DNA of 64,000 bases, taken from Paramoeba atlantica. Its lineage: Eukaryota; Protista; Discosea. Under the pieces are notes generated by a model that saw only the letters and a list, made by a program, of their open reading frames with translations, did no database searches and was not told the origin of the DNA. This document shows positions 1 through 64,000 of the stretch, in pieces (within the stretch, counting starts at the first letter, position 1; each line of letters begins with the position of its first letter). The stretch spans positions 496,001 to 560,000 of the forward strand of contig CDRNVI010000044.1 of NCBI GenBank assembly GCA_977017575.1, written 5' to 3'. A program made the translations under genes and the position numbers.

Positions 1-630
1 CAGACCACTAGAGGTACGATCCGCTTCATCAAAAAAGGTGAAATAAGACTTTATGGCGTTGATCCAACCAAATGTTGACCACAGAAAAGTAACGCGAATA
101 TTAGATTTGTTGAGAAAGTATTCGTGAGATCCATGACGCACTGTTTCAATTGCTGTGGTATTCCCTCCAAATAATTGAAGAAAGGCAACGACCAGTGTGC
201 GTAAATGAGAATTTCCTACAAAAAGAAAAGACTTTCCAACGGCATTGGACAAAATCTGGTGAAGCAGCTCAGAACTCGGATTTTTCACATCGCCGTTTTC
301 GCATATCTCAGAGAGAGATTTTAAAGAGTAGGGCAGCGTTTCGTATAAAGCATACTCCCACTTTGAATTGATCCAGAGTGTTTTCCCACCAGGAACTACC
401 ATTGGGTTACCACACCCGGCAGAAAATTTGGCTTTGGTCGCTACATTCTGATGTGAAGACGAGGTTCGCTGCAAATCTAGATCGAACTTGTGCTTAGGTT
501 TTTCATTAAACGTCCCTCCGTAACTTAGACTTTCATGATAGAAAAGCATTAACACAAATACGCAAGGAATGAAATCGGTAACGGTTATCCTTTCACCCGA
601 AGACTCTGCATTACTGGCGCTTGATTCCAT
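1..630 (-). CDS. SGNH/GDSL-like acyl-esterase family protein (PC-esterase/NXPE-like), probably membrane-anchored; runs off the window start
   Basis: Not in the ORF track. My own translation gives a stop-free minus frame from ATG 630 to base 1: MESSASNAESSGERITVTDFIPCVFVLMLFY...GKSFLFVGNSHLRTLVVAF. It has a hydrophobic N-terminal segment and an FVG(N/D)SHxR block-I-like motif. Confidence 0.55.
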   Translation of the reverse strand, partial: MESSASNAESSGERITVTDFIPCVFVLMLFYHESLSYGGTFNEKPKHKFDLDLQRTSSSHQNVATKAKFSAGCGNPMVVPGGKTLWINSKWEYALYETLPYSLKSLSEICENGDVKNPSSELLHQILSNAVGKSFLFVGNSHLRTLVVAFLQLFGGNTTAIETVRHGSHEYFLNKSNIRVTFLWSTFGWINAIKSYFTFFDEADRTSSGL

Positions 631-1441
631 CGCTCGATTCGTACTGAAGAGTCAGAAGAGCATGATTTACATGTATTGGATGTAGATGGGACGCATAAAA
701 TAACGTTTCCAAAAACACTTGTATTCATCGCACGAATAATACAGTTGTACCAGTTCAATCATTAGACGTGATTAGTACTTATTTAGTAGTATAAGATTTA
801 GTACTATAAGATAGTATTAGTACTGATGTATAGTATTAGTACTGTATTGCATGATGGATGAGAGACAACAAAATTAATAAAACAAAAAACATAGAATCAG
901 AATATTTAAATGCGTTTGTATCAAGGCGGAGCCGAGCGATATGATACGCAACTTTCGCATACCATTCTACAGTATTAAAGGACAGAGCTTTCAAAAAAAC
1001 GTTAACAATTTTTTTTAGTGTAAATGTAAGATTTAAAATAAATGTAAGAAAATCGAAATATAATGAAATTTGAGCCCAGAAAAGGAAGACAAACGTTGCA
1101 TGAGGTAAGTAAAACGTATACTGTATATGACATCAAAGCAGTGAGTTACCGGGTCGAAAAAACTAGACAATGAATTCTTCAGACACTTTGAAAAGGGTAT
1201 ACTTTGAAAGTGTGCTTGAACTACATACTCTTAATTATAAAGAACTGTTCTCAAAAGCTCCACCATGACACACACGAAAAGTAATGCAAATAGAACAAAG
1301 TGCTATATTCTGTGAAAGAGTGCAGCCAAAAGACTCTTAGCGAAGAAATAACTTCCAAAAACGTTGTTATCTAAGGTTCAATTACCAAGGTTTCTTAATC
1401 TTCTCTGGTTCTCGAGTAGTTGCCTTCGACTTACTTATTTG

Positions 1442-2203
1442 TTAACTAGGAATAGGCGGAGCTTCTGAAGCGGGAGATTTACAGAAAGCTTCATCATTGC
1501 AGTGAACGAATCCAAGGGGAGTATGAGGATTATTGCAGTAAGCGTTAAACTCAGGGTTGTAAAGAGGACGCACTCGATTTTCCCTAAGTCTGGCACGAAA
1601 GTATCGTCTTATGACTCGTGAAGGTTCCATCTCGTGCAATCTTTCAGAAACTTGATTGCAAGAAGACAAATTAGAAATTCCGTTATGAGAAGTCTCCGAT
1701 GGAGGAGCCCAGTTTTCCCAAATTCTATCAGATTCTGCAATGATTTCTTCAGTAGCCTGCTCACATCCAGAGATGGCGCGAGAATATAATTTCGCCGTGG
1801 GAATTTTAGATGGGGCTGTTGATAAATTTGGAAATAGAACATCTACTGCGCGTTTATCTGAAAAATCCTTTGATTTGAATGTGTTCACGTTATCAGACAA
1901 TTTCGGCTCACTGGAACTTAGAGGGGCAACACCGGAAGCATTGTTACATGTCGCCTGCTTGGTGGCTGCTTGAGGGCTTGAGTGGTCGAACGGACATTGT
2001 GCCCCACGAGTACACCTTCCAGTGTCCCGAAAAGGGAAACACGCACCACGAGTACCGGTAAGCGGTGTGCCCCGCCTTCCTGATGCCCGAAACGGAGATC
2101 GAAAGTTTTTTTCGGATGCAGGAGTAGAACTGAATTTCTCAGTACGTCCTGCCGAGTCTAGTTCTTCAACGAACTTCTTGCGTGGCCAACTCCGAGAAGA
2201 CAT
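1442..2203 (-). CDS. CCCH zinc-finger protein (ZC3H-like RNA binder, or a gag-like remnant)
   Basis: 253-aa ORF with a canonical C-x8-C-x5-C-x3-H finger (CFPFRDTGRCTRGAQCPFDH). Confidence 0.55.
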   Translation of the reverse strand: MSSRSWPRKKFVEELDSAGRTEKFSSTPASEKNFRSPFRASGRRGTPLTGTRGACFPFRDTGRCTRGAQCPFDHSSPQAATKQATCNNASGVAPLSSSEPKLSDNVNTFKSKDFSDKRAVDVLFPNLSTAPSKIPTAKLYSRAISGCEQATEEIIAESDRIWENWAPPSETSHNGISNLSSCNQVSERLHEMEPSRVIRRYFRARLRENRVRPLYNPEFNAYCNNPHTPLGFVHCNDEAFCKSPASEAPPIPS

Positions 2204-2344
2204 TTAAAAAGGGTTATGGAAGTCGAAAAACTTGACCACAACAACGAAATAACTTATAACCTATGCTTTATTATAGTCTTATTATAGGACTCTTATACCT
2301 ACATAATAATGTATGTCTTATTATCATCTTACCGTATACTACGG

Positions 2345-2415
2345 TATGACTACCGTAGACCCCAAAGTACGATACCCCCTCCCCAGTAAGAGAGATTTGG
2401 CGCTTTTTGAGCTTA
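2345..2415. mobile_element. Fragment of the small TA-flanked MITE family also seen at 41146-41252
   Basis: ccccagtaagagagattt...ctttttgagct matches the reverse complement of 41211-41245; TA|CCGTAG at about 2351 matches the left end of that element. Confidence 0.45.
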
Positions 2416-3783
2416 TCACCAGTAATTGAGATCCGGAGATCGGGGAATCACACTTCCCGCATCGTCATCAAATGGGGGACAAAGTCGAAAACGTCGGCCA
2501 GACAAACTTGTTGAAGAATTCAACCTTGAAGAATTTTACTTCAAAGACATACGGTACCTACGGAACTTCGCCCCAGATGAGCCGACAATTGTGTTATAAA
2601 ACATTATAATATGGTTATATAATATGGGTATATATGTCGTTTGCCGGAGCATTGGATGAGAGATTGCCCGTATAAGAAATCAGGTCCACCAGAATTTCGC
2701 TATCGGGCGGTTGGCAGCGCTCAGCAGAGCGCCAAGACGTTATGAAAAGCCCACCCGGACACTCGGGTGGGGACGCAACCCGGATCCTGTTGCTCCTGAG
2801 TCTCCTCTGGGTTCTCCTCGGGCGACCCGCCATACTCTAAACCCTGACCACGTTGAGGGTATATTGCAAGGTGAGGATATCGCGACCCCTCTTAGCGATT
2901 CCACAAAGTCCGATGTTTCGCAGAAAATCCGGTTTTTACTTACGCGGGGCCACTGGGTATGGATTCGCGTTATTTGGGACCATAAGGATGACAATACACG
3001 TCACACTGTCACGGGACGTGTGTAATTCCTCAATCTGGACGACTCGATGGGTAATGAGTTGAAGGTCCGGTCGGACGATGACCTTGATACGCAGTAGGGT
3101 TTTCCTTTTCCGGACATACGTTGTATGACTACCTGTGAGCTGTACACTACCTCTATACTACCTGTGACCTCGTACCATACCGGGGGGTATGCTAAACCGG
3201 ACCCCCGTTTACTTCAAGGAACCTGAAAACCGCTATGACGAGGGAGAATCCTTAATAAAACCTATCCTTTCTTTGTAGGATTCCTTTTTGGTAGTCAATA
3301 TGCAGATTTAGACATTTTTGAGTAAAAATACCTTAATTGAGAAACAAACCTTAATTAAATAATGCCGTAATAAAATAAAACCGTAATAAAATACGGCTGT
3401 AATTGAATACTGTCCTGCATAAGGAGCAAGAGGATGTTGCAAGAGGATGCTCTAGCAAGAGGACTTTGTTTACATACAAATCAATTTGCGCGTAAAGGTG
3501 TAAAACTTTACTTTTACTGTATCATGTGCTTATTCTACAGCCCAAGTGGTAAATACTATTTCATAAACTAACCTCCCCTATCCGCCAGGCAAAATGCTTA
3601 GCATAGCAGTCAACCCGCCCTAAAAGAGTCCTACGAGGGAGAAATACGAGTTTCGAAACACGTTTTAGTGTTCAGAAAAACATTACTCGAAATAGACAAG
3701 ATGTTCGATCACTCTTTTATCAAACTGAAGACACAATCTAGGAAGAAAATCTAACTCCATCAACTAAAAATTCATTTAGCAGA

Positions 3784-5052
3784 CTAAGACTGACTTCTCA
3801 GGTTTCTGGCCGCGCGCCTCTGTGTTCGGACTTCTAGTCTACGTACAAACTCTGTATGTTCCAGCTCAAACGGACGGCAAGACAAAGGAACGTGTGTCAA
3901 ATTTTCAGCCACTTCGGAATGTCCAGCAACATTGTCAGTATTCTGTAAGGAAATTGTCTGAATTTCCATGTCCATCATGATTTTTACACGAATGAGTGAA
4001 GAAACCAGAATAGGTCCGTAACCTTGTGTGTGATCATGGCTCCTTGATATCATCGAGACGGGCCACCATAGATTCGAAGAAAGGGGTTCTGAAGTCCTTT
4101 GTTTTCCTAAGGACGGGTGAGAAAAATTACTCTTCCTCCACTGAATAGGCGGATCAGAGTTGAATTCACAGAACCACAAGCAGAGTGAGTGTTCATCGGC
4201 AAGTTTATAGACCGGCTTTTTTATAAATATTTGAGGATCCAACAGTTGCTGTACAATATCTGGTCGCTCGAGGCCTCTTCCAACAAGAAACAACACAGAC
4301 ATCATGCAGCGAACTTGGTGATACAAGAAAGCTTTACCTTTGATATGAAAATAAGCAACAGCCTGACCATTTGTTGGACACTGCTCAACAACGAGGTTAA
4401 ATTCCGAAATGTTCCGGATGAAACTGTTCGTCGAACTATTAAGCTGACAAAAATTTCTAAAGTTGTGAGTTCCTACGAAGTACCGTGCAGCACATTGCAT
4501 GCGATCGAGGCTCAGGTCAGAAACAAAAAAATAGTATCTGTATGTTCGAGCAATGCAAGAAAACCGAGCATCAAAATCTTTGCTTACAGGAGCCCATGCA
4601 CGAACGCGTATATCGATTGGAAGAACACGATTCAGCAATCGAACGTAATCATACTCTTTCGCTGTATTGGACTTCGGAAGGTGATCCTTGGCACCGGTCT
4701 CCCACCCTTTTGATCGGACCATGAGAGACACGACGTTCTGAAAAGCACTTACGCCTCGATCCGTCCGTCCACATCTAGAAAATTGAGGCGGTGTTTCATA
4801 GTTCACCGTGCGTTCGGAACTCGAAATATTTTTAGCCTGGGAGGATATTTTTTCAAAACGGCATAAATGAGTTCTCCGCAAAGCATCGAACAACTTTTCT
4901 TCTACTGTGTTCGAATAGTCGGGTTGAAAGTTAAGCCCACCGTAGTTGTGCCCCATATAGCTGAACTGTAGAGCGATTTTATGCTCTTGCTGCGGTTTCG
5001 TTTGCTGAGGTATGGCGGGGTCGTAGCTCAATGCGAAAGGAAGTGCGTCCAT
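3784..5052 (-). CDS. PUS3: tRNA pseudouridine synthase, TruA/Pus3 family
   Basis: IALQFSYMGHNYGG, catalytic CGRTDRGVSA, RTYRYYF, GTHNFRNFC and AFLYHQVRCM motifs. Confidence 0.92.
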   Translation of the reverse strand: MDALPFALSYDPAIPQQTKPQQEHKIALQFSYMGHNYGGLNFQPDYSNTVEEKLFDALRRTHLCRFEKISSQAKNISSSERTVNYETPPQFSRCGRTDRGVSAFQNVVSLMVRSKGWETGAKDHLPKSNTAKEYDYVRLLNRVLPIDIRVRAWAPVSKDFDARFSCIARTYRYYFFVSDLSLDRMQCAARYFVGTHNFRNFCQLNSSTNSFIRNISEFNLVVEQCPTNGQAVAYFHIKGKAFLYHQVRCMMSVLFLVGRGLERPDIVQQLLDPQIFIKKPVYKLADEHSLCLWFCEFNSDPPIQWRKSNFSHPSLGKQRTSEPLSSNLWWPVSMISRSHDHTQGYGPILVSSLIRVKIMMDMEIQTISLQNTDNVAGHSEVAENLTHVPLSCRPFELEHTEFVRRLEVRTQRRAARNLRSQS

Positions 5053-5358
5053 AGATAAAAGTAAGTAATTGTTATTTCTGCATAGCGAATCACAATATCT
5101 ATATAGAGTTATAAAATCTAAATATTTATTTAGAGTTAACTAATGTATTTTTAATAATACGATAAACTATTCAGTGAAGTATGCAAGCTTAGATACTACA
5201 TGTATGTAGATACATGTTAGATACACGTACTTGATAAAACAAGCCTGATTATTATTGATCAAGATGCAATATAATATTATATTGCGATTTCGAGGAGCTT
5301 ATTCAACGAAGCAGTATTCGATGTGTATAACTTTACTTTTCCACTTTGGGGTTATTGA

Positions 5359-8277
5359 TCACGATACGCTGCAAAGCAAGTTGGTGACAAAAGGCGCATT
5401 CGGAACGAAAATATCCTCGCTTTCTTTATGCTTCAAAGAAAGAAAAAGATCTACAAGGGTACGTGCCTGTGGAAGAAGAGAAATATAGGCTTTTTCATCC
5501 GTATGTTTCTTTTTCGGTGCGAATGATCGACTCCTTTTCCTGATGTCCTGTTTGAAATCACGATGGAAGACAAAGGGAGGAGAGAATACGTGGCGACGAC
5601 CCTTATGGTATACGCTATCTAGAATCCGACGAGGATGTCTAAGTGACCAAGATTTGTATTTTATCATTGAGTGATGCTTGCATATCGTTTTTCCAAGTGG
5701 TCGCAGCATAAATTGAACAGGACGTGTCCTAGTCCCATGTAGGCTCACGTTTTGAGAGCGATGTGGAAGCAAACACTGATTTACAATCGTTGGTTTCTCA
5801 CCGCCTAACTCATTCGTAATTTGATCAAGCATTCCTAGAGTTTGTAGCGTTGTTCGAAGTCCTTCGTCATATTGTAGAGCTTTCTTCCATGCCAATATTT
5901 TACTTTGCACGGATTCGAGCTCATTCAACTTTGTAAACGCATTCACAAAGAGCGAGCAATCAGTATTACTACCGAACGTATCATAACGTTTTAAGGCGAG
6001 AAATTGTCCCAAGGGACCAAAAGTCAGAAGAAAACGTTCTAGCGCGTTCATTGCCACGGTCGTGTCGTACATCTCAATTTCGGAAAGAGAATCACTTCGC
6101 TGAAAGCCATACGAAATATTACTCCTCTGTAAATACGGACTTAACTCGCCTGTCAGGCAGGCAATTGCTGGAACACATTGTTGTCGAATTTCGAGAGAAG
6201 GAAGATACCACGAAGGGCGAAAATTCTTAACAACTTGATAATGCCGACCCCAGAGACTTCGTAATGCGACCGAATTGCCATGCTTCTCTGCATACTGAAT
6301 AGCCTTTTCCAAAAGTATTGAGAGTCTCGAAAAATTCTGCGTGAAAAAAAAGAAATCGCATATTCGATGTACGAATACAACGTCTGATACGCCAAAAGAT
6401 TTTAGAGCCTGATCTATGAGATTTGAAATTAGGTTTCCATGATCCTGGAAAAGTTGAACCTCGAGTCGAGACAAAAATAAAAAGACCCTCCATCCAATGC
6501 TCTTGCATTTTGCAATCTCAGTAATTTGATTTCGAAGGAGTACCATAGTACGTTGATCGTGATCCTCATTCGAAGTGTTGGATAATGAATTGCCACTTCT
6601 CGTTTTCACAACAAACGAACGTAACTCTTGCAGTAGAAGTAACTCACGATGCTGAAAATTCAGGTCTGAAGAACAGTATTCATCAAATTCTTTCGAATTC
6701 GAGAGTTCCATATTATGTGCAACTTCAGCGTTTGCTACACTGCTTTTTCCCAGTGCCTGAAAACTGCATGTTTTATTGCCTAAATTATTCGTAGAGTCAC
6801 GCGGATACAAACCGAACGAAGAATTTGTACCTGAAATGCATGCATCCGAATGTTTCCTTCGATGAAGCATAAAAAGGATATGAGAAGATAGCGAAGAGGG
6901 ACATTGAAATTGAGAGGAAAAATAATGTGCGGCGCTCATCTGTATCTCCTGCAGTCTCCGTGGATCCGTAAGAGAGAAGGACGGTATTTTAAAGTCCGAT
7001 TTCGATATCTCAATGTTCCTCAATGCAGGAGAATAAAAGTCAATGATACGGTAGGCCCATTTCTCACACTCTGGTAAAGGGAGTGACTCAACATCGGGGA
7101 TGGTGAACGGGATTCCAGATCTATAATAAGAACGTTGAAAAGAATTAAACATTGCGTCGAGCTGAATGCCGTCCAAGCTACGAGAAGGCAGCACACATTT
7201 ACAGAGGTATGTAATCAGTGAATCGTATTCAGGATCCTTACGCAATCGACGAAGAAGAGATGCATGCTCCGTTATTGGATCACTACTATGTATCAAGGGG
7301 GAGTCAAAATATTGCACCAATAAGAACACGAGGTGTCGTGAATTTTGGGAATCTTTTTGCAAAAGATCATATTCGTGGTGGATCAACATGTTCCAAAGGT
7401 TTGATGATCGTGGGTGAAACTGTACTTCGGTAATAGCTCTTTGGAGAATACGACGTTTCAAACTGCTACTTACCTTGGGCTGGACAACGTTCAGGTAATA
7501 TAAATAAGTTTCCCATAGTGGCAGACTATGGCTGTTCCATAACCATTGCAAGAATTCACGCTTAATAAATTTGAGACTAACATCTACTTCAGTGTACGAC
7601 GGCAATACGGCACGATTTTCAACTGAATCACTGGCGCACGTGGCAAATTCGCTCGAAACGTCAAGATTATTCTGGATTAACAAATGTACGTGAGAAATTT
7701 CACGATCTAGCCATACAGATCGGACGGGATGATTCAATGGGTTATGTGACAAATATGACGCGTATATACTCCTGGATATCTTTAAGGGGAGCTTGTCGCA
7801 CGAATCCAATATGAAACTCCAAGCGATATCAAAATCTGAGCTCTTTATTCCATTATAATGATCAGGCCTTCGCAATTTACGAGCCGCAAACTCTGCACGA
7901 TGATCTATAATAAACTGTAAAGCGTTAATCAAAGTTGGTACTTCCACGGCTTCAACGTCAATAACATCCTCAAGACCCGGATAATAATTTTTTTGTGGGA
8001 TGGACGTTCTAAGAGCAAGCATTTGTGATCCAGAATCGATGCTCCTTGGTGCTATGCAAGATTCTAGGTGAGCAATACTCGATATACTAGAGTCGCATTC
8101 GGATGAGTGCGCGGACAGATCCGTTTTCTTGGGCACCTGGCGTTGACAATAAATATCTTTATCATCTAACTGCGGTGAGTCTTGACAGCAATCTTGCGCA
8201 AGTTCTTTTCCGGAACGCCCCCAAAGTAACCATAAAATGTTCTCTAACGAAATCAGAGAATGGTCAATCGATGTCAT
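5359..8277 (-). CDS. HAT-repeat protein, probably CstF-77/Rna14 (Suf)-like
   Basis: 972 aa with HAT-like helices (LWETYLYY, LWNMLIHHE). The segment VFLFLSRLEVQLFQDH...IDQALKSFG...RLSILLEKAI...LWGRH resembles the C-terminal HAT repeats of CstF-77 by eye. Confidence 0.55.
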   Translation of the reverse strand: MTSIDHSLISLENILWLLWGRSGKELAQDCCQDSPQLDDKDIYCQRQVPKKTDLSAHSSECDSSISSIAHLESCIAPRSIDSGSQMLALRTSIPQKNYYPGLEDVIDVEAVEVPTLINALQFIIDHRAEFAARKLRRPDHYNGIKSSDFDIAWSFILDSCDKLPLKISRSIYASYLSHNPLNHPVRSVWLDREISHVHLLIQNNLDVSSEFATCASDSVENRAVLPSYTEVDVSLKFIKREFLQWLWNSHSLPLWETYLYYLNVVQPKVSSSLKRRILQRAITEVQFHPRSSNLWNMLIHHEYDLLQKDSQNSRHLVFLLVQYFDSPLIHSSDPITEHASLLRRLRKDPEYDSLITYLCKCVLPSRSLDGIQLDAMFNSFQRSYYRSGIPFTIPDVESLPLPECEKWAYRIIDFYSPALRNIEISKSDFKIPSFSLTDPRRLQEIQMSAAHYFSSQFQCPSSLSSHILFMLHRRKHSDACISGTNSSFGLYPRDSTNNLGNKTCSFQALGKSSVANAEVAHNMELSNSKEFDEYCSSDLNFQHRELLLLQELRSFVVKTRSGNSLSNTSNEDHDQRTMVLLRNQITEIAKCKSIGWRVFLFLSRLEVQLFQDHGNLISNLIDQALKSFGVSDVVFVHRICDFFFFTQNFSRLSILLEKAIQYAEKHGNSVALRSLWGRHYQVVKNFRPSWYLPSLEIRQQCVPAIACLTGELSPYLQRSNISYGFQRSDSLSEIEMYDTTVAMNALERFLLTFGPLGQFLALKRYDTFGSNTDCSLFVNAFTKLNELESVQSKILAWKKALQYDEGLRTTLQTLGMLDQITNELGGEKPTIVNQCLLPHRSQNVSLHGTRTRPVQFMLRPLGKTICKHHSMIKYKSWSLRHPRRILDSVYHKGRRHVFSPPFVFHRDFKQDIRKRSRSFAPKKKHTDEKAYISLLPQARTLVDLFLSLKHKESEDIFVPNAPFVTNLLCSVS

Positions 8278-8453
8278 CGTAAGATTTAGAAAAAAATGAA
8301 ACAGAACCTACTTCCCATTTAAATCTGTGCCGTAAAATTATGTTTATCTTCTGTTCGTTTTTGCCGTGGTCGACGTAATATGGGTCTAAAACATTAAGAC
8401 TATAAGAGAATCTGTTAACTTCACTTAGGAGATACGTGTTAGTACAGACTCTC

Positions 8454-11153
8454 TTACGTTATTGAAACGTTAATTTGACTCTTTGATTGTATATCCTCAT
8501 TTGATAAACCAAGGTCATTGCCATTTTGATAAACTTGGTCTAAAGCTTTGCGAATTAAATCAGCTTCCAAACTCCGAGTTTCCATTCCTCGACAGATTAA
8601 TAAAGCATCCATCAGAATTTGACAAGTCTTTTTATTTATGGCAATAAGCTCTACAAGTGGCGCTATCATTTCAACCCACGTTGAAAACGCCCGTAACTGT
8701 TTTTGAAGTTTCAAAAATTCACAGAATATTTCCACGAAATCCTCCGTCGTGTTACAAAAGTCAGAATCATTTATCAGTTCCTTCGTATGAGCAGCTATAA
8801 GCATTTCTAATAGCGATCGAAGAAAAAGAGCACAGTTTCGAATTTCGAATGCATAGCTGTATTCAACAGTATTCAGCACATAAACTAAGCACGGCTTTAT
8901 ATAGTCCGTGACAGAAAGCAGGAGGTCCAAAAAGTTAACACACACTGGAACATCCATTCCCCGAAAACGAATTCGAGGTATCACGAAGGATTCAATAAAC
9001 GAAGAAATATCTTCAATTTTTAGAAATTGACAACGCTGCTTTAGAGAAATGTAGCGCTGAGCTTGTGTTTCAAATTCCGAAATAATGAAGCTTGCACCTT
9101 GAGTACCAGTACTTGGAAGCTTGCTAAGAAGCTCAGCGTCTGTCCATCGCTGATCAGCCCAACCTATGTCATACGCAGATAGCCTCTGGAACTCGATCTC
9201 TGTAGCTGATCCTTCAAGAAAATGAGCCGCGGGAGCAAAAACTCTTCTAAGGACTGCGACAAGCTGAGCGGGAAGAGACGCCTTGTCTATGATGTCTCTA
9301 CGGCTTTCCGATAAAGCAGGTTCAAATTCAGGTGTGGGTAGCACGGCCTCTTTCCTGTCCTGTTCACTGGTACTCGATGACAATACAGATTTGCCGGAAA
9401 GAGTAATGTGGCTAAACTCCTCTTGCGATATACCTTGCGAGATTTCCAGGAGGGCATGTAAGAGTTGTCGGATAGCTCCATCGTAAGGTTCAGACTGCTG
9501 AACTGTGTCTCGATTGGAGGTATCTGTGTGGTAAATGCGTGAATACAATTGTGCTACTTCAAGGGTTAATAAGAAATGAGTTTCACTCCCGGCGCCCAAC
9601 AAGTAGCTAAGCGCCCTTTGTCTTGGTCGTAGTTTAACGGCTGATGCGCCATAAAAAGCGAACAGGTATGCGACTGGGCCAACCATTAACCCGGCCAAAT
9701 TTCCACTCTGCATACACAAGTTTCTGGTTGAGGACGAACAAGTGTCTGTAATTGCAACGAAAGCGGTAGCGACTGTATGTGCAGTTCTAGAAAGTGATAA
9801 TGGTTGACTTTCGAGGTTTAGAGCCCTCATAATACGAAGAACAATTTGGGCAAAGGAATCCCAATCTAGAAGAGAATTTTCATGCAATAGTTTAAACAAA
9901 GATACTTGATTTGATGCTGACTTATCTCGTTCAGAAGAAGGATCATTCTTAATATCGTCCATCAAAGATCGAGTTAAAAGCCTTTCAACAGCGTTGTAGA
10001 GCATTTCGCGCATCACAAAGTCGTCGCGAAAATTTTGCAGCTCATTCACTATCCAGTCCATACCTTTTCCGGAACGACGTCCTGGATAAGATGTTTGCCA
10101 ACTCAGCATGTACACAAAGGTTGAAGGAAAATTTCTCCACAATACCCCCTTTCTAGGGAAATAAGTCGCGCTCTGGGCGTTATCATCAACTTCATCCTTG
10201 AAATTGGGATATTCTTCTAAAAAGTTGTACAACCTCAGGCGTTCTTCACGGTCCCGCGTGACTGTTCTGCATATCATAAAAAAGCTTGTAATAATGGACC
10301 GGTTTTCTGGAAGCCCCAGTTGAGTAGGATCAGCGTGAAGTAAAGATGGAATAAGGGTGCAATAGGCGAAATACTTCAATCCGCATGACACGCCTTCCGA
10401 AAGTGAAAGTAAGTGCACCGAAGCGGTGCGAAGAGATGAAAGGTTTTTGGAAAAATAAACAGGATTAATGTGCTTCAAAAAGCGACATAGCATAGATATA
10501 TTTTCTTCAGCTATTATACATGGCAACAAGCGAGCACTGACGTCTTCTGAGAAGTAACCCAGGAAAGATTCGATGCTTGTGTATGCGGCCAAGAAATTCT
10601 TTGACTTGATTTTATCTAAAAGGAAGCGCCTCAAGCAAGGACCGTCCTCAAAATTCTGAGGCGGTGAAAGGTTTGCCAGTTGGGACAAGTCTCCGATTAA
10701 GGCATAAAGGCTAGACGATAAAGGTGGGGCTTTGCACTGTTGATCTTTCGAATTTGATGCTGCGGCACCAGATAATAATCTCTCGACCAAGTGTATATCA
10801 CCGTATTGCAAAAAGTTATTATTGACACAAAAGTCAAATAGTGACAGACTACGTGGAGGTTCAAATTTGCTTAGTGCAAGACAAATCATTTTCACATCCA
10901 GAAAAAGTAGAAGACGCTTTGTAAATTCAAGATTCAAAAACCCATTGATGTTTTCAGATTGAAAAAGGAGAAAAGCAATATCATTTTGGTGCATATTAGT
11001 CTCCGCAATTAGTTGATGGACACTACTGCGAAGTGATTCTTTCTGATCGCTTGTTACTGGATGAGATGTTTCCACAAGGACGCATAAACGTACCCAAGCA
11101 TCATGCTCCAGAAAATTCAAGGAATTCGTCTTCAACGATATCAAATTATTCAT
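8454..11153 (-). CDS. Large hypothetical alpha-helical protein
   Basis: 899-aa intact ORF co-oriented with its neighbours; Leu-rich; no family recognised. Confidence 0.7.
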   Translation of the reverse strand: MNNLISLKTNSLNFLEHDAWVRLCVLVETSHPVTSDQKESLRSSVHQLIAETNMHQNDIAFLLFQSENINGFLNLEFTKRLLLFLDVKMICLALSKFEPPRSLSLFDFCVNNNFLQYGDIHLVERLLSGAAASNSKDQQCKAPPLSSSLYALIGDLSQLANLSPPQNFEDGPCLRRFLLDKIKSKNFLAAYTSIESFLGYFSEDVSARLLPCIIAEENISMLCRFLKHINPVYFSKNLSSLRTASVHLLSLSEGVSCGLKYFAYCTLIPSLLHADPTQLGLPENRSIITSFFMICRTVTRDREERLRLYNFLEEYPNFKDEVDDNAQSATYFPRKGVLWRNFPSTFVYMLSWQTSYPGRRSGKGMDWIVNELQNFRDDFVMREMLYNAVERLLTRSLMDDIKNDPSSERDKSASNQVSLFKLLHENSLLDWDSFAQIVLRIMRALNLESQPLSLSRTAHTVATAFVAITDTCSSSTRNLCMQSGNLAGLMVGPVAYLFAFYGASAVKLRPRQRALSYLLGAGSETHFLLTLEVAQLYSRIYHTDTSNRDTVQQSEPYDGAIRQLLHALLEISQGISQEEFSHITLSGKSVLSSSTSEQDRKEAVLPTPEFEPALSESRRDIIDKASLPAQLVAVLRRVFAPAAHFLEGSATEIEFQRLSAYDIGWADQRWTDAELLSKLPSTGTQGASFIISEFETQAQRYISLKQRCQFLKIEDISSFIESFVIPRIRFRGMDVPVCVNFLDLLLSVTDYIKPCLVYVLNTVEYSYAFEIRNCALFLRSLLEMLIAAHTKELINDSDFCNTTEDFVEIFCEFLKLQKQLRAFSTWVEMIAPLVELIAINKKTCQILMDALLICRGMETRSLEADLIRKALDQVYQNGNDLGLSNEDIQSKSQINVSIT

Positions 11154-11486
11154 GTTTCTGTGAAATATGGAACTAGAAAAAATATAACGAATACGTACGT
11201 AAAAAGTATGTATGACATTTGTTGCTTACTAGCGGAAGGAACTAGCATCAGATAAAATAAAGATTTGTTTCTCTCTTATATTCATAGCCTATACAATGTA
11301 CGTGTATGATGCACACTAAGTACTGTATGTCTACACTCCTCGTATCATTAGTTTTTCCTCAAAACAAGAGCGAAGAAATATAATATAAACCTGAAATCGG
11401 ATGAACGCTGTGAAAATTAGCCAAACATTGATTTCTCTGCGAGATGTCTTCTAACATCACGGGTCCTCATTTTGACAAATTCCTGA

Positions 11487-12815
11487 TCAGTACCGCTCGA
11501 GCTCCATGGGAAACCGTGCAATATCGGCGTCCCACTGGTCCCTTTCTGATACCCACGTAGGTACTTGATAGAGTTTACCACATGTATGATCAATAGGAAC
11601 TGGCGATTCCCATAGATCCTGGTTCATCAACCTGGCTTCTCGTTCGGCATAATCTACTTTATTGTTGTAGTTGTAGCAAATTATATCAGCTAGACTTTGC
11701 TGGAAAGGTCGTTTGTACTTATTGTTCCACTCAGTCAGATTCGGATTGTTTTGCGTCTCAAGTTGATATGCTTTCTCTTTATTTCTCGCTTCTTCATACA
11801 TGGGACACTGTGTTGCGTAGGGAACTGGAGGGTCATCACATTCTTTACAGTTTACCAGCTTTACGCCTCCTACGTGGTCAACATTTTTAAGCTTTACTAA
11901 CATTTCTCGAGCTCGGGTTGGGTTATCAAAGACGACAGTTGTCTCCCATGGACCAAAAATTTCATCCGGGTGCGTCGGACGCGGTCCCGGAGGACTCGGT
12001 GCCTCTGACGTCAGATTAGGAAAGAAATCGAGCTGAATAGTGTTCTTCTCTAGTATAGACAAACTTTCCCACTCGATTCTTTTCATGACATCCGTAGGAG
12101 GTTCCTGCGGTGGTGACCGTGCGGGTACACGTACGTTTCTCGCGCAAGTACCCTTGCTAAAAACTCCAGGAGCTATTTCAATTTCAACGTCATCCAACGC
12201 ACTGTTAAAGTTGTTGAAGCGGTAGTAATCTTGATGCGCTTGTTTGGCATAGTACCACTCTTCGAAGTCATTGTATGCGCGTCTTTTCTTTTCAAGCACA
12301 TCTTCTGGGAGCGTAGTAGAGAGGTTCACGATTCCCTTATGACTTTCGAACACCTCAGGAGTACCAAATGCTTCACGAATACTATCTTCCTCTGGTTTGG
12401 CTTCGGTGATCAACAGCAAACGCGAAGTTGTCTTTTTCGGGGGAGGTTGAGGTCCTGGCGGATAGCGATAGATTCCTCTTTGTAACCTTTCTTCAAAAAT
12501 TTGCATTGCTTTTTCAGTTGCCATGTCGTGCCGCTCTCTCATGACCTTCTTTATGTTCTGCTGCGATTTAATTAGAAGCTCTTTGCGCGAGGGTGCTGGC
12601 ATAGCGCCCAAGGTTTCTTGATGGACAATATAATGTCTCTCCATTGTATTCACTTTATTTTTTTCTTTCAGTACCGTGAACCATATTTGCTGCAAATCAT
12701 GAATAGACTTCTTTCGTAGTGCATCTAAAGTCCACTCTCCACCCGGGATCTTCGGTCTCTTCCCGACCAAAAAATAGGGGTCGACAAATTCTAGTAAGGC
12801 TCGCTGAGTCGCCAT
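11487..12815 (-). CDS. MRPL47: Mitochondrial ribosomal protein uL29m (MRP-L47) with a long kinetoplastid-type C-terminal extension
   Basis: GGEWTLDALRKKSIHDLQQIWFTVLKEKN matches the MRP-L47 core. First ATG is at 12815 (the track start is an alternative codon). Confidence 0.85.
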   Translation of the reverse strand: MATQRALLEFVDPYFLVGKRPKIPGGEWTLDALRKKSIHDLQQIWFTVLKEKNKVNTMERHYIVHQETLGAMPAPSRKELLIKSQQNIKKVMRERHDMATEKAMQIFEERLQRGIYRYPPGPQPPPKKTTSRLLLITEAKPEEDSIREAFGTPEVFESHKGIVNLSTTLPEDVLEKKRRAYNDFEEWYYAKQAHQDYYRFNNFNSALDDVEIEIAPGVFSKGTCARNVRVPARSPPQEPPTDVMKRIEWESLSILEKNTIQLDFFPNLTSEAPSPPGPRPTHPDEIFGPWETTVVFDNPTRAREMLVKLKNVDHVGGVKLVNCKECDDPPVPYATQCPMYEEARNKEKAYQLETQNNPNLTEWNNKYKRPFQQSLADIICYNYNNKVDYAEREARLMNQDLWESPVPIDHTCGKLYQVPTWVSERDQWDADIARFPMELERY

Positions 12816-13364
12816 AGAGGTAAAGGTAATATAAAACAAACGAAAGTGCAGCCAGAGGAATAGCTAGATAGAAGTAGAATGACCGTACTAATTAGATTGC
12901 CTCCCGCCCACATATACACTTTCACCAATTTACGTCTCTTTCTAGGTTGGCATGTTTACAAGCTAATTTCAGATTCGGACAGTCTTTTCAACCTCCCGTC
13001 TAGTTCTATTTCTTCTTCAGAAGCCCATCGAATAATGATTAAAACGAGTGCTATTCATAGTGATTAAACCCGAAAAATAGTTGTGTCTCTATGAGACGCT
13101 ACGTGCTTGAGAAGAATTATTTGAAACTAACACAAAGATTTTTTATCAAAAGTTTGACGCAATACAGCTTCACTTTCATCTCTTTGTATTGAGGGAGAAG
13201 GAAATGGTATTTTCGCTTTCTACATTACTGTGTACATTACGCACCTATAAACTACACTGTATATCATAGTGTACGGAATGCCACCAGATGAGCTAGGTCT
13301 TGTGAATGACAGAACACTTTTTTCGTCAAGCTGTCCATCAAGTTTAAACCACATGTGCCATTGG

Positions 13365-13830
13365 TCAACCGGAAACCGTTTCAAGTAAGACATGTCCATT
13401 GGAAGATATTTCCTTTTTAATGCTTCTCTGATGTTCATCCACGACGTATTGGAAGCGACTTGAAGTGATACCCAAAAAATACGCAATCCATTCTCCACAG
13501 TATTCAATCCGAGAAAAAATCATTTTGCCAACTGCTTGGATATCTTTTCCACTAAACATGTACGGCAGGCTAATTGCATAGTAAAAAAAACAAAATAAAT
13601 CACAGTAGAAAGGAAAGGACAGAACGAGATAAAAAATGTTACAGTAGAGAAGTGTGACAAGCACCATGCCCCCCATTTAATAGGGGTTCATGTATGTGCT
13701 CGATTCTTCCCACCGGGAAGGGAAAAATGTTTTCCTTCGAGATTTCCGCGTCTATTGACTCATCTTCCGGATCCCGGTTCGGACCATCTTCCGAATCGGA
13801 GCTTGCGAATTTCGGTGAGTGCAAAGCCAA
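13365..13830 (-). CDS. FAM177-like protein, apparently split by a +1 frameshift near 13670
   Basis: IEYCGEWIAYFLGITSSRFQYVVDEHQRSIKKE resembles the FAM177 motif CDFLGEKIASVLGISTPKYQYAIDEYYR. The acidic upstream ORF 13639-13830 overlaps it at a G6 run. Confidence 0.45.
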
Positions 13831-14253
13831 AGATTAAAACTCAGAAGAGTCTGATAGGGAAACATTTGAATTCACTGAACTGCTCTCCGAAGTTGCCTTT
13901 TGGAACTCGTGTAATCAGAGATCGTGTAACCAAATTTATATTCTAATACGAAGGGGCTGCGGGCGGGGATTCGGTGCGGTCTCGGTGCGGTCGCGAGTTT
14001 CCCTGTCGGCCAAAAACGAGATTTCTGAACGCTGATACACTACTTAATCATAAAAAGTACACGGTGTTATCAGTCGGAACCCGCGTGGGGGAGGACAGCA
14101 TCCATCCAATCGCTGCTTCAGTGGCAAGAGGGCCGCTTGACGTTCAGAAGGCTCTGCAAAAAAATACACAAAGAAAACATGCTGATGTAAAAAGATTTTT
14201 ATCGAACAAAATCAAACGTCTTGAAACGAAGATAGAGAAGAACTGCAAGACTT

Positions 14254-14620
14254 TTGCTGGATGACACTCTTGTTCCCTCGCGTCACAGGCTCAGCCAACT
14301 TCTCACCAACAATGGATACTCGTATTCAATGAAGAAGAGAGATCTGTTCTCACGCAGCGACAAAAAAGGGTGCGGAGTCAAATTTGCCGGGATAATGCTC
14401 AGGCAAAACTCAACCTTATTCGACCGTTTGACTTTCTCTGACGAGACACCAATTTTAGCAGGAAATTTGAGCAAGAAAGCATGACAGCACCCTGACGCCC
14501 GTCTTTATGGACCGCACACATCATCCAACGCAACTTATGGTGTGGGGAGCTTTTGATATATTCGGAAATTGCACGTACCACTGGCACTTTACGGAAAATG
14601 TTTTGTGGGATATGCGGTAG
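14254..14620 (+). mobile_element. Degenerate Tc1/IS630-like transposase fragment
   Basis: RLTFSDET (first catalytic D context) followed, after a frameshift, by HHPTQLMVWGAFDIFG (Tc1 xMVWGA motif); stops and frameshifts present. Confidence 0.5.
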
Positions 14621-14654
14621 TACAATGTACTGGATCCAAAAATTGCCAAAGACT

Positions 14655-15984
14655 TCAATGCTTACTTATAAAATGAAGGAGCAAGCGACAAGATCCCGCA
14701 GGACTATCAACAATCAATTGTACCATACTCATGGCTTCCTGCAAGTGCTGCGAATCAGAGAAATATGAACTCAATTTTCCCTTGATACAATCAAAGACAG
14801 GAGCATCTCGCAAACAAGAGGTTACACCTTCTAGCAAACCACTTTGTAACAACCAGAATTCAATCACCGATTTTTCACGAGAATTCGGCGTAACACGAAC
14901 TCGAAGTTGAGTAATTTTCTTTATTGCAGTTTCGGGTTCAATAATCATATTACAGAGTGGGAGAACACTATTGCTTACTAGTTGTGGGGGCGTCCATCTT
15001 CTCAGGCAGTTGCATACATAAATTCTGCAGCATACACATGAGCAATTTGGTTTCATATATTGCCAGTGAGCGTAAACTCCAAGTGCAGAACTTGCTCCAT
15101 TAAAATATAAGTAGTTTTCATGAGTTCGCGGTGTATTATGAACCCATTTTGTGACTTCTGTGACGCAGACTGCCGCAATACAAAGATTTGTTGATAGCAC
15201 CGCGGGAATAGTGCTTTTTAAGACGTTTCGAACAAAAGAAACTGATAAAATATCTTCTATTCCGTATTTAAAGGCATGTTCCTGAGCTCGCTTCGCTATC
15301 CACTTCATGTGTTTCATGTTTTTCCTCCTCATTGAGTGTGGTGTTTGGACCAAATGGTTGTTCCTCGTTCCATATTTTGTATGCTGCATACGAAACGCAT
15401 TGATCAAGCTGACGAGGAATACTTGGAAGAGAGCAGAGTGGAATATTCTCATGTCTACTGTTAGGATACAGATCCAATAAACAATTGATGCACGCCGTTC
15501 TTCCCAATTGTACAAGGTTACAATGTCCTTTGTACCCCTCAGTCCCAGTATCAAATAACGGAATGCTCTCTATTAATCCCTGCAGCAAGACGAATTCTGA
15601 TTCATTCGGGTTGGAAGTAAGAGAATCCGGAAGGCGCACAACTGAACAACGGGATACCGCATCATTCATCCATTTGCGAACCTCAACGTTATCCACGCCG
15701 AGTAGAACAATGTCAAACTGACGATAAAAAAGATCAGGCAAGCTTTGCGCACGCTTGAAATGAGAGGTAAACGTTTTTTTCGGGAATTTGTGACGCATGT
15801 ACTGCACAGCTACTTCTGATTTTGGTTTCCCCACGTCTCTCGCGTCGAACAAAAACTGTCTGCACAGATTTGAAATGGCAACAGTGTCCATATCTAATAC
15901 GTCTATGTTGTCAAAACCAGCATTAGCTAAACCCAATAGAAGTTCACAGCCCAACGCACCGGCACCGACTACTAAGAAACGCAT
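14655..15984 (-). CDS. UBA3: NEDD8-activating enzyme E1 catalytic subunit, with a one-base frameshift at 15319-15323
   Basis: Frame 1: LVVGAGALGCELL, DMDTVAISNLCRQFLF, DTGTEGYKGH, CINCLLDLYP and catalytic IPLCSLPSIPR. Frame 2 continues HMKWIAKRAQEHA...IPAVLSTNLCIAAVCVTE and an E2-binding-like tail. Confidence 0.85.
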
Positions 15985-16391
15985 TTTGTTCCGCCAAATG
16001 AGCCGAAGAGAGTTCACATCAAAATTTACATTTCATATTACTCAAAATATGTAAGCATATTAAGGGGGCTAAATCCTGGGCATTTTTCTCAAGGTATAAT
16101 ATTTTATGCGAGAATTTTATTGAATTCGAAACTCATTGGGATCTTCCGCAAGTATCGGGGGGATGTATCCGAGGGTATCACCCTCGAATGATCGCGCAGA
16201 TGGTTGAAACCAACATTGAGCATGTCATTTCTCGTGCCCAATTTAAGCCCACTTAAAGACGATGTGTTCCTCAGTAGCGGATTTTTGGGATTCGTTATTT
16301 GTTGAAAATTCTTATTCACAAATGGGGGATCCGGCCCCAATTAAATTTGCAAGCTCCCACATAAGCATTCGTTTTCAATAAATGAAAGGTA

Positions 16392-18137
16392 CTAACTTCC
16401 AATGTTTTCTTTCTCCAAAAGAGACAAAACATCACCTACGAGGTACAGTGAACCACAGACGAGAGTCAATGTTTTGGGTCTAAAACTTTCGCTGCCGCCA
16501 CAAGAAGCCGAATCACGTAACTGAAATTCCTTCTGAAAAAGATCTCCAAGGTGCACGACGTGAATTGGTACTTCCGCAAGATGTAGCGGCGCGAAAAGCT
16601 GAGCCTGCCTTAATGCGTGGGCTTGCTCCATTTGCCATTCCATCGCGTCGCTCTTATTTAGAGCGTGATTATCGGTATCAATATTTCTAGCGGTAGTGCG
16701 CTCTTTACCATTTGACTCTGATTCAATTAGATCGAGGGAAGGCCTACTTGAGGGAAAAAGACTATCCCCGCGCGATGAAGGACAAACAACGTAAATACAA
16801 GTTATCAATTGGGGAATAACTGATGATTTCCCCAAAAAGCTGTGCATTAATGTGACAGGGTCTCGAGGACGCATACAATTAAAAAGAACAGCAATGCGCG
16901 GAAATGACTGGAAGTCGAAATTGGGAATCGGAGGATGCTGCGTTGTCAGATAATTTAAAACCCATGTTGCGCAACATTCCATACTCTCTATTGTATGTGC
17001 CCCGTCTAATAAGAAAGTGGTTCCTAGCTCTCTAGACTTAATCTCCATGCATCTACCTTCATACGTAAAATTTCTTAGACACTCGTACTCGGTAACGTCA
17101 ATAGAGCGTGCGAGAATACTTTTCAATACGTCAAACCCAGGAACGAAATTGGTGCATTCAACATTTCTCAAATTTTTGGTATCTTCAAATCTTCCTCGAG
17201 CGATACCTCCTCTATTAATCTGATACAGGGCGCTGCGTACCAAGAATACAGCTAAAGACGCATTTTCACTCATGTGCTCTCCACCAATATCGGTCTCATC
17301 CATAATACTTTTTGGAGCTACAAATAAAGGGGCCATGACAGTTTTTGCTTGCTCAGCAAGTACTTCAGAAACCTCATTTCGTATATAATTCGAGTGTGAA
17401 ATAATTGTAGGGACTCTGGGACGAATGATCGCTGCTTTTTCACGAGCAATAGCCCCCAGAGTGTTACCCAGAATTTCCATGTGATCATGACCAATGGATG
17501 CAATTCCAGTGGCGGTGATATGCTGCAAAGCGTTTGTCACGTCGTATCTACCCCCAAGGCCAACTTCAACAATCAAAAACTGCGTGTCGAAGTGAATCGC
17601 CGTTTCAAAGAACATAAGCGTCATGTAAAAGAAGAAAAGGGATCGTGGTGGTCCTCCGTGTTGGAACGTCTGTGTGATGGACTTCGCGCAAACCTCAGGG
17701 TTAAAAGAATCGCTTTCTTGAAATGCTTCATTCGGATGATTAGACAGTAATTTAGTGTATACGGAAGAAAAAGAACGAGCGAAATCGACTTCGCAGATTG
17801 GAACGCCATTAATGCGAATTCGCTCCCTAACGCATTTTAAGTGAGGAGAAGTGTACGTAGCAGTTTTGTATCCATAGGAACGCAATAGCTTTTCGCACAT
17901 CATTGCTGTTGTTCCCTTGCCTTTCGTACCTGCAATATGAATGACATCCAACTTTGATAGTTTTTCTAGATATTCGCAGCGTCGTAAAGCATTACGCATT
18001 GCATTAATATTTCGCGAGGGATGAACAGCGTTCGACCCTTTTGCAATAGACGGGCAATTGGCCCCTTTAACACCACTGCCGGCTCGAATAATAAAATGAT
18101 CGAGACAACGTAAGGCGGCTGCATAAGAAAATTTCAT
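16392..18137 (-). CDS. FPGS: Folylpolyglutamate synthase
   Basis: HIAGTKGKGTT, YTSPHL, VEVGLGGRYDVTN, LDGAHTIES and VCGSLYLVG motifs; first ATG at 18137. Confidence 0.95.
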   Translation of the reverse strand: MKFSYAAALRCLDHFIIRAGSGVKGANCPSIAKGSNAVHPSRNINAMRNALRRCEYLEKLSKLDVIHIAGTKGKGTTAMMCEKLLRSYGYKTATYTSPHLKCVRERIRINGVPICEVDFARSFSSVYTKLLSNHPNEAFQESDSFNPEVCAKSITQTFQHGGPPRSLFFFYMTLMFFETAIHFDTQFLIVEVGLGGRYDVTNALQHITATGIASIGHDHMEILGNTLGAIAREKAAIIRPRVPTIISHSNYIRNEVSEVLAEQAKTVMAPLFVAPKSIMDETDIGGEHMSENASLAVFLVRSALYQINRGGIARGRFEDTKNLRNVECTNFVPGFDVLKSILARSIDVTEYECLRNFTYEGRCMEIKSRELGTTFLLDGAHTIESMECCATWVLNYLTTQHPPIPNFDFQSFPRIAVLFNCMRPRDPVTLMHSFLGKSSVIPQLITCIYVVCPSSRGDSLFPSSRPSLDLIESESNGKERTTARNIDTDNHALNKSDAMEWQMEQAHALRQAQLFAPLHLAEVPIHVVHLGDLFQKEFQLRDSASCGGSESFRPKTLTLVCGSLYLVGDVLSLLEKENIGS

Positions 18138-18561
18138 GATCCCGTATGAGCCCAAGAAAAACTTCGAAAAGCAAGGTGTTATGTGCGCTACAGCAGCAAA
18201 TACTGGCAAAAGAGAGCCTAAAAGGCAAACATTGCTGAATTTAAGCCTACAAAATAAATTTTACACATGTTTTAATTCCTGTTTATAATCCACTAGTATC
18301 TCCTTAGAAGCGGTACGTACACATGTATTAACACATGTAGTACATAGTAATGCATAGTATTTACTCATCAAATAGTGTTTGAGTAAATACTCTGTGTAAG
18401 TACTCTGTGTGAAACACAGAGTAACATTATTTTTTTCACGAGCCGAGCCACATGATAGAAGAAAACAATTGAACTTTGTCTGCAATTCTGATCAACCCTA
18501 ATACATAAAACACTATTTACTAACCGTCTGAAGTTAGATCTGGAGCCTCGTTGCAACAATT

Positions 18562-21126
18562 TCACGTTACGTTCTCGGTTGAAGGTTCTACACTCTTCTG
18601 TTGATAGCTATCCTCGCCCCCTTTCTCAACACTGTCGCTATCGATATCATCGACCGCTGCATAATTCTCATTGGCTGGAGCTGCAGAAGTGATCTCTTCT
18701 GTCTGAGACACACTTGGAAAGATCTGCTGCAGTGCTTTTTGTACGAAAGCATCAAAGTATGCCAACACGCAGTTCAGCGCCTCGTGAATATACAATTGAC
18801 CGGTCTCACACTGATTCTCCAAAACCACTTCGGTTATTTTCACCATCCTCTCCGCAATCTCCGCCCCCAAGTCGTACCTTTGATGCGGTGGGATGCGTGC
18901 GAACGCCTCCAACACAGCGTAATACACAAGTAGCTTCTTGTGTGTGTCTTTTTGATATTGATGGCTGAGACGAAGTGCTATTGTGTCAATGATGTAGGAG
19001 GAAAAGAGGCGTCGTTTCGTAAGATATATGCCGAGTGCCTCTTTACCATTGGCTCTGCGGACGGCATCCACGAGTTCACAAACGCGATCAACTTGATTCC
19101 GACCAAACTGCTCCTTCGGGTCACAAAGTTCATTGTAGTAGTCCAAGTATCCTGCATCTCGCGTGCTCTCCTCGTTCGGCATCGCAGCGTCTTGTGCCCC
19201 TGGCGCTGGAAAAGGATTGGAGGGTGGAGGAAGCTCGTGGGAGACATCGCTTCGCCAGTCCGCTTCCGTCCCCGTATAATCCTCCGACCTCTCCTGCGGG
19301 ATGGGAAGAAGAGCTCGGCTGTCGGAAACACTCAAATCCTCTGATTTCTCCGACGGCATTATTCGAGTATTTCCATTCTCACCTGCGGGGGGATTGTACA
19401 TTGTATTTCCAAAACGAACCTTCACCTCGATCTCTGCAATCTTATTATCAAACTCCTCTCGTAGCCGCGCTTGTGCCCCCACGGCATGGTCCACTGAGAG
19501 AAAATTAATAAACGCAAACCCCTTCGTACGATCCGGCATCGCTGTCGACATGAACCCCTCCCAGTTTTCAAAAAACCCACGCACCACCTCATGCGTGTGA
19601 ACCTCCTCCACAAGCCGTCCCACCCATAACACATTGGTGGGGTTCATTTTCTCCTGTCCTCCACCTCCAGCACCCCTCCCCCCCTCCCCGCTCTCCCCGT
19701 AACCCCCACCATCCCGCCCCCTCTCCTGCCCCCCCTCCTCCCCCACCCCACGCTCCCGACTCTTTCCATAGTTTAACTTCACCACCCGCCCATGGAGTCG
19801 TACCCCTTGACGCTGCTCCATCACTTCGGTACACTCCCGTTCCGTTGGAAAAGTCACAAACGCAATGTGACGGTGCGGGAGGAGGGCCACCGTGACCCGA
19901 GGCGCATCCCCGTCCCCGTACCCCTCATGACGCTCCCCGTAACCCCCACCCTGCTGCTCCCCACCCCTCCCATACCCGCTCCCGCCCGGCACGAACGCCT
20001 CCCGTACCTCCCGCTCCGTTACCGCAGGGGACAGCCCCCCAAGGAATAACACATTGGAGGGCTGGGGAGGGGGAGGAGGCCGGGGCGTAGGGGCGTAGAG
20101 CGGGGAGTAGTCCGGGTAGGTGCCTGGTGGGGGTACAGCGGGGTAGGAGGGCCCCGTGGGATAGGAAGACCCTGTAGGATAGGAGGTTCCTGTGGGGTAG
20201 GAAGACCCTGTAGGATAGGAGGTTCCTGTGGGGTAGGAAGAGCCTGTAGGATAGGAGGTTTCTGTAGGGTAGGAAGAGCCCGTAGAAGAGGAGGGCCCCG
20301 TGGAAGAGGAGGTTTCTGTGGGATAGGAGGACCCCGTAGGGTAGGAGGACTTCGTGGGATAAGAGGTTTCTGTAGGGTAGGAGGTTCCAGTAGGATAGGA
20401 GGACCCCGTGGAATAGGAGGTTCCTGCGGGATAGGAGGACCCCGTAGGGTAGGAGGACTCAGTAGGATAAGAGGACCCCGTGGGATAAGAGGTTTCTGTA
20501 GAATAGGGGACATGGGGGGAGTAGGAAGGGGGAGTAGAGGAGGGGCAGGGGGGATAGGAGGGGTAGGGGGGATAGTGTTGTTGTTGTTGTTGTGTTGGTT
20601 GCTGTGATGAGGACGGTCTATGGGAGGGTGGGATGGGGTGAGAGGACGAAGCGGTGGACATGTCATAGGGGGGCTGAGAGGACGTGGGGGGAGGACCGTA
20701 GGCTGTGGGGTCGTATTCGGCGGGGATGGGAGGGTGGGGAGGAAGAGGAGGGTGTGCTGCGGGGTAGAGGGAGGAGGAAGGGGAGGAGGTTGTGGTGGAG
20801 GGGTGAGGATGGGGCGCGAAAGAGGAGTGAGGGGGGGATGCCACGGAGGGATAGGAGGGGTAGGGGGTGTGGTTTGGGGGTGGGGGGAAGGTGTGGGGTG
20901 CGGTGTGGGGAAGGTGCGAGGGGCGCGGAACTCCGGTATCGGGGAAAGGGGGTGTCTTGATGGAAGCGGTTTCTGTTGCGGATTTTGAGTCATCGAGTGG
21001 ATTATGGGGCATTCCGGTAAGAGAAACGGTGGATGGGTCCACTGATATTTTACCGCCGAGAGCACTGTAGTTACTATGCGTGGGTGTAAAACCGGATCGA
21101 ACCCAACCTTTTTTAGCTGTACTCAT
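18562..21126 (-). CDS. RNA-binding protein with two RRMs, a Pro-rich N-terminus, a hexapeptide repeat and a helical (CID-like?) C-terminal domain
   Basis: RRM1 VLFLGGL...HIAFVTF...VKLNYG; RRM2 VLWVGRL...KGFAFINF...VKVRFG; about 20 (Y-P-T-G/E-S/T-S) repeats. Confidence 0.8.
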   Translation of the reverse strand: MSTAKKGWVRSGFTPTHSNYSALGGKISVDPSTVSLTGMPHNPLDDSKSATETASIKTPPFPDTGVPRPSHLPHTAPHTFPPPPNHTPYPSYPSVASPPHSSFAPHPHPSTTTSSPSSSLYPAAHPPLPPHPPIPAEYDPTAYGPPPTSSQPPYDMSTASSSHPIPPSHRPSSSQQPTQQQQQHYPPYPSYPPCPSSTPPSYSPHVPYSTETSYPTGSSYPTESSYPTGSSYPAGTSYSTGSSYPTGTSYPTETSYPTKSSYPTGSSYPTETSSSTGPSSSTGSSYPTETSYPTGSSYPTGTSYPTGSSYPTGTSYPTGSSYPTGPSYPAVPPPGTYPDYSPLYAPTPRPPPPPQPSNVLFLGGLSPAVTEREVREAFVPGGSGYGRGGEQQGGGYGERHEGYGDGDAPRVTVALLPHRHIAFVTFPTERECTEVMEQRQGVRLHGRVVKLNYGKSRERGVGEEGGQERGRDGGGYGESGEGGRGAGGGGQEKMNPTNVLWVGRLVEEVHTHEVVRGFFENWEGFMSTAMPDRTKGFAFINFLSVDHAVGAQARLREEFDNKIAEIEVKVRFGNTMYNPPAGENGNTRIMPSEKSEDLSVSDSRALLPIPQERSEDYTGTEADWRSDVSHELPPPSNPFPAPGAQDAAMPNEESTRDAGYLDYYNELCDPKEQFGRNQVDRVCELVDAVRRANGKEALGIYLTKRRLFSSYIIDTIALRLSHQYQKDTHKKLLVYYAVLEAFARIPPHQRYDLGAEIAERMVKITEVVLENQCETGQLYIHEALNCVLAYFDAFVQKALQQIFPSVSQTEEITSAAPANENYAAVDDIDSDSVEKGGEDSYQQKSVEPSTENVT
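20141..20508 (-). repeat. In-frame 18-bp coding minisatellite (about 20 units, YPTGSS/YPTGTS/YPTETS)
   Basis: Plus-strand units such as ggataggaggaccccgtg and ggtaggaagaccctgtag repeat with period 18. Confidence 0.9.
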
Positions 21127-21600
21127 AGACTATGATAGTAGTGTATTGTAGGGCTGATTAGTGTAGATAAAAGAAAGTAAAATCGAACCGAATCTTTTTT
21201 AGCTGTACTTTTAGTAGTGTGTTGTAGGGATATACAGTAGTGTAGTTTGAATAATATAGCGTTTTTGAATAATATACCGGAACGGATCTACCGTTCTCCG
21301 GGTTAGATAAAAGAATGCAAAATCCTCCAAAAAAAGTTGTAATATTTTTCGGGTAACCGGTACTATAAACGTAGGTTAAAATGTATTTTCTTCTGATGAT
21401 TTTTTTCTTCTCAAAAAAAACCTTTACGTGACTTTCTAAAACGTTTCATACTCATGACGTTCCAGCATCATATGTTTGGAAAAAAAAGTTGTTAAGAGGC
21501 TATTAGCAGTTATTTAGACATGTGATTTCACAACTTAGACTAGTTTCCAAACGACGTACATGTATGAAAGGCGCCTTCCTGTGTTTTAGGCGATTTACAC

Positions 21601-22344
21601 TCACTTCTTTAAAATAGGATTTCCGTCATATCGACAATTAAGCTTGGGATACGTCAGCAACTTTGCGAGCCCAACGATCTCATTAAATTGGTTCTCCTGT
21701 AGCTCAAGAAGGTCCATTTTCTGTGGTACCTCTCGAACGTCAATTGTCCCCACAAGCAGGTTGTTTCCCAGATATAACTCCTGCATGCCTTCTGGCAGAG
21801 CATGGAGTTGGATCACCCCTTGAAAATGGTTATGGTCAAGCCACAAAATTTCCATTGACGGGGGGAGACACGTGAGATCGACCTCCCCACTTAACACGTT
21901 CCGCTGGGCCCACATCACAACCAGCTCCCGGGGAAGCGCTTGCCACTCGACCTTCCCACTCAGCGCGTTCCAGTGTATCTCTATCCTTTCCAGGGTCTCC
22001 GGGAGCGCTGTCCACTCCAGTTTACCCTGCAGGTCCATCCCTCGCCAACGCAGCGCCCGCACTGCCCCCTCCGTCTCCCGGACAATCCCACTCCACTGGT
22101 CTAGCGGGGCCGGGGTAGCCTCCGTAGATAGTCCTAGCATTGTGGATTTCTCCTCACACCATGTGGCGTGGCGTCGAGTAAGCGGAGCCACCAGATGCCA
22201 CAGTAGCTCCTCTGGGGGGAGGAGCTCGCGACGGGGTCGTCCCCGGCGGTTGTGTGAGCCAGAGCTATCTTCAGTACGTATTGCATATATGAGGGGAATG
22301 GAAAGCGGTGGATGGCACGCCTGGGCCGAATCCGGATAAAACAT
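21601..22344 (-). CDS. Leucine-rich-repeat protein (LxxLxLxxNxLxGxIDLxxLP type)
   Basis: Repeats LPETLERIEIHWNALSGKVEWQA and LPPSMEILWLDHNHFQGVIQLHA; paralog at 53800-54645. Confidence 0.85.
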   Translation of the reverse strand: MFYPDSAQACHPPLSIPLIYAIRTEDSSGSHNRRGRPRRELLPPEELLWHLVAPLTRRHATWCEEKSTMLGLSTEATPAPLDQWSGIVRETEGAVRALRWRGMDLQGKLEWTALPETLERIEIHWNALSGKVEWQALPRELVVMWAQRNVLSGEVDLTCLPPSMEILWLDHNHFQGVIQLHALPEGMQELYLGNNLLVGTIDVREVPQKMDLLELQENQFNEIVGLAKLLTYPKLNCRYDGNPILKK

Positions 22345-22580
22345 GGGGAGGGAAGGTAAAGAGTGGGAGAAGATGACGTAAAGAATATGACGAAAGAAAT
22401 TTCTCCATTGAAAAAGAAGAGAAGTAGCGTGTTAACAGCACTTTAAAAAACTGTATAGCAGTCCAATAGAAGTAGTATTGCGCAGGGAGATGAGACTTTT
22501 AATTTATGCTAGTTAGTTGTACGGAGTAGAATAATGTTGTGTTGGCCATGTGCATCGGATTGAAGTGGTGCTCAGACATT

Positions 22581-23585
22581 TCACTGGTACTGGAGACATT
22601 CCTCCTCTGGTTTTACGTCCGGGGGAATGTATGGGAACAGCCGCACGTCAAACCCAGTGCTGGTAGACATGCCGTCTAGGGACTCAAGCGCCCGAGCTGC
22701 GTCATGATGAGAACAGAATTTCGCGATCCAGACATCTTGAACTTCTGTATGTTTAGGATCCTGCACGAGCTCCGAGCACATAGACGATAGACCTCCGGAA
22801 AGTTTGAGCAAATTTTCAATGTCTTCAGCTTTAGCCTTGCAGCGAACTTGTAGACAATACGTGACAAGAAGTTCCCTTCCTCCGTGCTCGACTCGTAATG
22901 CAGATACTTTTCTGCGAGCAGACTTCACAGTTCCTCGAGATAATTCGGAAGTATGAGGCTTGCTGTGCGATGTACCAGTCCAGCATTTGGTTGCTTCATT
23001 TTCGGCATCCGGAAATCCAGCCCGAGGCTCCGCATTGTGAGATGCCAAGGAGTTTAGCGCGTGAAAGCGATGTTGAAAGTGTTTTTGAATAGTATGAAAT
23101 TTTTCAATCACTCTTTTTTGCTCGACTGCGAATGATTGCATTTCCTGTTGGGTTTGTCGGATAATCGATTGAAGCGTGCGAATCGTGTCGCTTCGTGAAT
23201 CGCGATTCACATCAGTACCCCACTGCGACTTCAAATCTTCAATATTCTTCTGTAATCCGCTTACGTCATGCCGAAGTTGGACCAGTTCTTTATCTGAAAA
23301 AACAACCTCTTTCGATGATGCATCTCTTTCACAATGCACTTTTGCAGACACAGGCGAATGTTCAATCCGGGGTTTGGAATCGCAGGACTTCACTCGCATT
23401 GAATTTAGTGTTCTAACTCGATCGTTTCTAGAGTATTTCCTAAATGAATAGGTGTACAAACCAAGGTGAAGGCTTGAAGTGTAACGGGTAGATGCTGCAC
23501 AACTACGAATGGGCTGTGCTCCAGCCGGACTCATAGCGCAAATTTGTATCATGTCGAGGAGTAAAATTATTTTTTGTCGAACCAA
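22581..23585 (-). CDS. Coiled-coil protein with a divergent C-terminal RRM-like domain
   Basis: Central heptad-like region; C-terminal VWIAKFCSHHDAARALESLDG resembles RNP1-helix 2. The track start is TTG, so the true start is probably a downstream ATG. Confidence 0.5.
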   Translation of the reverse strand: MVRQKIILLLDMIQICAMSPAGAQPIRSCAASTRYTSSLHLGLYTYSFRKYSRNDRVRTLNSMRVKSCDSKPRIEHSPVSAKVHCERDASSKEVVFSDKELVQLRHDVSGLQKNIEDLKSQWGTDVNRDSRSDTIRTLQSIIRQTQQEMQSFAVEQKRVIEKFHTIQKHFQHRFHALNSLASHNAEPRAGFPDAENEATKCWTGTSHSKPHTSELSRGTVKSARRKVSALRVEHGGRELLVTYCLQVRCKAKAEDIENLLKLSGGLSSMCSELVQDPKHTEVQDVWIAKFCSHHDAARALESLDGMSTSTGFDVRLFPYIPPDVKPEEECLQYQ

Positions 23586-23723
23586 AAGTAGAGTAGTATG
23601 ACAGTGTCAAAATGATTCATAGATAAACTAGAGATTAGATGAGTTGAGGACGATCTTTATTTTTTTATTTTTGAAAAACACATGATTTTCAGATGATCCG
23701 GTATCATTATTTTTGAATAAAAA

Positions 23724-24023
23724 TCATTGCTTACGCTTTTTTCGAAGTCTTTTAATGTCCCTGACAATGTGTCGCATCCGCTTGGTTTTGGAATTAATCT
23801 TATAGGGCATTTCATGAAGTCGTAGTTCCTCTTCCACTTCTGCTTTTGTTCCAGTTTTTTTTAACGATGATGCCGGCGTTTTTTCCGAACGCTGAGCTCG
23901 GCGTTCTAATTTATTGCGCTTGAATCCACGCAATCCTTTGGGAGGCTTATTTTTTCGTTTTTTAGCTCCTTGGCGTGTCTGAACTGCCACTGCTTTAGAA
24001 CCTCGGCCAAGCGCTCGACCCAT
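23724..24023 (-). CDS. Small highly basic protein (nucleolar or ribosome-biogenesis-like)
   Basis: 99 aa from ATG 24023 (MGRALGRGSK...), very rich in K and R. Confidence 0.55.
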   Translation of the reverse strand: MGRALGRGSKAVAVQTRQGAKKRKNKPPKGLRGFKRNKLERRAQRSEKTPASSLKKTGTKAEVEEELRLHEMPYKINSKTKRMRHIVRDIKRLRKKRKQ

Positions 24024-24315
24024 CAAATATAGAATGAAATTTAGAAATGAAACAATGTTTTTGACACAAGATATTAATGGCACTAGTATATGAACACAAT
24101 TAATTAATGATGCGAGAAAAGCTGCGTTTCCGACACTTGTAGAGGTATATTTTCTCAAAATTACGGATATATTAGTTTTTTAAATAATCTGCCCAAAGCA
24201 AAAAAACAAATTATTAATGTACGTCATTGCATATTTCCGGGATACACAAAAAAAGCTATGCGTTACGTCTTGGCTCCGTTATAAGATAGCACGTGTAATC
24301 AATCTTGGGATACGA

Positions 24316-25602
24316 TTAAGGCTTGTCATTCGATGGAACACCTTTCACTTCTTCCGTTCTACACACGTCTTGTTCCAGTGCATCCAACACCTTGGCTAGA
24401 TTTTCAACAACGGCCAGTGCCTGCTCCGCTTGTTCGCAATCCGTGCTAGGCTCATCCATTATAAGGCTTTGTTGCTGCTGGTCCAATATAGCGCTAAGTC
24501 TGCGATCCAATATCATTTGAGAAAGTTTTGCCTCCACTTCTGAAACGGGAAGCTGTACGAGTGAGGCCATGTATGAAAGCTGAACGACAGAGTAGGGTTT
24601 CGCTATTTTAGTCAAGTGCAGCTCTAGCAGACTATCGTACTGGTCTTTGACAAAACTGTTTACGATAGGATCGATCTTCAATATTTCACTATATCGCTCC
24701 AAGCAAAGCTTGAACCCTAGCGTGTCGTGGGCTTTATAAGTCTCTGACAACTCCTTTACCGCTTGAATAATCTGAGTGTCATATTTCTGTACATTTTTTG
24801 ATTGTAGAACAGATACTAATTCACGCCCTTCATCCGTGAATCCTTTGCAAAGGAGCATGTAGGTTAGAGCACGGAGTGCTTTTAGACGGTGCTCTGCGCC
24901 ACCGGTGTGAAACCCTTCAAACGCTTCGTATAGATAGGAGTACGCCGAGTTGGGGTCCTTCTCTTGCATATGCAAAACTCCTGACTGCAAGTCTAGTTCT
25001 GCCTGAAGCAACGGGGGGCAGTAAATACTATTTGCGTGAGTACGGGCAGTTACTAGAGTCCCTTTGGATTTTGAGAAATTTTGTATAAAGTAGTATACCC
25101 TTGACATCAGGAGGTATACTTCCACAAGTACAGGTTTGTCATCGAGTTTTCGTATTTCACGGAGTAGTACAAGAAGAACACTAAGAGATAAACGGTATTC
25201 TGCATTTTCGAAATAAAGCGAAGCTAGTCGTATTTGAAGCTGATACCGAAGAAAGGATAGTTTCTGCTCTCGCGACCAGCTTATAAGTTTCTTGCATATC
25301 TCTTGTTGTTCGGAAAGACTCATGCCAGACAACGATGCATAGTCAAAAAGTTTGCGCAGAATCTTTCCAGCTTTAGATTTTGGTACACGCGAAAACACAC
25401 TTTGAGTGGCATGAAACAGCATTTGCATATTTGAAACAAGTTTTTTCTCTGCATATAATTCTCCCAATTGATAGATCGCATTTTCAACGATACGAATTCT
25501 CCTTGGATCGCCTTCTGCTTCGACAGGAGTTGCCATTTGTTGAAAGCATGCTTCTTCTGTCTCGCGGGTCGAAGGTGATGGGACAATACTGGAGACTTCC
25601 AT
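24316..25602 (-). CDS. RPN6: 26S proteasome lid subunit Rpn6 (PCI domain)
   Basis: ENAIYQLGELY, KSKAGKILRKL, LDDKPVLVEVYLL, ARTHANSIYCPP, AYSYLYEAFEGF and EAKLSQMILD motifs. Confidence 0.95.
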   Translation of the reverse strand: MEVSSIVPSPSTRETEEACFQQMATPVEAEGDPRRIRIVENAIYQLGELYAEKKLVSNMQMLFHATQSVFSRVPKSKAGKILRKLFDYASLSGMSLSEQQEICKKLISWSREQKLSFLRYQLQIRLASLYFENAEYRLSLSVLLVLLREIRKLDDKPVLVEVYLLMSRVYYFIQNFSKSKGTLVTARTHANSIYCPPLLQAELDLQSGVLHMQEKDPNSAYSYLYEAFEGFHTGGAEHRLKALRALTYMLLCKGFTDEGRELVSVLQSKNVQKYDTQIIQAVKELSETYKAHDTLGFKLCLERYSEILKIDPIVNSFVKDQYDSLLELHLTKIAKPYSVVQLSYMASLVQLPVSEVEAKLSQMILDRRLSAILDQQQQSLIMDEPSTDCEQAEQALAVVENLAKVLDALEQDVCRTEEVKGVPSNDKP

Positions 25603-25872
25603 AAATTAAAAATGTCAAAGTGCAAAAGTCAGATATGAGAATTGATAAACAAGAAATTTAGGCCATAATAATATAGCTTAGTATATTACACTAGGATTGT
25701 ACTGTTCGCTTTAATGATATTTTGGTTATACACCTGATGTGTACATAAAAGCTTCATGATAAAAACAGTCCGTTAATTGCCTGAAGGGAAGCACTATAAA
25801 GATGACGTTCTAAAATCGTACTGCATTATTGCTAATACATTGTGTACAGTAGTGTGTTCTTTGTTCGGTAAA

Positions 25873-28800
25873 TTAGGATAGAATTTGTCTTTCCATATCG
25901 TGATAAATTTGATGCATTAAAAATTGCCGATAATCGGCAGGAACAGAGTCAAGTGCGTTTTGTATTTCGGCAGAGATGTGCTTCCGTGCATTTACCATGC
26001 AGGGCAGATCCCGGTTACCGAATGTATCCAGTGGATCGTAATATTGTTTTTCTAAATGCCTCCAAAAAATATTGATACCAACACATGGTGTCAGCGCAAG
26101 AACATTGTGAAACCAGAGCGATGGAATGAACAATATATCCCCAGGTTCAAGAATAACTTCGTATCCCCTCGAAGAGGAATCCGCGAAGCGTGGGAAACGT
26201 TGAAGATCAGGATTGTCAATATCTAATACTGTAGAGACACTATCCTTCATGTACAGATTGGTGTACTGATCCGGAGGATAAAGAACTACACGTTTTGTCC
26301 CTACAATTTGACACAGAATGTTGTCCATAATGTCGTAATGCGTCCAAAGCTGAACACCCGAGGTGCTCATGCGTAAGCAACTCTGCGAGTATCGTTCCCC
26401 TAGAACAGTGGAGCGAAAACCGTGTGGTACAGAAAAATCTTCTGCAAGTTCAGGAAAATTTAACCAAAAATCTGTCGTTGAACGTCGTCGTGCTAACGAG
26501 CGGAAGTATATTTTTTCTGTCGCAGAAAAGCATTCGTTGACCAGCATTGGAAAGGGCACCGTCTTATAATCAAAGTTGCGATCAACAAAATTCAATTTTG
26601 CATCTTCATAGACGGGGCGCATTACATGAACCGAAACGTGCGTATCTTGCTCGCGGGTGGATAAATATGTGGGATCGCACCACTTGTGAATACAGTCACC
26701 CATGTTTTGATTGCGAAAAACTACTGGAAAACGAGTCGCGTACAAATTGTTTATCCAAAATTCATCTGAAACAGGATTTCTGACTTCTCTCAAACTACGC
26801 GGAGAGATTAGCTTTGTATTGTACCGTAGTCCAGATATTCCATTCACGAACTTCAACAATCTAAGTGTTGAATAGACTGACCCAAAACTAAAGCACTGCA
26901 AACCACCTCCAATAATACACAAACTGGACAGTGTGGGTATCCAAACTGTTTGATGTCCACAGGCAAAATCAACAGAGCGTTGCTCGTCACCTTGAGTAAG
27001 GCAAAGAGATTTTTCGTCAAGAAACAGAACATTACTGTTGCGATTAGTATACGTGCGAGAAGCCGTTGAACCACCGATAAAAGTAATCATATACGAAACA
27101 CTTGTCAAAGTATGCGAAAATAGTGGAGGTGGTCTCGGGGTTGTCTCAAGCTTCGACCACACCCAATGGAAAAGATCAAGAGCAAAAATTTCGTCACTGA
27201 TTATATGGTTTTCTGTTATCCCTCCGCTGATCACAACTCGATTGCTTTCGGGAGAGAAACACATCCCAAAGCTATGACGAGGAGAAGGACTTTGAGAATT
27301 GCACGCAACGGGAAGCCACTGTCGCTTTCTACTGCAGAACAACCATGTATCGTTCAGCAGTTGCTGATTGTGGCCGATACCACCAAACAGCAAAACGCTG
27401 TCATGCCATACATCAGAATCGTTGTGCCATGGACAGAAGCAGGTAGGAATAGAACACATGCGATGGCGATAGCGGGCACAAGGGGAGTCCAAGGAGTTAA
27501 TAAGTTTTGTCCATGAATAGGTACGAGCGTTCAACAGTAGTGTATCGCCTAATGGGTCTTGTGGTGACTTCCTTCCACCAAATAGAAGTATTTCTGGATC
27601 GTAGGTTTCTGTGTCCGTCAAACTTAGTTCATCAACAGCGAGGCATTTAATGCTTGCCATTGCGTGATACATACGGGGTTCGGGTGCTTGTGTTTCGTGA
27701 AATTCTTTGCACATTTCGCTACCCTTTGCAACGTCAATAATAACCAGATTGTTGCAGCGGCGCCCTTTGGAGTACCCACCAAATAGAATAACCTTGGTGG
27801 CTTCTAGTGGATGAGCTAATGCAGCTTGACCATATCCGTCGCACCTCGTTAGACAAGAAATCTTGCTAAGTGTCAAATTTCTCGAAGAGCTTGGATACTC
27901 AGGAATACGTAGTGAGTTGTCCTTTGCCTCAAAAAAGAAAGGCACACGTATAGGATGAGATGTTCCAGAAAACGTAAAACAATAATGGCGACAAGTTTCC
28001 ACCCAGTCTTCTATCTCATCGAAGGGTTCTAATGAAGAGATACGCTGAAACTCTTCCGGTACTAAATTAAGCAGATCGTCTGCAATGTCACTGAAAGAAA
28101 CAGATTTTGTCCAGCTCCAACCTGCATCATACATTCTCTTCTCTTGATTATCAATTGTTCCCCATGTTTGAATACCAAGCAATGGTGAAGCGCGATCTTT
28201 AAGAGTTTTCCTCATTCTCAGACCGAATATGTCGTAGGGCTCTATTTGATCAAAAATAACCGAAAAGTGAGAATTTATGTCTGTGTTTTCTGACACATTG
28301 ACTGCTCCCCTCCACACGTTGAACAGCTCTCCCAAAAGTCGTTCGCTGGAGTTGCTATCTAGATACTGTAGGACACACTCAGCCACGTATAAGGTTCGGT
28401 GACAAGGATTGAAACCCGACTGTGTAAGTTTTAAAATAGTTTCTTGCGTATTTCTCAAATCGCATCCCACGCTTATTCTGTTGGTTTCTTGTATTCTTCG
28501 AACAAAGTCGTTGTCTTGCGGGACGGTTTCGTTTATCGGGATTCTTCCTGAAAAATCATTTCCAGCATTTCTCAGAAGATTTTCCTTTCTCGAAAGCAGC
28601 TCTGGAAAGTCTAAATCATAAAAGGTAATCTGTTGACCTGCAGAGCGAGACACATTGTATGGTGTTGTGTCATACGCACAACCAAGACTAACCACTTGAA
28701 GATGACTATCCGGAAAAATATCTAAAAACCATTGGATAATTTTACGGATTGCCAGCACACGTAAATAATATCCGCGGTTTATCAAAGGAGCACGTCGAAT

Positions 28801-28950
28801 GAGTTTTTTGGAGAAAAAGCGCAAATAATCGTCCGAAAAATATCCCATCTTGTTAGCAGAGCGCTTTGAAAGTACCGCATCGTCATTCGTCCGCTGAACG
28901 TGGTCGCTTAATACGCTTGCGTGAGAATAGTTTTTACTATTCTGCGTCAT
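25873..28950 (-). CDS. TYW4: TYW4/PPM2-like leucine carboxyl methyltransferase + Kelch repeats + JmjC (TYW5-like) fusion
   Basis: N-terminal LCM (KRSANKMGY, PLINRGYYLR, QVVSLGCAYDT, AECVLQYL); Kelch GG repeats; C-terminal JmjC WTHYD...FIPSLWFHNV. Confidence 0.88.
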   Translation of the reverse strand: MTQNSKNYSHASVLSDHVQRTNDDAVLSKRSANKMGYFSDDYLRFFSKKLIRRAPLINRGYYLRVLAIRKIIQWFLDIFPDSHLQVVSLGCAYDTTPYNVSRSAGQQITFYDLDFPELLSRKENLLRNAGNDFSGRIPINETVPQDNDFVRRIQETNRISVGCDLRNTQETILKLTQSGFNPCHRTLYVAECVLQYLDSNSSERLLGELFNVWRGAVNVSENTDINSHFSVIFDQIEPYDIFGLRMRKTLKDRASPLLGIQTWGTIDNQEKRMYDAGWSWTKSVSFSDIADDLLNLVPEEFQRISSLEPFDEIEDWVETCRHYCFTFSGTSHPIRVPFFFEAKDNSLRIPEYPSSSRNLTLSKISCLTRCDGYGQAALAHPLEATKVILFGGYSKGRRCNNLVIIDVAKGSEMCKEFHETQAPEPRMYHAMASIKCLAVDELSLTDTETYDPEILLFGGRKSPQDPLGDTLLLNARTYSWTKLINSLDSPCARYRHRMCSIPTCFCPWHNDSDVWHDSVLLFGGIGHNQQLLNDTWLFCSRKRQWLPVACNSQSPSPRHSFGMCFSPESNRVVISGGITENHIISDEIFALDLFHWVWSKLETTPRPPPLFSHTLTSVSYMITFIGGSTASRTYTNRNSNVLFLDEKSLCLTQGDEQRSVDFACGHQTVWIPTLSSLCIIGGGLQCFSFGSVYSTLRLLKFVNGISGLRYNTKLISPRSLREVRNPVSDEFWINNLYATRFPVVFRNQNMGDCIHKWCDPTYLSTREQDTHVSVHVMRPVYEDAKLNFVDRNFDYKTVPFPMLVNECFSATEKIYFRSLARRRSTTDFWLNFPELAEDFSVPHGFRSTVLGERYSQSCLRMSTSGVQLWTHYDIMDNILCQIVGTKRVVLYPPDQYTNLYMKDSVSTVLDIDNPDLQRFPRFADSSSRGYEVILEPGDILFIPSLWFHNVLALTPCVGINIFWRHLEKQYYDPLDTFGNRDLPCMVNARKHISAEIQNALDSVPADYRQFLMHQIYHDMERQILS

Positions 28951-29151
28951 ATAAAAGAATTCTTCTAAGTTGCATATTGAGTTTCGTTGACACCATTTCG
29001 TAAGATGTTGTAATATACTGAAATATACACACTGATATTAATTACTGAAACAGAATGTAACAGAAGAGTGACCAATAGTAGATGTGGGACAGATGGTTCA
29101 ATGAAATCTCCGATTCGAGCGCCCATTTTCTATAGGATGTTTCTAGAAAGT

Positions 29152-30747
29152 TTACGCACGCATCCTTGCAAGTTGCTTGTAACGCGCAATACAAGAAGCA
29201 CGCGATTTTCCGTTAACTTTTGAGGCAATAAGATCCCATTTATCCTTTCCAGTATAATCCTTGAGACTGCGTAGCGCATCCTCAAATTGCTTTTGATGCA
29301 ATGAAGTCCAAGTGTCGGCAGATTCCGACACTACGTCTGGCTTTGATGTCGAGCGCAGATCCGTACTTTGAGCCGTCTCCACTGCAGCCTTAAAGGAGCC
29401 CCAACTATGTTCAATTTCTGTTACTTTCTCTCGGACTTCCTTCGACGTTCGATTCTTTCCAACATATGCTGCCATTTGTTCCCACCTGTCAATGGTCCCC
29501 CTCGGGTATTTTGCAACTGCTTTCTGAAGTGTTAAGAGTTCCGACTCTGACCAGGGTGTCGAAACTTGGCCATTCAGGTCACGGTCTCCATTTTTATGGC
29601 TTGATAATTGTGAAAACGTTTCTTGTAAAACGTCTCGTATCTGACTTCTGGCATCACCATGCTTTGGGTCGTTTTGGATACCTTGCACCTGAGACAAAAG
29701 TTTTTCGAGATTTAGTGTACTTTTTGAAAGTAAATCGAAATTCTTGCGCGGTATCGTTCGCGGACTAGCAATCGTAGATTCACTTATTAGATTCATTCCT
29801 TTGGTTATTTCAAGGATATGAGCAACCATTCTGGTTCGGTTCTCCCTATCAGCCTTCTCTTGGGCTGCGCGCTTTTCTTGGACAGTTTTTCGTTCAATTT
29901 CCGCATTTTCCATCGCTTCTCGCAGTTTTTCCTGCTCAAGTTTTCTCAATTCGCTACGTTCTTTTGCCTCCATTTCACGCTTTTCCTTGTGGCGCTGCGC
30001 TCTTGAGCGTACACGAGGATCCAATTTAAAAGCCTTTTCCACAATAGACGAGACACGTTTAAGTTCTTGTCTCCGTAACTTCTCATGTTGGCGATCGTTC
30101 TCACGTTGCACTCGTCGTCTCGTTTCTCTATCTTCCTCGTCTCCCTCGAATTCGACGGGATCAACCACATGAGAAAAATCACGCCACGATCGAAACGAAA
30201 ACCAAAAATCGTAAAAGTCATCGACCTCGTCGTCCGATGTCGTTGCACCCCCAAGGAGAGGAGGAGATTTGACACACCAATACGCATTTCTCTGAAACAC
30301 AGGCCCAAAATCATCGAAAAACTGTTCGGAAGTCTCGTAGCATTTAGCCGTTGGAAATGAATCGTCGAACTCCATAATCGAATCAAACGCACGGCGTGAG
30401 TTGGGTTGACTGATAAAATCATACGCCTTCTTTATTTTTTTAAAGGCCTCGTCTTCTCGTGTTGTGTCTTTATCTGGATGAGTTTCAAGACATTTGCGAT
30501 GATAGGCGGCTTTCAGTTCCTTCTGTGAGACATTTCGATCCACGCTGAGGATGGAATACCAATCGGTCGTCTTATGCTCCTTAGTTAATGATGTGTAGCT
30601 TTTCGGAGGTTGATGTCGACAGGATAACTTGTGAATGATAGCGTGGGAGTTGCCCCCTAAAGCGAGTTTGGGGGATGGTTCATACGACTCTTGAGGCGAC
30701 ACACTCGGAAAGGGGGAGATATCCTCAAATTCTTCGATGTCGTCCAT
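29152..30747 (-). CDS. DNAJC2: Zuotin/MPP11-like J-protein with SANT/Myb domains
   Basis: J domain with HPD; zuotin-homology segment FYDFWFSFRSWRDFS; two SANT repeats (WSESELLTLQKAVAKYP, WTSLHQKQFEDAL). First ATG at 30747. Confidence 0.92.
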   Translation of the reverse strand: MDDIEEFEDISPFPSVSPQESYEPSPKLALGGNSHAIIHKLSCRHQPPKSYTSLTKEHKTTDWYSILSVDRNVSQKELKAAYHRKCLETHPDKDTTREDEAFKKIKKAYDFISQPNSRRAFDSIMEFDDSFPTAKCYETSEQFFDDFGPVFQRNAYWCVKSPPLLGGATTSDDEVDDFYDFWFSFRSWRDFSHVVDPVEFEGDEEDRETRRRVQRENDRQHEKLRRQELKRVSSIVEKAFKLDPRVRSRAQRHKEKREMEAKERSELRKLEQEKLREAMENAEIERKTVQEKRAAQEKADRENRTRMVAHILEITKGMNLISESTIASPRTIPRKNFDLLSKSTLNLEKLLSQVQGIQNDPKHGDARSQIRDVLQETFSQLSSHKNGDRDLNGQVSTPWSESELLTLQKAVAKYPRGTIDRWEQMAAYVGKNRTSKEVREKVTEIEHSWGSFKAAVETAQSTDLRSTSKPDVVSESADTWTSLHQKQFEDALRSLKDYTGKDKWDLIASKVNGKSRASCIARYKQLARMRA

Positions 30748-31104
30748 TGAAAATAATAGAAAATTAAGGTGCACCACAAATGATGATGAATGATAGAAAC
30801 ACCGAACCCTCTAGATATTGTAGAATAATCTTAAAAAGTTACTTATCACACTACAAGAGTACACCTTAAACTACGAAAGGGCACCTTAAAAGACAGGCAA
30901 GAAAACTTCTACGTAGGTAAAAAGTGAAGCAAGAATTAGCAAGATGGGCCCGATTTCAACTCACACCTCACTCCAGATTATCTGGAGTATCCCCCTCTCT
31001 GAGATAAAGGAAAATCAGGAAAAAATAAAACAAGGGAAGAGGTTTGTAGAAAAATCACTGAATCACCGGGGAAACAACAGAGCAAATATCTTCTGTAGTA
31101 AAAA

Positions 31105-31806
31105 TTACCCTGAACGCTTCTGTTTCATTGTGGCATTGAAACAACAGTTATCAAAGCGTACCTGTGACCTAGTCTTGTTTTTCTGCAACGAATGATTTTG
31201 AAACGCCTCCTGTATAAGATGTCGTTGAGACGGATCTTGCGTTTCAAGAGTTTGAGCGTCTGATTGATTCCCCACGTTTTCATAAATTCCTGTGTTCTCA
31301 ATCATACTTTCTCGTTGAGTGGCACATGAAGAGCTCGAAGCCGTATTTCCATTGAATATACAAGACTCGTGCGATGTTTTGTGGTGAGATTCTGTTTCTT
31401 TCCTATTCGAACATTCCTTTGGGGATATAACGATAGGAGAGCAAGCCTTATCGCATACATGTACATCTTTGACATTCATTTCGCTACGTTTTTCACTGGG
31501 CGTGCAAGATTTCGCGAGAAATTCCCCAGCACCGGAGGCCTGAAAGCAGAGAGATATTAAAAGGTCATTCGTCTCGATAATGTGATTAAGCACACTTTCA
31601 AGAAAGGTCAGTGTATCTTCGCATTGAACGTTGCCGGTCCTCTCTGCTAAACTTGTCTTTTTACCCTCATGAACCTTGAGCTCACAAGGTTCTATGGTGG
31701 GCTGCCTCCGAAGATTTTCTTCTATGCGATGAGATACATCGGCTACTCCTCGTGATAATTCTGTTAATGCGTCCATTTGTTGAGCCGACAGGGAATCCTC
31801 TGACAT
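31105..31806 (-). CDS. Hypothetical protein
   Basis: 233-aa co-oriented ORF with ATG; no recognisable motif. Confidence 0.55.
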   Translation of the reverse strand: MSEDSLSAQQMDALTELSRGVADVSHRIEENLRRQPTIEPCELKVHEGKKTSLAERTGNVQCEDTLTFLESVLNHIIETNDLLISLCFQASGAGEFLAKSCTPSEKRSEMNVKDVHVCDKACSPIVISPKECSNRKETESHHKTSHESCIFNGNTASSSSCATQRESMIENTGIYENVGNQSDAQTLETQDPSQRHLIQEAFQNHSLQKNKTRSQVRFDNCCFNATMKQKRSG

Positions 31807-32102
31807 CCTTCATTTAAAATAGAGGAAGACGAATATGAAAAATACCGTAGCTATTTGAAACGGAGAAAAAATGTCCAAAATTATCTTGTACAATGTAACG
31901 CTGTCTAACTAGCACTCAGAAAGATTCCTATGCCGATGTGGTCACCGTAGTATAAGAAATTATGGCATATTAAGCGATGCGGTTACGCATCGTAAAACTT
32001 GGAAGATCACTTCCAGCGATTCTGACCCGCAATTTTATAACCATAAATGCTACTATCCCCAGAAAAATAGAAAATCATTCCTTACAGAAATGGATCACCA
32101 TT

Positions 32103-33881
32103 TTATTGACTTCCTATTTCAGGTTCTTCGGAGATTGTTGGTAGTCGAAGCGGCGGTAACCGAACTGCAGAGGGCGGCTCGATCTGAATTCCAGACCTCG
32201 ACTTGGTTCTGATCATTTGAAGCCTGTTCGAGACAACGGGTCGTCTCCTATACGCCTGTACATCTTCTTTTGCAAAAACCTTCCAGGACGGTATGGCACG
32301 GGGAAGCACTTTCAGTATTGGAGCCAAACGGTTGATTTGCTCCGTGACCACAGGCCTCGGTTTAATCACAATCTCATTCGCCTCCTTTGTGGTTAAATCG
32401 GTGTTCTTCAACACCTGCGGGTACACCTTGCGAGGCCGCACGTACCACGCTATCTTCCCCGCCACATACGGCAGCTTTCCCTTGTAGTGATTCCACACCG
32501 GGAGCGTCTCCCGGAGTATCTTGTGGACATAAAAATGCACCACCTCCATCAGCATCGTCTCCACCGCATGGTGACACAACACATGCACCACCAACGTATC
32601 ACTCGGGGGAAACAATGTGTTGTTAAACGCCCTATCCGTAGCCCTTGACTTCGCCACAAACCAATTCATCTCCCCACACATCGCCAGCACACTCGCCCGT
32701 TTCATCTGCCCCGTCAACTTATGCTGCCGTCGCTGCGGGGCGGGCAAAAACGCATTCAGCTGCAGCACATCATACAACGCCGCCATTGCGGGGATATCCA
32801 TAATCACCTCACACAGCGCCGCCATCTCCCCCGCCGTGGCCCCGGGAAACAGCCGCGCGACGCGATCCACCACCGCCCCCCGCACCACCGCCTCCCCCGC
32901 CAGCAGGCACTTACCGAAATCCACCGGTCGCACCCACACCCCTTTGCGCCCACACCAGCGGTACACCGCATACAGCAACACGTTGTGCTGCACCAGGAAC
33001 CCCAGGGTGTCGTGGAGCCTCCGCCTCCGCCGGCTGTCCTTCTTGACGTCAAACTCCCGGATCAGGGCGGCGTCGAAGTGGAGGAAGTGCCACAGGTTGG
33101 CGAGCATGAGGGCGTAGCGGTCCGCGGAGACGAGATGGGCGCAGACCATCTGGCGCGCGCGGTGGGTGGGGAGCTGCATGTGGGAGAGCCAGTCGTGGAC
33201 GGGCTCGGCGCAGAGGGCGCAGGTGGCGGCGGGCCAGGTGCGGGCGTAGTAGAAGCGGCGCTCGTCGGGGGTGAGGGCGTGGAGGGGGAGCTCGTCGGGC
33301 TCGAGGGGGGTGGGGTCGGGGGGTGGGGGGTCAGGGCGGTTCGGGGGGGAGGCGTTAGGGAGGGGGAAGGGGTCGTTGTGGTTTTGTGGGGATTCGTGAG
33401 GGAGGGGTACGGATTGCATGTTCAGGGGTAAAGGTTTGTTGTTCATTTCTACGGATTCGTTATTGTTGGGTACGGATTCGTGGTTCATTTGTAAAGATTC
33501 GTTGTTCATTTCTACGGATTCGTTATTGTTGGGTACGGATTCGCTGTTATGGCTGTGGGTTGATAAGGATTCGTTTTTGTTCGTTGGTAAGAATTCGTTG
33601 CCGTTGTTGTTGCTGTTGTTTTTTTCGTTATGGGGTATGGACTTGTCCGTGGAGAGAGAGGTGAGGGTGTCGGTTGTGGCAGAACGGGGGTTTTCATGAG
33701 GATCGTTTGTGGGGGGTTGGGTGGTGGTTTGAGGTTGCGTGGCTGGTTCGGTTGAGAAAGGTTGGGTTTGAGGGGAATAAAGGACTGTGACGGTGTGGAT
33801 AAGAGGGTTTCGTAAGGAGGCGTGGGTTCGACGAAAATGGGTATAGGCGAGTTGTTGACAGAGCCTTGCGGAGGAGTGCAT
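32103..33881 (-). CDS. RNA-editing catalytic complex KREPB-type subunit (C2H2 zinc finger + degenerate RNase III-like domain)
   Basis: Presequence-like N-terminus; CALC...HMQLPTH finger; LLAGEAVVRGAVVDRVARLFPGATAGEM aligns with RNase III LEFLGDAVL...FPxxxEGEL; most acidic catalytic residues absent. Confidence 0.6.
   Translation of the reverse strand: MHSSARLCQQLAYTHFRRTHASLRNPLIHTVTVLYSPQTQPFSTEPATQPQTTTQPPTNDPHENPRSATTDTLTSLSTDKSIPHNEKNNSNNNGNEFLPTNKNESLSTHSHNSESVPNNNESVEMNNESLQMNHESVPNNNESVEMNNKPLPLNMQSVPLPHESPQNHNDPFPLPNASPPNRPDPPPPDPTPLEPDELPLHALTPDERRFYYARTWPAATCALCAEPVHDWLSHMQLPTHRARQMVCAHLVSADRYALMLANLWHFLHFDAALIREFDVKKDSRRRRRLHDTLGFLVQHNVLLYAVYRWCGRKGVWVRPVDFGKCLLAGEAVVRGAVVDRVARLFPGATAGEMAALCEVIMDIPAMAALYDVLQLNAFLPAPQRRQHKLTGQMKRASVLAMCGEMNWFVAKSRATDRAFNNTLFPPSDTLVVHVLCHHAVETMLMEVVHFYVHKILRETLPVWNHYKGKLPYVAGKIAWYVRPRKVYPQVLKNTDLTTKEANEIVIKPRPVVTEQINRLAPILKVLPRAIPSWKVFAKEDVQAYRRRPVVSNRLQMIRTKSRSGIQIEPPSAVRLPPLRLPTISEEPEIGSQ
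33400..33560 (-). repeat. Coding 21-bp-unit repeat (NESxxxN) with an exact 43-bp duplication at 63-bp spacing
   Basis: gttgttcatttctacggattcgttattgttgggtacggattcg occurs at 33438-33480 and 33501-33543. Confidence 0.85.
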
Positions 33882-34123
33882 ATTTTAATAAAATCGGTGT
33901 ACAAGTCTTCAGTAATGCCTTTAACAAAGAGTATGGTTGATGAAAAGTATTGCGTGAAACGCGAATAACTTTATTATGGTTATCAATCATGAATATACAT
34001 GATTTTGTGTTCAATTTACAAAACACCCGCCCATTATGTAATACATGAGCTGTGTATGTATGAGCAACTTCCAAAAGTTCAGTAAGAAGCGGAAAGAGAA
34101 ACAATTTAAGTAGGATTTCGTGT

Positions 34124-34483
34124 TCAGTAGGCAGAAAAGATAGTTTTCGCTTTTTTTGAGACCCATTCACGAGGAAACGCACTGTAGGCAGTTGTTTCTG
34201 CACCATACACCAAGGCGACGATGTCATAGACGTTTTCAATCCAGTGTACGAAAGCAGAGAGCGCAGGTCGACCACGAAAGTCCTTACTACGGCTGTATAA
34301 GTCTTTTTCAAAAATGTCGGCCAAGGAATTAAAAGCTTGATTGACGGAGGCTTCCTGGACGTAGCTGCGAGTGGAGGAATTCTCTGTAAGCTGCACGAGA
34401 ATTACCGTGTGGTTTCCAGAGCCCCGCTCTTGCCCGTGTCCTCTTTCTATGTGGTGAACGGATGCAAAGCGATCAGCGGGCAT
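34124..34483 (-). CDS. ERH: Enhancer of rudimentary homolog
   Basis: HTVILVQ...RSY...SVNQA...IFEKDL...DIVALVY...AY...EWVSKK aligns along its length with ERH HTILLVQ...RTY...ESVNEC...DLSCLVY...DWIKEK. Confidence 0.85.
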   Translation of the reverse strand: MPADRFASVHHIERGHGQERGSGNHTVILVQLTENSSTRSYVQEASVNQAFNSLADIFEKDLYSRSKDFRGRPALSAFVHWIENVYDIVALVYGAETTAYSAFPREWVSKKAKTIFSAY

Positions 34484-34743
34484 AAATAATTAATGCGAAA
34501 GTCGTCTTAAGGAAAAAGAAAACGTATATTTTGCGAAACAAGAATTAGAAACAGTGGCAAAGCTGGTAAACGCTGACTTGCATTTTTTGTTTTCACAGGC
34601 ATTGAAAAATTCATAATTTTTAAAAATTTCAAGGGGTATAAAGAATTGTCCAATGTTGATCAACGATTAGAGCTGTAGCTTGCAAAAGAAATTCAGCACA
34701 CGTGTAAATTAGTATCATACAAGCACCTTTTTCTGGGAGAAAA

Positions 34744-35082
34744 CTACTGCCAATGCAGGGTTTTGCGGCCTGCTTGCAATTTTTGGAACTCATCAGAAGG
34801 AAGGGACCAGACGTAATTCTTAACGGATTTCAAGGATTCCGCTTCCATAAGCTGTGAAGCTTTCTTAATTTCGCTTTCTGCTTGATCTTGCAGATCCATG
34901 CGACCTCGCGTACACAAATGGTCAGCGACGACGGTTTTCTCGGTCATGGAAGACAGAAGGCATAATGCACCAACAACCACGCCGGAAGAGTATAAAGGCC
35001 ACAGTTGCTCTTCAATGCGCTCGTAAAGCCAAAAGCCAGCCGTAAGAGTTTTACGCACGAAAGCAGAATCCGTTAGACCCAT
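34744..35082 (-). CDS. Tom22/ATOM14-like mitochondrial outer-membrane translocase subunit
   Basis: 112 aa with a single TM segment LWPLYSSGVVVGALCLLSSMTEK followed by a helical domain, a Tom22-like layout; assignment by eye. Confidence 0.5.
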   Translation of the reverse strand: MGLTDSAFVRKTLTAGFWLYERIEEQLWPLYSSGVVVGALCLLSSMTEKTVVADHLCTRGRMDLQDQAESEIKKASQLMEAESLKSVKNYVWSLPSDEFQKLQAGRKTLHWQ

Positions 35083-35309
35083 AAAAATAGTATAAGAAAT
35101 GTAGCAAGTATAATACTAAACGAAGACTAAGGTAGGATGAAGCTAAGATACAAAAAGACACAATACGAACCTTTCACACCCAATAGAAGTATTCGACGCT
35201 TAAATCTTACTTGTGTTGTGGAGTGCCTCTTTGCGTTCTAAAACTTACCATACAGCACAAACGTATAGCAAGCAAGCAAGCAGAACACGCTAGAACATAT
35301 TTGTGTAGA

Positions 35310-36020
35310 TCACTTAAATTTTGCATGTTGTGCTTGTAAAATACCAATAATAAGAGCAAAAATACCAAAAGCACTTGCAAAGATCTCCATCACGAGCACG
35401 TGAACGAAGAGAGCCGGATTCGCCGCATCCGCTATCGCACATGCCGAGCCCAATATCCCCACCGCAATACCACACGCGAGATTCCCCAACCCCACCGTGA
35501 GTCCGGAGCAGAACAACATGTACCCGCTTGCCGTAGTCTGCGGGGACATCGCGGATGAACTGCTCATCGCATCCGTGAGGCTATTCTCCCGGAGTTCCAT
35601 TTTACTGGTGTGCACAATCGCGACAATCACCCCGTAGATCGCTACGGCCTCACAAAAAATAACCGAAATTAAATTTTTCGATCGAATGTGAGGCGCACGA
35701 ATCGAGGCCCCCGCGATGGAGGAGCCCGCGGTAAAAATACCCCACGCGGCCCCGAAGATGGAAAACCCCACCGCGAGACCTGCGCCTGTGGCTCCCCACA
35801 CGTAGGGGTTAGCCGCGGCGATTTGACTCAGCGCTAACGCAAGATTCGGGTAGTACGAGCGCTGGAGTAGCGCTGCGAAAAAGTACAGCACGAGTAACAC
35901 GTAGAGGGGGTAGGTGAGGGTACGCACGAAGAGTGAGGTGATCTCATCCCGGCTACTCGGGGGATGAATCGACTCCGTGATGAGGCTGTGGGTGTCGAGG
36001 TCGGTGGGAGGGGAGGCCAT
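35310..36020 (-). CDS. VMA16: V-ATPase proteolipid subunit c'' (Vma16/ATP6V0B)
   Basis: FSIFGAAWGIF, RSKNLISVIFCEAVAIYG, GLGNLACGIAVG and VMEIFASAFGIFALIIG motifs. Confidence 0.95.
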   Translation of the reverse strand: MASPPTDLDTHSLITESIHPPSSRDEITSLFVRTLTYPLYVLLVLYFFAALLQRSYYPNLALALSQIAAANPYVWGATGAGLAVGFSIFGAAWGIFTAGSSIAGASIRAPHIRSKNLISVIFCEAVAIYGVIVAIVHTSKMELRENSLTDAMSSSSAMSPQTTASGYMLFCSGLTVGLGNLACGIAVGILGSACAIADAANPALFVHVLVMEIFASAFGIFALIIGILQAQHAKFK

Positions 36021-36088
36021 GGGGTGGAAATGGGGATGGTTCTAGTAAAAGTGAGGAAACATGAGATGCGGTTCGTATATCAGGGTTA

Positions 36089-37242
36089 GATGGATTATCA
36101 TATTCAGTGCACCAAGTTATCATATCCAGTGCACCAAAAGTACATTTTTACAATTTCAATTTACATATTCAACTTACTTATTCAATTTAGGCATTTCTAT
36201 TACTCAATTTTTTTCCTACCTTCGTTATGACAAAGTATAAGCGGCTCAGCGAAGGAGAGAGACGCACAATACAAGAGATGTTCGAGGCGGGGGCCACGCG
36301 ACGTGAGATCGGCACGGCTATCGGAAAATCACATAGCACCGTTAGCCGTGAGCTGGCCCGAAACAAAAAACGGGGTCGGCGGTACGAGGCCAGCCGTGCT
36401 CAGAGAGAATCCAAGAGACGCTTGGAAAGCAAGCCCGTGCGCCCTCGCATGATCTCTGGGCCCGTGGAGCGCCACATCAAGGAGCGCTTAGGGCAGCTTC
36501 AGTCCAGAACAGGTTCCCAACACTTTAGTTGTTGGGACGCAAGCTTCGCCGTCTGTGGCTACTATTTATCGCCACGTGGCACGTGATGGCGTCGACCCAA
36601 CCGCGGCCGATCAACGATCCCCAACAGAGTCTCCGTCCGACTTCGCCCTCAGATAGTCAACAAGAGGCGTCGGTATGGGGATTGGGAAGCAGGCATAGTG
36701 GAAGGGCATAATCACTCACGTTACATTTTGACCTTGTGTGAGCGGAAGAGCCGATTCCTCGTTCTGCGTGTTCTGCGATCGAAGCATGCCGAAGAAGTGG
36801 CGAATCAAATCATCAAGGGATTAATAAAGTACAAAACTTTTACTATCACTTATGACAATGCAACGGAATTTACAAAGCATCAAAGAGTGAATGAAAAGCT
36901 GGGCTGTAAATCCTTTTTCTGTGCCCCGTATCACTCGTGGTAAAAGGGGGCGGTGGAAAATTCAAATGGTCTTACCAACATTCGCCAATATCACAAGGCG
37001 AGTGAGTCGTTTGAGACACTGAGCCTCAAAGAGGTGAACAAGACAATGAAGAAGTTGAACAAACGGCCCAACGGGCAAACCATTGAAAAATATACCAATC
37101 ATCGTACTAGGTTCATTTTTTTTAATATTCTTGGTGCACTGGATATGAGAAAATGTTTGACACCTGGAACGGGATGTAATTTTCGCGTTTTTGGTGCACT
37201 GGATATGCGAAAATGCTGGTGCACTGGATATGGTAATCCAGG
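36089..37242 (+). mobile_element. IS30-family element, copy 1, with terminal and subterminal inverted repeats
   Basis: Left CATAT(C/T)CAGTGCACCAA at 36099 and 36121. Right TGGTGCACTGGATATG (core of the repeat) at about 37132, 37192 and 37217, ending GTAATCCAGG at 37242. Encloses an IS30 transposase pseudogene. Confidence 0.9.
36227..37090 (+). pseudogene. IS30-family DDE transposase pseudogene
   Basis: HTH YKRLSEGERRTI...GKSHSTVSRELARN; SPEQV...TIYRH; GDWEAG (IS30 GHWEGD with D to G); LTLCERKSRF; TITYDNATEF; FFCAPYHSW*KGAVENSNGL; KLNKRP. Frameshifts and an in-frame TAA. Confidence 0.92.
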
Positions 37243-37390
37243 TTATCCGTATGCAATCAAATAAATTTTAAAAATTTAAGAAGTACGAATTGCTTTGGAA
37301 AATAATGGCGCAAGGGAGACTAGGCACTGAAGGTTCGCTAGGTCAAAGAGAAATGGAAAGAGGAGCATTTACTAGGTACATCAGGGAATG

Positions 37391-38071
37391 CTATTTTGAT
37401 TTTAGGCGAGCTAGCTGCTCCTTTAACTGAAGCAACTTTTCTAAGCCAGGACTCAGACCCGATGGTTTTAGATTACCAGTTTTCGCGGAAAACTTCGACT
37501 TCTTAATTTTCGATGAAGTAGCATCGGATGAGAGCGGTAGAGGTGACACAGCCTCCCTTACAGTATCCTCATCGAATCGCGCAGTCGAGTTTTCTGCAAC
37601 AGAATTCGCATCTAGGTATTCTCCGTCATCCGCCATATGGGGTAGGTATTCTGTCAATCCAGGTTGAGGCAATTCTCCGCTAAAGATAGGTAGTTCATTT
37701 TTTGTAGATACCAAAGTCTCTGTCTCTTCTTCCCGAGCCTGTTGTCGGCGAATCGACCAATGTGTTTGAGCAATCTGCACGTTAAGCCCTTGATTCATGC
37801 GACCGCGTGTGTACTGGGATTGTCTGTGCGAATTTTTCCACGACCATCGAAGCCCAGTGAGTTTGTTTACGGATGAATTAGCTTCCATCTCTGTGGAACA
37901 AGAGACATGTGCGAAGCCACGACTGGTTCCATCTCCATACCCATTCTGTGCGATTTCAATGTCATGAATTGGGATGTCATGTGAAGAAAAACACTCGATC
38001 AATTCGCTCTCGGATACATGCTCCGGAAGATTCCCAACGTAGATCCGGCGAGCATCGTAGGCGATAGGCAT
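37391..38071 (-). CDS. Single-RRM RNA-binding protein
   Basis: RIYVGNLP (RNP2) and RGFAHV (RNP1). Confidence 0.8.
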   Translation of the reverse strand: MPIAYDARRIYVGNLPEHVSESELIECFSSHDIPIHDIEIAQNGYGDGTSRGFAHVSCSTEMEANSSVNKLTGLRWSWKNSHRQSQYTRGRMNQGLNVQIAQTHWSIRRQQAREEETETLVSTKNELPIFSGELPQPGLTEYLPHMADDGEYLDANSVAENSTARFDEDTVREAVSPLPLSSDATSSKIKKSKFSAKTGNLKPSGLSPGLEKLLQLKEQLARLKSK

Positions 38072-38378
38072 GTGTATGTTGCGTTACAAAAAAAGGCCGA
38101 TGGAAAAACAAAATTGTCTTCTAGACATGAGAGATTTTTTGCCATTTACTTCCTTCATGTTTTTTTGTCTTTACAGCGAGCGCTTTTTAAACCTTCGAAA
38201 CCTACTGGAATATTACTGTACACAAATACAGTGTAGTTTAATACAACAACGTCATCAGACATTGATAAATTACCTCGACATGGGTAAAACACCTCGGTAT
38301 ACTGTAGAAATGCGGTTACAAGACTATGCCCTTTCCCGAATTGCCGTCTGGAGAGATACCGAAAGCAAACAGCGTGTA

Positions 38379-40856
38379 TTACGGTGTGGTTGATACGGGT
38401 CTTGCATCACCTAAAATATCAGCAAGGTCAAGGGGAGAAGCGCCTACCTTTAAGCTTGAATTCCTAGAACACGTTCGATTTCGGATCCTATTTTCCGAGA
38501 AACATTCTATCACATTTTCAATTCCAAGCATTCCAAGGGATCGCCTTATTTGTGACTTAGAAATCTTATCCAACGAGTCCGCATTTTCTTGAATAAAACG
38601 GAGAAGGCATTCAGGCGGCTGAATCTCAAGTGCAGCATAGCCATACAGAGCCGCACGTACATGTGCCGTGTGGAGACCTGTAACGCTGAGGCGTTCAAAA
38701 GTCTGCGTCACACACTGAATCAGAGGAATATTTTTGTAATTCAATCTTCCAAGCGAATATACGATTGTTGCGGCCTCGAATTCTTCCATATGCCTTGAAT
38801 GAGCAACGAAATCCGAGAGGACCTGGAGAGCTGGAAGGTGAAAAATTTTCGCTCTTGCGAAAGAAGTTAGAATTACAGCAACTTCTTTGTCTGTCGGAGC
38901 TGGGGGAAGTCTTCTGGGACTACTCGCCTTTTGCAGCCACATTTTAGAAAGGTAGTCTCCAACTATAGTATAGAACTGGTGAACATCATGATCGACGGGC
39001 CCGAAAAGTTTGCCGGCAGCAAGCATTACAATAGCGACATGGCCAACCTCATAGGAGGATATGTGCGATGAAATGTAACGCAACATATTTCTTTGTGGTG
39101 TTAAAGGTTGACCAGCTGGTTTAGAAACTGCTAAGTTAGCCTCTCGAGACAGGCTGGGCCCCGTTCCTGATGCGTTACCGTTCTGAATTTTATGGAAGAC
39201 ACCATGTAAAGTACATAGCGCATCAAATATCATTACAAGTTCTCTAGGTCGAAAGACGTGCAATGATTTGCTTTCCATAACTCTTCGCAACTGTTGCAGA
39301 AGCGGTATCATATAAAATTCTTGCGAAAGACCTGTTAATGCCTTGAACAGTATTGCAAGACTGAGTGGCTCTAGTGCCTTGGAAACGATAAAAGCCCGAG
39401 CCAGCAAGCCATCTACGAGATCGTTAGAACATAAAATACTTCCACGAGGCAACTTAGAAACCGCGTAAAGCGATTGCACAACATCGCGTGCGGGGAGCTC
39501 CCCATCAATCTGAATTTGTAGAGCTTTGACGAGTCCTGACTTAAAGTCGTCACACCAATATTTTGACTGGCTCGGTGCACAAGTTATGACAGAGATAACT
39601 TGCTTTTGAGATAGTACTGTTGAGATGCATTTCGATTCTGAGTTGATACACTTCATAAATATGCGCGAAAAAGTGGTAAATACTGTACCGGCTTCTTCCG
39701 CGCTCACGTCCATTCGATGTAAGGACACAAAAGCCTTTGCGATGGAGGAGCATAATGCTGCAAGGTCGGAGAGAAATATCCCATGAAGTTTAGTATCATG
39801 GGCTACATTATCTTTAGAAATCGATGAGCAATATGCCTTAACCAATCCTAGAGCGGATTCCCCCACTTCAGCAAGGCTCTTACCAGGAAACCGAGAAAGC
39901 ACGTTGAGTAACCCACACAGATCCTCGAGCGAGAGAGCATGACGTTGAATAAAACCGCTGAAACGAGTAAAGGTAACTCGCAGAATTCTTTCTGCAGTGT
40001 CTCGAAGCCCGATCACTCTTGGATCATATTTAATATTCGTCTCGTGCTGCAACCGGACACAACACCAAAGCAATCGTGTTAGCAGTGACGGAGACAATTC
40101 CCCACAATTTTCCGCTGCGGTGTGAAAGAATGTTTGAATCAGATGCGCATATTGCACTGAAGTCAGTAAGTTGGCCTGAGAAGGGACCGAAGGGTTCAAA
40201 ATTGTTAGAGCCGTGGTTGAAGCAGGAGCCTTAGAGAGTTCCAGTGTATCCCAAAGCATAGTTACAACGTCGCCGGATACCAAATTCGCTATTTGTAGTT
40301 CAATATGACGCACAAAACGAGGAAGTAAGCATATAATATTCAAGTGAAGAACGATGCCGTACAGGCGGACAAGTTCGACACCTGCTACTTCCTGACTGAT
40401 GCTCTCAATTTGTGGTATCAAGACTTCCATAACAAGCTTATTGGCAGCTGAAACACTATTCTTCTCACAAAGTCTTTTCGTTATTTTACACGTGTTGGTG
40501 CTTACTAGTAAGGCGGTTAGTGCAACCAACATTAGTCGTTCTCGAACTGTTTTCCCGTGCCATGTATTGGCTTCTCCTAATGTCGTAATGCAGGAAATTC
40601 TCTTCTCGAAAGGAATCTGTACAGAACTACTGTTGGCCACAAGTTCGCACACATCCTCGAATGGTGTATTAAGAATACCTATACTTCTTGAAAGGTTATC
40701 GATTATCGATGCCCCGCATCTGGCTGAGCATGTTGAGTAAGAACGAGCCAGATGCCTCACGTGAGAAATAGGAAGTGCTGGATCCGCATTAACCAAGAGA
40801 CGGAACGCCATTGATTCGGTGGAATGGCCCGCCAAGCGCACGAATTGAATAACCAT
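38379..40856 (-). CDS. Helical-repeat protein (FASTK/RAP/RESC-like), possibly a mitochondrial RNA factor
   Basis: 825 aa with roughly 35-40-aa repeats such as FRPRELVMIFDAL, EVGHVAIVMLAAGKL, DKEVAVILTSFARAK and EAATIVYSLGRL. Confidence 0.5.
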   Translation of the reverse strand: MVIQFVRLAGHSTESMAFRLLVNADPALPISHVRHLARSYSTCSARCGASIIDNLSRSIGILNTPFEDVCELVANSSSVQIPFEKRISCITTLGEANTWHGKTVRERLMLVALTALLVSTNTCKITKRLCEKNSVSAANKLVMEVLIPQIESISQEVAGVELVRLYGIVLHLNIICLLPRFVRHIELQIANLVSGDVVTMLWDTLELSKAPASTTALTILNPSVPSQANLLTSVQYAHLIQTFFHTAAENCGELSPSLLTRLLWCCVRLQHETNIKYDPRVIGLRDTAERILRVTFTRFSGFIQRHALSLEDLCGLLNVLSRFPGKSLAEVGESALGLVKAYCSSISKDNVAHDTKLHGIFLSDLAALCSSIAKAFVSLHRMDVSAEEAGTVFTTFSRIFMKCINSESKCISTVLSQKQVISVITCAPSQSKYWCDDFKSGLVKALQIQIDGELPARDVVQSLYAVSKLPRGSILCSNDLVDGLLARAFIVSKALEPLSLAILFKALTGLSQEFYMIPLLQQLRRVMESKSLHVFRPRELVMIFDALCTLHGVFHKIQNGNASGTGPSLSREANLAVSKPAGQPLTPQRNMLRYISSHISSYEVGHVAIVMLAAGKLFGPVDHDVHQFYTIVGDYLSKMWLQKASSPRRLPPAPTDKEVAVILTSFARAKIFHLPALQVLSDFVAHSRHMEEFEAATIVYSLGRLNYKNIPLIQCVTQTFERLSVTGLHTAHVRAALYGYAALEIQPPECLLRFIQENADSLDKISKSQIRRSLGMLGIENVIECFSENRIRNRTCSRNSSLKVGASPLDLADILGDARPVSTTP

Positions 40857-41145
40857 TATGGAAACCTCGAAATCTTTCTCGCAGGCAAAATTGTTGCGAT
40901 TTGAAACCTATAAGCAACAGGATTTCAGCACAGTATTTTTCGCCGTAGTCAAGGAGTCCACATATCAGAAAAATGAAATGTCATAATAAATGTAAAAATA
41001 TTTATATTTCATGCATTTGTGTCGATAATATGAAACAGTTTTTAATACTAAAAGAACCTTTTGGTATTATTGAACATGTAGTAATATAAATTCGCACGAC
41101 AGAAATAATTGTAGAAATGATGGAATTAAACATGAAGTTTAAATA

Positions 41146-41252
41146 CCGTAGGCGCCCCAGTAAGAGAATGGGTTTTCGTCAAAAAGGCCTAATCTCTCTG
41201 CCTGGAGGTCAGCTCAAAAAGGGAAAAATCTCTCTTACTGGGGGGAGTGCGG
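41146..41252. mobile_element. 107-bp MITE with TA target duplication
   Basis: TA|CCGTAGGCGCCCCAGTAAGAGA ... TCTCTTACTGGGGGGAGTGCGG|TA; imperfect terminal inverted repeats. Confidence 0.65.
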
Positions 41253-41446
41253 TAGTTTAAGAGGTCCTCTATCTAGAGGACACATTCTCGAAAATAGAAC
41301 AAGGAAAGGATGAAACAAAACAAATGAAACACCACCCTCATCATTCATCCGTATCCGACCGAAATACGGACTTGCACGAGGTTTACGCTTTGTTTGCTCA
41401 AGAAGCAGAGACGCACTCATCGAAGGAGTTCTGGAGAGCATCATTC

Positions 41447-41485
41447 CTGCAACCATAAAGATACAGTTTCTGTACTCTGCTATTG
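41447..41485 (+). other. Degenerate spliced-leader exon-like sequence
   Basis: ctgcaaccataaagatacagtttctgtactctgctattg contains ACAGTTTCTGTACT...TATTG, the conserved 3' half of kinetoplastid SL exons; no GT donor follows. Confidence 0.45.
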
Positions 41486-41846
41486 ATTCCTTTAATGCTA
41501 CTCAACGTATTATTTTGCATGGGCGTATCGGTTTATGCGTAACACAAAATTTCCTGGGAGCACTTCAAGATGGACAAACGGCCGTAATTCCACAAGATCT
41601 TCCACCGGACTTCAGCGCGCAGATGACATCGCTATCAGCATCACGAATTCTATTAGAATTTTTAAAAATGATAAAAACCTATGAAAATCTAGCATAGAAT
41701 AAATTGAGACACTTGATTTCGATATACTTAGAGGTACATGTATTGTACTAATACTGCGTGCATCTACCAAGCCTGGTGAGTGATTCTGCAGTGTGTTTTT
41801 GGTTCTATTCGTCTTCTTAGAAAAACTGTTTGTTATGAAATTGGAT

Positions 41847-43628
41847 CTAGGAGGACTCTAAATACTTTCCTTCTTGTAAAAAAATTTCGATAGTGCTGGA
41901 GTCAAGTACGAGTGGTGTACGAAAACCATCCGGTTGCGAACGATAGGGCTGAATTCGATCGAAAGTTTCTTGGACATCCCTAGTGGCGAGTCGAGTACCA
42001 AGTGAACGTCCCCTGTAAGACCTTGCCTTAACTTGCCCTCGACGCCTTCCTTGTCTGGTAGACATGCCTGTTGGATTTCTTACATCTCTCCAGACAGGAG
42101 AATCCTCATCGTGCTGCACATCATCTCTTGTGTGGATAGCTCTAGGAAGTTCCGTCAGCTCGGGATCATTTAAAAGCGACTTCATCGAAGATCGCGGAGA
42201 ACTTCGAAGCTCGGTCATGTCGGACATTTTTTGCGGTGAGGATTCAGACTCGTCTACAATTATTACAGATCTGTCAGAGACTGTTATTTCCGAAATGTTG
42301 TCCTGCACTCGGGCACGTTTTGAATCAGGTGTCCGATCGGATGTGTGATTCGTTGTAATCTGAACACGATTCGCGAAAAAGCGAGACACTATTCGTACTG
42401 GAGGCTCTTGTGGTTGCTTTTTCAGAGTTTCTACTCCGAATGAATCACTGCTCTGGGGAGATGCGTTGTGGGAAGATATGTCGGGTAAGGGTTCTGTGCT
42501 GTTCGCATCAGAAGCGTCTTGAAAAGTCCCGACATCACGCGTATTATGGGTACGCACCGAAACGAATTCTGTAATTTGGCTTTGCTTCACTGGCTTACCC
42601 CCCATTTTGTAAGGAAGAAGTGTCCTAGGATCAATAGAAATATGAAAACACACCTGTAAAGCTATCTCAGGCCCGTGCAGCTCACCGATAATAGAGGAAT
42701 CAAACGGTTTATCAATTAAGTCTGCAAAGTTAAGCAGCATCCTTTTCACAGGATCAAAAACAATATGATGAGTGAAACAGTATAATGCTCGCTCGAACTC
42801 AACGGCGTATTTCTCTGCCCCTTCTTGGGTAACCTTGGGCTTCTTTTCATTCAAGAGCGACCCGGTAATTTCCTCAATGTTTCCAAAACTACTCACCATC
42901 TTGAGCGCCTTCTTTAACCCCACACCCGGGAGCGAAGGCAAATAATCACACCCGCTCAGGATACACATGCTCTGAAACTGCACCAGGGCAAAATCATCAC
43001 AATTTACCTCGTTTGCCAACCTCTTCCGCACTACACTGTGTCGCAGCTGCACCGCATTCCCCTCACGGTCCATTTTAAACCACACGCGCGGGGTGCCATA
43101 CACCAACAGGTCGCTGTCCTCTGTGATGACCACATCGACGTATCCATTGTTCGCCATGTAGGCTAATTGGGCGTCTGCCTCATAGGGGGCAACAATACAC
43201 TCTACTGCAAGGCTGCGCAGAGCCTGTATTACCTCATATGCCATTTCACTGGTCACATCGAGACCTTTGATAAAGTATGTGTAGGCCGTACCGTAATCTC
43301 CCGCAGCGTAGTGATTCAGTCCAGTATGTAAGTTACTCGCACGAGCGCGAGAACGACTTTCGTTCGTTTCTTTTTTCGATGGAAGGTCCGCCCCATCAAA
43401 CACAAAGATCGGTTTGCAGCCCTCTCGTAGCAGTCCTTGAGTTCGATTCAGAATGTATTGAATGTGTTTAGAGGTTTTCGCCCCGGTGGCAAGTTCAATG
43501 GAACAGGAACATATGGCGCGGTGGATCCAACAGTAGGCATCGATACCCACACGACAGTCTTTTAACTGAGAAATGTGGACAGGTTCCTCAACATCACGGA
43601 CGCTGCGGAGGAGAGATTTTATTCCCAT
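41847..43628 (-). CDS. EXO1: Exonuclease 1 (XPG/FEN1 family)
   Basis: MGIKSLL, DAYCWIHRA, VFDGADLPSK, APYEADAQ, TEDSDLLVYG and GCDYLPSLPGVGLKKA motifs. Confidence 0.95.
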   Translation of the reverse strand: MGIKSLLRSVRDVEEPVHISQLKDCRVGIDAYCWIHRAICSCSIELATGAKTSKHIQYILNRTQGLLREGCKPIFVFDGADLPSKKETNESRSRARASNLHTGLNHYAAGDYGTAYTYFIKGLDVTSEMAYEVIQALRSLAVECIVAPYEADAQLAYMANNGYVDVVITEDSDLLVYGTPRVWFKMDREGNAVQLRHSVVRKRLANEVNCDDFALVQFQSMCILSGCDYLPSLPGVGLKKALKMVSSFGNIEEITGSLLNEKKPKVTQEGAEKYAVEFERALYCFTHHIVFDPVKRMLLNFADLIDKPFDSSIIGELHGPEIALQVCFHISIDPRTLLPYKMGGKPVKQSQITEFVSVRTHNTRDVGTFQDASDANSTEPLPDISSHNASPQSSDSFGVETLKKQPQEPPVRIVSRFFANRVQITTNHTSDRTPDSKRARVQDNISEITVSDRSVIIVDESESSPQKMSDMTELRSSPRSSMKSLLNDPELTELPRAIHTRDDVQHDEDSPVWRDVRNPTGMSTRQGRRRGQVKARSYRGRSLGTRLATRDVQETFDRIQPYRSQPDGFRTPLVLDSSTIEIFLQEGKYLESS

Positions 43629-44012
43629 TTCTGATCCCGCGTAATGCCCTTTCCTACATTCCCGGTTGGTGAAAAATGATTGAAAAAAAGCACTACAGTC
43701 TAAGAGGGTGAATACGTCAAGAGTTCTTCCTTATGGCCCATTAAGCAAAACAATGAACCCACACATTCCTAAAAACTGTGAACCCAAAAAAATAATTGAG
43801 CCTACATTTCAGTATTTTTTTTGTAAGATCACAGTGAAAATTTTCTTTTATGGAACATAACAACATCACTACAAAGGTGTGGCGAAATGAATGCTAACGA
43901 ATGTGTGTGAACCCCACATACTGATTGAGTCCTACATACTCTTAATATACACGACCTCCCTAACTACGCTTTATAGTTTCTTAATAGAAAAAATATCACC
44001 TAAATCCATTCC

Positions 44013-44468
44013 CTAGTAAACTGCCATCACGTTACATTCTACCGTACGGTTCTCAGCGTAGCAAGTGGGATACACGTGAATGTTCGTCGTTCCCGAAACC
44101 CGAAGCTCACATCCCGAGTGCGTAAAGCGTAGCGCTTCGGGCTTTTCCATTTCCTCTGTCACGTTCGGAGAGGCACCTGTACATGGGGTAGCGGTATTTT
44201 CTACACAGTACTTTGCGCTGTGGTTGTAGAACGGACCGCAGGCGTGACACAGGCATCGATCTCTGTCGAGACCCGTGACAGTCCAGTTCACACAACCAGC
44301 GGCCCCACACATGTGCCGACACACGGTATTTCGAGCCTTCCATCTCTCTACCGGGGGGAAGTGAATATCGCCGTCCGTGACCTGAGCTTGTAGTAACGCA
44401 AGATCTGCAAGGTAGCAAATGGCGACAGTAAGAAACTGCGACGTAGAGAGCTTGTGAATTGAGAACAT
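44013..44468 (-). CDS. Cys-rich putative secreted protein, paralog A
   Basis: Hydrophobic N-terminus; CRHMCGAAGCVNWTVTGLDRDRCLCHACG domain shared with the adjacent paralog. Confidence 0.75.
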   Translation of the reverse strand: MFSIHKLSTSQFLTVAICYLADLALLQAQVTDGDIHFPPVERWKARNTVCRHMCGAAGCVNWTVTGLDRDRCLCHACGPFYNHSAKYCVENTATPCTGASPNVTEEMEKPEALRFTHSGCELRVSGTTNIHVYPTCYAENRTVECNVMAVY

Positions 44469-44844
44469 GATAAAGAGTGCGAGTGTAATCCTATTTTTTA
44501 ATTGTGTTTAATTCGCCTATTTTTCACCGTACGTACTATATTTTAGTAAGCAGTTGTAGGTAGGTAGCAATTAGCAAAAAAAGAAAATTGTTGTCTTCAA
44601 TTACTAGCACTTAGAAAACCTAGTTACAACCCTCCAAGCTACTCTTTTCCAGACTACTACCCCTTTCTGAAATAGTACGCTATCCTATACGATAAAACAT
44701 GATAGTACTAAAAATAAACGACGACCACTCACCCTACCTAAGTTCTCCGCTTTCCTTTCAAAACACACCTCCACCCTTCCCCAGTCCATATCACTTCTCC
44801 GCTTCCCCCCTAAAAAGAAGAGCTTACCCGTACCCCCCTCCCTC

Positions 44845-45378
44845 TCACCCCTCACACACCCCACACTCCGTGTCTCTTTGAAAGAACACGTACCGTGAGG
44901 TAATACACAGCGGCCGCACCGCCGCCTGGGCAATCCCCGTAATCCGGAGCTCACACCCCGCGTGGCTGAACCGCTCCTCCCGGGGCAGTGCCAGCTCCGC
45001 GGGCATCTCCGGGTTCGCCCCCTCCTCGCAGGGGGCGTTGCGCGCGACCGCGCAGTACCGCGCGTCCTCGTTGTGGAACTTGCCGCAACCGGTACACATG
45101 CACCGGTTGCGGTCCAGCCCGGTGACGGTGTGGTTGACACAGCCCCCGGCGCCGCAGAGCTTGCGGCAGGCGGCCTCGCGGGCCGCCCAGCGCTCCTCGG
45201 GGGAGAAGAGGTAGTCGGTTTGCCCGGAGGCGTGGGTCTCGCCGAGGGGGAGATGGGGGCTATGGGGATTAGGGTTAGGGGGATTAGGGGGGTGGGTGGC
45301 GTGGAGGAGGTTGTGGTGGGGGTAGGGGGAGAGGAGCAGAAGGAGAAGGGGAAGGAGGGAGAAGGGGAAGGGAGACAT
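44845..45378 (-). CDS. Cys-rich putative secreted protein, paralog B
   Basis: Signal-like LLPLLLLLL; CRKLCGAGGCVNHTVTGLDRNRCMCTGCG; same Cys skeleton as paralog A. Confidence 0.75.
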   Translation of the reverse strand: MSPFPFSLLPLLLLLLSPYPHHNLLHATHPPNPPNPNPHSPHLPLGETHASGQTDYLFSPEERWAAREAACRKLCGAGGCVNHTVTGLDRNRCMCTGCGKFHNEDARYCAVARNAPCEEGANPEMPAELALPREERFSHAGCELRITGIAQAAVRPLCITSRYVFFQRDTECGVCEG

Positions 45379-46110
45379 GGGGGTGGGGGAGAATTTGAGG
45401 GTGAGTGAGAATAGGAAAATCTATGAAGAATGAGAAAAAGAGGAAGGAGGGAAGGAAAGATATACCTTTTGGTTCGCTGGTGTGTTCGCTGGTTCAGTGA
45501 ACAAAATAGCGAACACAGCGATCCACTTAACGCGGCTCTTCAAAAGTTAACCTTCAAGATGGTCGAAAGCGTTACAGAAACAGTATCTCTATCTCTAAAA
45601 GGATTATTTGCTTGCATACATTAGTTTTCATCGCCCAACAGATTTTTAATATTTTTGGCCAGTTGAGTTTATCCTCGAGTCCTGGCAAAGAAATAAAAGA
45701 ACGGTGAAGATACATTTAAAACGTTGTTACAGGATAACAGACCCACCGGTACGTTCTCTTGTTACAGGTATGTTAACTTTTATGGCACTCAGTTCTTGAG
45801 TGCTCATGTTGATAAAATAATGATCAGTACTACACACGTAAAAAAATCTTAATTAAAAAAAATTGACCCCTAAACTCGAAAATCCAGAGGGGGGGTATGT
45901 TATCCACCCCTGTTCACGATAACATCCCCCGTGTTATCGTGTTACAGGTACGTTATCCCGGGCCCCCGTTTAACCCAGGCTAAAGTGGACGAGGGAGATA
46001 CTAAAGGCACCCTTGGAAAACCACCACAAAACTGGAACGGTATCTCCCAGTTTGTAGAACATTCTGATGTGACTTTGGGCACAAATCACTCCAAAAAAAA
46101 CGTAGGTCTC

Positions 46111-46192
46111 GGGACTGGAGCTCAGGTGGTCCAGTTGGTAATACCAGCCGTTCATGATCTGGTGGTCGCAGGTTCGACTCCCGGCGGTTACA
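46111..46192 (+). tRNA. tRNA-like sequence (CAT anticodon), probably a pseudogene or SINE head
   Basis: GGGACTG/CGGTTAC acceptor (6 of 7 pairs including GU); A-box-like AGCTCAGGTGGT plus a second TGGTCCAGTTGGT; TTCATGA loop; B-box GGTTCGACTCC; poor D, anticodon and T stems. Confidence 0.4.
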
Positions 46193-46331
46193 TTTTCAGC
46201 CTTACGCGACGTTAGTGGGAAGCTATTTGCGAAGCCGAAGGGGCGGGGGTATGGTGAGGGCCCGCGTGAGCGGGCCTGAACCATACGCTGTGTTGTTCAA
46301 CGATTCGTTAGTGAGAAACAATTTGCGAAGT

Positions 46332-46987
46332 GGTGTATTATCATATCCAAAGCACCAAATTATCATACCCAGGACACCAAAAGGTTTGGGATTTTCATAT
46401 ACAATGCACCAAAAGTCAAATTTTGGAATTTGACTCCTATTTTTTGTACTCGATTTTTTACTCCATGACAAAATGTAGACATGTCGATGAAGGAGATGGG
46501 CGTATTATCCAATAAATGTTCGAGGCGGGAGCCACGAGATGTGAGATCGGCACGGCTATCGGGAAATCCCATAGCACGGTTAGCCATGAGCTGGCCTGCA
46601 ATAAAAAACGGGATCGGCGGTACGAGGCCAGTGGCGCTCATAGACTCCAAACGACGCTTGGAAAACAAGACTGTGCGCCCTCAGATGATCTCTGGACCCG
46701 TGGAGCGCCACATAAAGAAAACTTGTATGAACGGAAGAGCCGATTCCTCGTTCTGCGTGTTGCACAATCCAAACATGCCGAAGAAGTGGCGAACCAAATT
46801 ATCAAGGGACTAAGAAGTATAAAGTTTTCACTATCACAATGGAACGAAATTTTCGAAGCACGAAAGAGTAAATGAAAAGCTGGGCTTCAAATCATGAAAA
46901 TATCTGACACTGAAAAGGCCTCATTTTTCACGTTTTTGGTGCACTGGATATTCGAAAATGTTGGTGCACGGGATCTGATAATCCAGG
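46332..46987 (+). mobile_element. IS30-family element, copy 2, internally deleted
   Basis: Same CATATCCA...CACCAA repeats (three degenerate copies left, two right), ending GATAATCCAGG. ORF 46516 joins the HTH (MFEAGATRCEIGTAIGKSHSTVS) directly to ERKSRFLVLRV; highly similar DNA to copy 1. Confidence 0.88.
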
Positions 46988-47062
46988 CATCTAGAATTAG
47001 GCCTTCGTACTCCTTCCACCCCAAAAGACAACGAATCAAGAGCTCGAAACACTCACGTTATA

Positions 47063-47277
47063 TTCCCGCGGGTATTCCTAAAACGTCTTTTATATCCCAA
47101 GGGCATAAAACGTCGCTGTAGAAAAAGCGGTGTTTGTTGGTAAACGGGACTCCTGGATTATCATATCCAGTGCACCAAAAGCGTGAAACCACCGCTTTTT
47201 CACGAAGCAACTACTACAGCGACGTTTTATGCCCTTGGGTTATACTGTAAAAGCCGTTTTATGGATACCCGCGGGAA
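47063..47277. mobile_element. 215-bp foldback MITE (TA target duplication) containing a solo IS30 terminus at 47152-47181
   Basis: Arms TTCCCGCGGGTAT/ATACCCGCGGGAA, CCCAAGGGCATAAAACGTCGCTGTAG/CTACAGCGACGTTTTATGCCCTTGGG and AAAAAGCGGTG/CACCGCTTTTT; central CCTGGATTATCATATCCAGTGCACCAAAAG. Confidence 0.8.
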
Positions 47278-47280
47278 TAC

Positions 47281-48145
47281 AGTCTAGGCATTGGTTTCCC
47301 CCCCAGGCTCCAGAGCTTTCGCATTCTCCATAGCTCACACAGGGCGTGTGAGTTTTTTGACTCTTCCATTGAGAATACTCATTCAGGTATCCGTGATTCC
47401 TGCTCATCATTCCTTAAAGACTGTAAGATTCTGTATGTAGCACTAAACAAATTTTCTGACTTAAATGGGAAACCGACGGCAACGCATGTTACTGAAACTT
47501 TGGAACAGTTGTTTGAGGACTCAGAAGGAATAGGACCTGAGGGACTTAAAGAATCGCTCAAACATCACATGGCTCGGCTCTCCAAGAATCACAACATGGA
47601 ATTCTGGAAAGATATCGTTTGGTTCGACCCCATTTTTATTTCCGAATTTGGTCGTCCTTACAATATGAAGTGTATTAGCGCCGAGAGGGCGAACAACCTT
47701 TTCGATCGAGGTTTGGGATCTCTCAGTGATCAAAACAAAATATTTTCAATTACCGATATAGAGTGGCCAACATACGTCACCGGCACTGACTTTGAATGGA
47801 ATCCACCCATACACCACAACGAGTACGATTACTGGTGCACTGCTGGCGATAGACTCTTTCCATCTGTTGCTTTCGCCGCCAGTCACTACGTTTGGACCCC
47901 GCCCCTTGTAACGAAATGTGGTTCATGGCTCTCCATCTTGGCATACATGTATAACCCTCGCCAATCAAGACTTCCTCCCCGCGTTATTGCTCATCGAATT
48001 TTTTTTGCGAGGAAACCTGGACAAGATGAAGCGAATGACGCAGAGTCCGAATATTGAATGCGAGTTATCCGAAGGCGATTTTGATCTGCTGGAAAGTGGC
48101 GATTCAGATGAAGAGCAAGAAAGTGAAAAGTGCTTATATCCGTGA
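47281..48145 (+). pseudogene. Unknown ORF cut at its 5' end by the MITE; probably mobile-element derived
   Basis: The frame is stop-free from 47251 to 48057 and shifts into an acidic tail ending at 48145; Trp/Tyr-rich; antisense to the host polycistron. Confidence 0.4.
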
Positions 48146-48899
48146 ACGTTGTGTGCTATACGTTGTATTTTCATTTCGTTTGAAACACTTTCGTCCGTTA
48201 ACAATTTTGATATTGAAGGCTATAAATTTTTCGAAACGTTTACGTGAGTTTTTTTCCGTGATCTCCTTGTGTTCGTCTTGTTTTTCCCCTTTGTAAACGT
48301 AATGTATCTACATAATTTCTTCGACGTTTGCTCCTAGCTCTTCTTTTGTGATAATCAGCTTCGGAGGGGTAAATACGTTAACACATTTCGTGAAAACCCT
48401 CTTGGTTGGAGCTAAAACAACCTCATAAATCGCCTTTTCACTTTCAACCTCCGAGGGGTTCGCAATTCGAGCTTTTAGTTCAGCATTACTCTCAATTCCA
48501 GTCATTGACAAGACAAAAAGATACGGAAAGCGAAATAACAAACTAAAGATGTTCAAAAATAGTCTTACTTCTATCTACAACAAGGTCTACAATATGAACA
48601 CTCCATACACATCGTATATACGAAGTGAAAATTCTTTTTTATTCAAATTGTGCTCTACTCTCCATCCAAAAACTAGCATTTCCTTGCCTCTCCAAGCCAA
48701 AAGCAAACCGCTGTCTCGCGCGGTCTCGTGTGCCACGACCCGCAGCCCCTCAAGTGGTAGGATTTTGTGACAAGTAGCGTACCTGGATAAGTAAGGGGGG
48801 GGTAACGGTAACAAAAAAGGCGAAGATAGTATCCTCGGCCTATGGCCTGCGCTCAACGGCGGAAAGGGCAAAGGTCTGTAAACTCAAGAAGTCGGGATG

Positions 48900-49110
48900 T
48901 AAATCTTCTCGGAGCAGAAAGATATGAAGCTCCAGTACATGTAGTTCGTACAGTGTAGATCGTCAGCCACATAAGTATTTGCGACTGTCAACGGTTTGGT
49001 CACGTTGCGAAAGAATGTCGCGCTCGGACCTATGGCTTCAGATGCAGGGACAACTTAGGACACAAAGGTAACGATGCGAAGTGTCCTAAGATCTGACAAA
49101 GATTGGTGGG
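48900..49110 (+). pseudogene. Degenerate gag-like CCHC zinc-knuckle region of a non-LTR retrotransposon ORF1
   Basis: Not in the ORF track. My own translation from 48980 reads CDCQRFGHVAKECRARTYGFRCRDNLGHKGNDAKCPKI*, like the non-LTR ORF1 CxxCQRFGHxxxxC...CxxC...H...C double knuckle. Confidence 0.55.
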
Positions 49111-49399
49111 AAGGGGGTGGTAAGATGTAAGAACTTGTTCTAAGTAACTCAATTAGATGAGTGCAAAAAACAAGATATCACACAGAGTAAGTCAGGATCC
49201 ATCGACGATATAGAGTGTCATTTAAAAATCAATAAACGAGAAAAAACTGAATTCTTTTTTTCGATCCAATACTGAGATGCTGTAAAGAAAAAGACCTGTT
49301 CTTTTAAAAATTTGAAAAACTCGTTTTCACACCCATTTTATGCCCATTTTACGCTCGCCGAATTAACCTTAGCAAGCGAGTTAAGAAGATACTCACCGT

Positions 49400-49562
49400 G
49401 TCTCCATCAATATGCATACACCTGGAAACTACGTGCACCCCCGTACAACGTAATATCACATGACACGTAACTCTTTGAGAGCTCTCGAATGCGCTATTAT
49501 TTTCCAAAATTGGCCTAGTTATAAGAATTTTGACCCTCCCCCTATATTTTCGTGCACCCCCT
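49400..49562. mobile_element. Orphan Tc1-type right end; direct-repeat paralog of 50583-50724
   Basis: GAGAGCTCTCGAATGCGCTATTATTTTCCAAAATTG...GTGCACCCCC shares the subterminal block of the Tc1 TIRs at 58.5 and 59.5 kb. Confidence 0.7.
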
Positions 49563-50582
49563 ATGCATAGGGTGTGTACGTTCAAAATGTAAATGTGTTA
49601 AAGACCCTTCAGTCCCCTCAAAAAAGGAAAAATAAGTAAAATAAAGTTTTTTTTAAAAAAATAAAGTTACTATAAAGTACTTTATTTAAAATTTTAAAGT
49701 TTCCGCGAACCCTGAAGAATTCGATAAAATCATCAAAAGAAAGGCCTTTGACTCCCGCATTTGAATCGAGACACCTATTTACCCTATTCAGGTGAGCTAT
49801 TCTCACCAAAGTATTTAATCGACTTAAAAAGAACTAAATGTTAAGAAATCCCCCTAAAGAAGGTCAAAAACTCTCTAAGGAAGGTCATCTGGACGAACGG
49901 AGGCGAACCGACCCAATCCCATTGAACTTAAAGGCGATTTCTACTATGCGTTTTTTTCAAAGCTAGCTCCAAACTTTTCATTTTCAAGAAAAATGTGCAT
50001 TCCCATATTACGCGTCGTAGTCCTAGAGCACAGTTCTGGCTCTGATAAGTAAACTCTTTCTGGAAGACACCCTCGTAGTCTTGATAGTTTACCGTATTTT
50101 TAAATTGTTTAAAAAATTAAAAAAATCATGATTTTTCAACGTGCAAAATTCTGCAGTTTTTTGAAAAAAATACCTCTTTTTTGTGAATTTATCGACGTTT
50201 TTCATCCTAATACAGTACTATGTCCCAGAAAAGGTCATATTCGAATAATAAAAAGGTGCAGAAACGGAGTAGATTTTGTTATTCGCCTCGTGGGCAACTT
50301 AAAGCATCTCACAGGATACTCTTGGTTAAACAAATCTCGATTCCGATATGGACGAGCATAAAAACTCGCTTTGTCCAACGAATCGTGAAGATTTGAGACG
50401 ACCGATCGCTTCTGGGGTCGAAAAATTAAAAAGGGCGCAATACGATGTATTTTTGAGGACTTTAAAGAGTGTTCCAACGCTTGTGAAAATTGTGTTGGAG
50501 AAAAAAGGTGGAAATTGTGGATACTAACTTTTTTTTACCAGAAAAAAAACTTGCAGTTGCCCTTTTCACTGTATTCAGGAGA

Positions 50583-50724
50583 ATGCATATACCTGGAAAC
50601 TACGTAAAACGTAATATCACATGACACGTAACTCTGTGAGAGATCTCGAATGCGCTATTATTTTGCAAAATTGGCCGAATTATAAGAATTTTGACCCCCG
50701 CTCATATTTTTGTGCACCCCCCTG
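50583..50724. mobile_element. Orphan Tc1-type right end ending GTGCACCCCCCTG|TA
   Basis: Near-copy of 49400-49562 with an intact CCCCTG|TA terminus. Confidence 0.7.
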
Positions 50725-51064
50725 TATGTTTTATATACTGTACCCCCCTGCTTATAACAGCCTCGACCCCTCCCCCCTTTATAGGTTCTTTTTTTGGAAA
50801 ATCGAGGAAGATTTTTTCAATTTTCTTGCACCTGTTAAATATTTTGATATTTTCAAATGGTTCTTCGAGGTATGGCGCGGGGTCGTGCTGGACATTTTGC
50901 ATTGGCAGAGCTCCGGATCCCACTTAGAGATTGAATAATTCCTGGTTCCTCGCTCCCAATTGCAGGGCGATTTCTGTGCCAACCTTTAATCTTCCATCGC
51001 CCTCCCCCCTTTATAGGTTCATTTGGGAAAAAGCGAGGCTATTATAAACAGGGGGGGTACAGTA
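50685..51064 (+). repeat. Left arm of a ~380-bp near-perfect inverted repeat (contains MITE M1a, 50738-51062)
   Basis: Reverse complement of 53360-53737; the identical shadow ORFs 50702/53499 and 50779/53440 confirm near identity. Confidence 0.95.
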
Positions 51065-51079
51065 GTATATTTTCTAGTA

Positions 51080-51395
51080 CTATCCCCCCATTTAATAGGG
51101 CTACGTGTGACCCCCCCTCTTAATAGGGCCATTTTGTCTGGAAGATCAAAAGAGAATTTTAGGGAAGGTGGCAAAAAATTGTCCAATGCGCCGCGAAGCG
51201 GTGGATTTTTTTCCATACAATCTACCTTAACAATCAAAAGTGCATCAAAAGGGAATAGGACCTTGTATCACAACGATAAAAAAAGGCTCCGCGAAGCGGC
51301 GCCTATTTTATTCTTTCGCATTATTTTCCATGTCCCCCCCCCCTTTAATAGGGCCTTTTGACCAAAATCGGAGTCCTATTAAATAGGGGGGCTAG
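51080..51395. mobile_element. MITE M2 (316 bp, TA target duplication)
   Basis: TA|CTATCCCCCCATTTAATAGGG ... CCTATTAAATAGGGGGGCTAG|TA; three internal CCCCCC..TAATAGGGC repeats. Confidence 0.75.
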
Positions 51396-52013
51396 TACTT
51401 TAAAGAATTGCAAATCGCATTGGGGGCTCTCTGTCGATGGGGTAGTACCCTTTGTATCTATTTTGTCTCTAGAGATCGATGAAGATAATTCTCGAGCTCC
51501 CCAAAGGGACTACCTGTAGACTTTCCATTTCAACAGCGGCGAAAATCTGTACAAAAATTCGTGCCAAAAAATACCGCGCCGCTTTGCGGCGCTGTTCTGA
51601 ACGATGAGTTAAAATTGCGCTTACGTGGCCGGGTCAAACGGTTGCGCATAAGTAGGGGGGGTATGCGAATTTTGCTTTAATTTCACCAAATTCGATCAAC
51701 GAACCTCTTGCTATGATTGAATCACTCTTAGAGATGTACTTTGCACTTTCTATTTTAATTATTATTGAGTCTAAACTTATCTTTTCCATAGCTTCTATTT
51801 GTGGAGCATAATTATGAGCATAGATCATCATAAACACATTTTTTTCGTATGATGTTATGTGTTCTCTTCGTATAACTAATATTTTGTTTTATTGCATAAC
51901 AACTAACTTTTTTTCTTTACAATGATATGCATTGTACTAGTTTGCATACGTTTTCCATTTTATCAACTACTGTAGGTTGAAAAGAAGAAGGTTGAAAAGA
52001 AGGATCGACTAGG

Positions 52014-52661
52014 TTAAAAACTATTTCGCCTCCGAATATATAACGCCAACTTCTTCTTCTCTACCAGCCTTTGAATGAGTGCCTTACCCTTTTTACGCAT
52101 CTGTGCTGCCTCGTTTGAAAGTGCATTGCGTTGAGCGGCTGAGAGCTTCTGATATTCGAAAGATACTTGCTTTACCGCCGCGCGGAAACAAGCCATACGG
52201 TCCTTGTGATTTTCCTTCTCTGCCTCTAATATCGCTGGTATGGTACGCTGCACGAACAAAGTATAAGGAGAGAAGCGTGCGCTTTTGACTTGTGATACGA
52301 GCGCCTTCTTCTGTTTCATATTCTCGGCGGCAATCTTGCTGAGGGATTCAACTTGAGCAGGAGGCAAAGCTTTAAAAGCGTCATGTGCTCCGGTAATATT
52401 TTTTGGGCCACGCGTTCCACCTTTGAAAATCTTTGAGATAAATACGCGCAACGCACATGTCGGTGCTGAGTTCCCAGCCCACGGCTTCTTGGTAACTCTA
52501 CGACGAAGCTTTACTATGTTCTCGGCGAGGCTTGGAAGCACACGAGAAAACATTATTGATAGAAAGACAGGGAAAAGATGATCGTGTAAGATATAAATTA
52601 CGCATATTTCTCCTTGTGCTTTATTCCACTTTCTTATGTTGCCTGATTGGTTTGAAAACAT
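52014..52661 (-). CDS. Kinetoplast-associated protein (KAP3/KAP4-like basic HMG-box-like kDNA-binding protein)
   Basis: K/A/R-rich; presequence-like MFSRVLPSL (ATG 52553); two HMG-like units (CALRVFISKIF...AFKALPPAQ and FSPYTLFVQR...EYQKLSAAQRNAL). Confidence 0.7.
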   Translation of the reverse strand: MFSNQSGNIRKWNKAQGEICVIYILHDHLFPVFLSIMFSRVLPSLAENIVKLRRRVTKKPWAGNSAPTCALRVFISKIFKGGTRGPKNITGAHDAFKALPPAQVESLSKIAAENMKQKKALVSQVKSARFSPYTLFVQRTIPAILEAEKENHKDRMACFRAAVKQVSFEYQKLSAAQRNALSNEAAQMRKKGKALIQRLVEKKKLALYIRRRNSF

Positions 52662-53007
52662 TTTAAATATTGCGGTGGTTGCACACCGTGAATAACTGCC
52701 GCTCTATCCTCGATTATTGTAAAGGAGGTGTAAAAAAACGAAACAATTAAGTTAAGACTGAACTTTAAAAAGAGAGAAGATATTTAAAAGAGGAACAACA
52801 TAGCACATCAAAGTTGAAGTGTGGGGTGAATTTGTCTTCCCCATGTCTTCTCATGTCATAACCCGGGGTGCGGGTTAATAAAAAAATTCCTATTTAAATA
52901 TTAAGCTGCAAGAGAAAACGGTTTATATATTAATGTGCAAACAGGTTAATATTTAAAAAAAAGTTAAATATTAGCTTGCAATATAAATATTGAAGCGAAT
53001 TTAAATA

Positions 53008-53341
53008 CTATACCTCCCCTGCTTATGAGCTCCTCGGTTTTGAGAAAAAGGAACTCATAAGCGTACCAGACCTGAATTCGAGCCATAAAAACGCGAAAAT
53101 TTGGGCCCGCGCCGCGAAGCGCCGCGAGTTCTCCTTGACAATGATACTGGCGTTAAAAAGATTATCCGCTCAATGAGCGAGCTTGTAGAGCAGCCTGACG
53201 TACGGCTGTTGGGATTTTTATGAATTTTATTCAGTGCAAAAAAAAATCGCTTCGCGAAAAGTGGGTACAAAACATTCGACTTAGAAAAAGGAACTCATAA
53301 GCGTACCAGAATTGGGGAACTCATAAGCAGGGGGGGTATAG
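53008..53341. mobile_element. MITE M3 (334 bp, TA target duplication)
   Basis: TA|CTATACCTCCCCTGCTTATGAG ... CTCATAAGCAGGGGGGGTATAG|TA; internal direct repeat AAAAAGGAACTCATAAGCGTACCAGA twice. Confidence 0.8.
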
Positions 53342-53359
53342 TATTAATCCGCATTTAAA

Positions 53360-53737
53360 TACTGTACCCCCCGTTTATAATAGTCCCGCTTTTTCCCAAA
53401 TGAACCTATAAAGGGGGGAGGGCGATGGAAGATTAAAGGTTGGCACAGAAATCGCCCTGCAATTGGGAGCGAGGAACCAGGAATTATTCAATCTCTAAGT
53501 GGGATCCGGAGCTCTGCCAATGCAAAATGTCCAGCACGACCCCGCGCCATACCTCGAAGAACCATTTGAAAATATCAAAATATTTAACAGGTGCAAGAAA
53601 ATTGAAAAAATCTTCCTCGATTTTCCAAAAAAAGAACCTATAAAGGGGGGAGGGGTCGAGGCTGTTATAAGCAGGGGGGTACAGTATATAAAACATACAG
53701 GGGGGTGCACAAAAATATGAGCGGGGGTCAAAATTCT
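53360..53737 (-). repeat. Right arm of the ~380-bp inverted repeat (MITE M1b, 53362-53684, plus 40 bp of Tc1-type end)
   Basis: Reverse complement of 50685-51064. Confidence 0.95.
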
Positions 53738-53799
53738 ATTTTTCAAAGACGCAGAAATATTTTAAAATAATAAATATTTTCAGACCAGAAATATAAATT

Positions 53800-54645
53800 T
53801 TACGACTCATCTGTGGTGATATCCGAGTAGTCGCTATACCAACTTGATAAGGAAGTCGAAGTCTCACTTGAACTGTAGTCCCCTGAATTAGCCGCTTTTT
53901 GTGGTAAATACTTTATATACGACGGCAACTCCACATCCGGAGCATAGTAAGAAAAGCGGTTGCGTCGCAAATCCACATGTACGATCACATCTGTATTTTT
54001 TGATTCCAATAAAGGTTTCAAATCCACAACCCCTTCAAGACAGTTGCGATGGAGGCCTAAATATTTCATAGTCTCCGGAAGTTTGTCTAATTTTATAGTC
54101 CCTGTAAATAAATTGCGATCAAGAAGCAGCTGGCATAGCATCGGTGGAAGGGCAGTTAGGTTTATGTCACCGGAAAGTCGATTACTCCGGACCATCAGTT
54201 GAGTGAGCGTTCGAGGCAGAGTCGTAAGATCTAGTGCCCCAGACAAAAAATTATTCTCGGCACTAAAATGATTTAACTGTTCGGGGAACTGTATCTCAGT
54301 TATGGCACCCTCGAGGCTTCTGTGTCCTACCACGGCTAAATGAAGCAGACTTTTGGGTAAATTAGCCCAAGAGAGGTGTCCACGTAATTGAAGTGTGCGA
54401 TAATTTTGATACCATGATATTCCGATAATTGTTTGTGTAGAATCGCACACAATTCCTAACCAGGTACATATGGAAACTTTCTTTACTTTGCCGAACCATC
54501 CTTTTTTTGTAGTTTTCCACGATTTCGGTCTTTCGAGAATGGGTGACACAAACCGTTCCATCATATCTTCCTGTGGAAGCAATAAAGAAGAGACCTTACC
54601 ACGTCTCATGTCAGAGCCATCGTCAGCGCTGTAAACACTAAACAT
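53800..54645 (-). CDS. Leucine-rich-repeat protein, paralog of 21601-22344
   Basis: LRRNT-like CTWLGIVCD; repeats LPRTLTQLMVRSNRLSGDINLTA and LPPMLCQLLLDRNLFTGTIKLDK. Confidence 0.85.
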   Translation of the reverse strand: MFSVYSADDGSDMRRGKVSSLLLPQEDMMERFVSPILERPKSWKTTKKGWFGKVKKVSICTWLGIVCDSTQTIIGISWYQNYRTLQLRGHLSWANLPKSLLHLAVVGHRSLEGAITEIQFPEQLNHFSAENNFLSGALDLTTLPRTLTQLMVRSNRLSGDINLTALPPMLCQLLLDRNLFTGTIKLDKLPETMKYLGLHRNCLEGVVDLKPLLESKNTDVIVHVDLRRNRFSYYAPDVELPSYIKYLPQKAANSGDYSSSETSTSLSSWYSDYSDITTDES

Positions 54646-54786
54646 TAAGCAGAAGTTGTATTGAACTTGATATTGAACTCCAAAATTAGAGCTTGGTCGG
54701 AGTTTTAAAATAATTCAAGGACCTTTGCATAAGTAAAGGACTATTCTTTTTACCTTTAGAATGACTATGGGAATAGATAATTTTTT

Positions 54787-54882
54787 AGGCTCTTCGTTAA
54801 ACGCGGTGGTTGCTTTCAACTTAGAAGTCACTCATGCTGAGCGCTTCGCGTTGAAAACTACCGCCGCGTTTAACGAAGAGCC
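54787..54882. mobile_element. 96-bp hairpin MITE with GGC termini
   Basis: TTA|GGCTCTTCGTTAAACGCGG ... CCGCGTTTAACGAAGAGCC|TAA; about 34-bp arms. Confidence 0.8.
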
Positions 54883-55485
54883 TAAAAAATAAAATTTAGC
54901 CTGGAAAACGGAAAGATTATAGCCAAAAATAGCCGAATTTCGGGTACAAATGGGGTCATTTTCGCATATTTTTGCTCTCAGAGCACTAAATCCGACATTT
55001 GCGCGTGGGAAATCACTCACAGGCATGAATGAAAGCCTACCGAACGTATTGGGTAGAGAATGCGACTCCAACCATACCATTCTTTCGACACAAAAATGCC
55101 CCTTTAGGTCCGAAAAATACTTTTTCACCTTTTTTAGTCAAAAGTGGGTCATTTTGGGGGGCGCACCACAGTTCGAAGAAGTGATACCTTGCGAAAACAA
55201 CTGCTTAGAAAGCTAGTGTACGTCCCAAACTATCAAAATACAATAGGGGAAACGATTTTGGAAAAATAGTTTTTTTGTCATTTTTTTCGCCAAATTGAAA
55301 TTTTTTTCAAAAAAGTTTTTCCGAAAAAATCCGAACTTGGCGGACCCGTCCTGCGGATACGCGGGGGGGTCACCCCCGGGTAGGGGGGTGGAAAATGCGC
55401 GCCAAGACCCCGGCTACCCTTTCTGCGGTTTTTTTTCGAAAACTAATTTTTTCGAAAAAATTTGATCGACCATGCCCCACCCCCC

Positions 55486-55535
55486 TGGACCCCCCCCCCT
55501 GGACCCCCCCCCTGGACCCCCCCATGGACCCCCCA
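55486..55535 (-). repeat. (TGGACCCCCCC)x4 tandem; G-quadruplex-prone on the minus strand
   Basis: Four runs of 6-10 C separated by TGGA. Confidence 0.8.
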
Positions 55536-55799
55536 TTTTTTTCAAAATTTTTTTTCAGTTTTGGACCACCGGAGCCCCCTTTTATATTTTTTTCTTCTAT
55601 TATATTACTGTGTTCCTCTTTATATTTTCACTGTTTTTGTTCACTTTTTTTTCAATAATCGAGTGTAGAGCGGTAGTTTTACAACCACCGCAATAAGGAC
55701 TTTTACATAAGTTAAGCACTATTACATAAGTAAGGGACTATTGCATAAGTGAAGGAATATAGAACCTGAGTTGAAATCCTACGAAAGTACGACGCTTTT

Positions 55800-56850
55800 A
55801 TGCCAGAAGGTAGCGTCAACTGGTTTTGCGAGGGGTGTGACGACTTTGAGTGCGTAAAAGCAATGTCATTTTCGTGCTTTGGAAGTACCACAGAAGAGGT
55901 GCGAGCACGCTGGCTCCAAAATCACAAGCTTGTGGCCCAGCAAGTATGGTGCCAAAAAGAGAAACATCATGCCGATAAAGAAATCATGTGCGTTCATGAA
56001 GGTACCTATTGGTACTGCCCGTACATGGATTCACTAGAATGTCGCGCACGCTACAGCTCGATGGAGCCTTAAATCTACAGAGTAAATGAAGTCTAAAAGA
56101 CACCCTAATGGTGTTGTACGGACTGATTGAAGGTCTATCTTAGCAGCATCTGTCGCACGAGACCACACTCAGCAGAATTACCATTGTCAAGCTATTCCAG
56201 TTCTTCGAATTTGATGTGAGTATCGCACACGACATGCGCTTTGATGCTGCGAAAGGTACCGTCTTATTCATGCAGAAAGACGAAACCTGTGTTTCGCGAA
56301 TTAAGCGTATGGGGTGTGGGCGCGGCAAAGGAGTCCGACGCGACGGATCCTGGTATCATGCTTTGGTTCACTGAGACGAAATACCCGATGAAGATGGTCG
56401 TATTCATTATCCAATGAAAGAAATCTTCGTGAAGTACCTGGAGAGCACAGATGCTGCAACGATGACGCCGCACGTACGCCACCTGGCAAAGAACTCCCGT
56501 TGCCAAATCTACGCAGACAGCGCCTGCGCAAACAAATGCTTGAGTGTGAATGGCGTCACGGCGCCATGAATCACCACAAAGAGTGGGTAACTGTCTCAGG
56601 TATCCATACAAATACCGTTGAACATGCCAATGGGCTCCTTAAAAAAGAGCAGAAAGCTCGAGGCTGTCGCCTTGGCAACGATGAAATCTCACGAGTTCAT
56701 CGCATAATATTCTTTGCAGAAGTCGCCAACGGTTCCCCTTCCATCAACAGTGGTTCACGTGTACGTCGTATCTTCGAAGATGTTTGTTCCTTCTGCAAGG
56801 GAGTAAGCTTTTTCCGCAGCGACGAAGGCAGTGATTCGGATTCCGAATAG
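55800..56850 (+). pseudogene. Merlin (IS1595/ISXO2-like) transposase relic, copy 1
   Basis: N-terminal WLQNHKLVAQQVWC..C Zn region; QKDETC; STDAATM; QIYADS; MNHHKEWVTVSGIHTNTVEH; stops and frameshifts. Confidence 0.75.
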
Positions 56851-57057
56851 AAAACAATAATACATGTATACTCATTGTCCGTAGGTAACAACATGTAACT
56901 GTACCTTCTCAATTCTGTACAGATTCAGGGTGTTTCTTTCAAGATCCTGTGCATCTTCACGTTGATTACTCACGTCGACAATGCCTAGCCTATTTTCTGC
57001 TCGACCGGTAGGATCATAGGAAAATAAATACACATTCCTGCGGAAGTGGTAGACATA

Positions 57058-58616
57058 CAGGGGTGGGCGCCTTCAGAGTGGGGGGGTCTAAAATTCGTAA
57101 AACTTGACCAATTCTGGAAAGTAATAGCGCATTCGAGAGCTCTCAAATAGTCTGGTGTAATGGCAACATCCGTTTCCCGTTTTTAGACATTCGAGATAAA
57201 TGACAGAAAAACAAGGAATTTATTTTTCCCCGAAGATGCAATTTTTCAGTTTTTTTGGCTTTTTTTAGTTTTTTTGCGCCGTTAATGCCTCAGAAACGTG
57301 TACGATCGCGAACATCACGGTTTCCCTTCCAGAGAGATGCTTATTCACCACCTGGGAAGGTAAGGCCGTCGCATCGCATGCTTCTCGTAGACCATTACTT
57401 TCGTTCTGGCTCCTACAATGCTACAGCACGCCACTTTGAAGTAGCGGAGAGCACTGTGAAGCGATGGGTCATTCGTTACAGCGAAACTGGTGATGTCGAA
57501 AGCATTCCCAGACGTCCGAATTTTACAGTTAGGACATCACTGTTTATCGGAGAAGCACTCCGCATAGTAGATGAGGGTACACGGGATCTTCCTTATGGTG
57601 TGGAATCATGGTGCGCTCTACATCGCGAACTTCTATCCAGAGGGTTTCAGTGTTCCAGACACACTTTGGCTCGAGCTTTGAAGCCCGATATTATCCTCCG
57701 CGTAGTTCAGCGTAAACCACGACTAACCCAACAGCATAAAGACGTTAGAGTCCGATTCTGTAAGGACATGTTGGGCTGGAGCGAACACCAGCTTGATAAT
57801 ATTATTTGGTGTGATGAGAAAAAGTTTACCTGCAAGAAGTCTACCAAAAACACCTACCTTTGCCGACGGTCCGACCCTGTAAAAGAGCAGCTAGGTGAGC
57901 TGGAAGCGTGGGTAGGGGGCGATGGTATAATGGTGTGGATGGGGGTAAACATAAAGCATGTATTTCATCTGCACATTTTTCCTAATAGAGATGAGCAGGG
58001 AAATAGAGTTACTGTGAACGGGGCTGTTTTCGAAGCTGCCATGACCAAGCGTAATGGTCTTTTGAACTACCTACACAGGCACCGTGCAGTTGTTGCTATG
58101 GACAATTGCCCTGCGCACAACTTGGCAAGGCGTACTTTTCAGCAGCAAAACGTGCGAACGCTCCCCTGGCCCGCAAAGTCACCGGATCTCAACCCCATCG
58201 AAAACTTGTGGAATATCATGGATCAGCACAAGGATCGCATGCGACCACGCAATCGCGCAGATCTCCTCTCTTCTATCGAGAGTGCATACGAGGCACTTCA
58301 AACCGATCTCAAAAGTACTTGCGTGAAGACCATAAAGAGTGTCTCCAAGCGCTTTCAAATCGTTATTGAGAAAAAAGGGGGAAATTGTGGGTACTGAGAT
58401 TTTTTTTTGGAAAAAAAGGACTTTTTCGCTTAAAAAATAAAGTTGCAATTCGTGTTTGGGACCATTCTAGCTTTCTTTGATTCCCGTAAACTTTCGCAGA
58501 GTGCTTTTTACGATTACACCAGACTGTTTGAGAGCTCTCGAATGCGCTATTACTTTCCAAAATTGAACAAGTTTTACGAATTTTAGACCCCCCCACTCTG
58601 AAGGTGCCCACCCATG
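57058..58616 (+). mobile_element. Full-length Tc1/IS630-type DNA transposon, 1559 bp, ~105-bp TIRs, TA target duplication
   Basis: TA|CAGGGGTGGGCGCCTTCAGAGTGGGGGG... and ...CACTCTGAAGGTGCCCACCCATG|TA; long imperfect TIRs; intact ORF inside. Confidence 0.95.
57285..58397 (+). CDS. Intact Tc1-like transposase with a DD32E triad
   Basis: 370 aa from ATG 57285; HTH (SYNATARHFEVAESTVKRWV); IIWCDEKKF, MVWMG, VAMDNCPAH and WPAKSPDLNPIENLW; 32 residues between the second D and E. Confidence 0.93.
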   Translation: MPQKRVRSRTSRFPFQRDAYSPPGKVRPSHRMLLVDHYFRSGSYNATARHFEVAESTVKRWVIRYSETGDVESIPRRPNFTVRTSLFIGEALRIVDEGTRDLPYGVESWCALHRELLSRGFQCSRHTLARALKPDIILRVVQRKPRLTQQHKDVRVRFCKDMLGWSEHQLDNIIWCDEKKFTCKKSTKNTYLCRRSDPVKEQLGELEAWVGGDGIMVWMGVNIKHVFHLHIFPNRDEQGNRVTVNGAVFEAAMTKRNGLLNYLHRHRAVVAMDNCPAHNLARRTFQQQNVRTLPWPAKSPDLNPIENLWNIMDQHKDRMRPRNRADLLSSIESAYEALQTDLKSTCVKTIKSVSKRFQIVIEKKGGNCGY

Positions 58617-58661
58617 TAGGTTCATATATGAATTCATATAGGCATGATGTACTTGCCTATA

Positions 58662-59602
58662 CAGGGGTGCGGGTCTAAAGGTGGGGGGGGTCTAAAATTC
58701 GTAAAAGTTGTCGAATTTTGGAAAATAATAGCGCATTGGATAGCTCTCACAGAGTTGTGTGTTTTAGGCGAATTAAAATCCTGCGATTTTAACGTACATA
58801 TTTTTTGATACCATATTTCGCTTTTTTCCCTTGCAGAAATTACATTTTTTACTAGAAAATGCCCCAAAAGCGCGCTCGCTCGAGGACTTCCCGTGGAGTA
58901 CTGAGCGATAGATCGTATTCTTCCCCCGCCCCCGTCAAAGAGAGCCACCGCATGCTTTTGGTGGCGGAATACGAGCGCACAGGATCGTACTCCGCTACGG
59001 CACAGCACTTTGGTGTTCATGAGAACACTGTAAAACGTTGGGTTGAACGTTTTACCCTTACGGGTGACGTGTTAACGGCATCCCGAGAGCGTGTTTCGAC
59101 GGTGGTTACTCCTGCGTTCCTGGATGTGGCTCTTAAGCTTGTCGACGAGGGGTATGACCTTGTTTACGGCGTAGAGAGCTGGAGCGCTCTTCTGGTCTGT
59201 GATGGACACAGACAAAAATCTTCTTCGACCCCGAAATCGACAGCAACTGGAAGCCGCTATTGAGGGGTCTTTCCTTAAATTGAAACAGACCCACTCTGCA
59301 ACGGTTAAGAAAACGTTGAAGAGTTTCAGGAAGCGTTGTGAAATTGTTATTAGTCGGAACGGGGGGCACTGTGGTTACTAATTGTCTTTTGCAATCCAAA
59401 TTACAGAAATTATTGACACCACTAAAGTATTGCAATATGTGTTTTTGACCCTTACATGAAAGGGGGGTACCCCCCAAACCCCGGAAGCTACCTGTCCTAA
59501 AACATACAACTCTGTGAGAGCTATCCAATGCGCTATTATTTTCCAAAATTGGACAACTTTTACGAATTTTAGACCCCCCCCACCTTTAGACCCGCACCCC
59601 TG
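58662..59602 (+). mobile_element. Internally deleted Tc1-like element of a sister subfamily (941 bp)
   Basis: TA|CAGGGGTGCGGGTCTAAAGGTGGGGG ... CCTTTAGACCCGCACCCCTG|TA. The N-terminal ORF 58859 (MPQKRARSRTSR) and the C-terminal tail (RPRNRQQL...GGHCGY*) are homologous to 57285-58397; the DDE core is missing. Confidence 0.92.
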
Positions 59603-60033
59603 TATGTATGCCTATATGTACTTGCCTCATCGGCCCACGATTTTCTGGGGAATATTCAGACATAGAGATGATGATTCGAAGATCGCAATTTAATGAAACT
59701 AATAGCTAAGACGTGCAACAACATGGGGTTAATAAATTGATGCAATCGATAAAAAACTATGAAAATAAAATTCGGGAAAAATGAATTTCACTGTCTCATA
59801 CTCATTCTCTTTCCACAGAGTGCAACTCTCTTCTTCGTGCTTCCTTTGCCGCCAGATTCTTTTGCTTTAGCTGAGCCTTCGTTGATTTTAAGTATGTCCT
59901 CTGTGACTTTGATCCATGCGCAGAACATTTTTCTATCCGGCTAACGCCCTTTTGTCTTAAAGCAGACTTTCACGTTTCTCGATAGTCCGCTATATCCAAC
60001 TGATCTGCTGCATCGCCTTTCTGGAATGTGCAG

Positions 60034-60660
60034 TCACAATCCGGACGACTTCCATTCCAGCACAATCGGGGCAATAGCGGACAAAACCTCTACAGAATCA
60101 GAACACAGCTGAGATTTGTGAAGTTCCCAATCGATGCGCTCAGCATTCCACAATATTCGAAATGCTGATTTGACGAAGTCCACTTCGTGCTGATTGTAGT
60201 GAAACAGCTTGTGTTTGTCAATGTGTGCAAAGAACTGTTGAACTCTCTTCAATATCGAACCGTTCAATTCCATATCGAATTGATCATCCACGGTGTCTCC
60301 CATTTCTTGACAGAAACAATGCCGCACGTTTCTGTACGCCTTGTCGGCCATTATTTCACCTTTCTTGTGGGAAAAGACATGCACATCTGAGTTGGCGAAG
60401 CATTCACTGTCGTGCATCCGCCCTTCGAATGGGCCATCCCACGCCAAAGGGCGACCATCCATCATTAACAACACTTGGAAAGTCCAATATTTTGTCGAGT
60501 GCTTTCCTACAGAAAATAGAAGACTGGAAAGACCACATCGTAATTTCGAGGAGTAGAAAACGCACACTAAACTATCTTTCGCGCTTCCAGGATGAATACT
60601 CGCTTCGATAATCTTTGATTATCTGGCAACGAGCTTCTTTTTAGTGACGCTCTGATGAGC
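60034..60660 (-). pseudogene. PIF/Harbinger-ISL2EU (DDE_Tnp_4-like) transposase relic
   Basis: KDSLVCV...FSVGKHSTKYWTFQV, DGPFEGRMHDS, IMADKAY and KRVQQFF (third acidic residue appears as Q); upstream in-frame stop. Confidence 0.7.
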
Positions 60661-61029
60661 TCCTGAACAGAAGTTTGCAGTGCTTCCACATCTTTGCCGA
60701 ACATCTTTTTAATTGTTTGAATTTCCACTTGCAGTTCTCTTTGTTATATAAAATAAAAATTATATCAAATTTATATTTATAAGAATTAATGAACTGGGGT
60801 ATTCTCTTTGGTCGGTTCCCTTAGTTGGCGGACGTTCGAACAAACTTTTGTGGATCTCCCAGGTACGGGTTACTCTCAGCTTTTCGCCGTGGATGTAGGC
60901 GGGCTGATTGACTCATTGAAAAGGAATAACGCTAAAAAAGGTACTGTACTGACTATTAAAACATGCATGTATGTAACATAAAATACGTTGTGCAAACAAA
61001 TTATTTTCATACTTTAAGTACAGAAAATA

Positions 61030-61935
61030 CAGGGGTCCGAAAAGTACTTCAAAAACTATAAATAAATAGGCAACCATTTTCGGCCTTCGGACTGGTACCT
61101 CGCTCGTCAGGTGGTCTATGGCAGGGAATGATCAAAGGTCAAGAGGGTTATGTCAGACAGTTTTTTCAAAAACCTATCTTCTTTGCTGCGGATGCACACC
61201 AAAACGGTTTGCAGCTTGGCAAATATCCATTGCACGTCCCAATATTATGAACAAGTTAGAATACGCAATATGGGAAAATCATAGAATGGACGTCGCCGAA
61301 GCGTTGGCCCTAGAACTGGAAGTAAACAACTCGATGGATTTGAAGCCAACTTTAGTTAGTATTGCATCTGATAATAATGTGGTAAGCCGTAGTTTGGACA
61401 AGGGTTTTAACTCTTCTTGTGGCGTTGGCATAATAATAAACGAATTAACACAACGAAGTATTCTTGAGGGAATGAAATAGTGAAGGCAGATGTAGCGTCA
61501 CGAGAAAATACTGGTGACATACATAGGTACGCGACTTGACAATAACTACAGGGACTTTGGTTTCTGAAATACCTTATCTCTCTGTCTTAGTCGGAACGTG
61601 GAGTGCTGGGCCCAGATGCCACCTCGTCTTACCTCCGAACCAAGCCCAAACGTTCGTGCTACACGACCCTCGATCAGTCAACAAACCTCTGTTGAACGGT
61701 CGAGCCGTTAAACGCCTATATGAAACTCTATAGACAAAAAAACATTTATGTTTGAGGCAATAAATCACTAAGGAATATTTTATTACACAGATGAAAATAT
61801 TTAAAATGTTATCTGTCACTCTTCAATTGTCGAAAACTCTAGGTGAAAAATGTAGTTTTTCAGTATATAGCATGAAAAAAAATATAGTACTATAAAGTAC
61901 TATATTCATAGTTTTTGAAGTTTTTCGGTCCCCTG
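61030..61935. mobile_element. TIR-bounded relic carrying a possible Mutator-like transposase fragment
   Basis: CAGGGGTCCGAAAAGTACTTCAAAAACTAT at about 61030 is inverted at 61909-61935; ORF 61118 contains KGFNSSCGVGIIINELTQ, reminiscent of RGxxSxxGVxxxIxxxTG. Confidence 0.4.
61737..61903 (+). repeat. ~165-bp direct repeat, second copy at about 63270-63435
   Basis: AAAAACATTTATGTTTGAGGCAATAAATCACTAAGGAATA...TATAAAGTACTA occurs twice with scattered substitutions, bracketing Merlin copy 2. Confidence 0.85.
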
Positions 61936-62100
61936 GATGAACCCCTCCAGTACTATTTCGCTTACCGGTATGTCAAAAATCATTGAAAGTAATCCCCCGA
62001 AGGCAAGCGAATAAAACCGTTTTGAGCTTTGATCGTCGACTAGAAGTCCGCGTGAAGTACAAAAGAAAAAAAATGGATAAGTGGCAATAGTCTATAGAAA

Positions 62101-62981
62101 ATGTGCGGTCAATGGTCCAGAAGTAGTGGACGAGCAGATGGGCATATTCCATCAAATTTTATGAAGTTTCTCATTTCGCACAAGGTTGTGCACGAAGAAG
62201 TTTGCTCTGAGCATAGAGCGAGTGGAACACCAGGAAAGACAAACCCTATGCTAAACATATGCTGGAAAAGCAAGGGCAACAATAAGTGTCGGAAGCGCCT
62301 TCCTCGTCTTTCACCGTATTTTTCTTCAAAGCAAAAACGAGCCAAAGAAAAATTCTTGTTCTGGATTAAGATCTGCCAAAAAGTTGATGCCCAAGCATCT
62401 GCTTCGCAACTTTGCGTCAATAGGAACACAATAACAGAGTGGAAGCGTGAACTGTTGCGCTGGGTGTGGAAGTCTTCAAAGGTGCAGAATGAGACTGTCT
62501 TTTTTTCTCGATGTGCGGTGGATGAAACATTTTGCTTTAAGCGGAAGTATAATGCGGGGCGAAGTCAATCCTTTTGGACTCGAAGTCAATCCTTTTGAAT
62601 GCTCACAATCACTGGAATAGCGCGCGGAGGTGGTTGCACTTCGACAATATGGTACCGCGTGGCGAAAAGGGACGCTGTAACACTGCAAAATCTAGTGAAA
62701 AAACACACTGTGCAGAGTAAAAGAACAGTAGTGTGCACCGATGGATGGCGTGCTATAGAGGCCTGGGCGATACAGTGCGACATCGAACTGTGAACCATTC
62801 CAGAAGCGGAAAATACCGGTTTGTCACAGAGGAGGGGGTGCACACGAATCATGCAGAATCAGCTCTCTCGTCGGTGAAGCGCTCAGTCCGAAGGCAAGGA
62901 AGGTTGTCTATGAAGCCGAGAGAAGCAGAGAAATGCATTGCCCTATATACACTTTGGTTCAAAAGAACCAAAGTTTCATGA
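62101..62981 (+). pseudogene. Merlin (IS1595/ISXO2-like) transposase relic, copy 2
   Basis: CAVDETFCFKRKYNAGR, KRDAVTL, VCTDGWR and HRTVNHS...FVTEEGVHTNHAES; broken by TGG to TGA at 62596-98, a 21-bp-period duplication and a 1-bp deletion near 62750. Confidence 0.9.
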
Positions 62982-63735
62982 ATCTGTGAAGGAATATGTG
63001 AAGTGAGTGGGGTTTTAAGGAGTGTTGTTAAGTTAAGGAGTGTGAATTAGGATGTATGGTGAAGACGTGGTCAATTTTTATGATTTTCATAATTATTTGT
63101 GACAATTCATAAGTATTTGTGACAGAAGTCAAGTCCCAAGGAGGTTTGTACTCGAAAATACGGTATAAAACAAAGTTTTGTGTTAAAAGATGAAATTATG
63201 TCTGAAAAATGCATGATCAGGTTTTTTTATATTTTTTTAGGAGTGGGTGCAATATAACCCGTCTGTAGCCAAAAACATTTATGTTTGAGGCAATAAATCA
63301 CTAAGGAATACTTTACTACACAGAAAAAAATATTTAAAATATTATCTGTCACTCTTCAATTCTCGAAAACGCTAGGCGAAAAATATAATTTTTCAATATA
63401 TAGCACGAAAAAAATATAGTGCTATAAAGTACTACTCCTTCTCTCATTGATTTTCATAAATACAGTGGTGATTAGCGTCTTTTACCCCCCCCTACAGGTC
63501 TTGTATTTTGTCCGATTTTGGAAACATTTGGTATACCACCGTTTTTCGACCCAATCGTTCCGAATCCGAGGTCCTTTTTACTCGAGCGATCCCCTACCCC
63601 CCTAGCCAGGTAGGGGTCAAAAAAGCTAATTACAACTTTTTTGGGTGCACTTTTGCGAATGTTTCGGATGAAGAACAGTAGTAAAGTAAGTCAGAAGACG
63701 CGGAAAAGGAGTGCAAAGTAACCCCTAGTATTTAG

Positions 63736-63984
63736 TCATATACCCTTTGGCCTTCTTGACCAAGAGTAGACGCTTACTACATTCCCGGAAGATATTCTCA
63801 AGCGTTTCCGGTTGATCTTTAGAAAAAAACGAAAAGTTTCAATGATGGACCCGGAGTTAAATTTATGGAGTTTTGCGACTGCCTTATAGGACTTAAGTCG
63901 GTTGTATTCGATCACGAGTGCCGTGCGCATCTCGGGGCGCACGAGAGAGTAAGGTAAACACAGGGAGCGGTGCTCCTTCCTCAT
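63736..63984 (-). pseudogene. N-terminal HTH fragment of a third Tc1-like subfamily
   Basis: PYSLVRPEMRTALVIEYNRLKSYKAVAKLH is homologous to RSYSSPAPVKESHRMLLVAEYERTGSYSATAQHF of the 58859 ORF. Confidence 0.6.
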
Positions 63985-64000
63985 GAATCACCAAAAAATG

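Follow-up and report, generated by a model that had tools for sequence, protein, structure and literature searches.

A decayed IS30-family transposon in a eukaryotic nuclear genome and its probable bacterial ancestry

Introduction

The known distribution of the IS30 family of transposons is prokaryotic, and the locus described here, part of a 64,000-nucleotide stretch of DNA (the window), raises the question of how a transposase gene of this family comes to lie between two eukaryotic genes and whether it has lived there as a transposon. In bacteria, IS30 transposes by copy-out-paste-in, its intermediate being a circle or dimer in which the ends are joined, and it inserts at hot spots or at the ends of other IS30 copies (PMC9333248); IS30 of E. 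coli and IS1655 bear inverted repeats of about 26 nt and duplicate 2-3 bp of their target (PMC9333248, PMC2516522), and tip bases that do not pair are known among members of the family (PMC2516522). Several other families have eukaryotic counterparts: IS481EU, IS3EU and ISL2EU ('MILET') occupy a narrow range of protist hosts, and their transfer from prokaryotes to eukaryotes has been proposed (PMC10045372). IS30 is absent from the prokaryote-eukaryote transposon links listed by Kojima and Bao in 2023, who expect additional ISxEU lineages (PMC10045372).

The original prediction for this locus was made against the background that trypanosomatids lack class II transposons, a statement that holds for that group, since none of the 57 trypanosomatid genomes surveyed yielded a DNA transposon (PMC12278014), and that does not extend to other kinetoplastids, given the Merlin relics of Bodo saltans and Perkinsela, which are related to IS1595/IS1016 and often lie antisense to adjacent genes (PMC8101967). 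Merlin is the sole DNA transposon so far reported in kinetoplastids; in Perkinsela no conserved terminal inverted repeats (TIRs) or target-site duplications (TSDs) have been found for it, and the limits of the elements could not be set (PMC8101967).

Results

Structure and position of the element

The element, which we call copy 1 of family A, occupies 1,154 bp of the window (36089-37242) and carries an IS30-family transposase gene on the plus strand (Table 1). Its GC content is 47%, against 44% in the window. The inverted ends are about 27 nt long, with arms of 24-27 nt that are 92% complementary, and the inner part of the repeat recurs, as two tandem units at the left end and three spaced ones at the right. 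A 17-mer taken from this inner part, CATATCCAGTGCACCAA, finds 11 matches with at most three mismatches in the window, where 0.16 would be expected, and all 11 lie at element ends, in plus orientation at left ends and in minus orientation at right ends: at 36099 and 36121 (+) and 37131, 37191 and 37216 (-) in copy 1, at 46342-46412 (+) and 46936 and 46961 (-) in an older sister, copy 2, and at 47162 in a solo end. The earlier reading of two to three subterminal repeat copies per end is thereby borne out; that of a 27-mer end common to the copies is so in part, in that copy 2 and the solo end are real, the 27-mer being exact only at 47152 and the tips of copy 1 differing from it at a few positions.

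Copy 1 sits 68 bp upstream of the start codon of a V-ATPase subunit c'' gene and 148 bp downstream of the stop codon of an RRM gene, with its transposase gene antisense to both; the domain and structure matches of the two neighbours (Table 1) agree with their original naming as VMA16 and an RRM gene. An exact database look-up of the c'' protein gave no record. At 36042, which is 47 bp short of the element, a contig of run X3 departs from the window and runs on into AACAAGGTACAGAAACTGTATCT, which resembles an inverted-repeat pair at 41455-41474 and 45573-45592; this departure may reflect either a different allele or a second kind of repeat whose insertion is polymorphic.

The outer limits of the element are read from three sources. 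The triplet TTA that flanks copy 1 likewise borders the allele of the element on contig L007 of an independent assembly (ERZ24900291), in which the left tip reads GG as against copy 1; contigs built from reads switch to unrelated sequence at 37240-37242, at the right tip; and the tip octamer of the left end, GGTGGATT, is common to a bacterial-type insertion sequence on contig L010. Because the L010 repeats are homologous and in register, the tips of family A are set at GGTGG...CCAGG, and hence the duplication at 3 bp. We considered and rejected ends of the form TGGATT...AATCCA with GG duplicated as a 2-bp target: this leaves no account of the TTA/TTA and GAG/GAG matches just beyond, the reads include right flanks of CG or GA, and the L010 repeats begin with GGTGGATT instead.

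Table 1. Coordinates of the features discussed; positions refer to the window unless a contig is named
Feature	Position	Strand	Basis or remark
V-ATPase subunit c'' gene	35310-36020	-	Pfam ATP-synt_C; PDB c'' subunits at 1e-47
Left target-site duplication TTA	36086..36088	.	Read from sequence; matches 37243-37245
Left terminal inverted repeat GATGGATTATCATATTCAGTGCACCAA	36089..36115	+	Repeat and 17-mer searches
Second tandem unit of the repeat's inner part, TTATCATATCCAGTGCACCAA	36117..36137	+	
Transposase N-terminal piece with HTH_38, frame 0	36227..36499	+	Pfam; stops at 2-bp deletion
Transposase piece SPEQV...TIYRHVARD, frame +1	36501..36587	+	Translation; stops at 58-bp deletion
Catalytic core piece, frame 0	36587..36940	+	NF033563 positions 142-224, 1.3e-20
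In-frame TAA stop	36941..36943	+	GAA in other copies; shared with L007 allele
C-terminal piece with catalytic Glu (36956-36958) and LNKRP	36944..37102	+	NF033563 positions 230-265; alignment
Two subterminal 17-mers (37131-37147 and 37191-37207)	37131..37207	-	
Right terminal inverted repeat ...GGATATGGTAATCCAGG	37216..37242	-	
Right target-site duplication TTA	37243..37245	.	Read from sequence
RRM protein gene	37391-38071	-	Domain search
825-aa protein gene	38379-40856	-	Language-model features resemble RESC (mitochondrial RNA-editing) proteins of Euglenozoa
Copy 2, older sister with internal deletions, both ends kept	46332..46987	+	Blocks 81-87% identical
Solo right-end fragment, inverted	47152..47190	-	164 bp from copy 2 right end
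Compact 1,082-bp IS30-type element	L010:1-1082		29-nt inverted repeats starting GGTGGATT
Family B arms	L004:5558-5951 and 7700-7886; L003:5723-5973 and 7587-7800		Tandem units, e.g. ATAACGCATAATGTAACCGG

The transposase gene and its decay

Pfam detects HTH_38 (3.8e-15, 36227-36586) and rve (36698-36943) in copy 1, and the NCBIfam IS30 model, NF033563, is matched in three open reading frame (ORF) pieces at consecutive model positions (1-52, 142-224 and 230-265). The gene is nevertheless damaged in four ways, namely by a 2-bp deletion, a 58-bp deletion, the replacement of a catalytic Asp by Gly and a TAA stop. The first catalytic position reads Gly (WEAGIV, 36692-36694) and the second is Asp at 36854-36856; a G>A change at 36693 gives the first Asp back in the L007 allele and in other copies. 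Where the window has lost 2 bp, the L007 allele and all read contigs have an additional CA after 36499, and L007 has 58 more bases between 36587 and 36588. Copy 1 is a pseudogene, and its "protein" is purely conceptual. The original prediction of a protein with all IS30 hallmark blocks stands insofar as all the blocks are present; they are spread over frames 0 and +1, WExD is WEAG here, and the TAA stop comes after PYHSW.

The L007 allele retains an unbroken ORF of 258 codons (L007:2715-3488), terminated by the same TAA. Since this stop is shared and the other lesions are specific to the window, the TAA arose first. The window-specific lesions (both deletions and the Asp-to-Gly change) are absent from all four public runs, the contigs of which carry the L007-type states at 36499, 36693 and the 58-bp site, and they could be either private to the sequenced strain or assembly errors. 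Between the two alleles of the copy 1 locus dN/dS is 1.1, as expected of neutral alleles, whereas between subfamilies (L007 versus L009, dS about 1) it is 0.14; the transposase was therefore under purifying selection during the diversification of the family and decayed after insertion. No intact family A gene was seen among the copies found in the window and in ERZ24900291.

Further copies and signs of transposition

At other loci family A is represented at least four more times, by copies or fragments. Besides the two members listed for the window in Table 1, ERZ24900291 holds a copy on L001 between the uL5 and IPPT genes, which is 94-96% identical and has three tandem end units, a second on L008 (about 82%) and a third on L009 (about 75%), all of them broken. 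The copies cease to resemble one another exactly where the inverted ends stop, and their flanking sequences are unrelated; on L001, too, the 17-mer is confined to the element ends, in plus orientation on the left and in minus on the right. In only three full-length family A copies could target duplications be looked for; they are TTA/TTA in copy 1 and in the L007 allele and GAG/GAG in the L001 copy, while copy 2 is without one (flanks AGT versus CAT). On L008 and L009 the right end is not recognisable and no duplication can be read. No joint of a right end with a left end occurs among the read joints of the public runs, in which contigs drop rare forms. The tail-to-tail arrangement of the copy 2 right end and the solo right end could, speculatively, reflect a preference for element ends as targets.

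Two observations on the neighbourhood of these copies are added in their own right. The solo end is central in a set of nested inverted repeats (47061-47121 with 47214-47279, and 47123-47133 with 47190-47200), such that 47061-47279 forms a palindromic structure. The L001 copy holds a nested, TA-flanked insertion of about 370 bp (L001:6418-6791) with 27-nt inverted ends, CTAAACCCTGTTCCGGGATATTGTGCC, for which window copy 1 keeps the empty site at 37104-37107 (CGTAC-TA-GGTTC); its appearance is that of a MITE of the Tc1/mariner type, mobile at a time when family A had already spread.

IS30 membership and bacterial relatives

Against a curated cut-off of 80 bits for NF033563, the ORF of the L007 allele scores 183.4 bits and P0151, a member of the second clade described below, 245.7 bits; HTH_38 is found in the L007 allele at 4.4e-12. 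The catalytic triad of that allele (D176, D230, E264) is spaced D-53-D-33-E, as it is in P0151, in the bacterial-type P0155 and in P0007, which lies on a bacterial contig, and the 33-residue D-E spacing is a signature of the IS30 family (PMC2516522). Among NCBIfam hits at E<=0.001 the IS30 model is best, followed by weak IS481, IS21 and IS3 matches, with no ISAzo13 model; judged from these models, family A would not appear to belong to Zator. The original description of Zator as a distant relative of IS30 needs correction: Zator is tied to ISAzo13/TP36 (PMC10045372) and has also been placed with IS630-Tc1-mariner (PMC7386202), in short with ISAzo13/ITm. Tc1/mariner (the IS630 group) was rejected as an assignment, because the target duplications are 3 bp (TTA, GAG) and not TA and the IS630 model reaches 28 bits against a cut-off of 100, in P0155 only.

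An exhaustive HMMER search with the core piece of copy 1 gave its best relatives in the ENA assembly ERZ24900291. The closest proteins outside this organism are IS30 transposases with 44-49% identity (the same search and plasmid tblastn). They include proteins of Verrucomicrobia metagenome-assembled genomes named IS30 family transposase (44% to full-length family A), a protein adjoining P2-like prophage tail genes and ISAeca1-type transposases of plasmids; in the plasmid tblastn the core piece of copy 1 is about 45% identical to IS30 transposases. The nearest Atlas clusters among those listed are 91-100% Bacteria, except for one without recorded taxa, and a back-translated pattern scan of bacterial and archaeal genomes gave no confirmed relative.

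The best full-length match to family A, at 46.5%, is P0155, which is encoded on L010, a 1,400-bp Logan contig of the unrelated sequencing run SRR25569788. Its element shares with family A the D-53-D-33-E spacing, the motif SWEKGxVEN and GGTGGATT tips; its ATG is preceded by a GAGG at a distance of 8-11 nt, and we infer that it is bacterial in origin. Its repeats open with GGTGGATT, contain AGTGCA in register with those of family A and agree with them in 16 of 27 positions (post hoc binomial p, about 4e-4). The element differs from family A in having a single 29-nt repeat per end and no subterminal repeats. From this homology of the ends it follows that the eukaryotic ends consist of the ancestral repeat plus additional copies of its inner part, and the L010 element is a candidate for the near-ancestral bacterial form of family A. 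We had considered SWEKGxVEN as a marker of the eukaryotic copies and dropped it, as bacterial-type relatives carry it too.

A second clade

ERZ24900291 also encodes a second IS30 clade, family B, with four apparently intact members (P0151, of 330 aa, P0152, P0153 and P0154; ORFs of 318-340 aa) and four partial ones (P0003, P0165, P0002 and P0208). Its members are 56-76% identical to P0151, the search query, and 38.5-41% identical to family A. The element on L003 has kinesin, PIG-P and HSP90 genes as neighbours. On L003 and L004 the genes lie between inverted arms of about 190-390 bp made up of 20-24-bp tandem repeats, the outer tips on L003 being CCCCCCCGTTTAAGCGCAC and GTGCGCTTAAACGAGGGGG. 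The two families are alike in their match to the IS30 model, in their identical catalytic spacing and in the inverted arms of repeated short units; family B is set apart by the length of its tandem-repeat arms, by its apparently intact ORFs and by its termini, which on L003 read CCCCC.CGTTTAAGCGCAC... where family A has GGTGGATT....

Discussion

Alternative explanations

That an element with a transposase of bacterial type and a GC content slightly above that of the window might be contaminant DNA, or the product of a chimeric assembly join, is one objection to its residence in a eukaryotic genome. Contig L007 of the independent assembly carries the same insertion with identical junctions, at 98.1-99.1% identity to the window locus and in the same order (c'' gene, element, RRM gene, 825-aa gene); the insertion is therefore older than the divergence of the two haplotypes or strains, which are 1-2% apart. 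In runs X1 and X2, short-read contigs extend 40-46 nt past each of the two junctions, and the contig depth summed over the element exceeds that of its flanks several-fold; one contig of run X4 spans the left junction. Several diverged pseudogene copies amid eukaryotic housekeeping genes, one of them with a TA-flanked MITE nested inside, likewise speak against it, so that contamination or misassembly as the source of the element is excluded and we give the idea next to no credence. Scarcely more can be said for the idea that a lone bacterial fragment, once integrated, was copied around the eukaryotic genome by segmental duplication or recombination and never transposed there. It would accommodate the lack of a target duplication at copy 2 and the fact that neither an intact family A gene nor an empty site for the copy 1 insertion was found, but inter-copy similarity that stops precisely at the inverted ends amid unrelated flanks, two copies with differing perfect 3-bp duplications and a dN/dS of 0.14 between subfamilies make it very improbable. 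Transposition of family A within the eukaryotic genome accounts for these observations.

Harder to settle is whether families A and B descend from one transfer followed by diversification or from two separate transfers from bacteria to a eukaryote. In a quick tree family A falls outside the group of family B, on a starred branch; in a careful tree, rebuilt to include the better of the two alleles and three additional copies of family A, each family has 100/100 support and both enter one polytomy with bacterial-type sequences, not joined to each other. Full-length family A is also nearer to P0155 and to the Verrucomicrobia proteins than to family B, and the termini of the two families differ; together with the careful tree, this favours two transfers. 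Against this, the quick tree had the higher likelihood when constrained to join A and B, in the careful tree their constraint to a single clade costs 2.2 log-likelihood units and is not rejected (AU p=0.446), and both families share repeated sites in inverted arms, an unusual architecture; two transfers are thus a live possibility, one that we would stop just short of adopting. By comparison, it seems improbable that the copy 1 transposase is expressed through a trans-splice acceptor of its own at 36189-90, as originally proposed. The upstream signals had been reported correctly as far as the AG at this position, the T-rich sequence before the transposase ATG and the absence of a Shine-Dalgarno motif are concerned, and these are what the proposal draws on. 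However, the main pyrimidine run (36207-36226) is also the strongest and lies 3' of that AG, the next AG (36234-35) already falls in the ORF, which is itself broken, the gene runs against the direction of the surrounding array, and none of the sampled words of the stretch occurs in the one RNA run listed. Orientation relative to neighbours follows no consistent rule in any case, the elements on L001 and L003 being in sense with theirs and copy 1 antisense. The signals of the c'' gene itself appear untouched by the insertion: the 68 bp that separate the element from the c'' ATG contain, in minus-strand reading, a pyrimidine run with an AG after it.

Proposed history and mechanism

Family A is, with good confidence, an IS30-derived family of DNA transposons of bacterial ancestry that diversified in a kinetoplastid-like nuclear genome and of which copy 1 is a decayed, non-autonomous member. 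Its ancestor would have come from a bacterial IS30 lineage and have resembled the compact element of L010; the direction of transfer, from bacterium to eukaryote, is the one we infer. Family A would then have transposed and diversified in the nucleus, leaving 3-bp target duplications, and its ends would have gained two to three copies of a presumed transposase-binding site where L010 has its single 29-nt repeat. Copy 1 inserted before the two haplotypes or strains split and appears to have decayed in order, by the stop codon and then, in the window allele, by two frameshifting deletions and the loss of the Asp. As to mechanism, homology suggests that the N-terminal helix-turn-helix binds the repeated 17-22-bp units and that the DDE core cuts and joins at the tips, and the analogy of bacterial IS30 would point to copy-out-paste-in via a circular junction of both ends. 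With somewhat less assurance, we lean towards seeing in families A and B the first representatives of a eukaryotic transposon superfamily, as yet undescribed, that goes back to bacterial IS30 ('IS30EU'); it would have diversified under selection with many-repeat ends and may still be active through the intact family B genes.

In its main lines the original prediction is thus sustained: an IS30 transposon resides in the nuclear genome of a eukaryote, where it has multiplied and been restructured, as the score above the IS30 cut-off and the TIRs with 3-bp duplications attest; its bacterial ancestry agrees with the nesting of clades A and B among bacterial-type IS30s; the reorganised ends are seen in repeated sites that the nearest bacterial-type relative, L010, lacks; and the chimeric join that had been raised as a possible refutation is contradicted by the second assembly and by the short-read contigs across the junctions. 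The original prediction knew of no described eukaryotic IS30 lineage, and none turned up in the full-text literature on eukaryotic, protist and kinetoplastid IS30, to which our search was confined (Repbase and Dfam lay outside it).

Comparison with known systems

Copy 1 resembles IS30 and IS1655 in its combination of a helix-turn-helix with a DDE transposase, in the 33-residue D-E spacing and in similar repeats and target duplications. The bacterial elements differ from family A in their hosts and in their established copy-out-paste-in, with joined ends and hot-spot or end targeting; family A, in turn, has repeated subterminal sites and a eukaryotic host. With IS481EU, IS3EU and ISL2EU it has in common a multi-copy existence in eukaryotes, TIRs and target duplications, and a transposase affiliated to one prokaryotic insertion sequence family, although those lineages belong to families other than IS30. 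Merlin is comparable as a kinetoplastid DNA transposon that is kin to a bacterial insertion sequence group, but in family A, unlike Perkinsela Merlin, TIRs and target duplications are clear. What is new here, as far as sequences can tell, is a true member of the IS30 family in a new domain of hosts and with restructured ends.

The case offers a near-ancestral bacterial-type relative with homologous ends together with two diverged eukaryotic clades, and one can see in it how the ends changed, those that bore one inverted repeat having become arrays of repeated sites. If our reading is true, a mobile DNA transposon exists in a group long believed to be nearly devoid of such elements, and an active eukaryotic member would allow copy-out-paste-in to be tested in the nucleus and might be made into a genetic tool.

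The host genome

Among the genes at the host loci are those for V-ATPase c'', cytosolic uL5, kinesin and HSP90, and by this content the nuclear genome is plainly that of a eukaryote, uL5 itself being a sequence that does not discriminate among eukaryotes. A trypanosomatid identity of the host finds no support in these data. Unbroken same-strand gene arrays and the RESC-like feature match of the 825-aa protein, which falls below the recognition level of the tool, hint at a kinetoplastid-like host. The 825-aa protein has no Pfam domain, and in a word-based search of 5.8 billion proteins its own ortholog was the sole match; an Rfam search of the window gave no match. Elsewhere on the minus strand of the window, two ORFs at 44013-44468 and 44845-45378, of 151 and 177 aa, share the cysteine-rich pattern CGAAGCVN.TVTGLDR.RC.C..CG.F.N and look like tandem paralogues.
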